Shown: positions 1 through 64,000 of the stretch, piece after piece
Position numbering within the stretch: position 1 is the first letter of the stretch
Layout of the letters: the number at the start of each line of letters is the position of its first letter
Assembly: GCA_964549615.1 (NCBI GenBank)
Contig: CAZJVP010000101.1
Coordinates: forward strand, 1 to 64,000
Reading direction: 5' to 3'
Origin: an uncultured Thermococci archaeon
GTDB taxonomy: Archaea > CAYQAE01 > CAYVLA01
DNA length: 64,000 bases
Notes under the pieces: generated by a model
Databases searched by the model: none
Told to the model about the DNA's origin: nothing
Seen by the model: only the letters and a program-made list of their open reading frames with translations
Program-made: the position numbers and the translations under genes

Positions 1-293
1 ATCGTGGGCTCGGAGATCTCCCTGACCACTATGGCTCCTCCCTTCTTGAGCAGGGACACCTGCCTGTTGGTGCGAAGGTAGGTCTTCCACAGCCAACCCG
101 TCTCGGTGATCGTTGTGTTGTCGCTGAAGTGGAACTCGTGAACCTTGCCGAAGGCATAGTGTGAGGTCAGGATTCCCTCGTGGAGGACCCTCTCCTTCGC
201 CCAGAGCGGCCTGGTCACCGAGATCGTCAGCGCGATTCCCGCGGCGAGGAGGAGAACTGCGATCAATGTGTACGCCTGATCTTCCTTGCTCAA
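1..293 (-). CDS. Hypothetical protein with N-terminal TM/signal anchor (partial, runs off left edge)
   Basis: Manual translation from TTG at 293 gives MSKEDQAYTLIAVLLLAAGIALTISVTRPLWAKERVLHEG..., open to position 1. TATA-like ATTTAA on the minus strand at 318-323. Confidence 0.6.
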   Translation of the reverse strand, partial: MSKEDQAYTLIAVLLLAAGIALTISVTRPLWAKERVLHEGILTSHYAFGKVHEFHFSDNTTITETGWLWKTYLRTNRQVSLLKKGGAIVVREISEPT

Positions 294-472
294 CGGCGGG
301 GCGAGGCAGGCCGCTCCTTAAATGTCTCACGGGCGCGAATGGGGCCGTCTAAACGATCTTCTACACGGCCCTGCGCTTTTTCATCACCCCTGTTTATCAA
401 GAATGGGCAAAATTCTACAACTCGGGCCGAAAATGGCCGGCCCCGCCCTACAATTCAACGCATTCCGATATC

Positions 473-481
473 TTTTTAAGT
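473..481 (+). promoter_or_regulatory. Archaeal TATA box (TTTTTAAGT) for the putative large ncRNA
   Basis: AT-rich box in GC-rich context, about 30-35 nt upstream of the first paired segment (515) of the structured region. Confidence 0.55.
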
Positions 482-758
482 AATCGTGGTAATTATCGGA
501 CGCTTTGGTCTGCAGGGCAGACAGGAAGCGGACATCACGGGAAAACGGTTCCAGGCCCCTCCGGGGGTCCCGGGATCGGTGATGAACGCCCGTATGTTCT
601 CGGGCCTCGTGTTCGAGGATGTGCGGGTGCATGGGCCATGGGATTGATCCGATGCATTCGGTTTTTTCCCCGGATGCGACGGAGAAGATGGTCTTCCCGC
701 AAGGATCTCGCCCCGTTGAGGCGTGACCTATCCCGGAAATCCCGCGAAGGATGGGTTA

Positions 759-839
759 CAGGGGTGAGCAAAGGAGCAGGCCTCCAGACCCAAGCCTCAA
801 GAGAGGGCTGGTGGCCTGGTCTTTCCGCTTCCCTGCAAA
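759..839 (+). repeat. Copy A of an ~80-nt structured internal repeat
   Basis: GGGGTGAGCAAAGGAGCAGGCCTCCAGACCCAAGCCTCAAGAGAGGGCTGGTGGCCTGGTCT...TCCGCTTCCCTGCAAA aligns with 1070-1152. Confidence 0.85.
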
Positions 840-1069
840 CCTGCGGGCCGGAAGCGGAAAGGAGGCGGATGTCGCCCGGAATGGACGTCAGGCTTCGGCC
901 TGATGTCGGCGCTCGACGCGTCCGTGCGAAAGCACGACGCGTGAGGCCGCTGGGAGCGACTCGCTTTTCCCGAGGTTCCGTCGGGAAAGGCGAAGAACGG
1001 CTGGCATCCCGTAAAGGGACTTGCCCCGCTGAGGAACGGAGCGTCCGGAACCTCCCATAAAGGACGCCT

Positions 1070-1152
1070 CGGGGGGTAAGCAAAGGAGCAGGTTTCCAGA
1101 CCCGATCCTCAAGAGAGGATGGTGACCTGCTCTGTGTCCGCCTCCCCGCAAA
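1070..1152 (+). repeat. Copy B of an ~80-nt structured internal repeat
   Basis: GGGGTAAGCAAAGGAGCAGGTTTCCAGACCCGATCCTCAAGAGAGGATGGTGACCTGCTCT...TCCGCCTCCCCGCAAA aligns with 759-839. Confidence 0.85.
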
Positions 1153-1451
1153 TCGGGCCCGCATGACCTTTTCTTCGTTGCGCCCACGCTGTGTTGAACC
1201 ATCGAGGTGCCTGCGCGGACCTACCGTGTTCCTGACCCCATGCCTGGGGTCGAACGCGGGTCGAGGATCTTGCCGGAAGGCGAGACGAAGGCGACTTGGG
1301 CCTGCTTTCCGGTTCTTCCCATTTCCCGCCTCTGAGCTCCTGCCCAACCGTACACATTCCCATCGGTAGACAGTTTGTTGCGGTCCATGAAACCCCATCG
1401 GGGTCGAAGGCTCGAGAGATTTTTCAGCCCGTGGGCTGGCGTTGGGCCGAG

Positions 1452-2324
1452 TTGCCGATCGAATTCGAGGTTCTCAAGGAATGCGCGGCAGAGCTGTACT
1501 GGACGGCGCTGAGGCTCCTTCCTCGCGACGTTCTGGCATGCCTGGAGAAGGCCCAGCGTTCGGAGGATGACCCGCGGGCATCATCGATACTGGGATGCAT
1601 GCTTGAGAACGCGAGGCTGGCGCGGGACGCATCCCAGATGCTGTGCCAGGACAGCGGCATACCGGTTTTCCTCGTCCGCGTGGGAAGGGAGTGCACCTTT
1701 TCGTGCGATCCCGCGGAGGCTCTCTCGGCTGGGGTGGAGAAGGCGACGAGGCAACACTCCATCAGGGCCAATTGCGTCGACGTCCTGAAAAGGACGAACT
1801 CCGGGACGAATCGAGGCAGAGAGTACCCGATCGTGCATCTCTTTGTCGGCGGTGAGGGTCGTGGAGCAGAGGTGACGCTGCTGGCAAAGGGGTCGGGTTC
1901 GGAGCATCGAAGCAGGCTCGGGATGCTGAACCCAATCCAGGGTCTGGAGGGTGCAAGGGAGTTCATCCTGAGGGCGGTTGCCGAGGGCGCACCCTTCTCC
2001 TGCCCGCCTGTGGTTGTGGGCGTGGGGCTTGGGGGTTCCTTTGACCTTGTTGCTCTGCTCTCAAAGAGGGCTCTTGCCCGGCCATTGGGAGAGCACAGCG
2101 GGGTCCGCGAGTTGGCCATCCTGGAGCAAGAGCTCTTGGATGACGTGAACTCGCTCGGGATCGGACCAATGGGCCTCGGAGGAAGGTCGACGGCACTCTG
2201 GGTGTCGGTGGAGGCGGCCGACACCCACATCACGTGCAACCCAGTGTCGGTCAACCTCGGGTGCTGGGTCCACCGGAGGGCGACGGCGGACGTGACGGAG
2301 GAAGGGTTCAGGCTTCGGAGCTGA
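1452..2324 (+). CDS. Fe-S hydro-lyase (class I fumarate hydratase / L-tartrate dehydratase) alpha subunit
   Basis: Motifs LCQDSG, KGSGSE, CPP...GVGLGG, GIGPMGLGG, C-terminal CWVHR. TTG start at 1452 inferred. Confidence 0.9.
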   Translation: MPIEFEVLKECAAELYWTALRLLPRDVLACLEKAQRSEDDPRASSILGCMLENARLARDASQMLCQDSGIPVFLVRVGRECTFSCDPAEALSAGVEKATRQHSIRANCVDVLKRTNSGTNRGREYPIVHLFVGGEGRGAEVTLLAKGSGSEHRSRLGMLNPIQGLEGAREFILRAVAEGAPFSCPPVVVGVGLGGSFDLVALLSKRALARPLGEHSGVRELAILEQELLDDVNSLGIGPMGLGGRSTALWVSVEAADTHITCNPVSVNLGCWVHRRATADVTEEGFRLRS

Positions 2325-2950
2325 TGGGTTTGATCGAGCTTCGCACTCCTCTCAGCGCCCGGCGGGTGAGATCGCTCGAAGTAGGGGACGAGATCTGCAT
2401 CTCGGGCGCGTTGTACTCGATGCGGGACCAGGCGAGCGCAAGGATCCTGAACCTCCTAAAGGAAGGCAAACCCCTCCCGGCGGACCTCGCGGGAAGCGTC
2501 GTCCTCCACGCGGGGCCCGCGCTGGACAGGCACGAGGGCCGCCTCAGAGTTGTCTCCATAGGCCCGACGACCTCGGCCAGGATGAACTCGGTCATGCCCG
2601 ACCTCATCCGGCTTTTGAAGATCAGATGCGTTATCGGGAAGGGCGGGATGGGGGACGATGTCCTCAGGGCGATGGCGCAGACAGGGTGCGTGTATGCCTC
2701 GGGCATAGGAGGCTGCGCGGCACTATACAGTCGCGCGGTGAAGGCGGTAGGCCGGGTGGTGTGGGAGGAGATGGGTCCGGAGGCCCTGCACGAGCTTGAG
2801 GTTGAGAAGTTCGGGCCGCTCATCGTAACGATGGATGCCCGGGGGCGAAGCCTTCACAAGGAGGTCTCAGGGCGCACGGGCAGGAGCCTGAAGAGGATAC
2901 TTGCCCGAAGAAGGGCCGGCGGTGCGGCGAGCACGTCCGGGCGGAGTTAG
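2324..2950 (+). CDS. Fe-S hydro-lyase (fumarate hydratase / tartrate dehydratase) beta subunit
   Basis: Motifs HAGP, GPTTSARM, IGKGGM, GGCAAL, MGPEA. ATG overlaps the alpha-subunit stop (TGATG). Confidence 0.92.
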   Translation: MGLIELRTPLSARRVRSLEVGDEICISGALYSMRDQASARILNLLKEGKPLPADLAGSVVLHAGPALDRHEGRLRVVSIGPTTSARMNSVMPDLIRLLKIRCVIGKGGMGDDVLRAMAQTGCVYASGIGGCAALYSRAVKAVGRVVWEEMGPEALHELEVEKFGPLIVTMDARGRSLHKEVSGRTGRSLKRILARRRAGGAASTSGRS

Positions 2951-2974
2951 TCAGGGTGATTGGAGCAGGTTGGG

Positions 2975-4351
2975 ATGAGTTTTCTCGTCAAGAATCGGGA
3001 TGATCTGATTGGAAGGGGCTTGACCCCTGCCGACAGGAAGGCGAGGGCGGATCTTCTGGACATCGTGGAGGCCTCCCTGCGGGCTGTTGATCCCTATGGC
3101 CTGGTCAAGCAAGCCCTTCGCTTAGAGGGCGACACGCTTTGGGCCGGCCAGGAAAGGATCGATCTTTCCAGGACGGGCAAGATCTTCCTTGCCGGCGCGG
3201 GAAAGGCCTGCTTCAAGATGGCACGCGCGGCCCATGAGATCCTTGCAGGAAGGGTTGAGCGCGGAGTTTTCAACGTGCCTGAGAAGCCGCCCAGCGGCCT
3301 TGGGGATGGATTCACGTTCCACGTTGCGGGCCACCCAAAGCCCGACGAGGCCGGACTAAAGGGAGCCAAGGAGATCGTTGCCATGGCCAGGGAGGCCGGG
3401 CCCGATGACCTCTTCATAATGCTCATATCGGGCGGGGGGTCGGCGCTGCTACCTTACCCCGCCGGCGGCATAACGCTCGAGGACAAGAGGCAGTTGACCT
3501 CCCTCCTGCTTGCCTGTGGGGCAAGGATCGACGAGATCAACTGCGTGCGGAAGCACATCTCCGAGGTCAAGGGCGGCAGGCTTGCCCAGGCGGCCTACCC
3601 CGCAAGGGTGATCAGCCTGATCGTCTCGGACGTCGTGGGGGATCCCGTTGAATCCATAGCCTCGGGGCCGACCTCTCCCGATCCCTCCACGTTCCAGGAT
3701 GCAGCGGCGGTTCTAAGGCGATATGGAATCTACGACCGCGTGCCGGACAGAGTCAGATCAAGGATCGAGAGGGGTCTGAGAGGGGAGGTTGACGAGACGC
3801 CGAAGCCGGGCGACCCGGTCCTCTCCCGCGTCAGGAACCTCATAATCGGCAGCAACAGGGTTGCCCTTGACGCCGCAAGGTCGGCTGGCCAGGAGAGGGG
3901 CTACGCCACCCTCGTCCTGACGGACAGGATGGAGGGGGAGGCGAGGGAGATAGGCATCTTCGCGGCGTCCGTGCTGAACTCCATCGGGTCCGTCGGCCTG
4001 CCTCTGTCGCCCCCCTGTCTGGTCATGATGGGCGGGGAGACCACTGTGACGCTGGCGGGCCCCGGCGACGGCGGAAGAAACCAGGAGCTCGCCCTCTCGG
4101 CCTCAAGGAAGATCGCGGGGCCCGGGCTGCTTCTCAGCCTCGCCACCGATGGGAGGGACGGCCCAACCGACTCGGCCGGGGCACTGGTGGACCGGGAGAC
4201 GTGTCGCCTTGCCGAGCGGATCGGCCTGAGCCCCGAAAAGGCCATTGCCGACAATGCGGAGTACGAGCTCCTCAAGGCCCTTGGATGTCACCTATTCACG
4301 GGGCACACGGGCACGAACGTGTGCGACATCGTGTTCATCCTTGTCCCCTAG
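2975..4351 (+). CDS. gck: Glycerate 2-kinase (MOFRL / TtuD family)
   Basis: Motifs GAGKA, ISGGGSAL, VKGGRLA, SDVVGD...IASGP, GGETTV, GGRNQE, TDGRDG, GTNV. Confidence 0.93.
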   Translation: MSFLVKNRDDLIGRGLTPADRKARADLLDIVEASLRAVDPYGLVKQALRLEGDTLWAGQERIDLSRTGKIFLAGAGKACFKMARAAHEILAGRVERGVFNVPEKPPSGLGDGFTFHVAGHPKPDEAGLKGAKEIVAMAREAGPDDLFIMLISGGGSALLPYPAGGITLEDKRQLTSLLLACGARIDEINCVRKHISEVKGGRLAQAAYPARVISLIVSDVVGDPVESIASGPTSPDPSTFQDAAAVLRRYGIYDRVPDRVRSRIERGLRGEVDETPKPGDPVLSRVRNLIIGSNRVALDAARSAGQERGYATLVLTDRMEGEAREIGIFAASVLNSIGSVGLPLSPPCLVMMGGETTVTLAGPGDGGRNQELALSASRKIAGPGLLLSLATDGRDGPTDSAGALVDRETCRLAERIGLSPEKAIADNAEYELLKALGCHLFTGHTGTNVCDIVFILVP

Positions 4352-4362
4352 GTCGATGGTCG

Positions 4363-5019
4363 ATGGATTGGCCAAGCCGGCTAGAGAAGATTGCGAGTCG
4401 GCTGCGTTCGGCATACGGGCCGCGCCAGAGGAAGAGGGATGATCCGATCGACGTTCTGCTCCGGACCGTTCTATCCCAGAACACATCCGACGCCAACTCC
4501 GACCGGGCCTTCGCCAACCTGAAGTCTCGGTTCCCGACCCTGGAGGACCTTGCCTCGGCTAGCTTGGCGGAGATCCGGCGGGCGATAAAGGTCGGGGGAC
4601 TGCAGAAGAGGAAGGCAAGGGTGATACGAAACCTGTCCAGGCAGCTTGCAAAGCGCGGATTGGCGCTTGAAGGGCTGGATGACCAGCGGGCTAGGAGATA
4701 CCTTAGGTCCCTGGAGGGGGTAGGCCCCAAGACGGCCTCCTGCGTACTGCTCTTCGGCCTAGGGAGGGATGTCATGCCAGTCGACACGCATGTCTACAGG
4801 CTCTCCAGGAGGATCGGGCTTCTCGACCAAAATGTGCCCGTCCACAGGGCAGAGCTGGAGCTTGAAAGGGTCGTCCCGCCGAAGATGAGGTACCATCTTC
4901 ACCTGGACCTCATAGAACACGGCAGGAAGGTGTGCCGGCCGGCAAGGCCCAGATGCGACGCCTGCTTGATAGCCGACCTGTGCGACTATGCGAGGTCCGA
5001 GGCCAGCGGCAAGAGGTAA
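4363..5019 (+). CDS. nth: Endonuclease III-family DNA glycosylase (HhH-GPD, 4Fe-4S)
   Basis: LSQNT, HhH GVGPKTA, PVDTHV and a C-x6-C-x2-C-x5-C cluster. Confidence 0.9.
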   Translation: MDWPSRLEKIASRLRSAYGPRQRKRDDPIDVLLRTVLSQNTSDANSDRAFANLKSRFPTLEDLASASLAEIRRAIKVGGLQKRKARVIRNLSRQLAKRGLALEGLDDQRARRYLRSLEGVGPKTASCVLLFGLGRDVMPVDTHVYRLSRRIGLLDQNVPVHRAELELERVVPPKMRYHLHLDLIEHGRKVCRPARPRCDACLIADLCDYARSEASGKR

Positions 5020-5101
5020 GTAAGGGAGAACCTTCCTCTTGCCCACGGGGCTCGAGTCCTCGGGGGAAAGATATTTTTCCGCACACAGGCCGAGCCAAGC
5101 C

Positions 5102-5938
5102 GTGCCCCGGGGAAAGCGGCGTGCCCTCATCATCCTCCTGCTTGCACTAGCCGCCTTGCCCCGCTGCTTGTCCCAGACGAACAGTGGAGCGAACGGGTAC
5201 TACCTGGTCATGGACCTGACCGTGTCATCCCGCGGGACGGTTGCTTTCTACGGCGAGACGAACAGGCTACCGGTGAGCCTTGACCCCAGGCTTGGCAGCC
5301 TAGCGCCGAAGGACGGCCGCTTTGCAAACACGACCGACCTCTTGACGACCAAGGACGGGCTCAACTGGACCCTGAGGCTGGCGATGGTCCATGACTACTC
5401 CAACGTTTTCATCAACGTCTATCTGCCGGTCGGTGCCAGCGTGATGTCGGTTAGCCCGGGCAACTGGACCATCCTACCCGACAAGAAGAGCTTGGTGGTG
5501 AACTTCCAGGGAAGCTTCAGGTCGGGGGATGAGCTCTGCATCAGGTACCAGCTTGGCGGCGGCTCTTCGCCCAAGGTGGGGGGCTACGCCATCACGGCCA
5601 TCGGTGCCGCGGGGATCTGCGCGGTGGCAGTTGTCGGATTCAAGCTCCTGTGGCCGAGGTTTCGCCCTAGCCCCCCTGTTCCGCCGGTGGCGATCGATCA
5701 GGCTAAGATGGACGCGATCCTTCCGACCCTGAATGAGCGGGAGAGGCTGGTGCTGGAAGCCATCGTCAAGGAGGGGGGTAGGGTCTCTCAGAGGAAGCTG
5801 AAGCACATCTGTGATCTGCCCAAGTCCACACTGAGCAGGGTCACCGATGAGCTCCAACGGAAGGGATTGGTCCGCAAGATCCCTGTCGGACAGACCAACG
5901 AGCTGAGGGTGGACGAGCGGCTTCTCTCAAACGGATAG
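5102..5938 (+). CDS. Membrane-anchored protein with extracellular beta domain and C-terminal winged HTH
   Basis: Signal peptide (RRALIILLLALAAL), TM segment (GYAITAIGAAGICAVAVVGF), then wHTH (LNERERLVL...QRKL...LPKSTLSRVTDELQRKGLV). Confidence 0.8.
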   Translation: MPRGKRRALIILLLALAALPRCLSQTNSGANGYYLVMDLTVSSRGTVAFYGETNRLPVSLDPRLGSLAPKDGRFANTTDLLTTKDGLNWTLRLAMVHDYSNVFINVYLPVGASVMSVSPGNWTILPDKKSLVVNFQGSFRSGDELCIRYQLGGGSSPKVGGYAITAIGAAGICAVAVVGFKLLWPRFRPSPPVPPVAIDQAKMDAILPTLNERERLVLEAIVKEGGRVSQRKLKHICDLPKSTLSRVTDELQRKGLVRKIPVGQTNELRVDERLLSNG

Positions 5939-5949
5939 GCGAGCCGGCA

Positions 5950-6504
5950 CTACTTGACTATCTGGAGTATCTCCTTGAACTTTGGACCCTGTGCAACCCT
6001 GAGGAGTTCGAAGAGCGCGGTCTCGGTGCTTGTGAGCGCTGCGCCAAGGTCCCTCATCTTGATCAGGGCGATCTGCTTGTTCTCCCTGGTCCTCGAGGAC
6101 ACCGCGTCGGCGACGACCTCGACCTCGTATCCCGCGCCAAGGAGGTCCATGGCGGTCTGGTATATGCAGACGTGGGCCTCGATGCCGGTCAGGATCACCT
6201 GCCTGCGCCCCAGCGACTTGAGTTCGTCCACGAAGCGCTTTTCGCCCCAGCAGCTGAAGCTGAACTTCTCCACCGGCTTGAGGCCGGCGAGGAGCTCTGC
6301 GATCTCCGGCACCGTGGGGCCTAGGCCTTGAGGATTCTGCTCGACCCAGATTATCGGGATGCCGAGGACCTGCGCGCCCCTGATCATCTTCCCGACATTG
6401 GTGAACAGAGCGTCCCTCTCGTGCATGATCTGGGCGAGCTTTCCTTGGATGTCAACGACCAGCAGAACCGAGTTCTCCCTCGTCAGCATGGTCGTGCCTG
6501 TCAA
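5950..6504 (-). CDS. Isochorismatase-family (YcaC-like) hydrolase
   Basis: VVDIQ, EQNPQGLG, KFSFSC, GIEAHVC, DAVSSR. Confidence 0.93.
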   Translation of the reverse strand: MTGTTMLTRENSVLLVVDIQGKLAQIMHERDALFTNVGKMIRGAQVLGIPIIWVEQNPQGLGPTVPEIAELLAGLKPVEKFSFSCWGEKRFVDELKSLGRRQVILTGIEAHVCIYQTAMDLLGAGYEVEVVADAVSSRTRENKQIALIKMRDLGAALTSTETALFELLRVAQGPKFKEILQIVK

Positions 6505-6574
6505 CCGGCGTTATAATATCTTCGGGGATGGCCCTTCGGGATTGCCCAGATCGCTCCGGTGGCTCAGAAGCCGA

Positions 6575-7519
6575 TCAGGCCTGTCTGGGCATGGGCACGC
6601 CGGCTTTCTCCAGGAGGGCCCGGAGCTTCCCCTTCTCGGCTGCCGTGAGGTTCCGAGCAGGGGGCCTGACGGGGCCCGCGGGGAGCCCCACGAGCTCGAC
6701 GGCCGCCTTCGTTACGTTTGCATCGACGATGCCGGTTGACTTGGCGATCTCATGGAGAAGGTCGTAGAACGGGTAGTTCAGCTTCAGGAGTTCGGCGTTG
6801 GCCTGCTCGTACCGCTTCTCCTCCAGAAGCTGCCAGACGAGAAGCTCGTGCTCGGGCCAGAAGTTGCCGACGTGGGACAGGAAGCCGATGGCCCCGTGCA
6901 TATGGCTCCAGACATGCAGGTTGTTGTTGTCCATGAAGGCGAGCTTGTCGGCGTGGAGCCTGAGCATCTCCCGGTACTGCCACTCCGTGGGAGCGCACCA
7001 CTTGAAGCAGACCACGTTCTTGATCTTGAGGAGCTCGGGCATCAGGGATGGCTGGTGGTTGTAGCCCTGCCAGTAGGTGTTGTAGAGCATGAAGCCCACG
7101 CTGGTGTGTTTGGCGACGAGCCTGTAGAGGCGCAGCACGTCATCGTCGGTTTGTCCCCGGTCATAGAAGGTGGGCGCCATCTGGACCGCGTCGATGCCTA
7201 GATCCTCTACGCACCGGCACAGTTCTATCATCTGTCTTGGATCGGTATGCTGGGCCGAGACCACAAGCGGCACCTTTCCATACGCCTCCTCCGCGAGGGC
7301 CTTTGCCACGGACTTCCGCTCATCGAGGGTCATCGTGGGGAACTCCCCGGCGGCCACGGCAGCCATTAGCACCCCTCGCCCCGTTCGGAATCCGCTCTTC
7401 AGGAGGAAGCGCACGTTCTTCCTGAATCCCTCGAGGTCCAACTCCAGGTTGGGCTTGAAGGGCGTCATCATGGGCACAAATGGGCCCCTCAGTTTTCTTC
7501 GTGCCTCTTCAGCGTCCAC
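6575..7519 (-). CDS. Dihydrodipicolinate synthase (DapA/NAL) family aldolase
   Basis: TPF, GEF..MTLDERK, LYN, Schiff-base Lys in FKW, GPVRPP. GTG start inferred. Confidence 0.88.
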   Translation of the reverse strand: MDAEEARRKLRGPFVPMMTPFKPNLELDLEGFRKNVRFLLKSGFRTGRGVLMAAVAAGEFPTMTLDERKSVAKALAEEAYGKVPLVVSAQHTDPRQMIELCRCVEDLGIDAVQMAPTFYDRGQTDDDVLRLYRLVAKHTSVGFMLYNTYWQGYNHQPSLMPELLKIKNVVCFKWCAPTEWQYREMLRLHADKLAFMDNNNLHVWSHMHGAIGFLSHVGNFWPEHELLVWQLLEEKRYEQANAELLKLNYPFYDLLHEIAKSTGIVDANVTKAAVELVGLPAGPVRPPARNLTAAEKGKLRALLEKAGVPMPRQA

Positions 7520-7678
7520 GTCAGCAACTCCGGATCCCGGCTGAAATCCGGCGTTAAAGATATTCCGTCTTTGACGCGCTCCATCGACATGGCGAAGCTG
7601 GTCTGAAGGGTGTCTGTCCCCACCGGCCTGCGCACAAAGGTGCGCACTGCCCAAGCCGCCTTTCGGGCGCAGGACCAC

Positions 7679-8037
7679 CTACTTGAGGCTCACCCCTATC
7701 AGAAGCATGACCAGATCCTCATCCCCCGTATTCTCGGTGCTGTGCTCCACGCTCCGCGGGGCGTAGGCGATCGTGCCGTTCTCCAGATGCTGGACCTCTC
7801 CGCCGATCTTCATCTGCCCCTTGCCGCTGAGCACGATGAACACCCGCTCGGCGTCGGCATGGGAGTGCGGTTGATGGCGGCCGCCGGGGGAGTAGGTCTG
7901 CACGAGCACGTAGGTCCTTTCGGCCCCCCGAGGTGGTGGCGGTCCTTCGGGCCCAGTATGTGCTGGTCCATCAGTCCGCCCGCTATCTTGAGGCCGGGCT
8001 TCTTCGGCACCTCCTCGATCTTGACCGAGTATGTCAT
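7679..8037 (-). pseudogene. Cupin_2 domain protein, frameshifted at a G6 run (7924-7929)
   Basis: The N-terminal part (MTYSVKIEEVP...) and the C-terminal part (HSHADAERVF...VEHSTENTG) are in different frames. One extra G joins them into a 119-aa cupin. Confidence 0.75.
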
Positions 8038-8194
8038 CGGATCGCCGGGGTGCGAGGCCTGGTTCACCAGAAAAAGCTAATCACCTTGGAGGGCGGGATC
8101 CGGAAGGTCCGCGGGTCCAAGTCCCTCATGCCTCCAATCCGCGAATCGTTTGGCTTAGATCCTCCCTGATGCTTCGGGCGTATAGCTTCGTGCC

Positions 8195-8640
8195 CTATTT
8201 TGAAGCGACCCCGATCATGCTCAGTTCCAGGCATCTCCTGCGGAATTCTCCGTGGGTCAGGCATATTATGTCGGCCGCGATCGAGGGCTCCAGGACACGC
8301 TCCCTAGAGTGCACGCCTTCGCAGTCGTCGCTGAGGATGAGGAGGTCGTGATCGCTGGTCTTCAAATCATTCCCTCTCAGTCTGGATCCGAAAAGTATGA
8401 CTCTGGCGCCCGGGTGGACCCTTCGCAGGGCTTTGAGGAATGAGCGGTTCTAGATTCCCATTCTCTTTGGCGACTCAAGATACCACTCCCTCTGTCCCTT
8501 CCAGCATGGGCTCCGTGTTGGTCTCGTCGCATAACTCGCACGGCGGGCCGTCCGGAGCACCGGGTTGGCGCGACGCTCTTGAATGCTTTCTGGGCACAGA
8601 TTCGGCCCAGAAGATGGGTCGCGACACGATATCTATTTCT
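8195..8640 (-). pseudogene. Decayed HEPN + minimal nucleotidyltransferase (MNT) toxin-antitoxin pair
   Basis: Manual translation gives ARVILFGSRLRGNDLKTSDHDLLILSDD (GS-x10-DxD MNT motif), preceded by HEPN-like fragments CAQKAFKS and SRQPGAPDGPPCELCDE...VVS*VAKE, with stops and deletions. Confidence 0.65.
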
Positions 8641-8674
8641 TGCCCGTCCGTCTGGAAGACCCCGGGCTGTAGCT

Positions 8675-9928
8675 TTGCCGGGCGGTAAGACCCTCATAGC
8701 GGCCTTCCTGGCCATCGCGCTTCTGCAAACGGCAACCGGAGCTGAAAGGATCCGGGTCCTCCTCATAGGGCAGGTGACCCCCGAGCACTGTCCCGCACCC
8801 ATCTGGTTCGATTCGGAGCCCATGGTCGAGTACTCCCTTGTGCCGACCAAGTACTACAACGTGATGACCCTTGCCGAGGCCCAGCGGTTCGTCAGGCTTT
8901 ACCTTCCCCGCTCCCGTGAGGACATGGCCAAGGAGAGGTTCTTCATGTTCATCAATCCCTACTTTGAGCCCATGACCGTGGCACAGATAGACAACATGCG
9001 CTACGCCATGGTCGAAATGGGATCAGGAGGATTCCAGACGCTGGGGGGCATAACGATCGACTGGGCCGCGGTGAACTGGCCGTGGGTCCAGTCGTCCCTC
9101 GCGCCCATCTTCCCCAACGATCCGAACGCCTACGATGTCTGGGAGAAGCATAAGTCTACGGGCAACCAGCCCTATAAGGTTGAGGTAAACCGCGACCCGG
9201 CCCTTGCGCCGGTGCTGAAGATGTTCATCCCGCTTGGCATCGAGGAGGTGCGGGGCTACTGGACGATCGTCCTGATAGTTCCCCAGGAGGGCGCCACGGT
9301 GTGGGGCAGGGCAAGGGGGGCTTACACCCAGTTCTCCAGGAACCCGCCAGTAGCATGGCTGCTTTCTTGGAGGTACGGGAAGGCAATGACTTGGTCGGTG
9401 GCCGACGACCTGGACTGTCCCTGGTGGGGAAACACCTACTATCCTTCCGATCAGGAGTACGGCTTGGACATAATGATGAACATCATCCTCCACTCCCTGG
9501 GCAAACCGCTTCCGGAGGACATCGCCCTCGTGAGCGCCGTGAGGAACGACTTCGAGCGGTACGGTGCTAGGACCTCCACGATATCGGCCTTCCTGGACTT
9601 CGCGGAAAGGTTCGGCGCTGATCCCAGAAGGATCGTGGAGACGAAGAGCCGCATCGACGCTATGATGGATGAGGGTAAGCGGCTGTACCTGGATGGCCTC
9701 TACCAGGATGCCCTGGACAAATCGGAAGAGGCCCACGCCGCCCTGGAGGAGCTTGAGCTGAAAGCCATGAGGCTCAAGGACGAAGCCTTGATGTGGGTCT
9801 ACATGATCGAGTGGGCCGCGGTCACTGGGACCTGCATGATCACGGGCTACGTTCTCTACGCCCTCATGCTCAGGAGAAGGCTGTATCGCGAGGTCAGCGT
9901 TACGCGTGTGTACACCTCGCAGGTCTGA
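8675..9928 (+). CDS. Secreted, C-terminally membrane-anchored GATase1/DUF1355-like protein (paralog 1 of 5)
   Basis: Signal peptide, RIRVLLIG, RLYLPR, FAERFGAD, C-terminal KDEALMWVYMIEW-TM-RRRLYREV. Confidence 0.8.
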   Translation: MPGGKTLIAAFLAIALLQTATGAERIRVLLIGQVTPEHCPAPIWFDSEPMVEYSLVPTKYYNVMTLAEAQRFVRLYLPRSREDMAKERFFMFINPYFEPMTVAQIDNMRYAMVEMGSGGFQTLGGITIDWAAVNWPWVQSSLAPIFPNDPNAYDVWEKHKSTGNQPYKVEVNRDPALAPVLKMFIPLGIEEVRGYWTIVLIVPQEGATVWGRARGAYTQFSRNPPVAWLLSWRYGKAMTWSVADDLDCPWWGNTYYPSDQEYGLDIMMNIILHSLGKPLPEDIALVSAVRNDFERYGARTSTISAFLDFAERFGADPRRIVETKSRIDAMMDEGKRLYLDGLYQDALDKSEEAHAALEELELKAMRLKDEALMWVYMIEWAAVTGTCMITGYVLYALMLRRRLYREVSVTRVYTSQV

Positions 9929-10117
9929 GGTCTGCTTGGCATTCCTCCGCTTGAGGCGCAGAAGATGCCCCTGGGAATATCCACATAGCGCTGCTTCCCT
10001 CAGGACCGGCCATCCTAGGCGCTATGCGAAACTTGCACGTCCACGACGTCTTTTGCGTGATATCTTTATAATGGGCCGCGAACCTGTACCTGGCAAGATT
10101 GCTCACAGGGGAGAACG

Positions 10118-10423
10118 ATGTCGGCGGACGCCTCCTTCGAGACGGATGCAAAGGAAAGGTCCGCGAGGCCAGGGGCGGGAGTAAATCCCGCAATGAAGGA
10201 AGCTATGAGGGCCGGATGGAGGAGCCAATGGGCCGCGGAGAAGTCTCTGAGGGACAGGGGGTACGTCTGCGCTAGGTGCTCGTACTTCAAGTTGGACTCG
10301 AGCCACCCGCTGTCCAAGACATTTCCCGACCTTGGGATCTGCGAGAGGACGGGTTACCACAGATTCGGTTCGGCCTCCTGCAACGCGGGGAGATGGGAGG
10401 GCAGGAGCAGGCCGGACGTCTAG
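10118..10423 (+). CDS. Small hypothetical protein with putative Zn-binding Cys cluster
   Basis: CARC...GICERT...C. TATA-like TTTATAA at about 10065-10071. Confidence 0.55.
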   Translation: MSADASFETDAKERSARPGAGVNPAMKEAMRAGWRSQWAAEKSLRDRGYVCARCSYFKLDSSHPLSKTFPDLGICERTGYHRFGSASCNAGRWEGRSRPDV

Positions 10424-10495
10424 GTCCGAACGGCCGCCGCCCCGGTCGCCGGGTTGATATTTTAAGTGCCGGCGTCTCTTGCATACCGATCCTCA

Positions 10496-11242
10496 GTGTC
10501 GGCCGATGCGCGGGCGGAACTCGCCAAGTCCATCGCCTTCGCGATGGCTCACGGCCAAACCATCTTCTTGGTGTGCGAGTGCGAGATTCGCTACCAAGGG
10601 AGAGCAAGATCCCACCTCGGGCGCGGAGAGAGGATGATAATCCTCAAAGAGGACGGCACCCTCATAGTGCACCAGAAGCGCGGGCGGGAGCCCGTGAACT
10701 GGATGCCCCCCAGAACCAAGACGGAGCTCGTCGAGACGAACGGAACGCTGCGGCTGGTGTGCCGCAAGCAGCGCGAACGCGAGAGGATGGAGATCGACAT
10801 CTTCTCGGTGAAAAGCTTTCAGTCCTTTCACTTGGAGGACTTCTCCCGGTTGGACGTCTACGGCACCGAGAGGGATTATGTGAGAGAGCTCATCAAGAAT
10901 CCTTCGATCATCGAGAAGGGCTTCAAGCTGTCCAAGAACGAGCGTGTCACGGTCGCGGGGAGCATAGACATCAGCGGCGTTGACTCCGAGGGCAAACCCG
11001 TCGTCGTGGAGGTTAAACGGTCCAAGGCCACTCCGCATGACGTGGTTCAACTGAAGCGTTACGTCGATTCGGTGAAAAAGAAGACCAACCAACCCGTCAG
11101 GGGGATACTCGTCTGCCCCTCTTCCTCAAGCAAGGCCCGTAGGCTTATCCTCGAGTATGGCCTTGAGATCAAGAAGGTGGACCCGTTGAGGCTGGAGCGG
11201 GGGCGCGGCCGGGCGGACCTGACCAGGTTCATTTCCAACTAG
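10496..11242 (+). CDS. nucS: Endonuclease NucS/EndoMS
   Basis: Y.GRARS.L..GER, DGTLIVH...PVNW, IDI...D..G..VVVEVKR, QLKRY. Start chosen downstream of the TTTTAAG TATA (ORF track start 10466). Confidence 0.93.
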   Translation: MSADARAELAKSIAFAMAHGQTIFLVCECEIRYQGRARSHLGRGERMIILKEDGTLIVHQKRGREPVNWMPPRTKTELVETNGTLRLVCRKQRERERMEIDIFSVKSFQSFHLEDFSRLDVYGTERDYVRELIKNPSIIEKGFKLSKNERVTVAGSIDISGVDSEGKPVVVEVKRSKATPHDVVQLKRYVDSVKKKTNQPVRGILVCPSSSSKARRLILEYGLEIKKVDPLRLERGRGRADLTRFISN

Positions 11243-12324
11243 GAAACGATCTCCGCCACAGCGGAAAGGAAGGACGCGTTCTGCTCCTCGGTTCCAACCG
11301 TCACCCTCACGTGTTGAGGAAGCCCGAAGCTTGAGCAGTCTCTCACCGCGAAGCCCTTCCGCAGGAGGGCCTCTGTGAACTCCGTGGCCGTGAAGCCGGC
11401 TTGCCCCACAGGGACGAGCAGAAAGTTCGCCTCGGATGGCACACACTCGAGCCCCAGCCTAGCGAGCCCCTCCGCTAGGAAGCGTCTTCCATTCCTTATC
11501 CTCTGGACCGACCTTTGCATGTAGGTTTGGTCGGACAGAGCGGCCACAGCTGCGGCCTGTGCAACCGAGCTGGCGTTGAAGGGCATCCTGACAAGGTCAA
11601 GGTAGCGCACTACGTGGGCGGGTGCCACAGCGTACCCGATCCGCAAGCCAGCCAAGCCGTAGGCCTTTGAGAAGGTTCGCACCACGGCCGCGTCCAACCC
11701 TTCGCGGATCACGTGCTTGTACGGCGAGGCATAGTTCTCGGAGAATTCGGCGTAGGCCTCGTCAACCACGAGAAAGATGCCCCTGTCGGTTGCATAGGCG
11801 ATGAGTTCCGCGAGCTGGTCCTCCGTGAGGATCGACCCGGTCGGATTGTTGGGCGTGCAGACCAGCATCATGCGCGTTCTAGAGTCGCACGCCTCCTTCA
11901 GTCCTCGGACGTTTATCTTCAGATCAGGAAGATCGCTCACCAGGCGGCGCTCTGCGCCCAGGGCCCGCGCGATCGCGTCGTAGGTAGAGAAGCTGGAGTG
12001 TGTGACGAGGTTGTCCCCCTCAGAAAGGTAGAGTTTGCCGAGGTTGTCTAGGACATCATCCGAGCCGTTGCCCACGAATATGCACTCGGGCCCCACCTCG
12101 AGGATCTCCGCCAGCTTAGACCTAAGGGTTCTGGCCTCCTTGTCCGGGTAGAGATTCACCCTCTCCGCGACGGCCCTTATGGCCTCGACAGCCTTGGGCG
12201 AGGGCCCGTACGGATTCTCGTTGGAGGACATCTTGGTGATGGGTCTGCCTACGTCGTGGCTTGAGATGCCCGGTGCGTAGGGCTTTATGCCCAGCACCGA
12301 CTTCTTGACCGCGATCCTCGCCAT
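11239..12324 (-). CDS. hisC: Histidinol-phosphate aminotransferase
   Basis: SNENPYG, GNGSD, PNNPTG, DEAY, RTFSKAYGLAGLRIGY. Confidence 0.93.
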   Translation of the reverse strand: MARIAVKKSVLGIKPYAPGISSHDVGRPITKMSSNENPYGPSPKAVEAIRAVAERVNLYPDKEARTLRSKLAEILEVGPECIFVGNGSDDVLDNLGKLYLSEGDNLVTHSSFSTYDAIARALGAERRLVSDLPDLKINVRGLKEACDSRTRMMLVCTPNNPTGSILTEDQLAELIAYATDRGIFLVVDEAYAEFSENYASPYKHVIREGLDAAVVRTFSKAYGLAGLRIGYAVAPAHVVRYLDLVRMPFNASSVAQAAAVAALSDQTYMQRSVQRIRNGRRFLAEGLARLGLECVPSEANFLLVPVGQAGFTATEFTEALLRKGFAVRDCSSFGLPQHVRVTVGTEEQNASFLSAVAEIVS

Positions 12325-12398
12325 CCTGCCTACCCGAATGCTCCGGGGGCGGCTGGCATATGAAATATGTTAGCGCGACGGACCCCTCGCGATGCCCG

Positions 12399-12860
12399 TT
12401 ATCTGCCGAGCTTGGCGATCATCGACACCTCGACGGGGCTGTCGTCGGGGAGCTCGCTGACCCCCACGGCCACCCTTGAATGCTGTCCTGCCTCCCCAAA
12501 GGCCTGGAGGATCAGATCGGATGCCCCGTTGAGGACTTTGGGCTGTTCGTTGAAGCCGTCCGCGCTGTTCACGTAACCCTCAATTTTGACGATTCTCTCG
12601 ATCCGGTCCAGATCCTTGATCGCGGCCTTAAGACAGGCGAGGCAGTTGACCGCGCAGATGCGAGCGGCCTCGTAGCCCTGTTGAACCGTGAGCTCTCTGC
12701 CGACCTTCCCCCTGTATCTCAGGATTCCGCCGACGGTCGCCTTCTCCCCCGAGACGAAGACGAAGGGAGAGGCCACGACGGCCGGCACGTAGGCGCCGAG
12801 GGGCTTCGGAGGTTGCGGAAGATCTATGCCGAGCTTCTTGAGCCTCTTCTCAACGATCAT
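12399..12860 (-). CDS. RidA/YjgF family protein
   Basis: P.GAYVP, FNEQPKVLNGASDL, HSRVAVGVSELP...VE. Confidence 0.92.
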   Translation of the reverse strand: MIVEKRLKKLGIDLPQPPKPLGAYVPAVVASPFVFVSGEKATVGGILRYRGKVGRELTVQQGYEAARICAVNCLACLKAAIKDLDRIERIVKIEGYVNSADGFNEQPKVLNGASDLILQAFGEAGQHSRVAVGVSELPDDSPVEVSMIAKLGR

Positions 12861-13009
12861 GCGATGACTAACTTCGAGCGCACGGAAATATGTGTTTCGA
12901 TCTTGATATGGAATCTTGGGTGAAAGCTCGACCTGCGTCGGTTGGCGGGACGGGCGCACCGCGGTCACGTTCAAAAGAGAAATAAGGCGATTTCCCAAAG
13001 CGGCGGACG

Positions 13010-13834
13010 GTGTGTCTGGTGCGCTTTGGAAGGGTCCTGGTCCCGGTCGATGGTTCCAAGTCCTCTTTTCAGTCCTTGGAGATGGCCGCGACCCTGTCCA
13101 AACGTATGGCGTCAGAAGCGACGGTCATCCACGTCATTCCCGAGTCCGCCGTTGCCCCTGCGGAAGGCGAGCCGCGGGCGATCGGGAAGGAAGTCGTTTC
13201 GCACTTGGAGCAAAATGCCGAGTCGATCATATCCAGCGCACGGTCGCTCTTTGCGGAGGAAGGGCTTGAGGTCAAGTCCGACGTCCTCAGGTACCGGGAC
13301 CCTTCCAACGCGATCCTGGAATTCGCCGAGGATGGGGCGTACGACCTGGTGATCATGGGCAACGGCGAGGACGACCGATGGGAGCTGGACAGCGTTGGGC
13401 GGGTTGCGGAGAAGGTCACGAAGACCTGGAAGGGATCCGTTCTGGTCGTCAAGAAGACCTGCGGGCTTTCGAGGATATCGGTCGTGATTGGCAGCGAAGG
13501 GGAAACCGGGGTTCTCGAGCTGGCGGCAGATCTTGCGAGGAGTTTCGGCTCCCAGTTAAAGGTGATCTCGGCCCCGAGAGACGGAAAGGCCGCGGCGGAT
13601 TCCGCCCTCGAGGTGCAGCTGAGGAAGGCAAGGGAGTTGGGCCTTGCCCCGCAGGGCGAGGCGATGCCAAGGAGGGACGTCAAGCAGCTGAACAGGATGC
13701 TCTCGGCCGATCTAACCCAGCTTGCCATCCTCCAGAAGCCGACCCCGGGGATCCTGGGACGCTTTCTCCGCGAAGGGGGGTGGGCCTACAGGGTCCTCTT
13801 GAGCTGCCCGTGTTCCGTGATGCTGAAGGCCTGA
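13010..13834 (+). CDS. Universal stress protein (tandem USP domains)
   Basis: VLVPVDGS, DLVIMG, C-terminal PCSVML. Confidence 0.85.
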   Translation: MCLVRFGRVLVPVDGSKSSFQSLEMAATLSKRMASEATVIHVIPESAVAPAEGEPRAIGKEVVSHLEQNAESIISSARSLFAEEGLEVKSDVLRYRDPSNAILEFAEDGAYDLVIMGNGEDDRWELDSVGRVAEKVTKTWKGSVLVVKKTCGLSRISVVIGSEGETGVLELAADLARSFGSQLKVISAPRDGKAAADSALEVQLRKARELGLAPQGEAMPRRDVKQLNRMLSADLTQLAILQKPTPGILGRFLREGGWAYRVLLSCPCSVMLKA

Positions 13835-13852
13835 GAAAAGGGATGTGCGCCC

Positions 13853-14629
13853 ATGTCCCAACCGGTTCTGACGGTCATCGGCTTGCCCGGACTGCCATTG
13901 GTTAGGAAGGGTGACGACCTTGGATGCCTGATTCATGAGGCGGCGGTAAGATCCAGGACTCAGCTGCTGGACGGCGACATCCTCGTCGTGTCGGAGACCG
14001 TCGTCTCTCGCGCCGAGGGAAGCGTGGTCAGGCTGGACGATGTCGTTCCTTCAGCCGCCGCACTCAAGTACGCCACCATCACGGGCAAGGACCCCCGGGT
14101 TGTCGAGGTCGTGCTAAGGCAGTCCCGCAGGGTGGTGTTGGCTCGGCGGGGTTTCATGGTGTGTGAGACGCTGAAGGGTTTCGTGTGCGCAAACGCAGGG
14201 GTCGACGCCTCAAACAACGAGGCTGGGTATGTCTCAACCCTTCCCGAGGATCCGGATCGGTCCGCGCGCTCCATAGCCGCCTCCATCAAGGCCCGTTGCG
14301 GGGTGGATGTCGCGGTGATAATATCGGATTCGGAGGGAAGGCCATTCAGGAAGGGGGCAATCGGGGTCGCCGTCGGGGTGTGGGGGATATCCCCCATACG
14401 CTCGTTCATCGGCATCCCGGATCTTTTCGGCCGAAAGCTTGAGACCACCCTCGTGTGCACGGCGGATATGGTGTGCAGCGCGGCGGCGCTCATCATGGGC
14501 GAGGCCGCTGAGGGCCTGCCCGTCGTCATCGTCAGGGGGCTAAAGTACGAGAGGGAGGGGAAGATAAGCGACGTTCTGTACGAGGAGGACGCGTTCATGC
14601 AGGAGCTTGAGGGGAGGCGCATCGATTGA
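13853..14629 (+). CDS. cofE: Coenzyme F420-0:L-glutamate ligase
   Basis: LPLVRKGDDL, VSRAEG, CANAGVDASN, LPEDPDRSA, DSEGRPFRKG, MGEAAEGLPVVIVRG. Confidence 0.92.
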   Translation: MSQPVLTVIGLPGLPLVRKGDDLGCLIHEAAVRSRTQLLDGDILVVSETVVSRAEGSVVRLDDVVPSAAALKYATITGKDPRVVEVVLRQSRRVVLARRGFMVCETLKGFVCANAGVDASNNEAGYVSTLPEDPDRSARSIAASIKARCGVDVAVIISDSEGRPFRKGAIGVAVGVWGISPIRSFIGIPDLFGRKLETTLVCTADMVCSAAALIMGEAAEGLPVVIVRGLKYEREGKISDVLYEEDAFMQELEGRRID

Positions 14630-15408
14630 TCACCCTGACCACCGACTTTGATCCCGTGTACGTGGCCCAGATGAAGGGCGCGATTCTGGAGCTCAACCCG
14701 AACGCCACGATCGTCGACATCTCACACGACGTTGGGCGGTTCAATATTAGGAAGGCCAGCTTCGTATTGATGTGCGCGGCCCGGGCCTTCCCGGGAAACG
14801 CGGTGCACGTCTGCGTCGTGGACCCTGGCGTTGGAACCTCGAGGAGAGGCCTAATCGTGATTGCCCAGCGGGGGCGTTTCGTGGGACCCGACAACGGGGT
14901 TTTCACCTTGGCCCTGAGAGGCGGTGGATATACGAGCTACGCGATCGACCCGAGGCTCGTCGAGGAGAGGACCCAGCGTTCGATCTCGAACACCTTCCAC
15001 GGCCGGGACATATTCGCCCCCGTCGCCGCACTTCTCGATATGGGGCAGGCCCCCGACGAACTGGGCAGGCGGGTCGATGGCATCCAGACCATCAAGGTAG
15101 CCCCGCCCGCCGAGACCACGAACGGCGCTAGGGGTGAGGTGATCTTCGTCGACGGCTTCGGAAACGTGGTCACGAACATCTCGGAGGAGCTCCTACGGGC
15201 GCCCCCAGGGACCAGGCTGAGGCTCATCATGGGAGGAAAGACTTTTCCGTCGCTTGCGGCGTCTTGCTACGCCGACGGTGAGCCCGGGCAGCTGATCGTG
15301 ATCGTCGGGAGCCAGCAGACCTACGAGATCGCGATCAACCAGGGGAACGCGTCCTCGGTCATCGGCGGAACGGAGGGTCAGGAAGTCCTGATAGTCCGGG
15401 AGGGCTGA
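14626..15408 (+). CDS. SAM hydroxide adenosyltransferase (DUF62, chlorinase/fluorinase family)
   Basis: ITLTTDF, VVDPGVGT.RR, GPDNG, TFHGRDIFAP, DGFGN. Confidence 0.93.
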   Translation: MITLTTDFDPVYVAQMKGAILELNPNATIVDISHDVGRFNIRKASFVLMCAARAFPGNAVHVCVVDPGVGTSRRGLIVIAQRGRFVGPDNGVFTLALRGGGYTSYAIDPRLVEERTQRSISNTFHGRDIFAPVAALLDMGQAPDELGRRVDGIQTIKVAPPAETTNGARGEVIFVDGFGNVVTNISEELLRAPPGTRLRLIMGGKTFPSLAASCYADGEPGQLIVIVGSQQTYEIAINQGNASSVIGGTEGQEVLIVREG

Positions 15409-15411
15409 CGT

Positions 15412-15948
15412 TTGACCACGGGCCTGTACATAGGGAGGTTCCAGCCCGTCCACAAGGGACACATCCTTAGCATAAAGAGCATCTTGGAGCAGGTCGACGA
15501 TCTGGCGGTTGTTGTGGGCAGCGCCCTGAACTCCTATTCGCTGGAGAACCCTTTCACAGCCGGCGAGAGGATCAAGATGCTTCGGGACGCATTCGTCGAG
15601 GCGGGCATCCCGCTCTCCAGGGTCATCATCCTCGCCGTTCCGGACACCCTTCCCCCGAACTACCACTCCATTTACGTCTCCCAGGTGGAAACCTACTGCC
15701 CCCGCTTCGACGTGGTATTTACCCATAATCCGCTTGTGAAGACGCTTTTCCAGAAGGCAGGCTACGATGTGAGGGAGCACGAAACATTCGATCGAGACAG
15801 GTACTGCGGGACGACGATCAGGGAACGAATGCTGAACGGCAAGGATTGGAAGGAGTTGGTTCCGCCGAGCGTGGCGAGGTATATTGAGGAATTGGACGGC
15901 GTTGGGAGGCTGAAGCAGCTCTCGGCCTCCGACAAGCCACAGCCCTAG
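15412..15948 (+). CDS. nadM: Nicotinamide-nucleotide adenylyltransferase (archaeal)
   Basis: GRFQPVHKGH, NPFTAGER, GTTIRERM, W..LVP. Confidence 0.93.
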   Translation: MTTGLYIGRFQPVHKGHILSIKSILEQVDDLAVVVGSALNSYSLENPFTAGERIKMLRDAFVEAGIPLSRVIILAVPDTLPPNYHSIYVSQVETYCPRFDVVFTHNPLVKTLFQKAGYDVREHETFDRDRYCGTTIRERMLNGKDWKELVPPSVARYIEELDGVGRLKQLSASDKPQP

Positions 15949-15962
15949 AGGAGGTCTGGATC

Positions 15963-16955
15963 TTGACCGACAAGGCACAGAGGATAAAGGTGGGTGTCAT
16001 CGGCCTCGGGTGGGCCGGTAGAGAGCACCTTAAGAGATACGCTGCAAACCCCCGTGCGGAGATCGTCGGGGTTGCCGACACGGTCCGCGAGACGGCCGAC
16101 AGCGTGGCGGGGATCTACGGGGTGAAGGCCTTCTACGACCCCCTTGAACTTCTCGAGGTCGATGGCCTCAATGCCGTGAGCATCTGCACCCCGAACGTGT
16201 TCCACGCCCCGCTGGCGATTGCCGCCGCCAAGAGGGGAGTGAGCGCCCTGACCGAGAAGCCCATGTGCACGACCTCCGAGGAAGGAAGGAGGATGGTGCG
16301 GGCGGCGGAGAGGGCCGGGACCAAGCTCATGGTCGCAGTGTGCAGGAGATTCGAGGCCGGGAGCGTCTACCTCAAGAGGATCGTTGAGTCCGGCTATCTT
16401 GGGACCATCAACTACGCCAGATGCCATTGGCTTAGACACAACGGGAACCCGGGCAGGTGGTTTGCCCAGAAGAACCTGTCCGGCGGGGGCCCGATGCTGG
16501 ACATCGGCGTGCACCTGCTTGACCTGACGTGGTGGTTCATGGGCTCGCCCAAACCGGCATACTGCCTGGGCAGGTGCTTTGGTTCGAAGGACGAGAACGC
16601 GGTCGAGGACATCGCCATCGGTGCCATCACGTTCGAGACGGGGCAGATCGTACATGTGGGTGCGAGCTGGGTCGCTGGATGGAAGGGAGAGACCGCTAGC
16701 ATACTGGTCGGGGACAAGGGCGGGGCCTCAAGATACCCGCTCGAGATATACAAGGATATCGAGGGCACGCCGACGAGCATGACGCCGGAGATCAGGGAGA
16801 TCGACAGCTTCCAGGCCGAGATCGACCACTTCATCGACTGCGTGATCAACGACAAGACCCCCATACCCAACGGGGTCGAGGGCTGGAACGTCGTCAAGAT
16901 GCTCGAGGCCGTATACAGGTCGTCGGAGAAGAACGCGCCGGTGAGGATCGTCTAG
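15963..16955 (+). CDS. Gfo/Idh/MocA family oxidoreductase
   Basis: GVIGLG, CTPNVFH, EKP, GGGPMLDIGVH. Confidence 0.92.
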   Translation: MTDKAQRIKVGVIGLGWAGREHLKRYAANPRAEIVGVADTVRETADSVAGIYGVKAFYDPLELLEVDGLNAVSICTPNVFHAPLAIAAAKRGVSALTEKPMCTTSEEGRRMVRAAERAGTKLMVAVCRRFEAGSVYLKRIVESGYLGTINYARCHWLRHNGNPGRWFAQKNLSGGGPMLDIGVHLLDLTWWFMGSPKPAYCLGRCFGSKDENAVEDIAIGAITFETGQIVHVGASWVAGWKGETASILVGDKGGASRYPLEIYKDIEGTPTSMTPEIREIDSFQAEIDHFIDCVINDKTPIPNGVEGWNVVKMLEAVYRSSEKNAPVRIV

Positions 16956-16961
16956 CCTACG

Positions 16962-19634
16962 TCACTTGGCATCCCGGCCGGGCGCGAGGCCCAGCTGGGC
17001 GATCTCAGTGCCCAGGACGGTCTCGCCGTTTCTGATGTCCAGGGTGACCACGTTTCCGTGGCGACCTAGGGCTTCGTGGTGGGTCGCGACGATTATCTGC
17101 GGGATCTCGCTCGTGTCGGCCAGCACCTCGGCCAGGGCCTCGACCTCGGCCTTCCCGATGTTCTGGGTGGGCTCGTCTATGATCCAGCACCCGATGTTCA
17201 TCTTCATGGCCTTGGCCACGGCGAGGCGGAAGGCAATGCTGACTATGGCCTTCTGCCCAGCCGACAGGTTGTGTGCCTCGATGCTGCCCATCGGCCCGAT
17301 GAGGGAGACCTCGTAGCTGTCGGAAACCTGCACGTCGTGGAAATCCTCGTAGGCGTAGAGCCTTTGAAATTCCGCCCTCAGGATCTCCCTGAGCACGTTG
17401 ATCAGGTTGGTTCTGATCATCTCCCTGGCGTCCTTGTACTTCTCCCGGATCTGCTCGAGCAGGTTCTTCGCCTCGCTGTAGATCGTCACCGTCCTGTTGA
17501 GTTGGGCCGCCTTCTTCTGCTCCAGGACATACTCCTCGATCCGCTGGTCGATCTGGGCGATTGAGTCGGTCTTCTGCCTGTATTCAGCGCAGAGGCGTTC
17601 CTTTGAGACCCTTCTAGAGTTGAGATCATCCTTGAGGGCCTCGATGCGCCGCGTGATTTCTTCCAGCACCCTGGAGAGTCTCACTTGCGGATCTTCACAC
17701 TTGCCAACCAGAGGCTCGTACGTCGAGGACATCTCGCTTTCGTCTCGGGCCAGATCCGACTCGAGGGACTCGATCGACATCTTGATCTCCCGGAGCGCCG
17801 AAGAGTCCCTCTCGAGATCCTTCTTCAGGCGGGCGGTCAGCTCCTCTGTCGTCTTGATCTCGGCGTCGATCTGCGCCAGGCCGTCCAAGGACCGTTGTCT
17901 TCGCTTGTGGGTCTCCTCGAGGCGCCGCTCCAGGGCCGGAAACCAGTCGTCGCCTTGGAGCCCATGCGCCTCCTTGACCTTCTCGATCTGGCCTTTCAGG
18001 TCCTCAAGTGAGGCCCGGTGTGCCGCAAGATCATCTTCGTGCCTCCTCTTTCTCGATCGACACTCTTCCAGGTTAGCGGCAAGGTTAGACCTGTTCTGGC
18101 GGTGGCCTGCAATCTCCGCTTCGAGGTTCGACATGTCTCTTAGGATCTGCTCGAGCCTCCTCTCCTCGGACTCGCTTCTCGCTTTCATCTCCTCCAGGGC
18201 TTGGCGGGATCGAGCGACCGAGGAGACCGCCTCCTCCTCCTCGCGCAGCAGGCGCTTCGTGATCGCCTCAACCCTGGCGATGACCCTGGCCCTGTGGCTC
18301 CTGGCCACCGGCTGTTCACAGAAGGGGCACTCGGCACCCTCGGGCAGGGAGTTCAGCTTGCTTATCCTGCTGGCCTCCTCCACGACCTTCTCGTGTACCG
18401 CGTTCGCCCTCAATTCCACCTTCCTCAGGTCCTCGTCCTGGGCCGCGATGCTGGCCTTGAGCCTTTCAAGGGACTCGCGGGATGCCGAGATGTCACGCTC
18501 CAGGGATGCCTTCTTCAGCATGCATCCGGACAGCTCCTCCCCAGCCTTCTGGAGTTTGGCCTGAATGGCGGACTCGGACTTGATCTCGGCCTCAACTTCC
18601 CGGCCGAGGGACTCGATCCGCTCGATCAGCGTGCGCTGGCGCTCAAGCATCGCGGACGCCTTGGACCTCAGGCTCCACAGCTTCTCGTACAGCGTCTCCA
18701 GCTCGCGGCTGGATGCCTCCGCCCTTTGGCGCTCCTGGCAAAGGGCTTCAAGCCTCGCCCTCCGTTCCTCCAGGATCTGGGTCGATTCGGATATCCTCCT
18801 CTCCAGCTCCGCGATCTGGAACTTGCGATTGTTGAGATCAGCCTCCTTTCGTGCTATGATGCTTGACAAGGTCTGCACCTTCTCGCAGGCGTCCTGTATG
18901 GGCTTGGCCTGTGCTGCGAGGCGTTCGAGTTGTGAGGCGTCGCACGAAATCTGCTTGTCAAGGGCTTCGATCTGCTCGCCTATCTGGATCAACTCTCGCT
19001 GGCCCTTCTCCCTATCTTGCCTCATCTCATCTAGGCTGTAGCGGGAAAGGTAGGCGTTCGTGTCGACTAGCGCGCCTTTGGCCTTCCCGATATCTTCGTC
19101 GAAGAACCTCACGAACTCGGTCAGCCTTTCGAAGGTCTCCCTGAGTCCCTCCGCGCCGAGGAGCTTGTCTATGTTTTTCTGGCGCACCTCCGGGCTTCCG
19201 GTGATCACGTTCGTCAGCTCGCCCTGGGCCGAGTAGAAGAGATCCCTGAACTTCCGCGCCGAGATCCCCAGCGTACCCTCGATGTACTCATTGATCTCGT
19301 TGGTGTTCTCCGAGACGACTGTCCATGTCAGGCCGTCCGGGGAGGTCTCGAGTCGTGTCTCCACGCCGCGAGCGAGCTTGAAGTGCGATCCATCATAGAA
19401 AAAGGTCAGCTCTATCTGGAACCTCTCAGGGGTGGCATCCCTCCTTAGAACATCGTTCTTCTTCGGACCGGACCCGCCGAACCCGAAAAGCGAGATGAGG
19501 ATGGATTCAAGGATCGAGGACTTCCCGCTCCCGATCCTTCCCAGCAATACGTTGAGGCCTGGCCTGAAGGCTATGATGGTGGTGCGGTCCCCGTAGGAGC
19601 GAAAGTTCCTGAGCCGCACTTCCTCGATTCTCAC
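16962..19634 (-). CDS. rad50: DNA double-strand break repair ATPase Rad50
   Basis: Walker A GRIGSGKSS, Q-loop AQGE, long coiled coil, zinc hook CPFC, signature LSAGQ, Walker B IIDEPT. Confidence 0.92.
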   Translation of the reverse strand: MRIEEVRLRNFRSYGDRTTIIAFRPGLNVLLGRIGSGKSSILESILISLFGFGGSGPKKNDVLRRDATPERFQIELTFFYDGSHFKLARGVETRLETSPDGLTWTVVSENTNEINEYIEGTLGISARKFRDLFYSAQGELTNVITGSPEVRQKNIDKLLGAEGLRETFERLTEFVRFFDEDIGKAKGALVDTNAYLSRYSLDEMRQDREKGQRELIQIGEQIEALDKQISCDASQLERLAAQAKPIQDACEKVQTLSSIIARKEADLNNRKFQIAELERRISESTQILEERRARLEALCQERQRAEASSRELETLYEKLWSLRSKASAMLERQRTLIERIESLGREVEAEIKSESAIQAKLQKAGEELSGCMLKKASLERDISASRESLERLKASIAAQDEDLRKVELRANAVHEKVVEEASRISKLNSLPEGAECPFCEQPVARSHRARVIARVEAITKRLLREEEEAVSSVARSRQALEEMKARSESEERRLEQILRDMSNLEAEIAGHRQNRSNLAANLEECRSRKRRHEDDLAAHRASLEDLKGQIEKVKEAHGLQGDDWFPALERRLEETHKRRQRSLDGLAQIDAEIKTTEELTARLKKDLERDSSALREIKMSIESLESDLARDESEMSSTYEPLVGKCEDPQVRLSRVLEEITRRIEALKDDLNSRRVSKERLCAEYRQKTDSIAQIDQRIEEYVLEQKKAAQLNRTVTIYSEAKNLLEQIREKYKDAREMIRTNLINVLREILRAEFQRLYAYEDFHDVQVSDSYEVSLIGPMGSIEAHNLSAGQKAIVSIAFRLAVAKAMKMNIGCWIIDEPTQNIGKAEVEALAEVLADTSEIPQIIVATHHEALGRHGNVVTLDIRNGETVLGTEIAQLGLAPGRDAK

Positions 19635-20965
19635 CGCTCTTCCTCCTCCGGGTAGAAGGACTCCGCGACGGAATAGAGGTCCTTTGCCAGTATGGACTCG
19701 ACGTCCTCCTTCTGGTCCCGCTCGAAAGCGCGGTAGATGTTGTACGCGATCTGGGCAAGGATCGAGATCACCGTCTCGTCCCTGATGGGGTTCCCGGCTA
19801 GGTCGCGAAGGTTCCTCTCGGAGAAAAGGACTCTGAAGGTGTCGGGCCCGATCCGCACCTCGCTCCAGTTCTCGTTGCTAACTATCTCCCCTATGTCTTT
19901 TCGTATGACCTTTTCGGTGTTTATCTTGACGGCGATCGGCCCTCGGTCTGAAAGCCTGGCCTCTATCCCAGCTCGGTCCACATCCGCGTGGCCATGCGGT
20001 GTCTGGCCCCTGAGGACGAAGTAGATCAGAGCCCCAGCGAGGTCTGAGTCGGTGATGGCGTTTATGCACTGTTCTGTAATCTCGTTGCCCGCAAGTCCGT
20101 CGACCTCCACGTCGTACCTCCTCACCTTCCTTACCCGGTCGAGGTCGATCGGTCTGAACTCACACTGTATGTCCTGGCCCGACACCGAGAGCAGATAGTG
20201 CCCCTTCCTTTCGCCGAACTCACCCGAATCGATCCTCTCAGTGCTCCCTGGAACTAGGAACCTCGTGCCCCTGACTTCCTCATAGAAGGACCTGTGGGTA
20301 TGGCCCGCGATCACCAGGTCGAACCCCTTGTCGAGGAAGAGTTCCTTGGGGAGTATGTCGCCCCTCGTGTATGGGGCGGTAAGGTCGGCTATGCCTTGGT
20401 GAACGATCAGAATGTTGTGCTCGACGTTCGGGATGGGCTTGACCTCGCCCAGGATCTTCTCAAAGTGCGACGTGGGACGATGGCCAAGCCCCTGTATGCC
20501 GACCGTGACGCCTCCGGCCTCGCATACGTAACGGGGAAGGTAGATTGTCTCATCCGCCCTCCTTAGGTCAAGGTAGTTACACAGAGACATGGAGTCGAAG
20601 TACCTCAGGATGCTGAAGCAGCCGCTTTCGCACCTTGCATCCGCGGTGCCATCGTGGTTGCCGTGGATGATGAACACGTTCGGCGAGCCTTGCTGTCCCG
20701 TCACCTGCTCGGTTACGGAACATCCATCCGAGGGAAGCGGAAGCGACTGAAATGATGAAAGGCCCATCTCGAAGATCCAGCCTGGCGGGAACACCGCATC
20801 GAAGAGGTCGCCAGCGTGGATTATCAGATCGGGCTTCGCCGAGATGATCCCGTCCAGCGCGGCCTCGAAGCCCGAGCAGATGTCCCTCTCCCTGAACTCC
20901 ATCGTGGGGTATCTCCGCCCCAGGTGCGAGTCTGCCGTGACCGCGATCGTCATCCCTTCGGTCAC
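19631..20965 (-). CDS. mre11: DNA repair nuclease Mre11
   Basis: Metallophosphoesterase motifs DSHLG, GDLFD, GNHD, GHTH, PGSTE. Overlaps the rad50 start. Confidence 0.9.
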   Translation of the reverse strand: MTEGMTIAVTADSHLGRRYPTMEFRERDICSGFEAALDGIISAKPDLIIHAGDLFDAVFPPGWIFEMGLSSFQSLPLPSDGCSVTEQVTGQQGSPNVFIIHGNHDGTADARCESGCFSILRYFDSMSLCNYLDLRRADETIYLPRYVCEAGGVTVGIQGLGHRPTSHFEKILGEVKPIPNVEHNILIVHQGIADLTAPYTRGDILPKELFLDKGFDLVIAGHTHRSFYEEVRGTRFLVPGSTERIDSGEFGERKGHYLLSVSGQDIQCEFRPIDLDRVRKVRRYDVEVDGLAGNEITEQCINAITDSDLAGALIYFVLRGQTPHGHADVDRAGIEARLSDRGPIAVKINTEKVIRKDIGEIVSNENWSEVRIGPDTFRVLFSERNLRDLAGNPIRDETVISILAQIAYNIYRAFERDQKEDVESILAKDLYSVAESFYPEEEER

Positions 20966-22107
20966 TTTTCGGCCTCCGCGCTCAGAGACGGGACGGGCCT
21001 AGGCACGCCGTTGGTCCACATGACCCTGATCGTCGAGCCCACTTTGGCTTCTGCGGGTGTCTGGTCAAGATCGAATGTCAGGTTGCTGCGCGGATCCAGT
21101 ATCTGGATCCCGTCAGGTCGAACCTCCGTGACGATGGCATCGCCAACGTCCCGCTGCCTGGCTAACACCGGCAGATCCTTGGCAGCGGCCCCCTCGACGC
21201 ACACGGTGCGGCCGTCCAGTCCCAGCAGTGCAACCCTTCCGCCCCGCACGTGCTGCACCACGTACGTGCGTCCGTTGTGCTCGGTGATGTCGCCCGGCCG
21301 GAGGCCGGGGAGCCGCAGCAGGATCGTGAACTTGTACAGCTTCCTGTTGCTGCCCTTCTCCACGCCCACGATTTTCCTGGACTCCTCGATCGTTCCGCCC
21401 CTTTGGCGGACAGCCTTCCTTGCGATGTCCCTCGCCCTCTTGACGGACCCCAAGTAGAAGTCCCTCCCCTGGCGGGCGTCCTCCATCTTGGAGAGGAACC
21501 CCATGCGGTCCTTCGATCCAGCGCCGGAGGCCTCCTTTACTAGGGACGTGATCCAATCCAGCTCCTCCGGGTCCAGATCTCGCCCTTCTGCCCTCACCTG
21601 TAACGTGCAGGAGTAGAATTCTGAGCCCTTCAGCCCGCACTCTCTGCAGGTCTTCCTCTGGAAGGGCACGGTCGACCGCACGCAGACCTTGGCGGTCTCG
21701 CCCCCTTCGCCGAGCGGTCCCACCTCCGCACAGATGTCAAGTGAGATCTTCCTCCTCATCATGGACGGTCGCTCGACCCAAAGGCGCAATAGCGCTGGTC
21801 CGGTCTGCTTCGCAGCCCCCTGGCGCGATCCAGCGGCGAATTGGTCGGTGAGCTTGGTTCTCCTCGGGAGTTCGGCCTCGACGGCCTTCACGATCGTCGA
21901 TCGCAGGTCTGCCCCGCCCTCTCTCCAGGAGTTCTCATGCTTGTATCTGAGGCATTGGGGGCAGACCGTGATCTGGAAAGGGGATAGCCTGAGGATCTGC
22001 CTTGTGCCCAAGAAGCATGCAGGACAGATCCCGTCGATGAGGTTTCGGACGAGGCTGCCGCATCCCGGGCAGCGCGCCGCTCGCGACTGGACATTTGTCC
22101 CGCACAT
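20962..22107 (-). CDS. nmd3: NMD3 family ribosome-associated protein
   Basis: Four CxxC pairs, Y...LQVR, DFYLGS...AR, LYKFTILLRLP. Confidence 0.88.
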   Translation of the reverse strand: MCGTNVQSRAARCPGCGSLVRNLIDGICPACFLGTRQILRLSPFQITVCPQCLRYKHENSWREGGADLRSTIVKAVEAELPRRTKLTDQFAAGSRQGAAKQTGPALLRLWVERPSMMRRKISLDICAEVGPLGEGGETAKVCVRSTVPFQRKTCRECGLKGSEFYSCTLQVRAEGRDLDPEELDWITSLVKEASGAGSKDRMGFLSKMEDARQGRDFYLGSVKRARDIARKAVRQRGGTIEESRKIVGVEKGSNRKLYKFTILLRLPGLRPGDITEHNGRTYVVQHVRGGRVALLGLDGRTVCVEGAAAKDLPVLARQRDVGDAIVTEVRPDGIQILDPRSNLTFDLDQTPAEAKVGSTIRVMWTNGVPRPVPSLSAEAEK

Positions 22108-22119
22108 TGCTGACGACTC

Positions 22120-22440
22120 CTAGATGAAGAACTTGACCATCTGGGCATGGGGGACGCCCGCGACAACTATCACCTTGTCTCTCTCGACCAATCCTAGGCT
22201 GATGGCCTTTGACACGCAGTCCTTTCCCACCAAGTTTGCAATCGTTGCTTCCTTCAGGAAGGGCTCGCAATCGTCGATTCCGATCAGCGTTCCCTTGTAG
22301 AAACCCTCGTTCACCTTCAAATTGAACTCACCCTCCCTGAAAGTCTTACCCAGGACATCCCTGTCGCACATGGCGACCAGCATCTCGCCCTGGGCCCTAT
22401 GGATCTTCATGAAGACTTTGGGACACTTCCCCTCGGGCAA
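22120..22440 (-). CDS. DUF424 family protein
   Basis: VAMCD..VLGK.F, FYKG, ANLVG, GVPHAQ. Confidence 0.9.
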   Translation of the reverse strand: MPEGKCPKVFMKIHRAQGEMLVAMCDRDVLGKTFREGEFNLKVNEGFYKGTLIGIDDCEPFLKEATIANLVGKDCVSKAISLGLVERDKVIVVAGVPHAQMVKFFI

Positions 22441-22449
22441 CGGATCGAC

Positions 22450-22860
22450 CTAGAAGGACCTTATGCTACTTCTGGCCCCGCAGGCCTCGCACTTCAGCAT
22501 GTGAACCCTTCCCTGCTTGATGATGTTCGTGTCGGGCTTGCCGCATTCATGGCAGAACACATACTCCTTGGCATACGCGTTCACGAGCTCCATTATCTTC
22601 TGGTCAGTGAAGCGGCCTTGGAACACGGCCCTCCGGGTCTCTATCTCGCCCGCTGTTGCAAGCTCCTTGCTGAGGAACTTGATGATGTGGTCGGCCTTTC
22701 GGCTGAATGCGTCGGCAAGGTCGCCGAAGTTCCGCACAATCGTTCGCTTGCCCACTGTGATTATGTCCAGCTGCGGGATGTCGAATCTCTTCTTCTCGAA
22801 GATCTCCTTCGGAAGTTGGGATCTTGCCCTCTCTAGGAGATCATCATAGCTGGAGATCAT
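22450..22860 (-). CDS. eif2b: Translation initiation factor aIF2 beta subunit
   Basis: YDDLLERA, KELATAG, YV.C.ECGKPDT, KCEACGA. Confidence 0.95.
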   Translation of the reverse strand: MISSYDDLLERARSQLPKEIFEKKRFDIPQLDIITVGKRTIVRNFGDLADAFSRKADHIIKFLSKELATAGEIETRRAVFQGRFTDQKIMELVNAYAKEYVFCHECGKPDTNIIKQGRVHMLKCEACGARSSIRSF

Positions 22861-23467
22861 TCTTCTTCACCTTCCTGAGCCTGTAGATCTCAAGCTCCCT
22901 CAACGGCTCCCAGTTGGGGTCCGCAATCGCAGATACAGAGAGGGGCGACAGGTAAATCTCTCCCTCGTACTCCCTTATCTGGCCTATGACGTCCACGATC
23001 TGTCCGACCTCGAACGGTTGCAAGACCTTCGCCTCCTCTCTCCAACCCTTAACCCTTATCGTCTCGGTTCCATCATCCAAGGTCAGTGCGCAGTATGTGC
23101 CGTCCTGCGAGGAGAACTTGTGGGCGACCGTTCCCATCACGCGCGCCTTGTCGATGTTCTCTCCGTTCCACATCCTAAGGAAGCTCCTCGCCGAGCCCGA
23201 TCCGCGCACGAACTCACCGCTCACGAGTTCCATCGAGTAAACCTTTGCCGCGTGCTCGCTCACCTGGACTGGCCCGGCCTGTGGCGTCGGCAACGCCCGC
23301 CGCATCTGGTCTCGCGCCCCCACGGGCTCGTCTCTCTCGGGCTTGACCTCTCCAACGAGCTGGATTTCTTCCAAGTCCTCGAGGTCCTCGAGCTCGAGTT
23401 CTTCGGGATCTGTCTCCTCAGGCTCGCCCTCGTGGCTGGTCATCGTCTCACGCAATCTTCGATTCAC
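22844..23467 (-). CDS. RPA32-like OB-fold ssDNA-binding protein with acidic N-terminal extension
   Basis: ARVMGTV, LDDGTETIRVK.W, VIGQIREY, DPNW. Confidence 0.8.
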   Translation of the reverse strand: MNRRLRETMTSHEGEPEETDPEELELEDLEDLEEIQLVGEVKPERDEPVGARDQMRRALPTPQAGPVQVSEHAAKVYSMELVSGEFVRGSGSARSFLRMWNGENIDKARVMGTVAHKFSSQDGTYCALTLDDGTETIRVKGWREEAKVLQPFEVGQIVDVIGQIREYEGEIYLSPLSVSAIADPNWEPLRELEIYRLRKVKKNDLQL

Positions 23468-23637
23468 TAGGCAGGTTCGGTTGGACGAAGGCGCGCGGTT
23501 TGGCTGAAAAAGCTTTTCCCGACGTCAACGCACGACGCCAACGTAGTCATCCCGCATTTCTGGTGGAAAGGAAAGTAATGGGTTTGCGCGCTGCGGGCAG
23601 TAAGGATTTTAAGTGAGTTGCGGAGACGCTGACGGGA

Positions 23638-24900
23638 ATGAGAACGTTTCGCGGAGGGACGTTGGGAAGCTTCCTCGGGCCTGGGCGGCTCCAGACGTTC
23701 GTGCTGATCGCTCTCGCTCTCCCAATCACAGCCCGTCCGGCTGGGTGCGACACTCGAAGGACGCGCATTCTGGTTGTCGGGGAGATCGGACAGATCAATG
23801 CGCTCCGCGGACTGCTGGCGGGCGAGCCGTTCGTCAGCATCGTCGCGGTGCCGTGCCGCGCGGTTGGGACATCGCTGAGCCAGCAGGAAGCGGAGAAGTT
23901 CATTAGGCTCTACTTCCCCCGCACGTACGAGGCGATGCGGGGCTACCAGTTCATCATCCTCACCGCTACTGAGTACGACCTATTGTCTCCTAGACAGGAC
24001 CAGTGGATGTATGATTCGATCCGCGAGGGGACTGGCGGGATCAACGACAACAGCGTCTTCAGCGTGGTGGGCACGATCATGAGCGCGTGGGCCAATTCCC
24101 TGACCTCCAAAGCCTTCCCCAACGACGCGGCCGCGGTGGCAGAGAGGGGGGGATGGCGGGGTATGTCCCTCGCTTTCAGCGTGACGATCGACAAGAACTT
24201 CCCTGATCCCGTTCTGACCCTTTTCGCACCTTACGGCGTGGAGAGGACCCCATGCTGGGGGGTCTCCAGCGTGGTCGTGCCCCGGCAAGGATCGGCGACG
24301 CTCGCGTGGCAGCACGGCAACTTCGCCACCAAGCAGCCATACCTAGCCGTCTGGGACTACGAGAAGGGAAGGACCTTCACATGTGGCAGCCTGATCCCCG
24401 GCGGTTGGTTCATATACCCCGATAATCCCTATTGCGCCGAGATCCTGATCAACATGATCTTCTACTCCGCCAAGAGGAAGTTGATCCAGGATGTCGAGGA
24501 GTTCCACTTGGCTAGGTCCAGCATCATTCAGTTCGACATGCGAAGGGGAGTGCTGCTTTCGCTTAAGGACTTCATAGATGCGTTCGGAGCGGATACGCGG
24601 CCGATCGACGACGAGATGTCACAGCTGGAGGCACTCTACGATGATGGCGTTCAGTTGTATAGCGACCTCGAGTTCTCGAAGTGCCGGGAGCAGATGAGCG
24701 GCGTGCTGGCTAGGTTCGGCGAGGTTGAGAGGATGGCGATGAGGATGAAGGATCAGGCTCTCCTCTGGGTGTACATGGCGGAGTGGCTCGCGGTCTCGGC
24801 CGTCCTCTGCATCTCGGGCTTCAGCCTGTGGACGCTGATGGTCAGGAGGAGGCTTTACCGAGCGGCGGCTCAAACTAGGCTTTCACGGGAACTGCAGTGA
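23638..24900 (+). CDS. Secreted, membrane-anchored GATase1/DUF1355-like protein (paralog 2 of 5)
   Basis: Signal peptide, RILVVGE, IRLYFPRTY, FIDAFGAD, KDQALLWVYMAEW-TM-RRRLYR. TATA TTTTAAG at about 23606. Confidence 0.82.
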   Translation: MRTFRGGTLGSFLGPGRLQTFVLIALALPITARPAGCDTRRTRILVVGEIGQINALRGLLAGEPFVSIVAVPCRAVGTSLSQQEAEKFIRLYFPRTYEAMRGYQFIILTATEYDLLSPRQDQWMYDSIREGTGGINDNSVFSVVGTIMSAWANSLTSKAFPNDAAAVAERGGWRGMSLAFSVTIDKNFPDPVLTLFAPYGVERTPCWGVSSVVVPRQGSATLAWQHGNFATKQPYLAVWDYEKGRTFTCGSLIPGGWFIYPDNPYCAEILINMIFYSAKRKLIQDVEEFHLARSSIIQFDMRRGVLLSLKDFIDAFGADTRPIDDEMSQLEALYDDGVQLYSDLEFSKCREQMSGVLARFGEVERMAMRMKDQALLWVYMAEWLAVSAVLCISGFSLWTLMVRRRLYRAAAQTRLSRELQ

Positions 24901-25001
24901 CGGCTTCTGTCGCATGCCTTTCGATCTTGCCGGGGTTTCGGCGGTTGCCAATTCGGTCCAACCGGCTCAAATCTAAAAGGGTCGCTGGGGCCCGCCATAC
25001 C

Positions 25002-25862
25002 GTGGGTTCGCCACTTCCCATCACGGACAACCACATTCACATCGATCCCCTGCACGGGCTGGGACCGGCTGAGGTCGCAAGGCTGTTCTCGAAGTCTGGG
25101 GGGACCCACCTTATCGTCGTGAACAAGATGGTGCAGGACTGGGATCTTGCCCTCCGCTCCGTTGATGACTTCAAACGGGCAACAGAATCCTTCCTCCAGA
25201 TGGTGGACAGGTTGAACTCCCAAACCCGCGTTCGAGCGTTCGCGGTGGTAGGCCCGCACCCGGCCGAGCTTGTCAAGCTCTGGGAGACGGCCGGGCCGGA
25301 GAAAGCGAAGTCGGTCTACGGGGAATGCCTGCGGTGCTGCGCCGAGCTCGTGAGGGCGGGAAGGGCCGTCGCGATAGGCGAGGTGGGCAGGCCACATTTC
25401 CCTGTTTCGGAGGAGTTGCTTGAAGCCTCAAACGACCAACTGGATCTAGCCTTTGAGCTTGCGGCAGACGTAGGATGCGCGGTGCAGGTTCATATGGAGA
25501 CCAGCACCCCGGCGCAGTTTGAGGAGCTGGCATCGAGGGCAAGGCGTGCGGGGCTTGACCCGAGGAGGGTCGTGAAACACTTCTCGCCTCCCCTCGTGGC
25601 AGCTGGCCAGGAAACGGGCGTGTTTCCCTCCGTGATCGCCACCAAGGAGAACGTCACCCAGGCTCTAAAGCAGGGGGACAGGTTCCTTGTGGAGACGGAC
25701 TACGTGGATGAGCGTGCCCGGCCCGGCGCAGTGCTAGGACCCAGGACGGTGCCGAGGGTTACACGCACGATGTTGGAGGAAGGCAGGCTCAGCGAGGACT
25801 CGGCGTGGCGAATCCACAAGTTCAGCGTGGAAGCGCTGTATGGCGTGGAGGTGTCGTTGTAG
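25002..25862 (+). CDS. TatD-related metal-dependent hydrolase (archaeal)
   Basis: DNHIH, GPHPAE, IGEVGRPHF, VKHF, ETDY...RPGAVLGP.TVP. Confidence 0.9.
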   Translation: MGSPLPITDNHIHIDPLHGLGPAEVARLFSKSGGTHLIVVNKMVQDWDLALRSVDDFKRATESFLQMVDRLNSQTRVRAFAVVGPHPAELVKLWETAGPEKAKSVYGECLRCCAELVRAGRAVAIGEVGRPHFPVSEELLEASNDQLDLAFELAADVGCAVQVHMETSTPAQFEELASRARRAGLDPRRVVKHFSPPLVAAGQETGVFPSVIATKENVTQALKQGDRFLVETDYVDERARPGAVLGPRTVPRVTRTMLEEGRLSEDSAWRIHKFSVEALYGVEVSL

Positions 25863-25895
25863 CCGAGGCCGTCGAGATCCTAGATGGCGGGCGGC

Positions 25896-27392
25896 TTACC
25901 GTGGGCGCTTCCCTTCTGCCTCACCGAAGGTCCTTCCTGCCCGGCACCCCGCGGTTGCCCTCCCAAATGGCGCACGTTTTCGGTTCAGTTTGGCCCGTCT
26001 TCTGGCTTTCATCCTGAGGGCGGCTCCGGCGGCCAGACTCACCTCCAGAAGCGCAGTGCGGGGCAGGGGGACTTCACCGATGGGAGCGCCTGCCAACGTG
26101 AGGGTGATCTGCTTCGTCGTGTTCAGGTCCACCGCGGCAGAGCTGGAACGCCCCGCATGATAGGCCCCGACCTGGTACGCCCCCGCGGCCCAGCGCCCAG
26201 TGGCATTGATTATCTCCTGCGCCAGGAGCAGCGTCGCGATGCCGGAGGAGTCCGTCAGGGCGGAGTCGGCCTTCGTTCCGTCTTGGAAGTTGGCCGTCAC
26301 ATTCGCCCCCGATACCGGTCCGGTGGAGTCCACGACGTTGACATCCAAGCGCTGGCAGATGTAGATGTTCGATTCTTGATTAGCTGAGTACAGGTCGGCG
26401 GTGGAGTTCCAGATCCACACTCGGGCGTTAACGTTGCAGTCAACGCTGGTCAGCCTGCACGAGGAAAACCGGGTCTGCGAACCACCGTATGCTGAGAACG
26501 GGCCGCTGATCGTTGAGCCGGCCATTTCCAGAACCTCACCCTCCGTGCGCACGCTGTAAAGCTCGGACTCCAAGACGGCCACATGCGAGTCGCTAAATAT
26601 GGTCAATGCCCATCCACGCACCTCGGTGTTTGCGACCGTGATCTTCGGTGCGGTTCCCCAGGGACGGAGCGAGACGGAGCAGTTGGCCAGGAAATTCCAG
26701 AACCTGACAAAGCCGGGCCGCAAACGCACAACCGAGCAGTTCCCCCTGTAGATTCTCGCAAGCAGAAAGCTGTTGATGTTTGATTCTCGGACGTCCACCG
26801 TCGAATTCGTATTGCAAAGGATGTACGGAATCAGGCATCCCCGGATTTCTAGGGACGAATGGTCATCGGCCATCATTCCCTTCGTCGCAGAGCAGCCCGT
26901 CAGCTGACAGGATGCGAAATTGCTCAGGGACATAAAGTGGAAGGTGGAGTCCGCGACAAGGAGCGAAGAAGATCCCTTCGGTTCGATTCTGACCTCTTTC
27001 TCCATCCGGCACTTCTCGAGCCGCCCGGAGCTATTTCCCAGCAGATGCAGCCTCAGGTCGTAGCCATTTGCCGTCACGGTGCTATTGTACGCGATCAGGC
27101 GCGGGCTGCCCGCGGCGGGGTTGCGCAGCGTGATGTTGTGATTCATTCCCTTCTGTGTGAAGTTGAGTACGGCATTTCTGAGAAGCAGCGTCGCGTTTTG
27201 CTCGATGATTATGCTCCCGTTGATGTCGAATCTTCCCTCCAGCACAGTGACCGTGTTGCCCGAGATGACCAGATTGCCCTGGTGGATGGCGGGGGTCGTG
27301 CTCAGGGCGTTTCTGGACTGTGACCCGAATGTTAGCACCATGACAGAAGAAATGAGAAATATCGCACGAGCAAGAGAAGCGGACCTTTTCAC
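25896..27392 (-). CDS. Secreted beta-helix-like protein with CarboxypepD-reg-like domain and C-terminal anchor
   Basis: SD-like GGTGAT upstream, signal peptide, Asn/Ser-rich beta-helix-type repeats, V.D..GPVSGANVT...TDSSG, C-terminal IGE-hydrophobic-basic tail. Confidence 0.72.
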   Translation of the reverse strand: MKRSASLARAIFLISSVMVLTFGSQSRNALSTTPAIHQGNLVISGNTVTVLEGRFDINGSIIIEQNATLLLRNAVLNFTQKGMNHNITLRNPAAGSPRLIAYNSTVTANGYDLRLHLLGNSSGRLEKCRMEKEVRIEPKGSSSLLVADSTFHFMSLSNFASCQLTGCSATKGMMADDHSSLEIRGCLIPYILCNTNSTVDVRESNINSFLLARIYRGNCSVVRLRPGFVRFWNFLANCSVSLRPWGTAPKITVANTEVRGWALTIFSDSHVAVLESELYSVRTEGEVLEMAGSTISGPFSAYGGSQTRFSSCRLTSVDCNVNARVWIWNSTADLYSANQESNIYICQRLDVNVVDSTGPVSGANVTANFQDGTKADSALTDSSGIATLLLAQEIINATGRWAAGAYQVGAYHAGRSSSAAVDLNTTKQITLTLAGAPIGEVPLPRTALLEVSLAAGAALRMKARRRAKLNRKRAPFGRATAGCRAGRTFGEAEGKRPR

Positions 27393-28128
27393 ACGATCAC
27401 CGTGTGCTTCTTCGTCGCCGCCGCGCTGGCCAAGCATTGTCGTTTGACCTTTCTTGGGCCTGGGATGCGGCTGCTGCCTGCGCCCGCTGGAGCCTTCCGC
27501 CTCTTAAATCTATGGGTCTCAGGCCGCAGCCGTCAGCGGAAGGCCGCGGCACTGCCCTAGGGCGACCGTGCAGCTTGGCTCGGATCGTTCAGATGCCGGT
27601 TCTGTTCACACAAGGTGTCGATTGGCTTTGGGCGTGCACGGCAAATCCACTTGCCGAATCATTTTCATGGCATGTAGCGCGTTTTCCGAAAATCATTTCA
27701 CCCGCCTTTCTGGGCGTGTCGGTGGTCAAGCTAACGGGTTCAAGCATCTGGTGGATGATTTGGCGCAAGGAGAAGGAAAGGATGACCAACGTAATGATCG
27801 CCGGGATCCCGCAGGTCAGTACCGGAGGACTCCGACAACCTTGGGCGCGCTACAGATCGCCCCCGTATGGGTGTGAGCATGGTTACCCCTGAGCAGGCCT
27901 CCTGGAACAAAATAAGCTCTGAGGCATCGTTTGGAACAACCAACTACATGCTCTGCCTGGGAGTGGATCCGCAACCCCATCGGCGCTTCGCGAGGTGAAA
28001 GCATGGCCCAAGAAACGAGCACCCGCCTACTCAGGAGGGAGAGAAGTATTCCCCGGATAGCACGGAATATTTTTCATGGCCAGATCTTCGCCGTTGCGGC
28101 GAGGCGACACCGTTCAGGGGAAGGTTGA

Positions 28129-29682
28129 ATGAAGCTATATCCTGCGTACACGGTGGATGGACGCCCCATGCTCGGGACCTACGCGGCGTCAAGCCTCGAC
28201 GACCTTCAGTTGGTCAAGAAGGTCGGGATGAACGTCGTGCTGGGAGGGCGCGAGATGCTCGACCCCAAGACGCCGGTCGGGGGCTTCCTCCAGGAGAACG
28301 GCATCAAGGTGCTGTACCATCTGACCCATCACATCTACGGCATGCCCACGCTGGGGGACTACGTCGATGCCGAGCAAACCGTCGTACCGTTATCCAACAG
28401 GCCGGCGAGGCCGCTGCCGGAGAGGGGGATTGTGCAGCTCGACGACGAGCTCATCTACTACGACCGCTACACGCCGGCAGCGCTGGTCGGATGCCACAGG
28501 GGGATGGATGGCACCGAGGCAACCCCGCATCGCGAGGGGACCTTCCTTTTCATGCCGGACGCATGCGCCAGGGAGATCGAGGCGATAGTAGACTCCCCAA
28601 ACCTGGGGGGCTACTACGTTCTGGATGACAGCCCGGGCGATGCCCTTTCCGCCTTAAAAGCGATGTACGCGACGATATGGAAGTCCGACGGCGGCCCACA
28701 GCACCGCGTCGTGTGCGCCGGCTACGGGAGCCACGGGTCGCTTTGCAACTTCGCTCCCGGCGTGTGCGATCTGATGATGATCTACTGGTATCCCGTCTCG
28801 CGGGACTACGATCGTTTCATGATAAGCGATAACGTGCAGTGGATGCTGACTGCGGCTCGCGCCCGGGTCCCGGGCATGCCTTTCCTGGGCGTCTATCAGG
28901 CGTTCTGGGGGAACGGCGCAGGCCAACCAACCCCCCAGCAGGTTCGACAACAGATGGAGGACTTCGTCAGGGAGGGTGCAAGCGGGCTCATCGCGTTCGC
29001 ATGCCGCATCGGCGGGCCGTACACTGGCTGGGCGGCGAGCGAGGGGATCCAGAGGGCGATGCAGCAGGCTCACCGTGAGATCATCCAGACTGGCGGATTG
29101 TCCGTTCCGCGCCAGCCGGAGAGAATGGCCAAGGCGCGAATCCAGAAAGTGGGATACTGGGAGAGGCCAAGGACCATACCCGGCCTCGTCCCAGCTTGGT
29201 ACATCATAGCTCCCTTCGAGGACACAGAGCGCGCCGGGCTTCTTGCTGCATACCCGCCTGAGAAGGAGGTCGACCTGCAGGCTGGGTATCCGGGCAAGCC
29301 AGGCACGGTGCACTGGATCAAGAGGGAGTCCTGCGCCGGCTTCGTGGGGCTGGGCGAGATCTACGGCGACCAAGCCTACACATCCTACTGCGTGGCCTAC
29401 GCCACATGCGAGGTGGACAGTCCGAAGCGCCAGGAGGTCCGGGCGATGGTCGGGAGCGATGACGATATCCTCGTCTGGCTCAACGGAAAGGAGGTTTGGC
29501 GACACGAGGGGGTGAGGGGACTGAAGCGCGACGATGATCGGGTCAAGATGGTCCTTCCAGCGGGCACGAGCAGGATCCTGGTGAAGGTCTGCAATCGCAC
29601 AGGGATGTGGGGCTTCTTCATGAGGTTCGTTGACCGCAAGGGCCACCCTCTGCGGGGACTCACGTTCTCACCGATGCCCTGA
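28129..29682 (+). CDS. Hypothetical glycoside-hydrolase-like protein with C-terminal PA14-like module
   Basis: GYYVLDDSP, YWYP, YQAF barrel-like motifs. C-terminal W.IIAPF...GSDD...VWLNGKEV...ILVKV. No signal peptide. Confidence 0.6.
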   Translation: MKLYPAYTVDGRPMLGTYAASSLDDLQLVKKVGMNVVLGGREMLDPKTPVGGFLQENGIKVLYHLTHHIYGMPTLGDYVDAEQTVVPLSNRPARPLPERGIVQLDDELIYYDRYTPAALVGCHRGMDGTEATPHREGTFLFMPDACAREIEAIVDSPNLGGYYVLDDSPGDALSALKAMYATIWKSDGGPQHRVVCAGYGSHGSLCNFAPGVCDLMMIYWYPVSRDYDRFMISDNVQWMLTAARARVPGMPFLGVYQAFWGNGAGQPTPQQVRQQMEDFVREGASGLIAFACRIGGPYTGWAASEGIQRAMQQAHREIIQTGGLSVPRQPERMAKARIQKVGYWERPRTIPGLVPAWYIIAPFEDTERAGLLAAYPPEKEVDLQAGYPGKPGTVHWIKRESCAGFVGLGEIYGDQAYTSYCVAYATCEVDSPKRQEVRAMVGSDDDILVWLNGKEVWRHEGVRGLKRDDDRVKMVLPAGTSRILVKVCNRTGMWGFFMRFVDRKGHPLRGLTFSPMP

Positions 29683-29764
29683 CCTGTCAGGCCAGCTGGG
29701 CGCGTTTCAGGGATCGACTTTCAGGCAAACCCTTTTCAGGACCGGGCATCGCGAGCCTCCCTTC

Positions 29765-31573
29765 GTGAGTTCTCCCAGGTCCTTGGCGATATCACTTCTC
29801 ATGGTCCTGTTGACGGGAGGTATCCGTGCAGCCGACGGTTTCCCCTTCCGCAGGGCCGTGTACAAGCCTTGGAACTTCGGTGCCGAGGGCCCGTGGAATT
29901 TCTCCGAAATGGCGTCGCTTGGCTTGGATGCCTTCTACTGCCCCGCCGACTGGACTTGGGAGAAGGCCTACCCCGGCTGGATCGAGAGGCAGCTCGGGTC
30001 GGAGAGCATCCTCGCGGCCGCGAACAACGTCACCTACATCGCCGGGCTGTACTACCTGTAGCCGATGTGGCAGTACATCGACTTCAACTACTCCAGGGCG
30101 GTGGACCAATCTGGGCGAATGGAGCCGTACACCCCGGCCCCGCTTGATGGGGCGTGGTGGGTGCACATGATGGAGGAGCCCGGTGTTTTCATCGCCAACC
30201 TCTCGCTCCACTATCCCATCGGTGCATTGGTCTGGGACATGGAGCCGTACTACGGCCAGGGCTTCCAACCCGCCCACTACAGCTACGACGAGGCGAGCCT
30301 GCAGGAGTTTGCCAACGCCACAAACAGGACGCTACCTCCGCTTCAAGCTGCGCAGAGGTATGCTTGGCTCCATGCCAACGGGCTGCTCGAGCAGTACAAG
30401 GCTTGGTGTGAGATGAAGGCCTACCTTCTGGCAAAGGGGGTGGCCGAAAAGATCCACGCCATCAACCCGGATCTACAGCTAGGCATCCTGGGCTTCGTGG
30501 ACTGCTGGTTCTACTGGAACATCCTCAGGGGCTTCAACTTATCCCTTGCCCCGGTCTCCGCCTGGTACGAGGGCACCTATAGGGGCTACATCTCCTCCGG
30601 CCCCGAGGGGGTCGCCCGCTACCTGGACCTATGGCGAACCAACAAGCTGAACGGCCAGTTCATCCCCGGCATAGGAATGATCTCGCCCTGGGCAGCGCTG
30701 ACATCCATGGAGGCCTCGGTCAGGGAGACGGGATGCTTCTGGTTCTACCAGAGGGACGGCCAGCCGCCTCCCGAGTACGACGATGCGCTAAGGGCTGTGT
30801 ACCGGGCTGTGGACCAGTACATCTTCTTCGGGGGCTCGGAGGCCAACCCGCTTCCCATCTTCGATCTCCAGCCCGGCGTTGAGGCAAGGCCCTACCTTGG
30901 GCCCGGCGGAGGCGCATCCATTCTCCTGAACGAGCTTGAGTACGGCATAGATCCCCCCGCATCCTTCACGATCACCAGCAGCCACGGCCCGTTGGGGTAT
31001 TTTGGACAGAACCTCACCCCCGTCATCCGCGACGGCGGTGAGCTGGTCCTTCGCCCCCAGGACTTCCCCTGCATCGTCTTCGGCCTGGATCAGGCGGATC
31101 TGGGGTTGATTCGGGCAAGGGCCCTGCTCCGTGAGATGGAGGGGCTTCTGTCGGCCCACCAGTGCGTAGGCCTGGGGGACATCATGGTCGCCCGAGAGTC
31201 GCTCGTGGTCGCGACCGGCTATTTGGAGGCAGGACGGCACGGGGAGGCGATGTCCGAGCTGAGCCAGACAAGGAACCAGACCTACCAGGCGATCCTGGCC
31301 GAAGTGTGGCCGCTCGTGGAGGCTGGTACTGCATCGCCAAGGACCAGCGTGATACCCCTGTCTCTGCTCAGCCGGTTCTCCCTCGCAGGGAGGCTGATCT
31401 CCGAAGGCAAGGAGGCCTCCGGGGAGATGTATCTCTACTGGGGTCTGAGGGACTGGTCCCTATCGGTGCCGGAACCGTGGGCCTCCGCGCTTCCCGTGTT
31501 TCTGCTGCCATCTGCGTTGAAGGCCCGGAATCGCCTGCGCCGCTCGAAGAGGCAGATGGCGAAGCCTGGATGA
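29765..31573 (+). CDS. Secreted GH-like, C-terminally anchored protein interrupted by one in-frame TAG (30059-30061); pseudogene or readthrough
   Basis: ORFs 29630..30061 and 30065..31573 share a frame. The signal peptide lies before the TAG and the VPE-hydrophobic-basic tail after it. Confidence 0.7.
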
Positions 31574-31648
31574 CCCAGGTGCTGCTCTGCAAAGGAGCAG
31601 GTATTGGCCGAGAAAGCCCGTGATGGCCATGTTGAACCAAGCAGCGAG

Positions 31649-32659
31649 CTAGGCGTAGCGACCGTACCTGACGAAGGCCTGTGACATCGCGTTGATCTTT
31701 TCCTGCGAGTGCCCCACCGCGGCGGGAGACCCGTACCACTTGCACATGAAGCCGCCGTCGTAGCTGCCGAAGCACTCTATCAGCTTCCTGGCATACTCCT
31801 GGATTTGCTCGGGGCTTCCCTTCACCATCATGTTCTGGATGTCGACTGGGCACCAGAAGCAAACCCTGCCCCCGAACCGCTCGGCCAGGTTCTCGACGCC
31901 CATGTTCTGCTGCTGGTCCATCTGGATGACGTCAAGCTCCGCCTCGATCAGGTCGTCCAGAAGCTCGGTTATGTGCCCGCAGCTGTGCAGCATCGTGACC
32001 ATGCCCTGCTTGTGGGCCCGGCTGTAGACCTGTTTGTAGAAGGGCTTGAAGAACCTGCGGAATATCTCCGGGCTGACGAGAGACCTGTCCTGCAGCCCCC
32101 AGTCGTCGCAGGATATGATGCCATCCACCCCCAACGGGGCGATGTGCTCGAGCGATATCAGGGCAATGTCCGTCATCTTCTGCAGAAGTGCCCTAAGCTC
32201 CCTGGGGCGGCGGTAGGGGTCGGTCACCGCGTTCCTGTTGCCCCTCAGGTAGTCCAACCGATGGATCAGCGACAGCGGAATTCCGGTGAGGACGAACTTG
32301 TCGTCTCTGTTCTTCGCCAGCTGCTCGGGCAGGTGGCTGTAGCGCTCGGGGATGTCGTAGTCGGGGAATTGGAAATGGTCAAGCTTGGAGTAGTCATCCA
32401 GCGGATGGATCTTGACCTGCCCCATGGTCTTATCGTCGGGGGAAACCTTCCTCCACACGCACCCCCACTCATCCTCTCCCTCGATGCTGGGCTTCCACTT
32501 CGGGTTTCCGCCGATCCCCACATGGAAGAAGTCGGTTCCCCATGGCTCGGGAAGGTCCCTTGGGACCCTTTCGGGCGAGTCGAAGTGCGCTGCCCGCCTG
32601 ACAAGCTCTTCGCCGCACATGCCGGGCTTGCGAAAGGCCAAATGGGTTGCCATCTTCAT
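31649..32659 (-). CDS. Uroporphyrinogen decarboxylase (URO-D/MtaA-like) family protein
   Basis: DEWGCVW, DDWG.Q...SP..FR.FFKP.Y, HSCG, DIQ...G.PE. Confidence 0.88.
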   Translation of the reverse strand: MKMATHLAFRKPGMCGEELVRRAAHFDSPERVPRDLPEPWGTDFFHVGIGGNPKWKPSIEGEDEWGCVWRKVSPDDKTMGQVKIHPLDDYSKLDHFQFPDYDIPERYSHLPEQLAKNRDDKFVLTGIPLSLIHRLDYLRGNRNAVTDPYRRPRELRALLQKMTDIALISLEHIAPLGVDGIISCDDWGLQDRSLVSPEIFRRFFKPFYKQVYSRAHKQGMVTMLHSCGHITELLDDLIEAELDVIQMDQQQNMGVENLAERFGGRVCFWCPVDIQNMMVKGSPEQIQEYARKLIECFGSYDGGFMCKWYGSPAAVGHSQEKINAMSQAFVRYGRYA

Positions 32660-32832
32660 CCCGCACGAAGGTCATCGGGCGATCTGATATTTCTCTCCTG
32701 GTAGCCCTCGTACGCGTGCGAAGCGGCAGTCGGCTGTTTGGGTGGAGCTCCGTCTAACCAACGGGTTTACCCGGTGTACCGCTGCATCGAGCCATATGCG
32801 GTTGGTCTTAGGATTTGGCTGTCGTGCACGTC

Positions 32833-33612
32833 TCATACGGGCCGGAGGGTTCCCACGAAGACCTGCCATGCCAGCAGCGTCTTGGCAACGAGGCTTAAGA
32901 TTATGTAGAACCTCTCGCCGTAGAGGTAGTCCTTCCAACGGCCAACCTTCTTGTACTGCAGGATCATGTTCACCGCAAATATGTTGAAGAAGAAGGCGAT
33001 CGAGATGTAGATGTAGTAGACGAAGTCCGGGACGCCTCCTTTTGCTGCTAGGGCCGCTCCCACCAGATAGATTCCGATGACCACCCATGGTATGGCACCG
33101 GCAAACACTCCGAAGTAGTAGGATGTCCAGTTGGTCTTCGTCGTCGTCTGGTTGTGAAGCTCCATCATCAGCCCGAAGAGGTTCATGCAGGCGTTCAGGG
33201 CAAACAGTGGGATCAGCGTCCCTATATCGTAGATCCCTGTGAGCATCGCGATGACGACGATCATGATCGAGGAGCTAACGGCGTACTCATACCACCGGGC
33301 GTAGTTGATGTGTTTCTTCAGGTTCTTGACGTACCAGGGGTAGCCCCAAGGCGAGGCAAGCGAGAAGTGCGCGACGGCCGAGGCCAGAAGAAAGAGCGCT
33401 ACGAGGGGCCCCAAAGGCACGTTCGCGATCGTGTCGGTGGTCAGCTGCAGGCGTTGGGCCGTCGTATTGTAGACGAGGTATGATGCCGTCACGGGCAGCT
33501 TGAAGTCGTTGCTTAGCACGAGCATGAGCACGAACTGGATGAAGTGGAACACGCCCATTATCGCGTTGAACCGCCTAAGCTTTGGGAATTTGGCTTCGTC
33601 CTCAGAACTCAT
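32833..33612 (-). CDS. heR: Heliorhodopsin
   Basis: LRRFNAIMGVFHFIQ, RWYEYAVSSSIM, FGLMME, GERFYIILSLVAK (retinal-binding Lys), 7 hydrophobic helices. Confidence 0.95.
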   Translation of the reverse strand: MSSEDEAKFPKLRRFNAIMGVFHFIQFVLMLVLSNDFKLPVTASYLVYNTTAQRLQLTTDTIANVPLGPLVALFLLASAVAHFSLASPWGYPWYVKNLKKHINYARWYEYAVSSSIMIVVIAMLTGIYDIGTLIPLFALNACMNLFGLMMELHNQTTTKTNWTSYYFGVFAGAIPWVVIGIYLVGAALAAKGGVPDFVYYIYISIAFFFNIFAVNMILQYKKVGRWKDYLYGERFYIILSLVAKTLLAWQVFVGTLRPV

Positions 33613-33819
33613 ATCGTATCCAGTCTCCACCCCCGTCCGAAGCCAAGGCATGGCCTAACGAGGGCCACGCGTGGCAATGCCGTGGCTCCTGAAAAGCGTT
33701 TCGAAGGAGCCGGCCGAAGGCACGTTTGCGCGATTGCGGCTGTTGGGCGACGGCGATCGGATCAGACCAACGAGATGCGTCCGAAGGGCGGCGCACGTGC
33801 AGGCTCCGGACGCCATAGA

Positions 33820-34584
33820 TCATTGCGCGGGCTCTACCGGTATGATCTGGAAGGAGGCCTGAACTCCGTTCCTGTGAACGTCCACCAGTAGCATGCCCGG
33901 CGGCTCGCCTCCCTTGTTCTTCCTTCTGGTGCTAAGCGCCGGGCAGATGAAGAACTGGGTCTCCCGGCACCGTAGCGCCCGCAGCCTGTGGGCGTGGCCT
34001 GCGAACACGCCGAATAGCTTGCGGCCGCGAAGAAGGCCCAAGACCTCATCGGCGTTCTCCACATCGCATTCAAGTTCCTCCCTGCTGCCGAAGAGGCCAT
34101 GGTGGGTGAACAGCAGGATGGGTTTCCTAGCGTCAAGCCCGGCCAGAGCCCGCTTGAGCCACCTCATGGCGGGAGGCTCAACCTTGCCATGCCAGTTCTC
34201 GGGGTTTCCTTGGGAGTTGTTTGTGTCGAGGATGATGCACGCCACGCCCCTGACCTGGAAGCAGCGGTTCACGGGCCCCAAGAATCGGGAGAACCTTCTG
34301 CGGCTGCTTGGGTTGCCCATATTTCCAAGGTCGTGGTTTCCCACAACCGCATGGTAAGGCACAGTGAGCCTCGAAAGGGCGTGCATGAGCAGCCTGTACT
34401 GCTCGGGCTGCCCGCTCTCCACCATGTCCCCAGAGAGTACCACGAACGAGGGGTCCTTCCCCATCGACCTGATACCGTCCAATGCGCGCACCAAGATCTC
34501 GGCGCTCGCCGGATCGAGGATATGGGTGTCTGCGATCTGGGCGAAGCGGAACAGCGGCCGGTTGTGGGATCTCAATCGGCCCAT
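33820..34584 (-). CDS. Calcineurin-like metallophosphoesterase (CpdA/Icc-like)
   Basis: DTH, SGD, GNHD, THH, GHAH. Confidence 0.88.
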   Translation of the reverse strand: MGRLRSHNRPLFRFAQIADTHILDPASAEILVRALDGIRSMGKDPSFVVLSGDMVESGQPEQYRLLMHALSRLTVPYHAVVGNHDLGNMGNPSSRRRFSRFLGPVNRCFQVRGVACIILDTNNSQGNPENWHGKVEPPAMRWLKRALAGLDARKPILLFTHHGLFGSREELECDVENADEVLGLLRGRKLFGVFAGHAHRLRALRCRETQFFICPALSTRRKNKGGEPPGMLLVDVHRNGVQASFQIIPVEPAQ

Positions 34585-34699
34585 GCGCAGCGGGGCCTAT
34601 CAGATAAGTGTGTCCGAGATTGCAGGGATGTTGCAGGCGGGGCGGTTAACGAGCCTGGGTTATCACCGAAGACGTCCCTGTAGAGGGCTGAGGCTCGCG

Positions 34700-35170
34700 C
34701 GTGGCATGCTTCCCGTCAGGGCAGGGATGTCGTATTTGCGTTAAGGCTTGCCACGCTGGTCAAGACCGAGGGCTGAGCCACTCCACCTCCAGAACCGAAC
34801 AGTCGCACGCAAGGAGTGAAACTAGGTGGGCTCCGGAAAAGCACCCGAGTAGGCGTTGGATCGCCCAGATAAGCACCGACGCGGCCGCAAAGGCAGGCGA
34901 TTGCCTTGGCGAGGTCCCGGGGCTGGGCCGAGGACCTGGCACCTGGGCGGGTAGTCGGTCAAGTCAAAGAGGTGCCAAGCGTCCGCGAAGGGCCTCGGCT
35001 TGACGCCGCCCTCAATTTGTTTCCTTCCCGCCATGCGCGGCGTGGCGTAGATCACGACGGGGTGCGGCTTCGGGTTGCGTGGGGAGCATATGTCCAGCCT
35101 CGTGAGCTTGCGATCGAACCCTGAAAGGTCGCGGTGGGGTACATCGAGGGAAGGCGTTACGCTGCCCACA
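34700..35170 (-). pseudogene. Decayed alpha/beta hydrolase (HSL/BD-FAE-like carboxylesterase)
   Basis: Fragments across frames, LDIC.P...HPVVIY, RDLAKAIACL...AYLGDP and LLGCFSGAHLVSLLA, resemble the LDIY..PVVIYVHGG / GGDP..GHSAGAHL motifs. Confidence 0.6.
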
Positions 35171-35346
35171 CTCGATGGTCCATCCCTCCAGCTCGTTGTG
35201 ATCTCCGCGGGTATCCCCCGTTGAGGAGACTGATTATGGTCGCGCAGCGGGCTAGGGGACGAGTCGCCGAGAAAGCAATCGGGACGTCGCGGCATGCGGT
35301 CCATGCAGGAAGGAAGATTTAACTCAGCTCCGGCCCTGGCAGTCTC

Positions 35347-35421
35347 GGGCTCGTGGCCTAGCTAGGATAAGGCGCCAGGCTTCGGACCTGGATATCGCGG
35401 GTTCAAATCCCGCCGGGCCCA
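35347..35421 (+). tRNA. tRNA-Arg: tRNA-Arg (anticodon TCG), intronless, CCA not encoded
   Basis: Acceptor stem GGGCTCG/CGGGCCC, anticodon arm CCAGG-CTTCGGA-CCTGG, T-arm GCGGG-TTCAAAT-CCCGC. TTTAA box about 25-30 nt upstream. Confidence 0.95.
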
Positions 35422-35702
35422 TTCACTACAGCGAGCGAATACTTCCGCATTCATTCTTGGTTTTTGAAAATCATGATGTGCGTGTCCCGGCTCGGTCAGC
35501 AGGATCTCTCACCTGCTTGCCGAGAAGGCTGCGTAACCTCTCCAGCTCCTTGACAATATCTTTCGGGGAAACGCAGACCATGCCAACGACTATCCAACCA
35601 GAGCATGACGGCCACGAAAAAGAACCCCAGGACAGAGGGCCGCGACCGGTCTATATCGCAGAGTGTGATTCCCCTCCCATATCCATAGGTGGACTGCGAC
35701 TC

Positions 35703-35915
35703 TCACCGAACACCCCCACGAGGAGGGGCGTTCTTCCCAGCGCCTTTACTATCCTCATCCAGCCTGCGCCAGATAAACAGGGCTGCGTTCGAGACCCCAA
35801 GATGTCGTGCCACACTCCTCCAAGACATGCCCCGACCGTGCAACTCCTTCGCCATTGGAAGAAGAACCCTGGCTACCGAGGATAATGACCTGTACGGGAA
35901 CTTCTTCTCGGTCAT
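35703..35915 (-). CDS. Small helix-turn-helix protein
   Basis: ELHGRGMSWRSVARHLGVSNAALFIW. ATG overlaps the WD40 gene stop (ATGA). Confidence 0.6.
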   Translation of the reverse strand: MTEKKFPYRSLSSVARVLLPMAKELHGRGMSWRSVARHLGVSNAALFIWRRLDEDSKGAGKNAPPRGGVR

Positions 35916-38197
35916 GAAGACCCCGCCTCCCACCCCCGCAGGAACCACGTCACCCAGGACCTACAGGTCTCGGTGAACCATCGGGAGGCCATCACTGCAA
36001 GGACAAGGATAGCCAAGTCACCGCTCCCAAGGGTCAGCTCGCTGATGCGGACCGGGCCAACGCTGTAAAGACTGACAGAGCCGTCATCCGATCCAACAGC
36101 GATCACCGACCCATCGGAGGACCAGCTAACACAATTCGCCGCCCTGGAAGGCCCTGCCAACACAACTGCGCAGTCCAACCCTGCGACGGGATCCAAGCGC
36201 CACACCACAGCGCCGGGAAAGCTCAACACGCCGCACTCCGCCAAGAACCTCTGTTCCTCTAGATTCCCAGCCACCCCATAGTCCAGCGTCCCCGCAGCCA
36301 CCGCCAACATCGTCGAGTTAGGTGCCCATGACAGGCATCCAGGCAATGAAAGATGGGAGTGGCGAAGCACAAGCACCGCAAGCCCCTCACCCAACTCAGA
36401 TTGGCGAAGCACAGACCTCTCCCACAGCTCAGATTGGCGAAGCACAAGCCCCCCACCCAACTCAGATGCGCTAGGAAGTCCGCCCCCCATATCAACCTCC
36501 CAAACCACAACCCTGGCCAACCCGCCGATCTTCGCAATCATATCCCAAACATTGCACAAACCAGCAGGAATCTCTTTATCAGTTTCCCGGTCAAATTCAC
36601 TCAGACAGGCCAACTTCGAGCCATCATGCGACCAGGCCACAGACAGCACATTCCTCCAAGCCGGCAAAGAAACAAGGAGAAGGGGCCTCCACGGATCCCA
36701 GATCTGGACACATGAAGGAAGCCCCACCGCCAAATAAGATCCTTCAGGAGACCAGGCCAGGCAAGCAACATCCTCTCCTACTGCATGACTTGACAGCGGC
36801 CCTCCCCCAACGTTGAGGACATCCCATATCTCAACCCCGCCTAGACCTGCAACTGCGAGGATGCTCGGTTCCGGGCTCCACTGCAGCAGGCTTGCACGCT
36901 CAATCCTGGGATATATCCTGTTCACCAAGCTGCCGAACCCTGCGTCCCATATCGACACCTCTCCCCCCTCCGTGCACGTTGCGATCATCCTGGCGTCCGG
37001 GGATACGACAGCATGCTTAAAACGGTTCAACCCATCCAGATCAATCCGGAACTTCTCAGAACCACCCCGCGTAAAAACCCGGACCGGCTCGCCCCACCCC
37101 TCATGCGTTGCAATGATCAGGTCCCCGTCGGGATACCAGTAGACCGTTTTCACAGCCGAACACCAGCCCTGAAATCTTCGAATGAGACTCAGCGATCCCG
37201 ACCCTAAGTCAACCTGCCACAGTTTCACGGTTTGATCCTTGGAACCGGAAACCAGGCGGGATCCGCGCCACGACAAGGATGAGACGGGAAGAGAATGGGC
37301 CGAGATATCCGTGACGACCTCTCGACTTTCGATTCCCCATATCAGGATTCTGCCATCAGAACTGCCCAGGGCCAGGAAATCTCCACCGGGCGACCAGGCC
37401 AGGCTCGTCCCAACAACATCCACAGCACTTAAGGCAATCAGGCTACCGTTGCTGGCGCTGCAAATCCTCAGCAAGCCATTCGCGGCCGTGGCGATGGCGG
37501 TTCCATCAGGCGAGAAGGCTGCCAGCTCTCCGGGAAGCTTGTATACCACTTTTCCTGTGGAGGCGTCGAAGACCTGCGTGTCCCCACTGCCGCTTGCAAG
37601 AATCCTCTTGCCGTCGGCCGACCAATCAACGGTCCCGCCATCGGCGACGCAGAACTGGCCGCCGGTCTTCGAGAAGCATGCGATATGAGTCCGGTTTGCG
37701 ATATCGAAGAGGTGTACGCGGCCAGCGCACCAGCCCAACGCTATCATGGAGCCGTCCGGCGACCACCTTACCGGCCAAGGATCTATGCCCCAGTACGTTC
37801 GAGAGTATGGATAGGCGCCATAGTCGTAGTCAAGTTCAGCAACTGTCAAGAGGTCTGGTACGCGGACGAGTCTGACCTTGCCCAGAGCATTGACAACCAC
37901 GATCATGGATCCGTTTGGCGACCAGGCAAAGCCGGAGAAAGGTAGGCCCTCGGAGCCGGGGAGAAACGAGGCAAGGCTGCCGTCCAGATGCCATAGGTGC
38001 AGCGCTGAATCACTGCAGGTGGCCAAGAAAGGGCCCTGAGGGTCCAGCTCTGCTTTCTGCAGCCAGCCCAGACCTATGACGATCTCCGGGGCGACGATCT
38101 CAGGGGCGGCATATGCGAGAGTGACCTGCATCTCGCGGCCGCTGGAGATGATGAATAGGAAAATCGCCGCAAGAAGGACCAGACCCATCCGGTGCAT
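35912..38197 (-). CDS. Secreted WD40-repeat (double beta-propeller) protein with C-terminal hydrophobic tail
   Basis: Signal peptide, many WSP.G repeats, AH..PV..L.W, GS.DGSV, ISE-hydrophobic C-terminus. Confidence 0.88.
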   Translation of the reverse strand: MHRMGLVLLAAIFLFIISSGREMQVTLAYAAPEIVAPEIVIGLGWLQKAELDPQGPFLATCSDSALHLWHLDGSLASFLPGSEGLPFSGFAWSPNGSMIVVVNALGKVRLVRVPDLLTVAELDYDYGAYPYSRTYWGIDPWPVRWSPDGSMIALGWCAGRVHLFDIANRTHIACFSKTGGQFCVADGGTVDWSADGKRILASGSGDTQVFDASTGKVVYKLPGELAAFSPDGTAIATAANGLLRICSASNGSLIALSAVDVVGTSLAWSPGGDFLALGSSDGRILIWGIESREVVTDISAHSLPVSSLSWRGSRLVSGSKDQTVKLWQVDLGSGSLSLIRRFQGWCSAVKTVYWYPDGDLIIATHEGWGEPVRVFTRGGSEKFRIDLDGLNRFKHAVVSPDARMIATCTEGGEVSIWDAGFGSLVNRIYPRIERASLLQWSPEPSILAVAGLGGVEIWDVLNVGGGPLSSHAVGEDVACLAWSPEGSYLAVGLPSCVQIWDPWRPLLLVSLPAWRNVLSVAWSHDGSKLACLSEFDRETDKEIPAGLCNVWDMIAKIGGLARVVVWEVDMGGGLPSASELGGGLVLRQSELWERSVLRQSELGEGLAVLVLRHSHLSLPGCLSWAPNSTMLAVAAGTLDYGVAGNLEEQRFLAECGVLSFPGAVVWRLDPVAGLDCAVVLAGPSRAANCVSWSSDGSVIAVGSDDGSVSLYSVGPVRISELTLGSGDLAILVLAVMASRWFTETCRSWVTWFLRGWEAGSS
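36360..36467. repeat. In-frame 33/42-bp imperfect tandem repeat inside the WD40 gene
   Basis: TGGCGAAGCACA at 36360, 36402 and 36435; CTCAGAT at 36395, 36428 and 36461. Encodes VLRQSEL/VLRHSH repeats. Confidence 0.8.
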
Positions 38198-38250
38198 GCG
38201 ATCTCAACCCTTTGTCGTTTGGTTACCACGTAGAGGAGCAGTAGGTTTGT

Positions 38251-38934
38251 TCAATACTCAATCCAGCAGTAAGCCCACTCGACATATGGGGGATTGCCCC
38301 ACGAACTCCCTTGCGCGATGGCGTTGGAGTTACTCTGTGACACCCACTTGAACTTCATCCAGATTCTGTAAGAGTGCTCAGCTATCGAATCAAAGGTTCC
38401 GTATCCAGTGACTTGACCCACGTTCCAGATGCCGCCAGGATTGTCCCATCGATAGTAACCTGAGCCAACCTGCCCTCCGGTGGTCAGATCGGTCACTATG
38501 AGATATACGATGAAACACTGCACAGACCCTGACTCCTCGTACGAGGTGCTGTTGTCAAGGTCGAATGTGATCTCGAAGTCAACCGATGTGCTGTGATACA
38601 TCGTGAAATCCCTCCACATAGCAACATCCGCCCACGCTGAATCCCAGACCGCGTCCTTACTCTTCGCCCCGGCGTAAATCTCAGCCTTCTTGGAACTGGT
38701 TTCCTTGGAGTCGTGCCAGATCTCACCCGGGTCCTGGCTGTAGGTGCCTCCGTCGTCAACGCTCATATCTGTCGGGTAGTACCATGTCGTTCGACCTGAC
38801 GGGAAGATAGGCATTTCGAATGGCTTATCGCTCCATGTGATCGTCAACCGCGTCTCTGTTCTTTCTGCTGGGACTGTCGCTGCCAGTAATACGAGGGCAA
38901 TGCACCCTGACACAATCGGGAGAAATTCTTTCAT
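38251..38934 (-). CDS. Secreted hypothetical beta-rich protein (227 aa)
   Basis: Strong SD GGAGGTGA before ATG 38934. Signal peptide MKEFLPIVSGCIALVLLAA. Confidence 0.75.
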   Translation of the reverse strand: MKEFLPIVSGCIALVLLAATVPAERTETRLTITWSDKPFEMPIFPSGRTTWYYPTDMSVDDGGTYSQDPGEIWHDSKETSSKKAEIYAGAKSKDAVWDSAWADVAMWRDFTMYHSTSVDFEITFDLDNSTSYEESGSVQCFIVYLIVTDLTTGGQVGSGYYRWDNPGGIWNVGQVTGYGTFDSIAEHSYRIWMKFKWVSQSNSNAIAQGSSWGNPPYVEWAYCWIEY

Positions 38935-39396
38935 GTTCTCACCTCCTGTTTGGTGGATATTCATACTCTCCCTCCCCCAGTGTGGCGGAGGACTCGATCT
39001 TGTGGACGTTCCCAGGATGAGTATTTGTACGCTACCGCTGGATAAAATGACTAGGTACGGTGAACGCCGTCTGTCTGCGTGCGATCGCGACCCTAATCGG
39101 ACAAGAAGCCTCTCAAATCCAAAGCTTCGGAAATCCATAGGACTACGCGTATCTGGGGGGATGGCTGAACATCCATGCCAAGACCCTCGGGAGCACACTA
39201 TCGACCTCTTCCACATACACCTAGCCAACGAAGGCCGTACAGGCGATCCCTACGACAGGCACTTGGGCAATGGAAACGAAGAGACCTAGGGGAAATCCAC
39301 AAGCAATGGCGAGACCTGAGAATACGTGGCACTCCATTCCGTATAGCGAGACTGTGCCACAGAAGTGCGGCTGGCCGTCACGGCCCGTCGTTTGTT

Positions 39397-40095
39397 TCAG
39401 GGATCTGCGAGCCAGAAGCTCTCGCCGATACTTCCCGGGCTCGTTTCAACCGTAATACCTACCCGGCTGGTGCCCATTTTCGTCAACTCGAGCTGTGCGG
39501 TCCGCAATCTGCTACTCAGCGTAAGCAGCTGGCTTTTCAGCGTTGCAAGCTCTGAATCTTTCTCTAGCAAGGTCATGTTGGCTTGGCCAAGCAAATCCTG
39601 AACACTCATCAAAGCCTCAGAGGTTGTGGAAAGTCTCTGCTCTGCTTGGAGAAGGCTCTCCGTTGCGGTCGCCAGTCGCCCGCGGAGGTCCAACAGTTCG
39701 GCGTCCTTTCCCAGGATATCTGTTCTAAGAGACCTACATGTCTGTGCCCCCAAGTAGGCCGCGGTCAACGCGATGAAGAAACCAACACCTAGGACACCCG
39801 ACAGGGTCCAAGGCAACCTCCACCCCGCTCGGTACCTCCTAGACGGAGGCCTTGGCGGTTCTCGACCCTCTTTCCCCATGAGTGAGTACGATGTTGATGG
39901 AGGCCAACCGGGTATCACGCTCTTTGTAATGGCTCCGGCCTGGACCAGCCTTTTGAGGCGCCTTGACAGCTTCGGTCTGGTCACCTTCAACCCATTCATC
40001 TTTAGGGCTTCCAGAATCTCGTTGAAACCCATCTTGGTCCCTTCGCGCAGGATACGAAGGATGGCTAACTCCAACTGGTCATATTCGACAGGCAT
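39397..40095 (-). CDS. Winged-HTH (HxlR/ArsR-like) + TM + coiled-coil protein
   Basis: GFNEIL...LSRRLKRLVQAGAI.K.V....PP.TSYSL, one TM segment, heptad coiled coil. Confidence 0.7.
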   Translation of the reverse strand: MPVEYDQLELAILRILREGTKMGFNEILEALKMNGLKVTRPKLSRRLKRLVQAGAITKSVIPGWPPSTSYSLMGKEGREPPRPPSRRYRAGWRLPWTLSGVLGVGFFIALTAAYLGAQTCRSLRTDILGKDAELLDLRGRLATATESLLQAEQRLSTTSEALMSVQDLLGQANMTLLEKDSELATLKSQLLTLSSRLRTAQLELTKMGTSRVGITVETSPGSIGESFWLADP

Positions 40096-40639
40096 GGAGA
40101 CCTATACGTTCTGGTCACTAATAAAAACTAGGTACGATGCCAATCATCTCATGTAGGGCCTCTTTCGGACGCTCTGGATCTCACACACCCATCCTTACGA
40201 ATGCAGACAGGAGCATTGGCTCGACCAAGGAGGGTTTGACTGGATAGCAGATGCTGGAGGGCTAAGGTCTCTCGGCTTATGCTGACGCTCCCTCCAGGTC
40301 TGGAACTCGCCTTGCGATGTCTCTTCCACGCTTTCGGAGCAAGTGTTCCCAGAGGCGCATCCCTTGCGTGAGCGAACGCTCGGGAGTACATCCCTTGCCC
40401 CGCTACTGAAGAAGTAGCTTTGCAAAGAGGCCGCGTATTGTCGTCCGGGTCCTCAAGCGATGGAACGCAGGATGGCCTTGGATCAGAAGAAATCGAAAAA
40501 ACGAAAAGAGCATCGAGGACCCAACTGGGTATGTATTCGCTCGCTACAGGCAGTAGGTTCCACCGTGCCCACATTATTTGCTATCCGAAACCGCTGATCT
40601 TTGCAGTGGCGCGAACCACATTGTTCTGTGCCTTCTGCC

Positions 40640-40900
40640 GCCAAAGACAGAGGAGAACCGAGGCCGTGGTAAGAGGTACCTTCACCTCTTGGAAGACCCC
40701 GATGTGGGCAGGCGGAAACCGAGATTCTGCAAACCTTTAGGGGCATGGAGGTTGACTTGGAGCATATCAAGCTTCGGCACAGTGTGGAGCAGGTTCGCCA
40801 AGAAGACCTCTTACCTTCGGAAACCCGGAACCTTGAGCAGGCTCCCGAGGAGTTGTCCCACGCTGCCGGCCCTTATCAGTGCAGCCGCCGTAAGAACCAA
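40640..40900 (+). pseudogene. Possible relic of the N-terminus of an archaeal tyrosine integrase
   Basis: KRYLHLLEDPDV followed by GSPR../YLRK.G fragments resembles, from memory, N-termini of archaeal site-specific integrases. No catalytic domain is visible. Confidence 0.3.
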
Positions 40901-41016
40901 CCCCCTTGCGGAAACAAGGAGTCTGAGCCAGCAGCAGGGAGCTGGTATCTGAGATCACGACCCGCTTGACCTTGGGCTGTGACGAGGACGCGAGTTGCAG
41001 TGTGGCCCTGGAGAAA

Positions 41017-41352
41017 CTAGGAGCCACGGACCTTCGCTATTTCACTTTTCAGGCGTGGGATGTCCTCCTCAACGATCTTCCAGATTCTCTCCAGGTTCAC
41101 GCCGAAATAGGCGTGGATGAGGACATCTCTCATCCCGGCGATCTTTTTCCATGGGATCTCGGGATACCTGTTCTTGAACTCGTCCGGAATGTTCTTCGCA
41201 GCCTCGCCCATTATCTCCAATCGCCTGAGGACGGCGTCTTGAACCTGGGTATTGCTGAAGAAATCATCCCTTGAAACTCCCTTGGTGTATTCCTCGATCT
41301 TGGAGATACTCTCCTGGATGTCCTCGATGTATACTTTCACGTCCCTCTTCAC
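41017..41352 (-). CDS. hepT: HepT-like (DUF86) HEPN RNase toxin
   Basis: [31 protein letters not shown] (R-x4-H). Confidence 0.93.
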
Positions 41353-41636
41353 AGGATTTCCACCTGCTCGGCCAGTATTCTCTCCCTGAGAAGGGGCTTG
41401 ATCGTGCTATACTCAACCAGGTCGACCTCCCGCCCCAAAGCTTGCTCTATCTCCAGCTTGAGCCCGATGAAGTCGAGCAGGCTCATGTCGCTCTCGATAT
41501 CCACCAGGATGTCGATGTCGCTGTCTTCCCTTGCCTCCCCCCTGACCACGGAGCCGAATATCCCCGCCCTCTTGACCCGATTGCGGCGAAGGATTGGGAG
41601 AATCTTCTGTCTTATCTCCTCTACTTGCCCCTCCAT
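41349..41636 (-). CDS. mntA: MntA-type minimal nucleotidyltransferase antitoxin
   Basis: [30 protein letters not shown] overlap with hepT. Confidence 0.93.
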
Positions 41637-42424
41637 TTCGATCAATCTTCCATGCTGGTTGTGGTAGAAAACGCTTTTGCACCTTTCACCCTTCGACGAT
41701 TCCATGTCCCCATCTCCTAAGCGGAAAGTCCGCCAGAGACCCATCCGTCCCTGCTCGGCCCGCCAGAGCGACGCATTCTGGACATGGCTGGCCAACCCCC
41801 GGGAGCGACCGCAGAATGCTGTGGATAGGAAGAGTCTCTTGGTCTTGGCGCCTAAGGGTCTAACCCTAACTCCTTGTGGTTCCCCATTCCTGAGAATCCA
41901 GGAGCGGAATTTCTTTTTGTGCGGTGTGTGCTGTTTCGATGTGCCTTTTGCCTGATGGGCTTAACGATGCCTCGGCGTGGGCCCGTAGGTTTCCTCTCAA
42001 CAGTCGGGAGATCGTCTCTCCAATACGCATGCAATCTCCTTATCCTAACCTCCGTATCCAGTGCAGAAGGTCAGATCCCGGATGGTCCCGATGAATGACA
42101 TGTCGCGGCGCAGGTCAAACAAACCAAAATCGAATCATGGCCACGCCAGATACGAATTCGCTCCCTGCGGGGGCCGCGCCGCGCCGGGCCCGCCATCTCT
42201 CGTTGGCTTCATCGGCCGGAATACTACTTCACAGGACCGAAGAAGGCAGACTAGGTCATGATAGGAGCTCCCTGGTGAATGTCTTCTTGCCAATCCCTAG
42301 GTGGGAGCAAGATCTTCCGGTCGGCAGCGTTCCACGAGGTTGAACGGCTGCGCCGGCCACAAGTTGAACCGTTCCATGTTATCTATTAGTATCGTTTCGT
42401 GGCATGTAACGGCGAGGCAGCGAG

Positions 42425-43465
42425 ATGAAGCACCTTGTGGGAACATGGATCTGCCTGATATTAGGACTGGTCGTCCCCGCCGCACTCTGCCTGCCGCCGG
42501 CCGAGGACGTGAACAAGATAGCCCTTGAGTACGTCCGTTCCTCCCAAAACTACCTGGATAACGGGGGCTTTGGCGAGATCGTGACCGCGACGAGGCTCGG
42601 GGAGAAGGTCTGCGTGGTCGTTGTGGAGTACCAGACCAGGCACGTCGGGATGCTCCAGGTCATTGGGCGGTTCGCCAGTTACATAACCATAGACTCGACC
42701 ACGCTGCAGGTGGTAGAGGCAACTACCGAGGACATCACCGGCCGGGGCGATGAGCCGGGCTCCGGGTCGACTGAGCCGGGGAACGTCAGCGGCGACGAGC
42801 CGGTCCTCATCTCCCCGGGCGAGGAGGAATCCTACCGCTATAAGATATCCTACACGATCAACGAGACGAGGGAGATGATCGCCAAGCAAGGGATGGAAGA
42901 AAACCTGTCGGATGTCCTGGCTCTGCTGGACCGGGCCCAAGCCCTGCTCGACGGCGGGGAATACGACGAGGCCTTGCAGGTGGTGTTGGATGCGAGGGCG
43001 ATTGCGGAGGAGTTCATCTACGGCACCCCGGTCGATGAGCCTGGCGAAGAGCCTGGGAGCCCTAGCGAGGCGGAGATGCCGTGGCTGTACGGATACATCG
43101 TGGTCTTCGATCACGAGCCGACAGGAGACGATTGGGAGAGGCTGAGACAGATGTTCAATGCAACCTTGATCGCCAAGGCAAGCGTCAGCGTCGATGAGAA
43201 TTACTCCTACTGGGTAAGGGTTTCCGGGGTTTCACCGGACGAGCTCAGGAAGGTGGAGGGCATCAAGGATGTGCTGGCGTTAAGGGGAGATCTGATCAAC
43301 CCAGCGGAGGGCCACACGGATGTCCCCGAGCTTCCCGTGCCGGCGTCGGTCATGGCCGGAGCTTTGACGATCATGGGATTTCGCAGGCGCTGGGCCGTCC
43401 GGTCTCTTAGAGGCCCTGCCGCCTCCCCGGCCTCCGCAGTTGGAGTTGGTCAAAAAGAATTATAA
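42425..43465 (+). CDS. Secreted hypothetical protein with C-terminal VPE-TM-basic anchor
   Basis: Signal peptide, acidic linkers, ...TDVPELPVPASVMAGALTIMGFRRRW. Confidence 0.78.
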   Translation: MKHLVGTWICLILGLVVPAALCLPPAEDVNKIALEYVRSSQNYLDNGGFGEIVTATRLGEKVCVVVVEYQTRHVGMLQVIGRFASYITIDSTTLQVVEATTEDITGRGDEPGSGSTEPGNVSGDEPVLISPGEEESYRYKISYTINETREMIAKQGMEENLSDVLALLDRAQALLDGGEYDEALQVVLDARAIAEEFIYGTPVDEPGEEPGSPSEAEMPWLYGYIVVFDHEPTGDDWERLRQMFNATLIAKASVSVDENYSYWVRVSGVSPDELRKVEGIKDVLALRGDLINPAEGHTDVPELPVPASVMAGALTIMGFRRRWAVRSLRGPAASPASAVGVGQKEL

Positions 43466-43489
43466 CGACCGCCGAGGCCGGTTAGGTCG

Positions 43490-44689
43490 ATGAGCCGAAG
43501 GTTCGAGGCGTCCCTCCTTTTGATTTTGTTGGCGATGCTGACACTTCGACCCGGCTTAGGCAGGCAAGCCGCCACCGATCCGGACAGCGGGCGCATCCGG
43601 GTGATCTACTTCGGCGACTCATGGGGGGTGTTAAGCCCCTACCAGTACCTCGTCCGCGACCCGATGCTTGCGGTGACGCCGGTGCCGGCGTCCTCAACCC
43701 ACCTCGGAGGCGTGCCTAATGCCTCCCGGTACATAAGGCTACACATGCCTAGGACGTTCGAGCTTCTGACATCTAGGTTCGACGTCATCATCCTGAGCGA
43801 CACCGTCAAGGCCTACTACACCCCGACGCAGCTGAACTGGTTCAGGGACGCGGTGAAGGATCGCGGCCGGGGTCTGCTGATGGTGGGCGGAAGGGAGGTG
43901 CAGACGGGTGAATGGTGGGCCAACCCTGTCGAGGAAGCCCTGCCGGTGGACTGGGTTCCGGGACAGACCTACGAGAAGCTCTTCAGGGCCTACCCAACGG
44001 ACCTTGATAGCGCGTTCCTCAAGTCGCTGCCGTGGGACAGCCTGCCGCCCTACCTTGGCATGAACCTTGCCAAGCTTAAGTCCGGGGCAAGCCTCCTTTT
44101 GCGATCCGACGTGCAGGACTACCCGGTCTTGGCTTTCTGGGAGTATGGAAGCGGTGCCGGCGTGGCCCACACCCCGGACTGGACCCCTGCTTGGGGTGGG
44201 CAGATCTGGCAGTGGGAGTTCTACGGCGATTTCGTGGCAAACCTCATGTATCTCGCTTCCGGCGCAGAGATCCCGGCGGATCCTTTGATGATGCGGGACA
44301 TCAGGGAGGAGTTCTACCGCTTCGACATACAGCGCGGGATAATTACAGGGATGCTGGAGTTCGTCGAGAAGTTTGGGGCAAACGTCGGCCCCCTCGAGGA
44401 CAAGCTCTTGGAGATCGACGCCGCGAAACAGGAAGCGACGCGCCTCTACGTGAAACAGGAGTACGGACAGGTTCTGGAAACGATGAGGGCCGCCAGAGCC
44501 GAGCTTGACGGCGTTCTCGACCTTGCGCTTATGACCAAGGACAGAGCCCTGCTCTGGATCTACATCTCGGAGGCGATGGCCGTGACCGGCACTTCCTTGG
44601 TCTGCGGCATCGCGATATGGCTTCTCATGGTCAGGCGTAGGCTCTACAAAGCCGTGGGGACTACCCGTATGCTCGGCCGGGCCAGTTGA
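43490..44689 (+). CDS. Secreted, membrane-anchored GATase1/DUF1355-like protein (paralog 3 of 5)
   Basis: GRIRVIYFGD, IRLHMPRT, FDVIILSD, GLLMVGG, EEALPV, FVEKFGAN, KDRALLWIY-TM-RRRLYK. TATA ATTATAA about 25 nt upstream. Confidence 0.85.
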   Translation: MSRRFEASLLLILLAMLTLRPGLGRQAATDPDSGRIRVIYFGDSWGVLSPYQYLVRDPMLAVTPVPASSTHLGGVPNASRYIRLHMPRTFELLTSRFDVIILSDTVKAYYTPTQLNWFRDAVKDRGRGLLMVGGREVQTGEWWANPVEEALPVDWVPGQTYEKLFRAYPTDLDSAFLKSLPWDSLPPYLGMNLAKLKSGASLLLRSDVQDYPVLAFWEYGSGAGVAHTPDWTPAWGGQIWQWEFYGDFVANLMYLASGAEIPADPLMMRDIREEFYRFDIQRGIITGMLEFVEKFGANVGPLEDKLLEIDAAKQEATRLYVKQEYGQVLETMRAARAELDGVLDLALMTKDRALLWIYISEAMAVTGTSLVCGIAIWLLMVRRRLYKAVGTTRMLGRAS

Positions 44690-44876
44690 GCGCGGTCCAG
44701 ACGGCGCTTTTGCCTCCGGTTCATGCGCCGGATAAGTGTCCTGAACCCGGCGGAGGCCTCGGTTGGAGTCGGGTGGGAAAGCCATCGACCCTGCCTTTCG
44801 CGTGGGGACGTCAGGGTGCATTGGGCCTGCCCTGCGGCCAGCGGGCCGAGCGCTCAGGTCACGCACTCCCGTGCAT

Positions 44877-45330
44877 CTACCTCTTGGTCTTCAGGTTGGA
44901 TATCGCCACGGGCCCAGCGACAAGCAAAGGCAGGCAGGCCGCAGGCACGCGGGCGCATGGGTCAAGGGATATCACGGACCATGATCCCTTCAAATCTTCT
45001 AGGGAGTCCATCGGCGCTCCGGCCACGACCGGCGGTAGAGCACCATGTACCCCGTTCGCTTGCCGGAGGAACGACGTCCACGTGCAGAAGGCGGATGTCC
45101 CCCACAGCCCTGCCTGCTGATGCCACGCCGATCAGGGTCGTCCCAACCGCTGCAAGCACGAAGCTGGCGGGCTGTGGCGGGGCATCACCATGTAGATGAG
45201 GGTCGGCGGAATCATGAGGTAGATCGTGGTGAGCGCCACGGACTTGCTGCTCGCCCGGTCAGCCGTCCATCCCCAAAGGTATGCGGAGAGCAGCCCAGCC
45301 TTTCGACGCGTCGGCGTTCGATCTTGGCCA
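44877..45330 (-). pseudogene. Decayed MFS transporter fragment
   Basis: Frame-broken hydrophobic helices including GLLSAYLWGWTADRASSKSV (MFS motif A-like). Confidence 0.5.
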
Positions 45331-45341
45331 GATGGCGCTGG

Positions 45342-45587
45342 TCAATCCCATCTTTCCGGATACAGAGTCCTATAGCCCGGGAGAAGGATGCTTGCGACGA
45401 ATCCAAGCTCGCCGATGTGCTGACAGATCCTGTCGGCCCATATGCGCTTCCTCTCCGGGTTGCCGTTGGCGGCAACATCGAGCACGTAGGTTCTGTGTCT
45501 GGGGGACTCGCCCGCTATCCTTCCGTAGCCTTGCAGGGCGCTCCTGACATGCGGGCCCATTTCGCGGACCTCGACGATGATTCTCAA
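45342..45587 (-). CDS. Small hypothetical protein
   Basis: 81-aa ORF co-oriented just downstream of the nitroreductase. No recognisable motif. Confidence 0.3.
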   Translation of the reverse strand: MRIIVEVREMGPHVRSALQGYGRIAGESPRHRTYVLDVAANGNPERKRIWADRICQHIGELGFVASILLPGYRTLYPERWD

Positions 45588-45624
45588 GCCAACCGCCGAC
45601 CCTGAGAAATCGATCTGGCGGGGA

Positions 45625-46119
45625 TCATTTGACCGTCTCGAAGCTTACGACCTGATCAAAAGGCCTGCGCTCCGGGGCATCCGGCTTCTCCGCGGCATAC
45701 CCGACCGATATGACCGCGACCGGCTTCCAGCCATCCGGGGCCTTCAAAAGCCGGCAGATTGCCTCGTCGTCGAAGGATCCGTTCCAGCAGGTCGCTAGGC
45801 CCTCCTCGTGCGCGGTCAGGAGCATGTTCTGTATGGCGGCGGCCGTCTCTTGGATCGAGTATAGCTCCGCGTCGCGCCTGCTCGCCCCCTTCAGGTCGGC
45901 GAAGACCACGATGTTGACCGGCGCCTGCGCGATGTGGCGCTGACTGGAGATCGCCCTCTTGGTGTCCCCATTCCTTACCACCACGAATCTCCACCTCTCA
46001 TTTGCGCAAGGGGCCCAAAGCCCTGCGTCGATGATTCGCTTGATCTTCTCGTCCTCGACCGGGGCATCCCTGTATTTCCTCACGGATCTCCTGTTCCTTA
46101 TAGCATCCTGCAGCTCCAT
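45625..46119 (-). CDS. Nitroreductase family protein
   Basis: AIRNRRSVRKY, APC....W.FVVV, AIQNMLLTAHEEGLATCW. Alternative GTG start at 46182. Confidence 0.92.
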   Translation of the reverse strand: MELQDAIRNRRSVRKYRDAPVEDEKIKRIIDAGLWAPCANERWRFVVVRNGDTKRAISSQRHIAQAPVNIVVFADLKGASRRDAELYSIQETAAAIQNMLLTAHEEGLATCWNGSFDDEAICRLLKAPDGWKPVAVISVGYAAEKPDAPERRPFDQVVSFETVK

Positions 46120-46395
46120 CCCTTCACGCCTCCGAAGCTCGTGCGTTATGGCCTCCTCGTCGGGTGTAGATCTCGCCGTCACACGGTCGTCGTTGCGGCA
46201 CGCAACCTATCGTTTCCGTCTCTTAAAACTGATTGCGGAGGGGCTCGCCTTATCGGGCCGGTCCTAGCGCCTAGGCTTGAGCTCACCTTGCAAAAGCAGT
46301 TCATCGCGCAACACGGATTCCTACCTCTCACTCCTTGGGGACGGGCAATTCCTGGGTCGAGGAAGATTTAAGATGCCGCTGACGACTGGCTTAAC

Positions 46396-47154
46396 ATGCC
46401 AGCCGTAGTTGGAGTTATACCTGCCAGATACGGATCGACCCGGCTGGAGGGCAAGGTCCTTGCCGAGATCGGCGGAAAGCCGATGATCCAACATGTATGG
46501 GAGAGGGCAGGGAGGGCCAAGCTGATCGATGAGCTCATCATCGCGGTGGACCACGCCCGGGTGTACGAAGCGGCTAAGAGGTTTGGGGCGCATGTCGTGA
46601 TGACCTCTACCTCCCATACCTGCGGGACGGAGAGGGTGGAGGAGGCCGTCAGGAAGCTCGACTGTGAGATCGCCGTTAACATACAGGGCGATGAGCCGTT
46701 CATCCAGCCGGTGACCATAGACGAGGCCGTTCAGCCTCTCATCCAGGATCCGAGCCTTCCCATGGCCACGGTCATGAGGAAGATAACGTCTGAGGAAGAT
46801 CTGCAGGACCCGGGCGTGGTGAAGGTGGTCACCGATCTCAACGGCATGGCATTGTACTTCTCCAGATCCCTCATACCGTACCCGAGGCGGAGGGAGAACC
46901 TTCAGGCATTCGAGCACATCGGTATCTACAGCTTCCGAAAGGACTTCTTATCCAAGTTCGTCAGGATGAAGCCGACGCCCTTGGAACAAACCGAGCTCCT
47001 CGAGATGCTCAGGGTGCTTGAGAACGGCTACCGGATCAAGGTCGTGCTCACGAGTTACGAGGGCGAGACCTTGAGCGTGGATACGCCCCAGGACCTCGAG
47101 AAGGCAAGGGCGCTGTACGAGAGGATGGTCCATGGCGAGCGAAAGCGAGATTAG
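46396..47154 (+). CDS. kdsB: 3-deoxy-manno-octulosonate cytidylyltransferase (CMP-KDO synthetase)-like
   Basis: IPARYGSTRLEGK.L, GTER, NIQGDEP, ALYFSRS.IP, HIGIY, LE..E.LE.LR.LE, VDT..DL. Confidence 0.9.
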   Translation: MPAVVGVIPARYGSTRLEGKVLAEIGGKPMIQHVWERAGRAKLIDELIIAVDHARVYEAAKRFGAHVVMTSTSHTCGTERVEEAVRKLDCEIAVNIQGDEPFIQPVTIDEAVQPLIQDPSLPMATVMRKITSEEDLQDPGVVKVVTDLNGMALYFSRSLIPYPRRRENLQAFEHIGIYSFRKDFLSKFVRMKPTPLEQTELLEMLRVLENGYRIKVVLTSYEGETLSVDTPQDLEKARALYERMVHGERKRD

Positions 47155-48373
47155 GGCGCTGTACGAAGGCCTAGCAGTGGAGACCAGGGAACGTCTGGAC
47201 GCCGTCACGGAGAGGATCTGCCGGGTGAAGGAGGACGGCGGCAAGCTCTGCGTCGTGACGGGGAGCGGCCCGAACCTTCACGAGGGCGTTACCACGCTCA
47301 TCGCGGAGTTGATACGCAAGGGCGTGGTGGATGGCGTTCTCACCAGCTCGGCCGTCGTCGCGCACGAAATGGCCGGCACTTTGGAGAAGGTGTACAGGGT
47401 GGATGGAAAGGAGCTTGGCGTGGATGTCGACCTGCTGCCGGCGGACGGAAGGTTCGAGATATCCCTGTGCGGCGACGAGGTCTTGCGAAGGTTGGAGGGC
47501 GAGATGAAGGTCGACCGCGACCTAATCTCCAGGGCCCTCGCGATCCCTGGGGACACGATCATCAAGGCTGCAGGGAACATGTCGTACCCCCTCGGGCTGA
47601 GAACGGAGCTCATATCGCACGAGATCCGCGATCTCGCCAGATCCCGGGGGCTGAGCTTTGAGGGGGTCGCGGGGCTCGGAGCTGATCCAAGGACGATGAT
47701 CGGGGCCGCAGCCGAGACGGGCATCCCGCTCGTGGTGACGGTGCCTCAGCTAGTCGGCGGGGGGTCGGTGGGGATGGACATAGCCGACTCCACCTCGATG
47801 AGGGACAGAAGCCAGAGGGTTGCGAAGGTCCTGAGCTCATGCGACGTAATCCTGGAGTCGGCCCTTGCCCTGGCACAGGAGGTCCACGACGGCCCGTTCG
47901 AGACCTATACGGGCCACGGGATATGGTCTCGCTGGGTCGGGGATTGGACCTACAGACTCAAGGACAAGTATCTCGTGAGGATCGACCTCGACCCGAACCT
48001 TGAACTGGCGTGGAGAAAGGAGAAGGAGTCGGGGGGCGTCAAGGAGGCCGTGGCCAAGGGCCTGCCGAAGACGAAGATTCTCGGCATACCTTTTAGGATG
48101 GAGATGTCGGGATTCGCCCGCCTCCCGAATAGCGTTCCGATCGTGGGCGACATCGGGCGGATCTGGCCGGTGATCGCGCACGAGGTGACGAGGCGCCTGG
48201 GCATCAAGCTCGACTTCATCTCCCATCCGCAGGAGACGGACTTGGGCAGGGAGATGCGGGAATGGATCGTGAAGGAGGTTCGCATCCTGGATAGGGAGAA
48301 GATGTACGAGGCGCTCGGGCTTTCTTCCCGCTCGGCGCGCCGTCGGATGAAAGTCTCTACCCCGACCGCCTGA
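47132..48373 (+). CDS. Deoxyhypusine-synthase-like NAD-binding fold protein of unknown function
   Basis: TGSGPNLHEGVTTLIAELIRKGVVDGVLTSSAVVAHE and IGAAAETGIPLVV resemble DHS-like proteins. Overlaps kdsB. Confidence 0.55.
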   Translation: MASESEIRALYEGLAVETRERLDAVTERICRVKEDGGKLCVVTGSGPNLHEGVTTLIAELIRKGVVDGVLTSSAVVAHEMAGTLEKVYRVDGKELGVDVDLLPADGRFEISLCGDEVLRRLEGEMKVDRDLISRALAIPGDTIIKAAGNMSYPLGLRTELISHEIRDLARSRGLSFEGVAGLGADPRTMIGAAAETGIPLVVTVPQLVGGGSVGMDIADSTSMRDRSQRVAKVLSSCDVILESALALAQEVHDGPFETYTGHGIWSRWVGDWTYRLKDKYLVRIDLDPNLELAWRKEKESGGVKEAVAKGLPKTKILGIPFRMEMSGFARLPNSVPIVGDIGRIWPVIAHEVTRRLGIKLDFISHPQETDLGREMREWIVKEVRILDREKMYEALGLSSRSARRRMKVSTPTA

Positions 48374-48497
48374 TGGATCGGGTCGCCCTCTTTGTGGAGA
48401 CGGCGAGCAAGGGCGCGAAGCTTTTCGTTGCGTACTTGGGAGATCTGACGGGAAAAATGGGGGCACGCCGTCGCGCGGCGTGCCTTTGATCATCTTC

Positions 48498-49868
48498 TCA
48501 GTTTCTTCTGCACACCAATCTTGCGCATACCAGCAGCAAGGGAGCGATCCAGAGCAGCTCGGGGATGGGAATGACGCACCAGTTCTGCGAGTTGTGCTGC
48601 ATCTGTGGCCAAGGCATCTTGGTGGCGTCGTACTTGCCGCCAAGAGTTACGCAGTAGAAGTCGTCGCCGTCGAACTTGAACAGGATCTCGGTCTTGCCGT
48701 CCTTATCGACATCCGCAAGACAGACCCCGCTCTCGGCCCTGTCGTTCTGGCGTAGCTTGGTCGTGTTGAATATCGCTTGGACGTTGCCTCTGTTGTCTAG
48801 GACATACAGGCAAGGAGCGACCATGACGACGTCCACCTGTCCGTCGCCCGTCACATCCCCAAACACCTGGTAGTTGCCCCAGTGCGCGGGATAGGCGGGT
48901 TTGAACTTCCACTTGGTCTTCCCCGTGAAGCAGTCCACGCAGTAGGCCATGTAGTTGCTCATGAGTACGGTTTCCATGTGTCCGTCGTTGTCGATGTCTC
49001 CCAGCGGGATGTCGAATCTGAACTTCTCGTCTCCGGGCATTGTGTCCGCTGTCCAGTGCCACAGCTCGGTTCCGAAGTAGGAAACGCAGTAGAGCCTCCC
49101 CTCGTCGTTGGGGGCCAGGATCTCGTACTCACCGTCATTGTTCACATCGGCCACGACTGCGGTGTTGCTCTGGAACTTCCCGCCGGTGGGGAACCTCCAC
49201 TTCTCCTGCCCCGTTGCGGCGTTGTAACAGTAGATATTGGTGTCTTGGCACAGGGCGATCAGCTCGACCTGCCCGTCCCGATCGACATCGACCACGGTCG
49301 GGTGGCATTCGAACGATCCCCCCGCCTCGGGAGACTTCCAGAAAAGGCTGCCAGTGTGGGTCAGCGCATAGATGTGTCTATCGTCCTCCGGGAAGAAGAC
49401 CTCCATATATCCGTCGCCGTTTACGTCGTAGGCCTCTGGCGTATCCTCTATGGAGTCCCCGGTGGGGCCGTACTTCCAGATGAGCTGCCCCGTGTTGCTG
49501 ATGCAGTAGACCATCCTGTCCCTCGCCCCGATCAGTATCTCGACCTTGCCGTCCTTGTTGATGTCGGCTATGGTTGGCTTGGCCAGGGACTGTCCGATCG
49601 GGTCTGTGCCAAGGGGCGGATACAGCCACTTGATCGATCCGTCGTCCTTGAAGCAGGCAAGCCTGCCCTCGTTCTTCCTGTAGCAGAACAATATCTCGTT
49701 CCTGCCATCGTTGTCTATGTCGTATACGTTCGGCGAGGAGTGATGGGACTGTACCAAGTTCTGGGCTGTCAGGTCAACCGACCATTTCACCGTAACATCC
49801 AGAGCTGCTGCCATCGCCAGACATGCGAACAGAACTGTTCCCAGCGCTGCGATTGCCAGTTTCCTCAT
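48498..49868 (-). CDS. Secreted FG-GAP/PQQ-like beta-propeller protein with IPE-TM-basic anchor
   Basis: Repeated D[IV][DN].DG..E Ca-binding blades alternating with G...W motifs. C-terminal IPIPELLWIAPLLLVCARLVCRRN. Confidence 0.88.
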   Translation of the reverse strand: MRKLAIAALGTVLFACLAMAAALDVTVKWSVDLTAQNLVQSHHSSPNVYDIDNDGRNEILFCYRKNEGRLACFKDDGSIKWLYPPLGTDPIGQSLAKPTIADINKDGKVEILIGARDRMVYCISNTGQLIWKYGPTGDSIEDTPEAYDVNGDGYMEVFFPEDDRHIYALTHTGSLFWKSPEAGGSFECHPTVVDVDRDGQVELIALCQDTNIYCYNAATGQEKWRFPTGGKFQSNTAVVADVNNDGEYEILAPNDEGRLYCVSYFGTELWHWTADTMPGDEKFRFDIPLGDIDNDGHMETVLMSNYMAYCVDCFTGKTKWKFKPAYPAHWGNYQVFGDVTGDGQVDVVMVAPCLYVLDNRGNVQAIFNTTKLRQNDRAESGVCLADVDKDGKTEILFKFDGDDFYCVTLGGKYDATKMPWPQMQHNSQNWCVIPIPELLWIAPLLLVCARLVCRRN

Positions 49869-49930
49869 TTTACACACCCTTAGCCGCCCTCACGCTGGTA
49901 GCAGCGAGAGAGCAAGCCCGGCGGTAAGGC

Positions 49931-50158
49931 TTAGCTCGGCTGAAATATCTTGCGTCGCCCGTCGCTTTCCCAGGCGCTTCCACGGCAGGCTCCCTCGAGC
50001 ACGTCTGTGCGTGGTGCTGGCCCCGCCCCCATCTTCACAAGAACGAGTGCGCCCCCTTTTCTCGCAAACGAGACGCCGTCATCAATACCTTTCCGGAGAG
50101 CATTGCCACCATATCTTGGGATGACGATCCTCCTCTTCGCATCCACACCCTGGGTCAT
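49931..50158 (-). pseudogene. Degenerate AbrB/MazE/SpoVT-like DNA-binding protein
   Basis: VDAKRRIVIPR...ALRKGIDDGVSF...GGALVLVK resembles the AbrB pattern VD.KGRIVIPK...GD. Confidence 0.35.
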
Positions 50159-50333
50159 TCCCCACACAGCCGTGCGGGAAGGATCATTACCGTCTTGCTA
50201 CCTCCTTTCCGATCCATCATTTCAGGTCGCCTCCCGATTGCATAATGCTTTGCCGGAAGCGGGGCCTTGCCATGAAGGACGCTGCGACACGGATTCAAAG
50301 CCAGGGAAATGGGTGAGGGGCATCCATAGCCGT

Positions 50334-51137
50334 CTAGAGACGGGCGGCCGTCGTCGGCGCGACGAGGTGCTGGTTGTTGGTCTTTTCCAGAATGTCCATC
50401 ACCTCATCGACGTGCCTGAAGTACACCTCTTCCCTAAGATAATTTACGCGCGGCCGCGGAATGTCGATCTTGACCTCGCCCACGATCCTGCCCGGCCTTG
50501 GCGACATGACCACAACTCGGTCTGCCATGTACACGGCCTCCTCAACGTTATGGCTGACCATCAGGAAGCTGTTGGTCGGCAGGTTTGGGTCCCTCCAGAT
50601 CTCCAGAACCAACGCGCGGAGGCTCTTGGCCGTCAGCTCGTCCAGGGAGGAGAAGGGCTCGTCCATGAGGAGCACCTCGGGGTGAAGCGAAAGCGCCCTA
50701 GCGATTCCGACCCTCTGTTTCATCCCGCCGGAGAGGTCATGCGGATAGGTGTTCTCAAAACCCTCCAAACCGACCATCTTGATGTGCGCCTTTGCGCGTT
50801 CCCTCCTAGCTTCCTTTCCCAGCCCAAGGACCTCTAGGGGCAGCTCAACGTTCTCGATCGCGGTCTTCCATGGAAGGAGCCCGAACAGCTGGAAGATTAT
50901 CGTTATCGCGGGGCTCGGCGCCGTGTAGGGCCTGTCGTGGAAAAGTACCTGTCCGGAGTCGGGTTGTTCAAGGCCGGCTATGATCCTGAGCAGCGTCGAC
51001 TTTCCACATCCAGACGGGCCGACGACGCACACGAATTCATCCACATTGAGCGAGAGGCTCACGTCCTCAAGGACCTGGATCGTGCCCTTCTCAAACGGGT
51101 AAGACTTGCTCACATTCCTTACCTCAAGTAAAGCCAT
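50334..51137 (-). CDS. NitT/TauT family ABC transporter ATP-binding protein
   Basis: GPSGCGKST, LSGGMKQRV, LLMDEPFS, SHNVEEA, RPGRI. Confidence 0.95.
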   Translation of the reverse strand: MALLEVRNVSKSYPFEKGTIQVLEDVSLSLNVDEFVCVVGPSGCGKSTLLRIIAGLEQPDSGQVLFHDRPYTAPSPAITIIFQLFGLLPWKTAIENVELPLEVLGLGKEARRERAKAHIKMVGLEGFENTYPHDLSGGMKQRVGIARALSLHPEVLLMDEPFSSLDELTAKSLRALVLEIWRDPNLPTNSFLMVSHNVEEAVYMADRVVVMSPRPGRIVGEVKIDIPRPRVNYLREEVYFRHVDEVMDILEKTNNQHLVAPTTAARL

Positions 51138-51139
51138 CT

Positions 51140-52819
51140 TCAGGCCTCCATCCGGTATCTTTCGAACTTCCTTAGAAGCCTCCTCCAGACCAATCCCTCC
51201 ATCGACAGGACTATGGCCGCCATGATGCCAAGGAGCAGGACGAGGAGCACGGTGTTTCCGTACTCGTACCCGGCCCTGGACAGGTAGGAGCCCAAGCCGG
51301 CCACAGCGAGCGGCTTGCCGTTCTCGGCCGATTCATACGGCATGTACTCGGAGTAGATTATGGTGTTCCAGCCAGTCCCCCAGGAGAGCAGGCTGCCCGT
51401 GACGATTGCCGGCAGGATCGCGGGGATGACGAGGTGGGTAACCTTCCTGAGACCCCTGAGGCCGAAGATGAGCCCGACCTCGTTCAGCTCGCTCGGGATG
51501 TTCTTCACCGCGCTGACGACGTTGAGGAACATATACCATATCATGTCCAAAACGAGGACTGTTATCGCCGTGAGCTCAAGCCCCACGGTCCGGCCGAAGA
51601 TGCCGCTCAGGATCTTGAACATAACAGGGAAAAGGGCAAGTATGGGGACTGCCTGTCCAACATCGTACATCGGGTAGAATATCGCGGCGAACTTCTTGTT
51701 CTCGGCGGCCAGTACTCCCATCGCGAGCGCCAGAACCAGGGAGACCACGTAGGCAATTCCCAGCCGGCCCATGGTCAGCGCAACGTACATGGGAAGCCTG
51801 CCTAGCTCGTCGGCGGGCGGATCGGACAAGCCCTTTCGAATCGTGTCAAGGCTCGGCAGCCTCCTGGACGCCGCGACAATTCCAGAAGCCACGATCGACA
51901 TGACGAGGACGACCGCGATGGCCTTCTCCAGCCTCGAGTATCTCCTTAGCCTTTGGGACGCAGCAGACAGCGAGCGAGGCCAGTGGATCCTATCCCCGAC
52001 GTGCAACCATCTCCTAACCCCGAGGTTCTTCACGATCCCGAGCTGCCCGACGCCTGAGAGATCCAGCCTAACCAGTGGCTTGTACGTGCCCCTAGTTGCC
52101 CGATCCATCAATGTGTGCCAAGTGAAGGAGTTGATGTAGAGGACGAGCGCGGTGATCAGGGCCAGGAGCACAACCGCAAGCGTCAGATCGTTGTAGACGT
52201 AGGAGGCCTTTGCAAGATACATCCCGAGGCCCGGCACGGAGTAGGCTGTGCCCGCATATTGTATGTACTCAGCTGCTATCATGAAGAACCAGCCGTCGCA
52301 CCAGGCTAGGCATGCACCCGCGACCACGGCTGGCGCGATCGCAGGCAGGATCACGTGCCTTACGTAGCTGTAGCCTTTCAGCCCGAAGGTCTTGGACGAT
52401 TCGACCACGTTTGCCGGTATTGCCTTCACGGCCCCGACCACGCCGAAGAAGATGGCCCACGCCATGGAAGTGAAGAGCAGCACGATCGCCGCCAGCTCAA
52501 TCGCCAGCTCGCTGGCCTTGAACATCGATATGAGTAACATGATGACCGCGGGGAAGTATCCAAGGATGGGGATTGATTGGAGGAGGTCTATGAAGGGTAT
52601 GAGGACGAGGGAGGCGATCCTGTTTGTGGAGGCCAGGATCCCGAAAGTTATCCCCCAGACGAGCGAGATAGCCAAGGTCAAGGTTATCCTTAAGAGCGTC
52701 CTGAACGTGTAGTAGGGAAGGGAATCGATCTCCGGGTTCTGGATGAACCTCATCACTAGCCAGTACGCAAGGACTATGCCGACGAATCCGAGCAGGAATC
52801 CCGCAACTCGTCTGTTCAT
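51140..52819 (-). CDS. NitT/TauT family ABC transporter permease (two fused domains)
   Basis: Two repeats of Q.[IV]PIL...P and EAA-like loops; many hydrophobic segments. Confidence 0.92.
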   Translation of the reverse strand: MNRRVAGFLLGFVGIVLAYWLVMRFIQNPEIDSLPYYTFRTLLRITLTLAISLVWGITFGILASTNRIASLVLIPFIDLLQSIPILGYFPAVIMLLISMFKASELAIELAAIVLLFTSMAWAIFFGVVGAVKAIPANVVESSKTFGLKGYSYVRHVILPAIAPAVVAGACLAWCDGWFFMIAAEYIQYAGTAYSVPGLGMYLAKASYVYNDLTLAVVLLALITALVLYINSFTWHTLMDRATRGTYKPLVRLDLSGVGQLGIVKNLGVRRWLHVGDRIHWPRSLSAASQRLRRYSRLEKAIAVVLVMSIVASGIVAASRRLPSLDTIRKGLSDPPADELGRLPMYVALTMGRLGIAYVVSLVLALAMGVLAAENKKFAAIFYPMYDVGQAVPILALFPVMFKILSGIFGRTVGLELTAITVLVLDMIWYMFLNVVSAVKNIPSELNEVGLIFGLRGLRKVTHLVIPAILPAIVTGSLLSWGTGWNTIIYSEYMPYESAENGKPLAVAGLGSYLSRAGYEYGNTVLLVLLLGIMAAIVLSMEGLVWRRLLRKFERYRMEA

Positions 52820-52986
52820 GGATCAAGCGACATAGATGACCATCGCCTATAATGCTTTCCAGGCGAGGGCCTGCGCATCGGTGGCGGATCCCTCCAAGCA
52901 TCGACGGGGCATCTCTGCCGGGCTCACGCCTGCAGAGCCAAACCTAGTGCGCAGGAACGATGCCCGCCATATGCTGCGAGGCCCGG

Positions 52987-53805
52987 TTATCCTCCGGCCC
53001 TGGCAAATCTTCGTGCCACATCCGCGATGGCGAGTCCCTGAACCGTTATCTTTGAGGGGTCTGCCCAACCGAATCCATTCTTCTCCGCAAGGGCGATGTG
53101 TTCGACCTCGCCGTATCGGAAGCCCATGAGCCTGCTGCAGACCGAGTCGACGGCGACAAAATCATCCCCTGCCACAAGTACGTTGGCACCCACGGCTTTG
53201 CCGTAGATCTCATGGCCCTCCATAGCCACGATCCCGTCGACTATGTTCAAGTCCGGCTTCACGATCTTCAGAAGATCGATTATCTTGGTGTTGAAGTCTG
53301 CATGCATGAAGCTTTTCTCGCCCGCGATGCACCCCATCATGTTCTTGGCGCAGAGCGTGACCTTGCTCTCCCCCTGGTGGATCTTCAGCACAGGCATGTT
53401 GAGGATGAGGTCCGAGTCAAGGACCGTCCTCGCTATCTGGAACGCCTCAACCGCCAAAGGCTCGGGGACCTCGACGCGCACGCATTCGTCGTCCCAGAAA
53501 TCCACGATCCTGATCCCCAGCCCATCGGCCATCCTTCGGAACCCCAGATCCTCGAAGGCCGCCGCAACCCTGGTTGCCGAGCTCTCCCCGATCACGACCT
53601 CCCTAGCTCCCGAGTTGATCAGATACCTTGCGGCGTCGAATACCAGTCGGGGATGGGTTGTGACGCCCGTCTCAGCCGGCATGTTGACGGTGAGGTTTGG
53701 CTTGATGAGGACTCTCCTGCCCTTTGCCCGGCGGGAGGTGTTCATGAAGTCGAGGCACCTCTTCACGTCGCCCGGTCCGGGGCGGAGCACCATTACGCTT
53801 GGCAC
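52987..53805 (-). CDS. DUF362 domain protein (putative Fe-S)
   Basis: VLIKPN, TTHP, VIGES, P.LK.H, KNMMG, DG..AMEG, D.VA.D. Confidence 0.88.
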   Translation of the reverse strand: MPSVMVLRPGPGDVKRCLDFMNTSRRAKGRRVLIKPNLTVNMPAETGVTTHPRLVFDAARYLINSGAREVVIGESSATRVAAAFEDLGFRRMADGLGIRIVDFWDDECVRVEVPEPLAVEAFQIARTVLDSDLILNMPVLKIHQGESKVTLCAKNMMGCIAGEKSFMHADFNTKIIDLLKIVKPDLNIVDGIVAMEGHEIYGKAVGANVLVAGDDFVAVDSVCSRLMGFRYGEVEHIALAEKNGFGWADPSKITVQGLAIADVARRFARAGG

Positions 53806-53953
53806 GGATCGGTCGTCGGCCGCCGGCGGAAATAGGTTTCCCTCACAGTGCTTGCGCCTGCTGTGCCTGCCCAAGAGATGGCCAAGCTTGGCGGCCGTGA
53901 GGGTGCACAAGAATGAGGTTACCATTAATAGTCGGTTTGTCTCGCGCCGTTAT

Positions 53954-55063
53954 ATGAGACCCCGTCTATCCGTAGACGTCATCAAGATGCCGGTCCCCGG
54001 GGCGCTGGAGGTGGTGTCGCTCGCCGCTGCTGAGACCGGCGTGATATACGGTGGAGTGACTGGGGCAAAGGGGCACCTCTTCTTCGAGTACGATCCCGAC
54101 ACGGGCCGTGCCAGGGACCTTGGCCACTTGGTCCGGTCGGGAACCCAGATCGTGAGGCGGGATGGCAGGAAGGTGGAGCAGAAGATTCACAAGTCTCTTT
54201 CTGCCCTTCCCGACGGACGCATCGTCGGAGCCACCGGCCAGAACATCGTCGTCATGGATCCCGACTACAGGATGGAGGACGATGAAGGCGGCCACGTTTT
54301 CGTCTACGATCCCGATTCAGGGTCGTGTTCCGATCTTGCCGTCCCCGTGCCGCACGAATGGATCATCAACTGCACGGTCTCCCCCGATCTGAGGTACGCC
54401 TATGGGATGACCTATCCTCTGAATCACATCTTCCAGGTCGACCTGAAGTCCGGGCAGGCAAGGATACTGGGTGAGGTGCATGGCCAGACGACCGCGGACA
54501 GCGCGTGCAGCCATGAATGCATCTGCGATATGGATGGCAATCTCTACGGTTCCTGTTGGCGTGGCCAGATATTCCGCTACGACGTTGGAGAGGACAGGCT
54601 CATCGAGACAGACCTCAGCCTCCCAGGCGGCGACCTGCGCATCGACTCCCTTGCCTTGGAAAGGTCCAGCGGCATGATATACGGAGGAACCTGGGAGGGA
54701 GGACACCTCTTCCGGCTTGATCCAGATGCGATGACGATCGAGACGATCGGGACTCCCCATCCCGGCCCGAGGCTGCCCGCCCTGAAGTTCTCAAGGGAAG
54801 GGATCCTCTTTGGCTCGGCGGGCGGCGGCTTCCAGTACAAGACGAGGTCGGCCTTCCTCTTCAGCTACGACCCCTCATCTGAAGAACTCGCCGAGATCGG
54901 CGATATCGTTGCGCAGGAAAGCGGGATACGTGGGCAACGGATGCACACCATGGCGATCGGCAGGGATGGTAGGATCTACCTGGGAGAGACCGGGATGATG
55001 ACGGGTGAGGCCGGCGAGGTTGGGGTTAACCCGTACGTGTTCGTCTGCCGCCTTGAGGATTGA
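53954..55063 (+). CDS. Cytoplasmic beta-propeller-like hypothetical protein
   Basis: Repeated G.[IL]YG...G.[LVI]F.YDP..G blades. ATTAATA TATA about 25 nt upstream of ATG 53954. Confidence 0.75.
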   Translation: MRPRLSVDVIKMPVPGALEVVSLAAAETGVIYGGVTGAKGHLFFEYDPDTGRARDLGHLVRSGTQIVRRDGRKVEQKIHKSLSALPDGRIVGATGQNIVVMDPDYRMEDDEGGHVFVYDPDSGSCSDLAVPVPHEWIINCTVSPDLRYAYGMTYPLNHIFQVDLKSGQARILGEVHGQTTADSACSHECICDMDGNLYGSCWRGQIFRYDVGEDRLIETDLSLPGGDLRIDSLALERSSGMIYGGTWEGGHLFRLDPDAMTIETIGTPHPGPRLPALKFSREGILFGSAGGGFQYKTRSAFLFSYDPSSEELAEIGDIVAQESGIRGQRMHTMAIGRDGRIYLGETGMMTGEAGEVGVNPYVFVCRLED

Positions 55064-57135
55064 GCAGTTCGGGTGGTGTTGCCATCACCGCGCCTCGCGT
55101 GCTGCCTCGGGTTTGGGTTTCGCCTGTGAACCCTGAGGACTATCCAGGATTCGGCGAAAGGAAGACCAAGCCCGTGACCCGGAAGGACCTGGACCACCAG
55201 TTCCACACAACCGCCCTTCGGTACTTCTCGTACGACCGCCCGCCATCCCAACCGCCCCACAGCTACAGGTTGGTCGGCGTCCGCGAGACCTTGGATCTTT
55301 ATACGAAGATCTACGATTTTGGGCGAGTGGTCTGGCCCATGTGGCCTTTTCTCTTCGCGCAGAACTGGAAGGAGGCGATAGACGAACTCGCGGCCCGCAA
55401 GCTCTACCTCTTCGACATCTGGGCATACTGTCCATCCGGACCGTTCGAGCGGTTTGAATGGTCGGAGTACCGTGTGACGGACGAGATGCACCGCTACATC
55501 CTGGACAAGCTCGGCCCACGCTTCCTCGGGTACGACAACGGCGAGCAGGACGGCCGTTACATCGGCGGCTACGCAAGACTCGTCTGCCCCGCGCCCGCGA
55601 CCCGCAGGCAGGCCCATGACGCGTTCTTCCAGTACTTCCGCCAGCTAGGCCGGGATCTACAGAACTATCTCGTGGCCCTGAACAGCCTAACCTTTCCGCA
55701 CTACTTCGCCGCGATGGGCAACCACCGGCTACTGGGCGCCGAGACCGCGCAAGGCTTGCCCAGCGTCCCGATGTGGTATGCGTTCATCCGCGGCGCGGGC
55801 AAGCAGTACGGCCTGCTCTGGTACGGCAACTCCAGCGTTTTCAACAGGTGGGGTTGGAAGTCGTTGGACGACCCCAGCGCCGAGGACAGGCGCGTCGGCG
55901 GGTATCTGTGCGGCCCCACGGCCGGAACCAGCATGAGCCTGCTCCGGCGGCTGTGGTACGTCTTGGTCATGTACGGAAGCGTCATGATGAGCTTTGAGAC
56001 CGGCCACCTGGGCACGAGGAAGATGGAGCGCATCGTGAACGGCGCAAGGCTTGAGGTCCCCGAACTGACCGAGATTGGACGCGAACAGCTCAAGGGCAAG
56101 AAGTGGTGTGAGGACCACCCTGATAGGGGCGAGCTCCACACGCCGGTGGCGCTGACCTGGGACTACTACTCGGGTTGGGCCCCGCCTCGCCACCTGTACA
56201 CCAGTGACACCTACCTAGTCTGGGGAAACATGCCCTATGAGAAGGGCGACCACCAGATCGACCTCGTCTTTCGGGAGCTGTACCCCGGCTACGAGGATGC
56301 AAGCTTCTACCACAGCGAGCGCGGCTTTCTGACGCCCACCCCTTGCGGCGATATCTTCGACGTCATATTGTCCAATGCCTCGATCGATGTCCTGAATCGT
56401 TACGAGTGCGTCTTGGTCCTCGGTGAGACGCGGATCGAGGGTGATCTTCTGGCAAAGCTTTCCCGCTTCGTGGCGATGGGCGGACATCTGGTCGCTTGCG
56501 CGAACCAGATTTCGGAGGATGCCGAGGAGCTCTTCGGGGTCAGGGTCGGCCCGACGGAGGAGGCGTACCATGCGATCATCCCGGGGCAGGCACAGCCGAT
56601 CAACGAGGCCATGTTCAGAATGCATCGCCTAAGCCTTGACTCGGATGTTGCCGTCCTCGCAAGGACCAGGCAGGGCCTCCCCCTTGCCGCAGAAAAAGAC
56701 CACCCGGATGGCGGCTCGACCCTCCTCTTTGCCTCGGAGTTCTTCTTGACCAACCCCTTGATCGATCGAGGCAGAATCCGGAACGACCTGGACCAACCAC
56801 TCCCGTCCCCCTACGCGATCCTTGAGCATGCGAAGGCGGTGCTGCTTCCCTTCCTGCGCTCGTTTGGCCTCGTGACGATAGAGGGAAAGCCCATCCAGTA
56901 TCTCGTCAACGTCACATCCCGCACGGACCGGCTGGTCGTCACGCTCTGCAACAACGCGCCTGAAGCGTGGGAAGGGGCGATTCGACCCCGGCGGGAGCGG
57001 ATCGTGAAGGCCGTGAACTGGATGACCGACCGGGAGATTGCGGCAGGGGAAGCGGTCCGCACTGAGGTTCCGCCGCTCGATGTCGTGGTCTTGGAGCTTC
57101 TGCTTTCGGGTCCCGTCTTCGAGGTGAAGGGATGA
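55060..57135 (+). CDS. Hypothetical glycoside-hydrolase-like protein (barrel + GATase-like trimerisation domain)
   Basis: 691 aa, aromatic-rich. GEQDGRY, GAETAQ, RGA.KQYG, TPVAL..D, FV..GG.L. Operonic overlaps. Confidence 0.6.
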   Translation: MSSSGGVAITAPRVLPRVWVSPVNPEDYPGFGERKTKPVTRKDLDHQFHTTALRYFSYDRPPSQPPHSYRLVGVRETLDLYTKIYDFGRVVWPMWPFLFAQNWKEAIDELAARKLYLFDIWAYCPSGPFERFEWSEYRVTDEMHRYILDKLGPRFLGYDNGEQDGRYIGGYARLVCPAPATRRQAHDAFFQYFRQLGRDLQNYLVALNSLTFPHYFAAMGNHRLLGAETAQGLPSVPMWYAFIRGAGKQYGLLWYGNSSVFNRWGWKSLDDPSAEDRRVGGYLCGPTAGTSMSLLRRLWYVLVMYGSVMMSFETGHLGTRKMERIVNGARLEVPELTEIGREQLKGKKWCEDHPDRGELHTPVALTWDYYSGWAPPRHLYTSDTYLVWGNMPYEKGDHQIDLVFRELYPGYEDASFYHSERGFLTPTPCGDIFDVILSNASIDVLNRYECVLVLGETRIEGDLLAKLSRFVAMGGHLVACANQISEDAEELFGVRVGPTEEAYHAIIPGQAQPINEAMFRMHRLSLDSDVAVLARTRQGLPLAAEKDHPDGGSTLLFASEFFLTNPLIDRGRIRNDLDQPLPSPYAILEHAKAVLLPFLRSFGLVTIEGKPIQYLVNVTSRTDRLVVTLCNNAPEAWEGAIRPRRERIVKAVNWMTDREIAAGEAVRTEVPPLDVVVLELLLSGPVFEVKG

Positions 57136-57920
57136 TGGACTACCCCCCGGCAATCAACCCGGCATACCTGACCGGCTCGCTCGACTGCTGGCATCTTGCC
57201 GAGCTTTCGGCAATGGGGTACCGTGGGCTGGAGGTCACCCCTGCTTGTATCCGCACTGAGCCGAGTTGGGAACGAGAGGCCGAAGAGGCGGGAATGGAAG
57301 TTGTGTGCGTCAACGCGATCCCCGAGCTGACGCCCTATCTTACGGGAAGCCTCTCCGACGCGGTCGAGTGGCGCAGACGGGATACCCTGGAGAGGCTGGG
57401 CCGCGTCGTCGACTGGATGGATCGACGGGGGATACGGTACATGGTCGTCGCACCCAGCCGCCTTGCGGAGAACTATCAGTCAGTGAATGAGGCAGGGGCG
57501 CTGCTCGTGTCAAGCCTCCGAGAGCTGGCCTCCTTCGGGAACGCCAACATCCTGGTAGAGTCGGCGCCTTTTCGCCTCTTTGCGTCGTCAAAGGATATCG
57601 TTCGCATCGTTTCGGAGGTGGACATGTCCAATGTGGGAGCCGCGTTGGACGTCGGCCATGCGCTGATCCAGGGGGAGAACCCTTCGGAGTCAGCAGCGGT
57701 CCTCGGCGGCATCCTGAAGTATGTTCAGGTTCATGATGCGGATCTACGTCCCGGGTTCCCCAAGCTTGATGCGCATCTCCCGCTGGGGAAAGGTTCCGCG
57801 AAGGCGGAAGATCTCCGTCCGGTCATCGGCAGGACCCCATGGGCAATCAACATCGCGGCCCCGACCGATCCGGTCCGGGCGGCAGGGTCAGCACTGCAAT
57901 GGCTTCGGTGGCATGACTAG
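57132..57920 (+). CDS. Sugar phosphate isomerase/epimerase (xylose isomerase-like TIM barrel)
   Basis: GY.GLE, VES, LDVGH, VQVHD, HLPLG.G. Confidence 0.85.
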   Translation: MMDYPPAINPAYLTGSLDCWHLAELSAMGYRGLEVTPACIRTEPSWEREAEEAGMEVVCVNAIPELTPYLTGSLSDAVEWRRRDTLERLGRVVDWMDRRGIRYMVVAPSRLAENYQSVNEAGALLVSSLRELASFGNANILVESAPFRLFASSKDIVRIVSEVDMSNVGAALDVGHALIQGENPSESAAVLGGILKYVQVHDADLRPGFPKLDAHLPLGKGSAKAEDLRPVIGRTPWAINIAAPTDPVRAAGSALQWLRWHD

Positions 57921-57994
57921 GTGGAAAGCAGCTTTCGGCAGCATCTTGCCAAGGGCAAGATCAGTTGCCTTCTCCTGCCCTCGAGCGCCAGCCG

Positions 57995-59254
57995 TTAGTC
58001 GCGCTCCACCAGCTTTGTCGTTGCGACCTCCCTGTAAAGCTTCCTCTTGACCATCAGGGTCCAGAGGACGAAGCCCACCGCCATGCTCGTGCCGGAAACC
58101 ACCAACCATTCCACCGCGAATATCCAAAGAAGTGCCCTATCCTTTGCGTCGATGGCTTGCTTGGTTAGGAGGTCCAGCTCGCTTATCAGCTGTTCTAGTC
58201 GATTGCGGCATCCGTCCAGATCCTGGACCAAATACTCACTATCGGCGATCTCCTTTCCTTCCACAACCTTGGAGAAGCGGAGTTCCACCTGTCTGAGGTT
58301 TGCCCCAAACCTGTCCGCGAACTCCATGGTCGATGTGAGATAGCCGCGCCTGTAGTCGAATGCGCCAAACAGGGTGCGGATCGAATGAACCAGCTCGAGA
58401 TCCTCCGGTATGTCGACGCGGGCGACTAGGTAGATCAGATGGGATAGCACGTCGACGTGCCACTTCCACCGGTAGAATTCAGGGGCTCCCGGGATGTCGC
58501 CGACGGGCGAATCGGGGATCCCGTGCCATTTGAAGACGAAAGCCATGGACCTGCCCGCGCCGAAATCCCAGTAGACGATGACGGGCTTGTTGTTGTTCCA
58601 CGCGAACCCTGGAGACATCCTCGCCAGCACGATGGCTCCCTCCTTCTCGGTAGGCCTGTTATGCGCCCAGATCCTAGGCATTGTTTCCCATGGTATATTG
58701 CGCATGAGCGGATGATCTCGGTTCTCCTCCTCCACGACTATCCAGTATCCGTGCTCCGGATAGAATATCTGCTCAACAGAGGTCACCGGCAAAACATCGC
58801 CGATGGGGAAGAGGTACCAGGACGTGTGCCTGCCGCTCGTGGCAAAGCTCGAGGAATCATCGGCCATCAGGAAGCCCAGGCCCTCCTCCTCCACGGTGGT
58901 CTTCATCCAGTGATGGAAATGCTCGGGCAGGTGGGCGGCGTCCATCCCGTCCTCGACGATGACGTCGAAATCTTGGCGCAGCCTGTCCTCGGTCCTTGGA
59001 AGGTAGAGCCGGAGCATCCGGAAGGCCTCCTCGCCCATAGACCATGCATGGCTAGGAACCGGGTACCAGTCTATGCGGGGGTCGTTGACCCAAACGGTCG
59101 CGGGATGGTTGGGACGCACCCATGCCTTGCCTATGTGCAGGAGCCGTATGACCCCTCTCTGATCCGTCCTCGCCGTGGGCTCCATTGGCAGCGCGGTGCC
59201 GGATAAGACCTGGATCCATGCGAGGAAGAGGCAAAGGGCGCACCAGCCACGCAT
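57995..59254 (-). CDS. Secreted, membrane-anchored GATase1/DUF1355-like protein (paralog 4 of 5)
   Basis: GVIRLLHIG, LRLYLPRT, FADRFGAN, KDRALLWIFAVEW-TM-KRKLYREVATT. ATATAAG TATA about 25 nt upstream. Confidence 0.85.
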   Translation of the reverse strand: MRGWCALCLFLAWIQVLSGTALPMEPTARTDQRGVIRLLHIGKAWVRPNHPATVWVNDPRIDWYPVPSHAWSMGEEAFRMLRLYLPRTEDRLRQDFDVIVEDGMDAAHLPEHFHHWMKTTVEEEGLGFLMADDSSSFATSGRHTSWYLFPIGDVLPVTSVEQIFYPEHGYWIVVEEENRDHPLMRNIPWETMPRIWAHNRPTEKEGAIVLARMSPGFAWNNNKPVIVYWDFGAGRSMAFVFKWHGIPDSPVGDIPGAPEFYRWKWHVDVLSHLIYLVARVDIPEDLELVHSIRTLFGAFDYRRGYLTSTMEFADRFGANLRQVELRFSKVVEGKEIADSEYLVQDLDGCRNRLEQLISELDLLTKQAIDAKDRALLWIFAVEWLVVSGTSMAVGFVLWTLMVKRKLYREVATTKLVERD

Positions 59255-59333
59255 GCCATGGCAAAGCGTTTCTAACCCCTTATATGTTCCGGCCTTCGCG
59301 CACCCGAGTCGTGTCCCTGAGCTGGCGGAATCA

Positions 59334-60551
59334 TCACCGCAATCGGATTTCCGCCCGAAGTTCACCCGGTCCGGGGGCGAGGTGGAATTTGCTCCGGGTT
59401 TCGCTGCCCCTAGCTCTGACCGCTATGCGGTAGGTGCCGTGGAATCCCCTGAACCGGAAATTGCCCGATGCATCGGTTCTGCCCTTTGCACAGGTCTTCC
59501 ACCGGCCGTGAATGAGCCGACGAAGGGCGTCGTAGACGGGTTTGGGACTGAGGTCCTCGCGAAGCATCCCGCCGCCCTTGAGCCACGAGCCGCGATCACA
59601 CAGGTCCCACCACGTGATCGCCACGACGGCAGGGTGTGCAAAACAGACGGTGTAGAACTTGACCGCGTAGTCGGCCTGGGCGGCCTCGTCCCACCTTCCC
59701 CTAAGGTGTGATCCGGTTATCAGCTCCCCTCCCGAGGTCGGCGTGAACTCGGTTATGTGAAGATCCTTGCCCAAGGCTGCATACTGGTCCAGGACGCTCT
59801 GCACCTGATCTAGGGGAAAGCGCATCGTCCGCGGCTCGTGAGCCTGTATGCCGATTCCGTCGAAGGGGACTCCCCTTTGCATGGCCTCCTTGAGCATCTG
59901 CAGGAAGGGTGGAAACCCGTTCGCCATAACCTCGAAGTCGTTGACGATGAGATGTGCCTTGGGGTCGGCCTCCCGCGCCCAGCGATACGGCTCGTCGATC
60001 TGAATTCCTCTGCAGTGGGAGGGCTCGTTCACGACCTCCCAGAATCCTATCTTCCCGGCGAACCGCTTGATGATCTCTGTGACGCGCCTTCTCTGGACAT
60101 CCTCGGGGGGTTGGCCCGAAGCCCAGGTCGGCCGGCCGGCCTCGTGGTCCCACAGCAGCGGATGGCCCTTGAGGTGGATGCCGTTTCGCCTGCACCAGGA
60201 GACGACCTTGTCGGTGTAGGCATAGTTCGGTTTCCCCTGTTCGGGCTCGTACCACCTCCAGTAGAAGCCCACCGTCGCGTAGTTGAACAGCTCCTTGAAC
60301 AGCTTCTTGTAGAGCCGGTTCTCGCGGGTTGTGTTGAACCGATCGAACATGTAGATGTTGCATCCGAAAAGGAAATCGTGGCTGAGCTGCTCGATGTCTA
60401 TCGAGGCGTCGGCGACAGGTTGCCCCGTTTCATCCAATACTATCACCGAGGCGTTCCTCTTGCGGTTCCTCTCGATCGCCCTAGCTGCTCTTCTGAGGAT
60501 CCGATCCTCGACGTCCTGCGCCCTTCGCGCCGCATCATTGCTCGACCCCAT
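59334..60551 (-). CDS. Glycoside hydrolase family 10 (endo-1,4-beta-xylanase-like)
   Basis: KGHPLLW, WEVVNEP (acid/base), DGIGIQAH, ITEF (nucleophile), PKPVY. No signal peptide. Confidence 0.92.
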   Translation of the reverse strand: MGSSNDAARRAQDVEDRILRRAARAIERNRKRNASVIVLDETGQPVADASIDIEQLSHDFLFGCNIYMFDRFNTTRENRLYKKLFKELFNYATVGFYWRWYEPEQGKPNYAYTDKVVSWCRRNGIHLKGHPLLWDHEAGRPTWASGQPPEDVQRRRVTEIIKRFAGKIGFWEVVNEPSHCRGIQIDEPYRWAREADPKAHLIVNDFEVMANGFPPFLQMLKEAMQRGVPFDGIGIQAHEPRTMRFPLDQVQSVLDQYAALGKDLHITEFTPTSGGELITGSHLRGRWDEAAQADYAVKFYTVCFAHPAVVAITWWDLCDRGSWLKGGGMLREDLSPKPVYDALRRLIHGRWKTCAKGRTDASGNFRFRGFHGTYRIAVRARGSETRSKFHLAPGPGELRAEIRLR

Positions 60552-61015
60552 CGCCAACCACCGCGGTGCAACCCTTACGCAGAGAAATGCCATTCACTGG
60601 CGATTGCTGCCATGTATGGGCCAGAGATAAGTTTACTCCAAGGGGCCGATTAGCAGGAACTGCATCGATTGGACTGCACAGCGGTCTAGGTCCAAATACG
60701 GCAAGACGGCGGCTGATGTCCAGACACCGAGGGAAGGCACCGGCCTCCCGCCGAATGCGTCAACTGGCTGACCGCTTCATCTTGGTCCGTTCGGGCTCCG
60801 GCTATGGGGGATCGCGGCGTCCCATCGGACGGCAGAACGACAAAAGCACAACCGCTCGAATCCTGTGGAAGGAGGCCATTGGTGTTGTTATGTGGCCCGT
60901 CCCATCCGCCTAAGCCATCCATGGAACCTTTACATATCCTTGGGTCAGCGTCGCGTGATGCTGTCGGCATGGGAAGACAGGCTCACACGCGTCTTGGTCA
61001 CGTGGGTGGGTCGGA

Positions 61016-63085
61016 ATGGGAATCGAGATCTCCGAGGACAAGGTGCAGCTGTCGGGCAGAGGCATCCGGGTTGCCCTCCGCAGCCATGAGGGTAGTTGGT
61101 ATCTCTCTTGCCTTGAGGACGGGTCTGGCAGGCTGCTGGTGAGCGGTTCGCACAGTGGGTCCCTCTGGGCGTTGAGGGCCAACACGGAGGGAAAGCTCGT
61201 CGAGGCAACCAGCCAAGGCCTAACCTCAAGCGTTCGACCGGCCGGAGCGTCGTCCATGGAGATAGCCTGGCCCGCCTTCAATTTCATGGGCTCTGAGTGC
61301 AACGCCCGGCTCAGGCTGTCCTTGGTCTCATCGGTATTGATCTGTGCCAAGCTGGGCTTCCGTTTCAACCCGGCGATCGCTCTCTGGGAGGTAGACTTCC
61401 CCATACTCGAGGGCCTGAACCCCGAGAATGCAACGCTTTACGCCCCCTACGGCTACGGGAAGGCGATCCCTTACGGAGGGGGCACGCGGTACAGGGGCAC
61501 CTATCCAAGCCATCACTGCGCCATGCAGTTTCTGGCTTGGAACACCGGCCCGGCCAGCCTCTACGTTGGCTGCCACGACCCGTGTGCCTCGACGAAGACG
61601 TTGGAGTTTTCGCCCCAGCCTCCCACGTTGCGCTGTACGCTTCCGGTTGCCGGCATGGGGGACGATTTTGCGCGTTACGAAGTTCCATATCCCGTAGCGG
61701 TGGGAGCCATTCCGGGGGACTGGTATGATGTGGCGCTTTTCTACAGGAGGTGGGCGATGAGGCAGTCATGGTCCAGGGCTCGTCCCCTTGCGTCCAGGCC
61801 AACGCCCAGGGCTTTGAAGGACGTTGCGCTGTGGTGCTGCGCATCCGGAGCCCCGGGCGAAGTGGTGCCAAAGGCCTTGCAGTTTGCACGCTACTTCGGG
61901 GTGGCCACCGCCCTGCACTGGTACGTCTGGCACGAGATACCCTTTGACGATCATTACCCCGAATACTTCCCCGCCAAGGAAGGGTTCAAGGAGGCAATCG
62001 CAAAGCTTGGCGCAGCTGGGATCCTCGTGATGCCCTACATCAACGCGCGGCTCTGGGACCCTGCAACCGAGAGCTGGAGCCGGGAAGGGGCCGAAAGCGC
62101 CGCAGCGAAGGATGCCGACCTCAAGAAGTATACTGAGGTCTACGGCTCGAAGGTGCCGCTATCGCCCATGTGCCCCACAACCCAGCTTTGGGGCCGGAAG
62201 ATCAGAAGCATAGTGAAGAGACTTGCGTCGGAGTACCGGGTCCACGGGGTCTATCTCGACCAGATAGGCGCCGCTGCGCCGAAGCTCTGCTTCGACCGCG
62301 GCCACGGGCACCCGGTCGGAGGCGGCGATTGGTGGGTCAGGGGGTACAGGGATATCCTGGAGAAGGTGCGCAGAGATGTCCAAGGCATCAACCCCGAGTT
62401 CTTCATCACGACCGAGTCGAATGCCGAGCCATGGAACGATCTGCTTGACGCCTTGCTCATGTGCAACTCCACCGAAGGGGAGCTCGCACCGATCTACCCG
62501 GCCGTCTATGCCGATCGGGTCCTGATCTTCGGCGCGTACATATTCCGCCGGGACCTAGAGGACTCTTGGGCGTTCAGGGTGAAGGTTTCACAGATGTTCC
62601 TGTGGGGCACCCAGCTCGGTTGGCTGGGGTTCGACGTCTTGGAGCCGAGGTTTCAACGGGAAGCCGAGTACCTCAGGTGTCTGGCACACGCCAGATCGTC
62701 GACAAGCCTCCTTTCCGGCGGCGAACTGCTCAGGCCGCCACGACCGGACCCGGAGGTGGACATGGTCGAGGCAAGCTGGGAGCTTTGGGGAAGGACGTGG
62801 AACGTCCGCTTGCCCGCGGCGCAGGCGACCGCGTGGCGCGGCCCGGACGGCTCCGTCGGGGTTGTGGCCTGCAACATGGGGGATGCCAGCACCGATCTGC
62901 GGGTTAGTTTGGACATCGCAGAGCTTGGTTGGACCAAGGCGAAGGCATTCCGCATGATGGAGCGCACGCAGCTTGGATCGGCCAATCCGTCCCTTGACGG
63001 AAAGGCTCTTTGCCTAAGGCTGGAGCTGCCGCCTAGGTGTGCTCGACTGGTGAGCTCAACGGACGCTCAAGCCGAAGGCGCGTGA
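61016..63085 (+). CDS. DUF6259-like putative glycoside hydrolase
   Basis: HWY.WH..PFD..YP.Y, PYIN.R.WD, MCP, GVYLDQI, HGHP.GGG.WW, TESNAEP. Confidence 0.75.
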   Translation: MGIEISEDKVQLSGRGIRVALRSHEGSWYLSCLEDGSGRLLVSGSHSGSLWALRANTEGKLVEATSQGLTSSVRPAGASSMEIAWPAFNFMGSECNARLRLSLVSSVLICAKLGFRFNPAIALWEVDFPILEGLNPENATLYAPYGYGKAIPYGGGTRYRGTYPSHHCAMQFLAWNTGPASLYVGCHDPCASTKTLEFSPQPPTLRCTLPVAGMGDDFARYEVPYPVAVGAIPGDWYDVALFYRRWAMRQSWSRARPLASRPTPRALKDVALWCCASGAPGEVVPKALQFARYFGVATALHWYVWHEIPFDDHYPEYFPAKEGFKEAIAKLGAAGILVMPYINARLWDPATESWSREGAESAAAKDADLKKYTEVYGSKVPLSPMCPTTQLWGRKIRSIVKRLASEYRVHGVYLDQIGAAAPKLCFDRGHGHPVGGGDWWVRGYRDILEKVRRDVQGINPEFFITTESNAEPWNDLLDALLMCNSTEGELAPIYPAVYADRVLIFGAYIFRRDLEDSWAFRVKVSQMFLWGTQLGWLGFDVLEPRFQREAEYLRCLAHARSSTSLLSGGELLRPPRPDPEVDMVEASWELWGRTWNVRLPAAQATAWRGPDGSVGVVACNMGDASTDLRVSLDIAELGWTKAKAFRMMERTQLGSANPSLDGKALCLRLELPPRCARLVSSTDAQAEGA

Positions 63086-63319
63086 TGGTGGTTGGACGGC
63101 CAGGGCGATCTTAGGCCCATCAGCTCCGCCCCCCATAGCTTCAAAGGAGGCTTTGCGGCGGTCAAGCGCCGGCCCTCTCACCGCGGTTAAGCCTTTCTCC
63201 TGCCACCTACGCGTTTGGCCTCGGTCAAGGGGAATCCTGGAAGGAGGCGTCCGTGCAGCGCGAGGACGGGACTGTCTGGGAATCATTGATATGCGGCACG
63301 ATGCCCGGAAAATGCCGGC

Positions 63320-64000
63320 ATGACTTCACTGGTGTGCGGCCTTTCCCGGTTGGAGCTTGCCGCTGCTATCATGGCGCTGGGTCTCTTCGCCGTTCCTCCG
63401 GCGATCGCGCCCGAACCCAGACAGGGCCCGGACGGCAGGGTGCGCGTCCTTTACATGGGGGATGCGATATCGCTCCGATACCTCACCCCGTACGCCTACA
63501 TGCGGATTGAGCCGCTCATCGACGTCACGGCCGTGATCTCCTCGCTCATCGTCGCCCAGGACTCGTTCGGCATGGAGGGCATCGAGATGGTCAAGAGGTC
63601 CGTCAGGCTCTACATTCCGAGGAACTACCGCAGCTTGGTGGACACGAAAGATGTGCTGATCCTGAGCGACGCAACCCTTCCGGCTTTCAGCACCGATCAC
63701 CTTGCATGGTTCGTCCGGGCGGTGAAGGAGGACGGCTTGGCCATGGTGATGGCCGGCGGCGTTGAAAGTTTCCACCAGGGCGGCTGGTCCTCGACGGTTA
63801 TCCCTGAAGCGCTGCCCGTCGATTTCCCTGAGGACGGGACGGGTCCCGGCTACGGCAAGATCGTGAAATACGACGACGAGCTCATCAGGAGCATACCTTG
63901 GAATGAGGGATTCGAGCAGATCTACTTCGGAGGGGCCAACCGCGTTGAGGTGAAGCCAGGAGGGGTGGAGCTCGCAAAGTTCAGACCGATATCGGGGACC
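63320..64000 (+). CDS. Secreted GATase1/DUF1355-like protein (paralog 5 of 5; partial, runs off right edge)
   Basis: Manual translation: signal peptide, GRVRVLYMGD, VRLYIPRNY, DVLILSD, MVMAGG, EALPV, IPW. Confidence 0.8.
   Translation, partial: MTSLVCGLSRLELAAAIMALGLFAVPPAIAPEPRQGPDGRVRVLYMGDAISLRYLTPYAYMRIEPLIDVTAVISSLIVAQDSFGMEGIEMVKRSVRLYIPRNYRSLVDTKDVLILSDATLPAFSTDHLAWFVRAVKEDGLAMVMAGGVESFHQGGWSSTVIPEALPVDFPEDGTGPGYGKIVKYDDELIRSIPWNEGFEQIYFGGANRVEVKPGGVELAKFRPISGT

What the first reader, a model, noticed from the sequence alone, without database searches (positions are those of the whole stretch)
515..1345. ~830-nt ornate non-coding RNA candidate in an archaeon
Seen in sequence: an interval with no credible ORF lies downstream of a TATA box (473-481). 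Its ends pair in nested order (GGGCAG 515-520/CTGCCC 1340-1345; GCGG 528-531/CCGC 1326-1329; GGGAA 539-543/TTCCC 1316-1320; CAGGCCC 552-558/GGGCCTG 1298-1304). Inside are dense hairpins: GACGTCAGGC-TTCG-GCCTGATGTC (884-907, cUUCGg), CGTGC-GAAA-GCACG (923-936), TCTTGCC-GGAA-GGCGAGA (1268-1285) and GACCCCA-TGCC-TGGGGTC (1234-1251). A multibranch domain is closed by GTCGC/GCGAC (871-875/956-960). G-U pairs work only on the + strand. Established: archaeal RNase P and SRP RNAs are much shorter, and their landmark motifs are missing here; RNAs this large and ornate (OLE, ROOL, GOLLD) are known mainly from bacteria. Inference: an undescribed large archaeal ncRNA, possibly a ribozyme, scaffold or regulator.
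Basis: partly seen in the sequence, partly recalled or inferred. Interest (0 to 1): 0.92.

Follow-up and report, generated by a model that had tools for sequence, protein, structure and literature searches.

The report
Two circular RNAs, one archaeal gene
An uncultivated archaeon carries a gene whose transcript appears to be cut and sealed by the tRNA-splicing machinery into two intricately folded RNA circles of about 300 bases each; such RNAs have not been described before and their function is unknown.

Summary
Conservation runs from a TATA-like box (474-481) to about 1158.

The gene is a tandem of two homologous modules of about 300 nt. Covariation is strong: 93 of 220 pairs change on both sides. 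A pseudoknot is complementary in 15 of 15 modules.

Each module is enclosed by a bulge-helix-bulge (BHB) motif: a 4-bp helix between two 3-nt bulges, in 8 of 8 copies of each module. In all four metatranscriptome runs laid (four studies), the locus is covered by two contigs that close on themselves. Their joints, 838->523 (316 nt) and 1149->858 (292 nt), fall in those bulges.

The genome encodes the splicing endonuclease EndA and the ligase RtcB. RNase P and SRP RNAs lie elsewhere. Nothing in Rfam matches.

The RNA was found only in the four genomes of one family of a five-genome phylum. Biogenesis is well supported; function is unknown.

The parts
470..484 (+). Promoter: TATA-like box TTTTTAAG (474-481) with conserved upstream bases
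   Evidence: Conserved in all 6 upstream regions aligned. It ends 25 nt before the first conserved helix (507). No transcription start was measured.
505..522 (+). 5' leader: 5' strand of the outer helix of BHB-A (507-516), 5' strand of the 4-bp central helix (517-520), first two bases of bulge ACA (521-523)
   Evidence: Conservation begins at about 505. Outer helix 507-516/840-849 is 100% paired, with 5 of 10 pairs changed on both sides (helix 1). BHB table.
523..838 (+). Circle A, 316 nt (module A). Closed by inner helix 524-532/824-832. Pseudoknot 640-644 with 739-743.
   Evidence: Self-closing contigs of 346 nt with joint 838->523 (1 nt ambiguous) in X1, X4 and X18; in X17 the same junction is shown by the two loose ends. 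Covariation. Pseudoknot.
839..859 (+). Spacer between the circles: last base of bulge AAA (837-839), 3' strand of the BHB-A outer helix (840-849), short outer helix and 5' strand of the central helix of BHB-B (854-857), first bases of bulge AAA (858-860)
   Evidence: G002 copies carry a 10-nt insertion here.
860..1151 (+). Circle B, 292 nt (module B). The joint is ambiguous over AAA, so it could be any of 858-1149 to 861-1152. Closed by inner helix 861-870/1136-1145. Pseudoknot 951-956 with 1052-1057.
   Evidence: Self-closing contigs of 322 nt with joint 1149->858 (3 nt ambiguous) in 4 of 4 runs..
1152..1177 (+). 3' trailer. Conservation ends at about 1158. T-rich tract 1167-1177 is a possible terminator.
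   Evidence: Conservation collapses after ...CGCAAATC in all homologs, followed by T-rich sequence in most. Termination was not measured.
713..722 (+). Invariant motif CCG-N-UGAGG of module A (module B: 1026-1035)
   Evidence: Invariant columns in 16 of 16 modules.
766..818 (+). Invariant RAGC-AAAGGA linker plus hairpin d with an asymmetric internal loop, module A (module B: 1078-1132)
   Evidence: helices 4 and 5: 8 of 13 outer pairs covary; the inner CCUC/GAGG stem is invariant.

Best explanation
Window ~505-1175 (+) is a dedicated non-coding RNA gene with its own archaeal promoter. Its ~650-670-nt primary transcript carries two homologous ~300-nt modules in tandem, much as an rRNA operon carries 16S and 23S. 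[quoted passage not shown] This releases two covalently closed RNAs: circle A (523-838, 316 nt) and circle B (~860-1151, 292 nt). Each circle folds into a conserved multi-helix structure with a pseudoknot, GNRA/UNCG-type loops and invariant unpaired motifs.

Shown here: the gene's limits, the module homology, the conserved structure, the BHB anatomy, RNA contigs closed on themselves at the bulges, and the presence of both enzymes.

Inferred: that EndA and RtcB do the cutting and joining, and that the circles rather than the short leftover leader/spacer/trailer are the functional products. The working function is also inferred. I think a stable protein-binding scaffold or RNA machine is most likely, with the two paralogous circles possibly acting together. 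Circularity would protect them from exonucleases and heat.
For: Limits and homologs:
- Conservation starts after a conserved TATA-like box and stops at ~1158.
- 1176-1397 is absent in L131 and L133.

Two modules:
- Direct repeats are spaced 312 and 326 nt.
- 15 modules align over their full length.

Structure:
- RNAalifold predicts 144 pairs, 56 of them compensated.
- On 16 model-aligned modules, 93.5% of cells are paired, against 38-52% when partners are slid. 20 of 36 pairs change on both sides, and 0 of 500 shuffles reach this.
- Full length: 86.5% paired against 37-50% slid, 93 of 220 pairs changed on both sides, 0 of 500 shuffles.
- The pseudoknot is 5-8 bp in 15 of 15 modules. It reads GGGAU/AUCCC in A, GGGAG/CUCCC in B and GGAAGA/UCUUCC in one B copy.

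BHB:
- A 4-bp helix between two 3-nt bulges occurs in 8 of 8 complete A copies and 8 of 8 complete B copies.

RNA:
- 24 metatranscriptome runs from 16 studies hold part of the stretch.
- In 4 of 4 runs laid (4 studies) the locus is covered by exactly two contigs, of 346 (= 316+30) and 322 (= 292+30) nt.
- They are permuted differently in each run and go back on themselves at 838->523 and 1149->858, inside the bulges predicted beforehand from covariation.
- 4 of the 6 differences between these contigs and the window form two compensatory pairs: 554/570 and 890/901.

Enzymes:
- EndA domain PF01974 at 99, 66.9 and 43.4 bits; RtcB PF01139 at 607 bits.

Not coding:
- Substitutions are flat by position mod 3, and most indels are not multiples of 3.
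- No stop-free frame exists round either circle.

Precedent:
- BHB definition and a functional circular SRP RNA made by EndA/RtcB: PMC4731332 (passages read).
Against: - Only assembled contigs were available, not raw reads. A contig closed on itself shows a circle or a head-to-tail multimer. It cannot show the strand, the ends, or whether circles are later re-opened.
- Whether the joined form also exists in DNA runs was not given (table 5b).
- The precursor itself was not seen.
- The joints are ambiguous by 1 nt (A) and 3 nt (B).
- The outer helix of BHB-B is only 2-4 bp and has an A.C mismatch in the G000 lineage (3 of 8 cells unpaired at columns 384/694).
- The central helix of BHB-A has an A.C mismatch in G003 and L130.
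- The pseudoknot of module A shows no change on both sides within A copies (helix 9).
- There are only about six independent lineages, all in one family, so shuffle controls overstate significance. Alignment A6 was fitted to the model.
- Cleavage by EndA and any function are untested.
Confidence: 0.8

Rival explanations
1. The circles are by-products: BHB introns in the 5' leader of the fumarate hydratase operon. The functional output is then the spliced leader/mRNA or a cis-regulatory effect on the downstream genes.
For: In 5 of 7 loci the RNA lies directly upstream of, and co-directional with, fumarate hydratase alpha/beta (PF05681, PF05683): G000, L131/L132, L133, G001 C95/C191, G003, G002:C29. 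The gap is only ~55-90 nt in all of these except the window.
Against: - Two loci (G001:C24, G002:C11) are not next to fumarate hydratase, and in G001:C24 the next gene is convergent.
- Conservation, invariant motifs, pseudoknots and covariation all lie inside the circles. The leader and spacer are conserved only where they form the BHB, and the trailer is not conserved.
- T-rich sequence follows the RNA in most copies.
- Both modules have been kept since before three genera split.
Confidence: 0.07
2. The self-closing contigs do not reflect monomeric circles. They would instead be head-to-tail multimers, permuted linear RNAs re-opened elsewhere, or an assembly effect of the two similar modules.
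For: De Bruijn contigs cannot tell a circle from a tandem repeat, and no raw reads were laid. Re-linearised circular intermediates are known for archaeal rRNA (PMC12918454, abstract start in the search listing and passages read).
Against: - The same two joints occur in 4 of 4 runs from 4 studies, with contig lengths exactly unit + 30 and different permutations.
- The joints fall in BHB bulges derived independently from covariation.
- The joints link A to A and B to B, not A to B, so cross-assembly between the modules does not explain them.
Confidence: 0.06
3. One reading: one linear ~830-nt ornate RNA (515-1345) closed by pairing of its two ends.
For: The complementary strings exist. The single-sequence minimum-energy fold pairs the 5' end with the 3' region.
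Against: - 1176-1397 is missing in L131 and L133 and not conserved elsewhere.
- It holds no third module (best 5.9 bits).
- The 5' partner strings belong to the covarying BHB-A and inner helix.
Confidence: 0.02
4. A mobile or selfish element: a viroid-like replicon with a DNA copy, or an RNA tied to a transposon, phage or plasmid.
For: The RNAs are ~300 nt, closed, highly structured and non-coding. There are two loci per genome in G001 and G002.
Against: - There is a DNA template with a conserved promoter at a syntenic place in three genera.
- No ribozyme or other Rfam family matches.
- Pattern hits in viral contigs: 0.
- No BLAST match in the 72,556 plasmid records or the 50,697 phage records.
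- No transposase gene lies nearby.
Confidence: 0.03

Closest known systems
Circular SRP RNA of Thermoproteus (Plagens et al. 2015, PMC4731332; abstract and passages read)
   Same: A functional, highly structured ncRNA of ~300 nt. It is transcribed with a short leader from a TATA promoter, cut at a BHB by the tRNA-splicing endonuclease and circularised, and the circle is the working form.
   Different: That RNA is a permuted member of the SRP family. Here no Rfam family matches and a canonical SRP RNA is elsewhere. Here two paralogous circles come from one transcript, and the function is unknown.
Circular pre-16S/pre-23S rRNA intermediates and circular tRNA introns of Archaea (PMC12558985 passages; PMC12918454 passages; PMC3326292 abstract)
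   Same: A polycistronic precursor with one BHB-bearing processing stem per product, matured by EndA plus RtcB, giving abundant circles.
   Different: The products are neither rRNA nor tRNA introns. They are a lineage-restricted family of ~300-nt RNAs with their own conserved fold.
Large ornate bacterial ncRNAs: OLE, GOLLD, ROOL, raiA (10.1101/2024.12.08.627333 and PMC9723947, search listing and abstract starts only)
   Same: Large size, many conserved helices, invariant unpaired nucleotides, narrow distribution, unknown biochemical function.
   Different: Those are bacterial or phage RNAs and linear. No similarity was detected by their Rfam models. This one is archaeal, modular (2 x ~300 nt) and circular.
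Viroid-like covalently closed circular RNAs and Obelisks (10.1101/2022.07.19.500677, PMC10827157; search listing and abstract starts only)
   Same: Small, closed, highly base-paired RNAs that show up as self-closing contigs in metatranscriptomes.
   Different: Those have no DNA template and replicate as RNA. This one is encoded in the chromosome behind a promoter in four genomes, has BHB motifs in place of ribozymes, and keeps its gene neighbourhood.

Membership tests
Substrates of the archaeal tRNA-splicing endonuclease (BHB-dependent circular RNAs) | Central 4-bp helix flanked by 3-nt bulges on opposite strands (definition read in PMC4731332) | tested here: met
   8 of 8 complete copies of module A and 8 of 8 of module B. 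In G003 and L130 the first central pair of A is A.C.
Substrates of the archaeal tRNA-splicing endonuclease (BHB-dependent circular RNAs) | Helices on both sides of the motif (strict hBHBh' form) | tested here: inconclusive
   BHB-A has a 10-bp outer helix (100% paired, 5 pairs covary) and a 9-bp inner helix. BHB-B has a 10-bp inner helix but an outer helix of only 2-4 bp (helices 1, 3, 16, 18). This fits a relaxed BHB.
Substrates of the archaeal tRNA-splicing endonuclease (BHB-dependent circular RNAs) | The ends joined in the RNA lie in the two bulges | tested here: met
   Joints 838->523 and 1149->858 (ambiguity 1 and 3 nt) in RNA contigs of 4 of 4 runs; the bulges are 521-523/837-839 and 858-860/1150-1152. 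That the cut falls after the second bulge base is recalled, not tested.
Substrates of the archaeal tRNA-splicing endonuclease (BHB-dependent circular RNAs) | EndA and RtcB are present in the organism | tested here: met
   PF01974 at three places (99, 66.9 and 43.4 bits) and PF01139 at 607 bits in G000.
Substrates of the archaeal tRNA-splicing endonuclease (BHB-dependent circular RNAs) | Cleavage by the enzyme, and covalent closure (RNase R resistance) | not testable with these tools
   Needs bench work or raw reads.
Any Rfam 15 family (including RNase P, SRP, OLE, GOLLD, ROOL, group I/II introns, self-cleaving ribozymes) | Score at or above the family's gathering threshold | tested here: not met
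   Nothing at 505-1175 at gathering thresholds. At E<=10 the best hit is 17.6 bits against a threshold of 218. RNase P and SRP RNAs are on contigs C46 and C72.
Cis-regulatory leader / riboswitch | Always upstream of, and co-directional with, the regulated gene class | tested here: not met
   5 of 7 loci precede fumarate hydratase and 2 do not; one of those faces a convergent gene.
Viroid-like RNA replicons | No DNA template | tested here: not met
   DNA copies in 4 genomes and 4 metagenome contigs.

The most novel reading that the evidence does not exclude
The two circles are the RNA subunits of a previously unknown archaeal machine. This would be a pair of paralogous, covalently closed, ornately folded RNAs that assemble with each other and/or with lineage-specific proteins into a catalytic or architectural particle. 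It would be the first 'ornate large ncRNA' class of Archaea, and the first whose native form is circular.
Probability: 0.2. Interest if true: 0.95.

Novelty: new variant of a known kind. Interest (0 to 1): 0.86.

Why it matters
BHB-dependent circular RNAs in Archaea have so far been tRNA introns, rRNA processing intermediates, or permuted versions of universal RNAs. Here a dedicated gene seems to exist only to make two large circles with conserved folds.

If confirmed, it would add a new class of large structured RNA in a barely known archaeal phylum. It would also show that the tRNA-splicing machinery matures stand-alone ncRNA genes with several products, as in an operon. The function of such large conserved RNAs then becomes directly testable, because the molecules are defined to the nucleotide and appear as well-covered contigs in public RNA data.

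It is also a caution for surveys of viroid-like circular RNAs, because chromosomally encoded circles of viroid size occur in metatranscriptomes.

Tried and rejected
- Rfam at gathering thresholds and at E<=10: nothing relevant.
- Reading frames: the long ORFs 535-1398(-) and 638-1060(+) are not conserved. Substitutions are flat by position mod 3 and indels break the frames. No endless frame runs round the circles.
- A third module in 1150-1500: best 5.9 bits.
- The 17-mer scan of genome contigs was too unspecific. It gave 119 or more stretches, and of the 80 rows listed only 4 were the loci already known.
- Viral contigs gave 0 hits; plasmids and phages gave no match.
- Model R1 over 151 archaeal genomes found only the four family genomes plus one 19.8-bit hit that I take as noise. 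The DNA hits of 23-27 nt in G015 and G035 are likewise taken as chance.
- RNAduplex between circles A and B returned full-length duplexes and told nothing.
- Short conserved motifs and their complements occur in G000 at chance numbers only.
- The coiled-coil neighbour has no Pfam family beyond coiled-coil noise and no Atlas hit.
- Supplementary files of papers were not opened; none bears on a claim here.
- The laid contigs leave 200-522, 839-857 and 1150-2000 without cover. Word depths (up to 675) cannot rank abundance.

Rows left out:
- L132 (same BLAST figures as L131) was left out of all alignments.
- L130 (98% like G003, cut by the contig end) was left out of A3, A4 and A6.
- The half copy G001:C95end was left out of the module alignments.
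- The 20.6-bit minus-strand hit was excluded from A6 by the E-value limit.

The script machine was lost, so a BLAST of 1160-1400 against the RNA was not done. and the repeats stand in for it.

Full report
**Observation.** The interval folds far better than shuffles on the + strand (-443.3 kcal/mol, z -9.83, 20 shuffles). The - strand gives z -5.82. No Rfam family reaches its threshold anywhere near it. The only gathering-level hit in the 64-kb window is a tRNA at 35347-35421. At E<=10 the best hit in 300-1500 is 17.6 bits against a threshold of 218.

**Limits.** A DNA search of 61 genomes gave real matches only in G000-G003, the four genomes of family f1. G001 and G002 each have two loci; one G001 locus is split over two contig ends. 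A motif scan of metagenome contigs added four loci: L130 (close to G003) and L131, L132 and L133 (89-90% identical to the window).

Alignment shows a conserved TATA-like box (window 474-481) in all six upstream regions. Conservation starts at ~505 and stops abruptly at ~1158, followed by T-rich sequence in most copies. In L131 and L133 window 1398-1450 follows within ~15-25 nt of window 1175, so 1176-1397 is missing there. That stretch is unique in G000 and holds no further module.

**Two modules.** Direct repeats spaced 312 and 326 nt extend to the whole length. Module A (507-849) and module B (850-1158) of every copy align with each other. Many columns are invariant across 15-16 modules: CCG-N-UGAGG, RAGC-AAAGGA, CCA...CC-N-A-N-CCUCA...AGG...UGG, and UCCC-N-GCAA. 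Module A always has a hairpin about 40 nt longer. The duplication therefore predates the split of the three genera.

**Structure.**
- RNAalifold on 10 rows gives 144 pairs, 56 with compensatory changes. On 15 modules it gives 64 pairs, 39 compensated.
- A covariance model of the 3' subdomain (R1) aligned 16 modules. 93.5% of cells pair, against 38-52% when partners are slid. 20 of 36 pairs change on both sides, and 0 of 500 shuffles reach this.
- A full-length structure of 220 pairs pairs in 86.5% of cells, against 37-50% slid. 93 pairs change on both sides, and 0 of 500 shuffles reach this.
- A pseudoknot joins a GGGA-containing strand (640-644; 951-956) to the loop of hairpin c (739-743; 1052-1057). 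It is 5-8 bp in 15 of 15 modules and differs coherently: GGGAU/AUCCC in A, GGGAG/CUCCC in B, GGAAGA/UCUUCC in module B of G002:C29.
- 226 of 1902 paired cells are G-U, which supports the + strand.
- Substitutions are flat by position mod 3 (for example 70/79/79 against G003), and 10-19 of the 13-21 indels per distant homolog are not multiples of three. No frame is open round either circle.

**Bulge-helix-bulge motifs.** The ends of each module pair in a fixed pattern.
- Module A: outer helix 507-516/840-849, a 4-bp helix 517-520/833-836, a 3-nt bulge on each strand (521-523 and 837-839), and inner helix 524-532/824-832.
- Module B: 4-bp helix 854-857/1146-1149, bulges 858-860 and 1150-1152, inner helix 861-870/1136-1145.
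- The pattern holds in 8 of 8 complete copies of each module.
- The outer helix of A is 100% paired, with 5 of 10 pairs covarying.
- Weak points: the outer helix of B is only 2-4 bp, and the central helix of A starts with A.C in G003 and L130.

This is the motif that the archaeal tRNA-splicing endonuclease recognises, as defined in PMC4731332 (passage read).

**RNA.** Twenty-four metatranscriptome runs from 16 studies, labelled microbial mat, hot springs and others, hold part of window 480-1400; 21 of them hold shares of 0.38-0.42. I laid four runs from four studies on 200-2000. Each run gave exactly two contigs.
- One contig is 346 nt and covers 523-838. In X1, X4 and X18 it goes back from 838 to 523, a 316-nt unit. 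In X17 the same junction appears as loose ends on both sides.
- The other contig is 322 nt and covers 858-1149, going back from 1149 to 858, a 292-nt unit, in all four runs.
- Both lengths equal unit + 30, as expected for a cycle in a k=31 graph (my inference). The permutation differs from run to run.
- The joints fall in the bulges derived beforehand, with 1 nt and 3 nt of ambiguity.
- The contigs differ from the window at six places. Four of these are two compensatory pairs (554G>C with 570C>G; 890A>G with 901T>C), and one lies in a tetraloop (800).

Predicted circle sizes in the other lineages are 306-316 and 288-295 nt. Folded as circles, the G000 sequences give z -6.8 and -6.6 against 100 mononucleotide shuffles.

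**Machinery and exclusions.**
- G000 encodes EndA domains at three places and RtcB.
- Its RNase P RNA (174.5 bits) and SRP RNA (186.1 bits) are on other contigs.
- There are no matches in viral contigs, plasmids or phages.

**Distribution and context.** Class and phylum hold five genomes in the collection. R1 hits 4 of 5 (2, 4, 4 and 2 modules) and misses G004, which is 98% complete. In 151 archaeal genomes only those four hit, plus one 19.8-bit match.

In 5 of 7 loci the gene sits between a divergent small membrane-protein gene and fumarate hydratase alpha/beta. The second loci of G001 and G002 lie instead next to a ~555-aa coiled-coil protein, which is 40% identical between the two. That protein occurs in all four family genomes and is elsewhere in G000.

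**Mechanism.** The best reading is a promoter-driven precursor of ~650-670 nt. EndA cuts at both BHBs and RtcB joins the ends, giving two stable circles. The maturation route is inferred from anatomy, joints and enzymes. That the circles are the functional products is inferred from where conservation lies. The function is unknown; I favour a protein-binding scaffold or RNA machine.

**Comparison and novelty.** The closest precedents are the circular SRP RNA of Thermoproteus and the circular pre-rRNAs and tRNA introns. They share the maturation route but belong to different RNA families.

Five full-text searches found no description of such an RNA:
- circular RNA, bulge-helix-bulge, archaea, non-coding;
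- viroid-like, metatranscriptom, bulge-helix-bulge;
- Hadarchaeota, circular RNA;
- circular RNA, archaea, metatranscriptom, splicing endonuclease;
- large noncoding RNA, archaea, circular, unknown function, covariation.

The library lacks most subscription journals. I rate the finding as a new variant of a known kind: a new RNA family and gene layout using a known maturation route.

**Caveats.** The RNA evidence is contigs only, there are about six independent lineages, one alignment was fitted to the model, and there is no bench evidence. The rule that the cut falls after the second bulge base is recalled from memory.

Noticed in passing
window 1176-1397: A ~220-nt stretch between the RNA gene and fumarate hydratase. 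It is absent from the 89-90%-identical loci L131 and L133, is unique in G000 and is not a third module. It holds hairpins 1234-1251 and 1268-1285, and imperfect complements of 851-876 (26 nt, 81%) and 982-998 (17 nt, 88%). Its origin is unknown.
   Followed up: partly
L004:3-1325 (+), L007:2645-3643 (-); G000:C30 ~25215-26860 (-): A ~555-aa coiled-coil protein with a conserved ~130-aa C-terminal domain of no known family lies next to the second RNA locus in both G001 and G002 (40% identity, E 1e-79). It occurs in all four genomes that have the RNA and not in G004. It is a possible partner, or merely a syntenic neighbour.
   Followed up: partly
window 3-293 (-); L131:3901-4251; L003:2461-3102: The neighbourhood upstream of the RNA gene is conserved: a divergent ~97-aa membrane protein with no Pfam family, a small Cys-rich protein, and a corrinoid (B12-binding) protein.
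   Followed up: partly
G000:C88:58736-59533 (-), G000:C90:41769-42002 (-): There are three hits to the catalytic domain of the tRNA-splicing endonuclease: two in one 414-aa frame and one in a second gene. The subunit form of the enzyme, which governs tolerance of relaxed BHBs, was not worked out.
   Followed up: no
window 843-849 and 1156-1162: In the G000 lineage the 3' strand of the outer helix of BHB-A could instead pair with the trailer (7 bp) and so extend the weak outer helix of BHB-B. That would imply ordered processing, A before B. This was seen by eye only and is not conserved outside the lineage.
   Followed up: no
window 35347-35421 (+): A tRNA gene (Rfam RF00005, 66.4 bits).
   Followed up: no

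Follow-up and report, generated by a model that had tools for sequence, protein, structure and literature searches.

Near the start of the 64,000-nucleotide stretch of archaeal DNA analysed here (the window) lie two similar sequence copies that look like parts of a structured RNA, raising the question of what this RNA is and what becomes of it. A preliminary description of the DNA had recognized two copies of a domain (759-839 and 1070-1152) with identical blocks and three co-varying stems, and had proposed either a tandem ligand- or protein-binding module analogous to tandem glycine aptamers or a symmetric multimerization unit. The evidence assembled below indicates that the region from about 502 to 1175 (+ strand) is very probably a stand-alone non-coding RNA gene from which two paralogous circular RNAs, of 316 and 292 nt, are produced.

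The repeat itself is readily delimited. A repeat search of the window identifies 761-806 and 1073-1118 as a direct repeat of 46 nt with 89% identity, and MAFFT alignment of the surrounding segments (740-860 with 1050-1172) gives a mean column identity of 84%, with all of the blocks quoted as identical in the preliminary description indeed identical. In a search of 745-860 against its own 3.2-Mb genome, where the window forms the start of contig C101, the second copy was recovered with E=1.3e-15, and the seven other matches all had E values of at least 0.3. The repeat is a genuine internal two-copy duplication, neither dispersed nor a chance resemblance. However, the unit is longer than the ~80 nt originally assigned to it: the covariance model R1 matches both copies over its full length, and the repeat unit is a module of ~150 nt with the following features.

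691-843 (+): conserved module copy A, matched by R1 at 153 bits and containing the first copy of the preliminary description (759-839)
691-843 (+): elements of module copy A, namely a GNRA-type hairpin and a helix formed by CUCGCCCC and GGGGUGAG that encloses GUUGAGG and a variable hairpin
691-843 (+): further elements of module copy A, namely AGCAAAGGA, a hairpin with CCAG/CUGG and CCUC-loop-GAGG, and a C-rich tail
1004-1156 (+): conserved module copy B, matched by R1 at 145 bits and containing the second copy of the preliminary description (1070-1152)

Exactly two R1 modules, ~312 nt apart, are present in every complete homologue. In a tree of the module copies, constructed without two 5'-cut rows, the A and B modules lie on opposite sides of one branch (support 78/93), and module identity as A or B changes once on the tree. 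This separation by a single branch indicates that the duplication is older than the family.

The gene has a narrow distribution. The DNA of 480-1300 has a match in each of the three remaining genomes of the family, 69-82% identical across window positions ~502-1154, and no match in 37 further genomes, the sister family among them. When 185,579 species genomes were scanned for a motif, only three MAGs matched, all titled Candidatus Hadarchaeota archaeon; the same scan yielded eight stretches in JGI metagenomes and no match among viral contigs. The preliminary description had suggested searching archaeal genomes with a covariance model, and such a search, with R1 over 151 archaeal genomes, did find homologues, but its full matches were limited to the four family genomes, together with six weak matches of 14-22 bits. 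Three of the weak matches (L044-L046) were rejected as homologues for want of the core, L046 resembling coding sequence; the others (L047-L049) are partial matches. The sister family genome G004 has no R1 match anywhere, and none upstream of its fumarase gene. Homologues are confined to a single archaeal family, whose MAGs bear the label Candidatus Hadarchaeota, and to the eight metagenome stretches, and the divergent metagenome copies L040 and L037 are without their 5' halves. Some genomes carry two copies of the gene. In the same-genus MAG G001, the fumarase-linked copy is split over the contig ends C95 (end) and C191 (start), as L015 and L010 with an overlap of ~55 nt, probably because a second copy (C24) broke the assembly.

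Comparison with known RNAs supports the statement in the preliminary description that the element matches no known riboswitch or ribozyme. At the gathering score, Rfam recognizes no family in the window except one tRNA gene (35347-35421). Below threshold, the best match within 300-1500 attains 17.6 bits where the gathering score is 218; in the same segment, the SSU and LSU rRNA models and those of OLE, ROOL, GOLLD and raiA stay unmatched even at E values up to 10. RNase P RNA and SRP RNA were rejected as identities, given that both are encoded elsewhere in the same genome (G000; 174.5 and 186.1 bits) and neither model matches the locus. A circular C/D box sRNA was likewise rejected, the Rfam C/D match scoring 17.2 bits against a gathering score of 50 and the size being wrong (C/D RNAs measure ~50-70 nt and carry a conserved C box, RUGAUGA, and D box, CUGA). 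A C-box- or K-turn-like GUGAUGA does occur at 580-586, inside the first of the two circular RNAs, in this genus only; other genera have GUGGUGA or GUGACGA. Literature searches returned no description of the RNA, though circular-RNA catalogues drawn from metatranscriptomes may nevertheless already list its sequences.

The non-coding gene spans ~650 nt, from about 502 to 1153 on the + strand, and 330-1430 contains no convincing ORF. In alignments of the homologues, conservation begins sharply ~26 nt 3' of a TATA-like box and ends at ...CCCCGCAAAUC.

473-480 (+): TATA-like box TTTTTAAG, ~26 nt upstream of the start of conservation, with transcription start predicted near 502

The box TTTTTAAG is retained in nine of the 10 alignment rows that have a 5' flank, with CTTTTATA in its place in G002c29. 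Runs of T follow directly 3' of the RNA (T9 in L040, T5 in L037, T7 in L014 and TTTTCTT in the window). By the textbook rules for promoter spacing and termination in archaea, the box and the T-runs are likely the promoter and terminator of the gene. Protein coding was rejected on the grounds that the ORFs overlapping the RNA look random and that homologues differ by indels of 1, 2 and 4 nt. An endless reading frame around either circle was also rejected, the longest stop-free runs being 178 codons (A) and 170 codons (B).

The RNA consists of two domains of ~300 nt, each with a long closing stem, variable hairpins and one copy of the conserved ~150-nt module. RNAalifold predicts 190 pairs from five full-length sequences, 72 of them with compensatory changes. 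In a 211-pair consensus for eleven sequences, pairing amounts to 88.3% as against 81.7% after shuffling, 87 pairs show compensatory changes and none of 500 shuffles reaches any of the five measures; partners slid out of register are 37-49% paired, a control that flatters the structure in that it was derived from the same alignment on which it was tested. The 27 modelled pairs of the module are 94.9% paired, 11 with compensatory changes, across 22 module copies (21 distinct) in an alignment fitted to the model. The covariation bears out the earlier proposal of selection on RNA structure, and the two domains are highly structured, with many covarying helices and a GNRA-type hairpin.

The three stems originally proposed fare differently. 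The first (CAGGCC/GGCCTG in one copy and CAGGTT/GACCTG in the other) is confirmed as part of a 13-pair helix that is 93.7% paired, with seven pairs changed on both sides. The second (AGCCTC/GAGGGCT and ATCCTC/GAGGAT) survives as a 4-bp CCUC/GAGG hairpin that hardly varies; however, the longer register proposed for copy 1 (AGCCTC/GAGGGCT) fails, since it clashes with the invariant CCAG/CUGG helix. The third (CAGGGG/TCCCTG and CGGGGGG/CTCCCCG) finds no support, being 78.7% paired compared to 77.5% after shuffling, with 90 of 500 shuffles reaching the observed value and slid partners doing equally well. Instead, its segment GGGGUGAG pairs with the upstream CUCGCCCC (eight pairs, 95.5% paired, four with compensatory changes) and its C-rich tail forms the closing stem used in processing (consensus helices 1-3 and 18-19). 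A candidate pseudoknot between UGAGGN and NCCUCA is possible: it is 96.7% paired, but just one position varies, two mismatches occur and an extension of a competing hairpin is better in some copies. Across eight full-length sequences, no conserved base pairing of at least 6 nt between domains A and B was found.

RNA data bear on the fate of the two domains. Of 24 runs listed, from 16 studies, 21 are metatranscriptomes (microbial mats and hot springs), holding 0.54-0.61 of the sampled words. When window positions 1-2600 were compared with four metatranscriptome runs from four studies, no run yielded more or fewer than two contigs, one of 346 nt and one of 322 nt. The 346-nt contig covers 523-838/839 and the 322-nt contig 858-1149. 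Their rotation differs from run to run, and no contig has a fixed alternative end. A joint leading from 838 back to 523 (316 nt) is seen in three runs; in run X18 its place is taken by loose ends that match, the sequence of one running on into the other. The joint leading from 1149 to 858 (292 nt) is present in all four runs and is ambiguous by three bases (AAA on both sides), making it equivalent to 1151 to 860. No homologue contains either joint sequence in its DNA. Each contig is 30 nt longer than the segment between its joint positions (316+30 and 292+30), as would be expected of an assembler working on a ring with k=31, the word length used by the assembler. These contigs define the following molecules.

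523-838 (+): circular RNA A, 316 nt, represented by a 346-nt RNA contig in four of four runs
860-1151 (+): circular RNA B, 292 nt, represented by a 322-nt RNA contig with the joint in four of four runs; helices 18 and 19 are 100% paired

The evidence consists of assembled contigs and not raw reads, and as such establishes that the joined sequences exist in RNA libraries while fitting a closed ring and a permuted linear RNA equally well. No contigs fell on 1-522 or 1150-2600, which does not signify absence of RNA, as contig depth and uncovered flanks are unusable as evidence. The strain represented in the four runs differs from the window at six positions. Two of these, G554C and C570G, are predicted partners in the hairpin 546-578 and amount to a natural compensatory double change in all four runs.

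The positions of the joints point to a known processing pathway. The bulge-helix-bulge (BHB) motif, a 4-bp helix flanked by two 3-nt bulges, is recognized by all archaeal splicing endonucleases and also occurs in rRNA processing stems (as described in part of PMC7714728). One such motif encloses each domain of the present RNA. BHB-A is formed by 507-532 with 824-849 and is canonical in all eight distinct full-length homologues; its 5' strand comprises an outer helix (507-516), GCAG (517-520), the bulge ACA (521-523) and an inner helix (524-532). BHB-B is formed by 842-870 with 1136-1163, its 5' strand comprising an outer helix (842-852), GCGG (854-857), the bulge AAA (858-860) and an inner helix (861-870), and its 3' strand an inner helix (1136-1145), CCGC (1146-1149), the bulge AAA (1150-1152) and an outer helix (1153-1163). 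The remaining strands and the segments between and beside the circles are distributed as follows.

502-522 (+): 5' leader, containing the 5' strands of the BHB-A outer helix (507-516) and central 4-bp helix (517-520), and bases 1-2 of the bulge ACA (521-523)
824-849 (+): 3' strands of BHB-A, with the inner helix at 824-832, CUGC at 833-836, the bulge AAA at 837-839 and the outer helix at 840-849
839-859 (+): spacer of 21 nt between the circles, containing the 5' outer helix strand of BHB-B (842-852) and its central helix strand GCGG (854-857)
1152-1175 (+): 3' trailer, containing the 3' strand of the BHB-B outer helix (1153-1163) and, at 1169-1175, a T-rich stretch that is likely an archaeal terminator

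Both motifs are retained in all homologues, with predicted rings of 306-316 nt (A) and 288-303 nt (B). Pairing in the BHB-A helices is 97-100%, and compensatory changes occur there (helices 1 and 2 at 100% and 96.9% in the 11-sequence alignment). In BHB-B, 11 of 11 sequences retain the central helix (GCGG/CCGC) along with both 3-nt bulges, and the inner helices are 100% paired. Its outer helix, also recovered as inverted repeat I16 (842-852 with 1153-1163), is only 3-4 bp long in most homologues and in this genus needs an unpaired A853. In this genus it also overlaps the outer helix of BHB-A; the two motifs cannot therefore form simultaneously, and by implication either processing of A comes first or the folds alternate.

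The joints seen in RNA coincide with the BHB bulges at base resolution, joint B being ambiguous by three bases. Circle A starts at base 3 of the 5' bulge and ends at base 2 of the 3' bulge, so that both of its ends follow base 2 of a 3-nt bulge, which is the canonical position of cutting in tRNA introns. Canonical cuts in BHB-B give 860-1151, a molecule of 292 nt, matching that observed. The genome G000 encodes both enzymes of this pathway, with matches to the splicing endonuclease domain (tRNA_int_endo; PF01974) above cut-off at two loci and to RtcB (PF01139) at one locus (607 bits). Given joints in conserved BHB bulges and the presence of both enzymes, the precursor is most likely cut by tRNA-splicing endonuclease and ligated by RtcB. 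The endonuclease loci (C88:58736-59533 and C90:41769-42002; L050 and L051) comprise one frame with two catalytic-domain matches and a second locus, suggesting an endonuclease of composite type. In the alignment, the predicted ligation junction reads GCAAAGG(A/G) in every homologue and for both rings. The same word occurs at the conserved internal AGCAAAGGA junction (768-776 and 1079-1087), and each ring carries it twice.

A sequence of events can be proposed on this basis. The archaeal promoter would drive synthesis of a ~650-nt precursor of two anciently duplicated domains, each closed by its own BHB stem, in the arrangement found around 16S and 23S rRNA in archaeal rRNA operons. The tRNA-splicing endonuclease would cut after base 2 of each 3-nt bulge, and RtcB would join the ends of each excised domain to yield rings of 316 nt (523-838) and 292 nt (860-1151). 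Ligation would close the inner stem with a 7-nt loop, each time recreating GCAAAGG. The final molecules presumably stay closed, and circularity would be expected to protect them in a hot habitat. Taken together, the gene is real, conserved and expressed and represents a new family, and an established pathway very probably turns its transcript into a pair of large paralogous rings.

The closest parallel is archaeal pre-rRNA, in which long processing stems contain BHB motifs; cutting there releases 16S and 23S rRNA, which are circularized (as outlined in parts of PMC7714728, PMC3326292 and PMC12918454). In both cases, two large structured RNAs follow one another on a single transcript. Each of them is surrounded by a stem of leader with spacer or of spacer with trailer, in which a 4-bp helix separates two 3-nt bulges, and each RNA is released, has its ends joined and is recovered in quantity from RNA libraries. 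Unlike rRNA, the present RNAs have no SSU or LSU match, measure ~300 nt, are paralogues of each other and occur in one family, sometimes with two gene copies. Archaeal tRNA introns and other BHB circles, for example the stable tRNA-Trp intron and the 5' UTR intron of HVO_1309, share the same motif, presumably the same enzymes and a ring as product (from portions of PMC3326292 and PMC7714728). However, the BHB intron rings covered by those portions are tens of nucleotides long and lie within another functional RNA or mRNA, whereas the present rings are the conserved structured product and it is their flanks that look dispensable. Glycine riboswitches resemble the locus in having two homologous structured units (the tandem aptamers) side by side on one primary transcript. 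They differ from it in that their units measure ~100 nt as against ~300 nt, and that each unit of the present RNA is excised as its own molecule. The present RNA also lacks an expression platform, is separated from the next gene by a terminator-like T-run and has no Rfam match. OLE, ROOL, GOLLD and raiA are large ornate RNAs of bacteria. Like them, the present RNAs are hundreds of nucleotides long, rich in covarying helices, narrowly distributed and highly expressed, with no function assigned; unlike them, they are archaeal, processed to rings at BHB motifs and internally duplicated, and they show no similarity to the Rfam models of these bacterial RNAs.

With respect to function, the covarying helices, the GNRA-type hairpin, the constant co-occurrence of the paralogues and the fact that RNA libraries yield them again and again are consistent with a stable RNA that acts in trans or serves as an RNP scaffold. 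The rings are most likely stable trans-acting RNAs rather than a cis-acting riboswitch, a role that we infer from these properties. Each ring might offer its copy of the conserved module to a protein partner, or for a tertiary contact, that both rings have in common, as part of an RNP or scaffold, and a role of this shared module in multimerization, as the preliminary description had also considered, or as a scaffold is possible. More specifically, and tentatively, the rings may be RNA subunits of an unrecognized, abundant archaeal RNP or ribozyme, forming a new class of large circular RNA made by an rRNA-operon-like pathway, with A and B the fused descendants of an ancestral homodimeric RNA. 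Known archaeal circular RNAs include tRNA introns, rRNA intermediates, C/D and H/ACA RNAs and minor forms of RNase P and 7S RNA (listed in part of PMC3326292). Here, a dedicated gene appears to exist solely for the production of two large, ornate, conserved rings by the tRNA/rRNA splicing machinery. If confirmed, this would widen the substrate range of splicing endonuclease and RtcB, provide a natural case of gene duplication giving two paralogous structured RNAs from one precursor, and make the rings an accessible target for structure determination and the search for partners in a lineage about which little is known.

Other explanations of the joined sequences can be weighed against this reading. 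The circles may be processing intermediates only, reopened elsewhere as happens to archaeal 16S rRNA, such that the mature RNAs are linear and possibly permuted. Circular pre-rRNA intermediates arising at BHB stems are well documented (see parts of PMC7714728 and PMC3326292), and the contigs would look alike for a closed ring and a permuted linear RNA; even so, the explanation is rather unlikely, as all four assemblies are self-closing with varied rotations and no fixed alternative end, an argument limited by its reliance on contigs, and no further conserved motif for cleavage came to light within the rings. It is highly unlikely that the rings are discarded introns and that the functional product is the ~60-nt RNA formed by joining leader, spacer and trailer. 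BHB splicing does normally join the flanking pieces too (PMC7714728, in part), but sequence conservation and nearly all of the covarying helices are internal to the rings. In the flanks, conservation is restricted to what the BHB stems require, the trailers vary from one homologue to another, and it is the rings that assemble from RNA. That the joints are an artefact of assembly or strain, such as a tandem DNA duplication in the strain of the RNA runs, is barely credible: although the joints are known from contigs of RNA runs, the same two were found in four runs of four studies and fall on conserved BHB bulges at base resolution. Furthermore, the repeats common to both places are ~9 nt long, judged too short to close the assembly graph, and the order is linear in all nine assembled DNA copies that span both domains.

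The genomic neighbourhood bears on a further alternative, namely that the locus is a long cis-regulatory leader, akin to a tandem riboswitch-like sensor, of the fumarate hydratase/glycerate kinase operon downstream.

1431-2950 (+): class I fumarate hydratase alpha and beta genes (context), matched by the Pfam families Fumerase and Fumerase_C

The gene for fumarase alpha, identified by Pfam, is the next gene in the same direction after the main RNA copy at six of six loci (the window, L021, L011, L014, L037 and L042), a linkage that the production of two rings leaves unexplained. This alternative is nonetheless very unlikely. T-runs stand directly 3' of the RNA, and a conserved T-rich promoter-like word of its own precedes the fumarase start, which in the window is separated from the RNA by a gap of ~280 nt. 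A riboswitch would be expected always to occupy the 5' leader of the gene it controls; three of the nine distinct loci are further copies located elsewhere, with L013 and L012 beside other genes and L040 facing a convergent gene. In the sister family a fumarase gene is present but the RNA is not, the two domains leave the precursor as separate molecules, and no Rfam riboswitch matches. Much the same evidence tells against the proposal in the preliminary description of a tandem ligand- or protein-binding module like that of the glycine aptamers: the two domains are separate, each with its own BHB stem and its own joined molecule in the RNA data, and the gene has its own TATA-like box, a T-rich end and additional copies beside unrelated or convergent genes.

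Several minor features of the surroundings were also recorded. Between the RNA and the promoter-like word before fumarase (GAGATTTTTCAG, about 1415-1426), the window contains ~250 nt of extra non-coding sequence (1157-1410), which is absent from close metagenome relatives. Segments of this stretch complementary to the RNA (851-876 with 1290-1315 and 982-998 with 1312-1328) were not significant by blastn, the best measuring 17 nt with E=0.5. The neighbours upstream of the RNA gene differ in every genus, unlike the conserved fumarase operon downstream. In genome G003 (L011, 2461-3102), the gene divergent from the RNA encodes a protein with a B12-binding domain.
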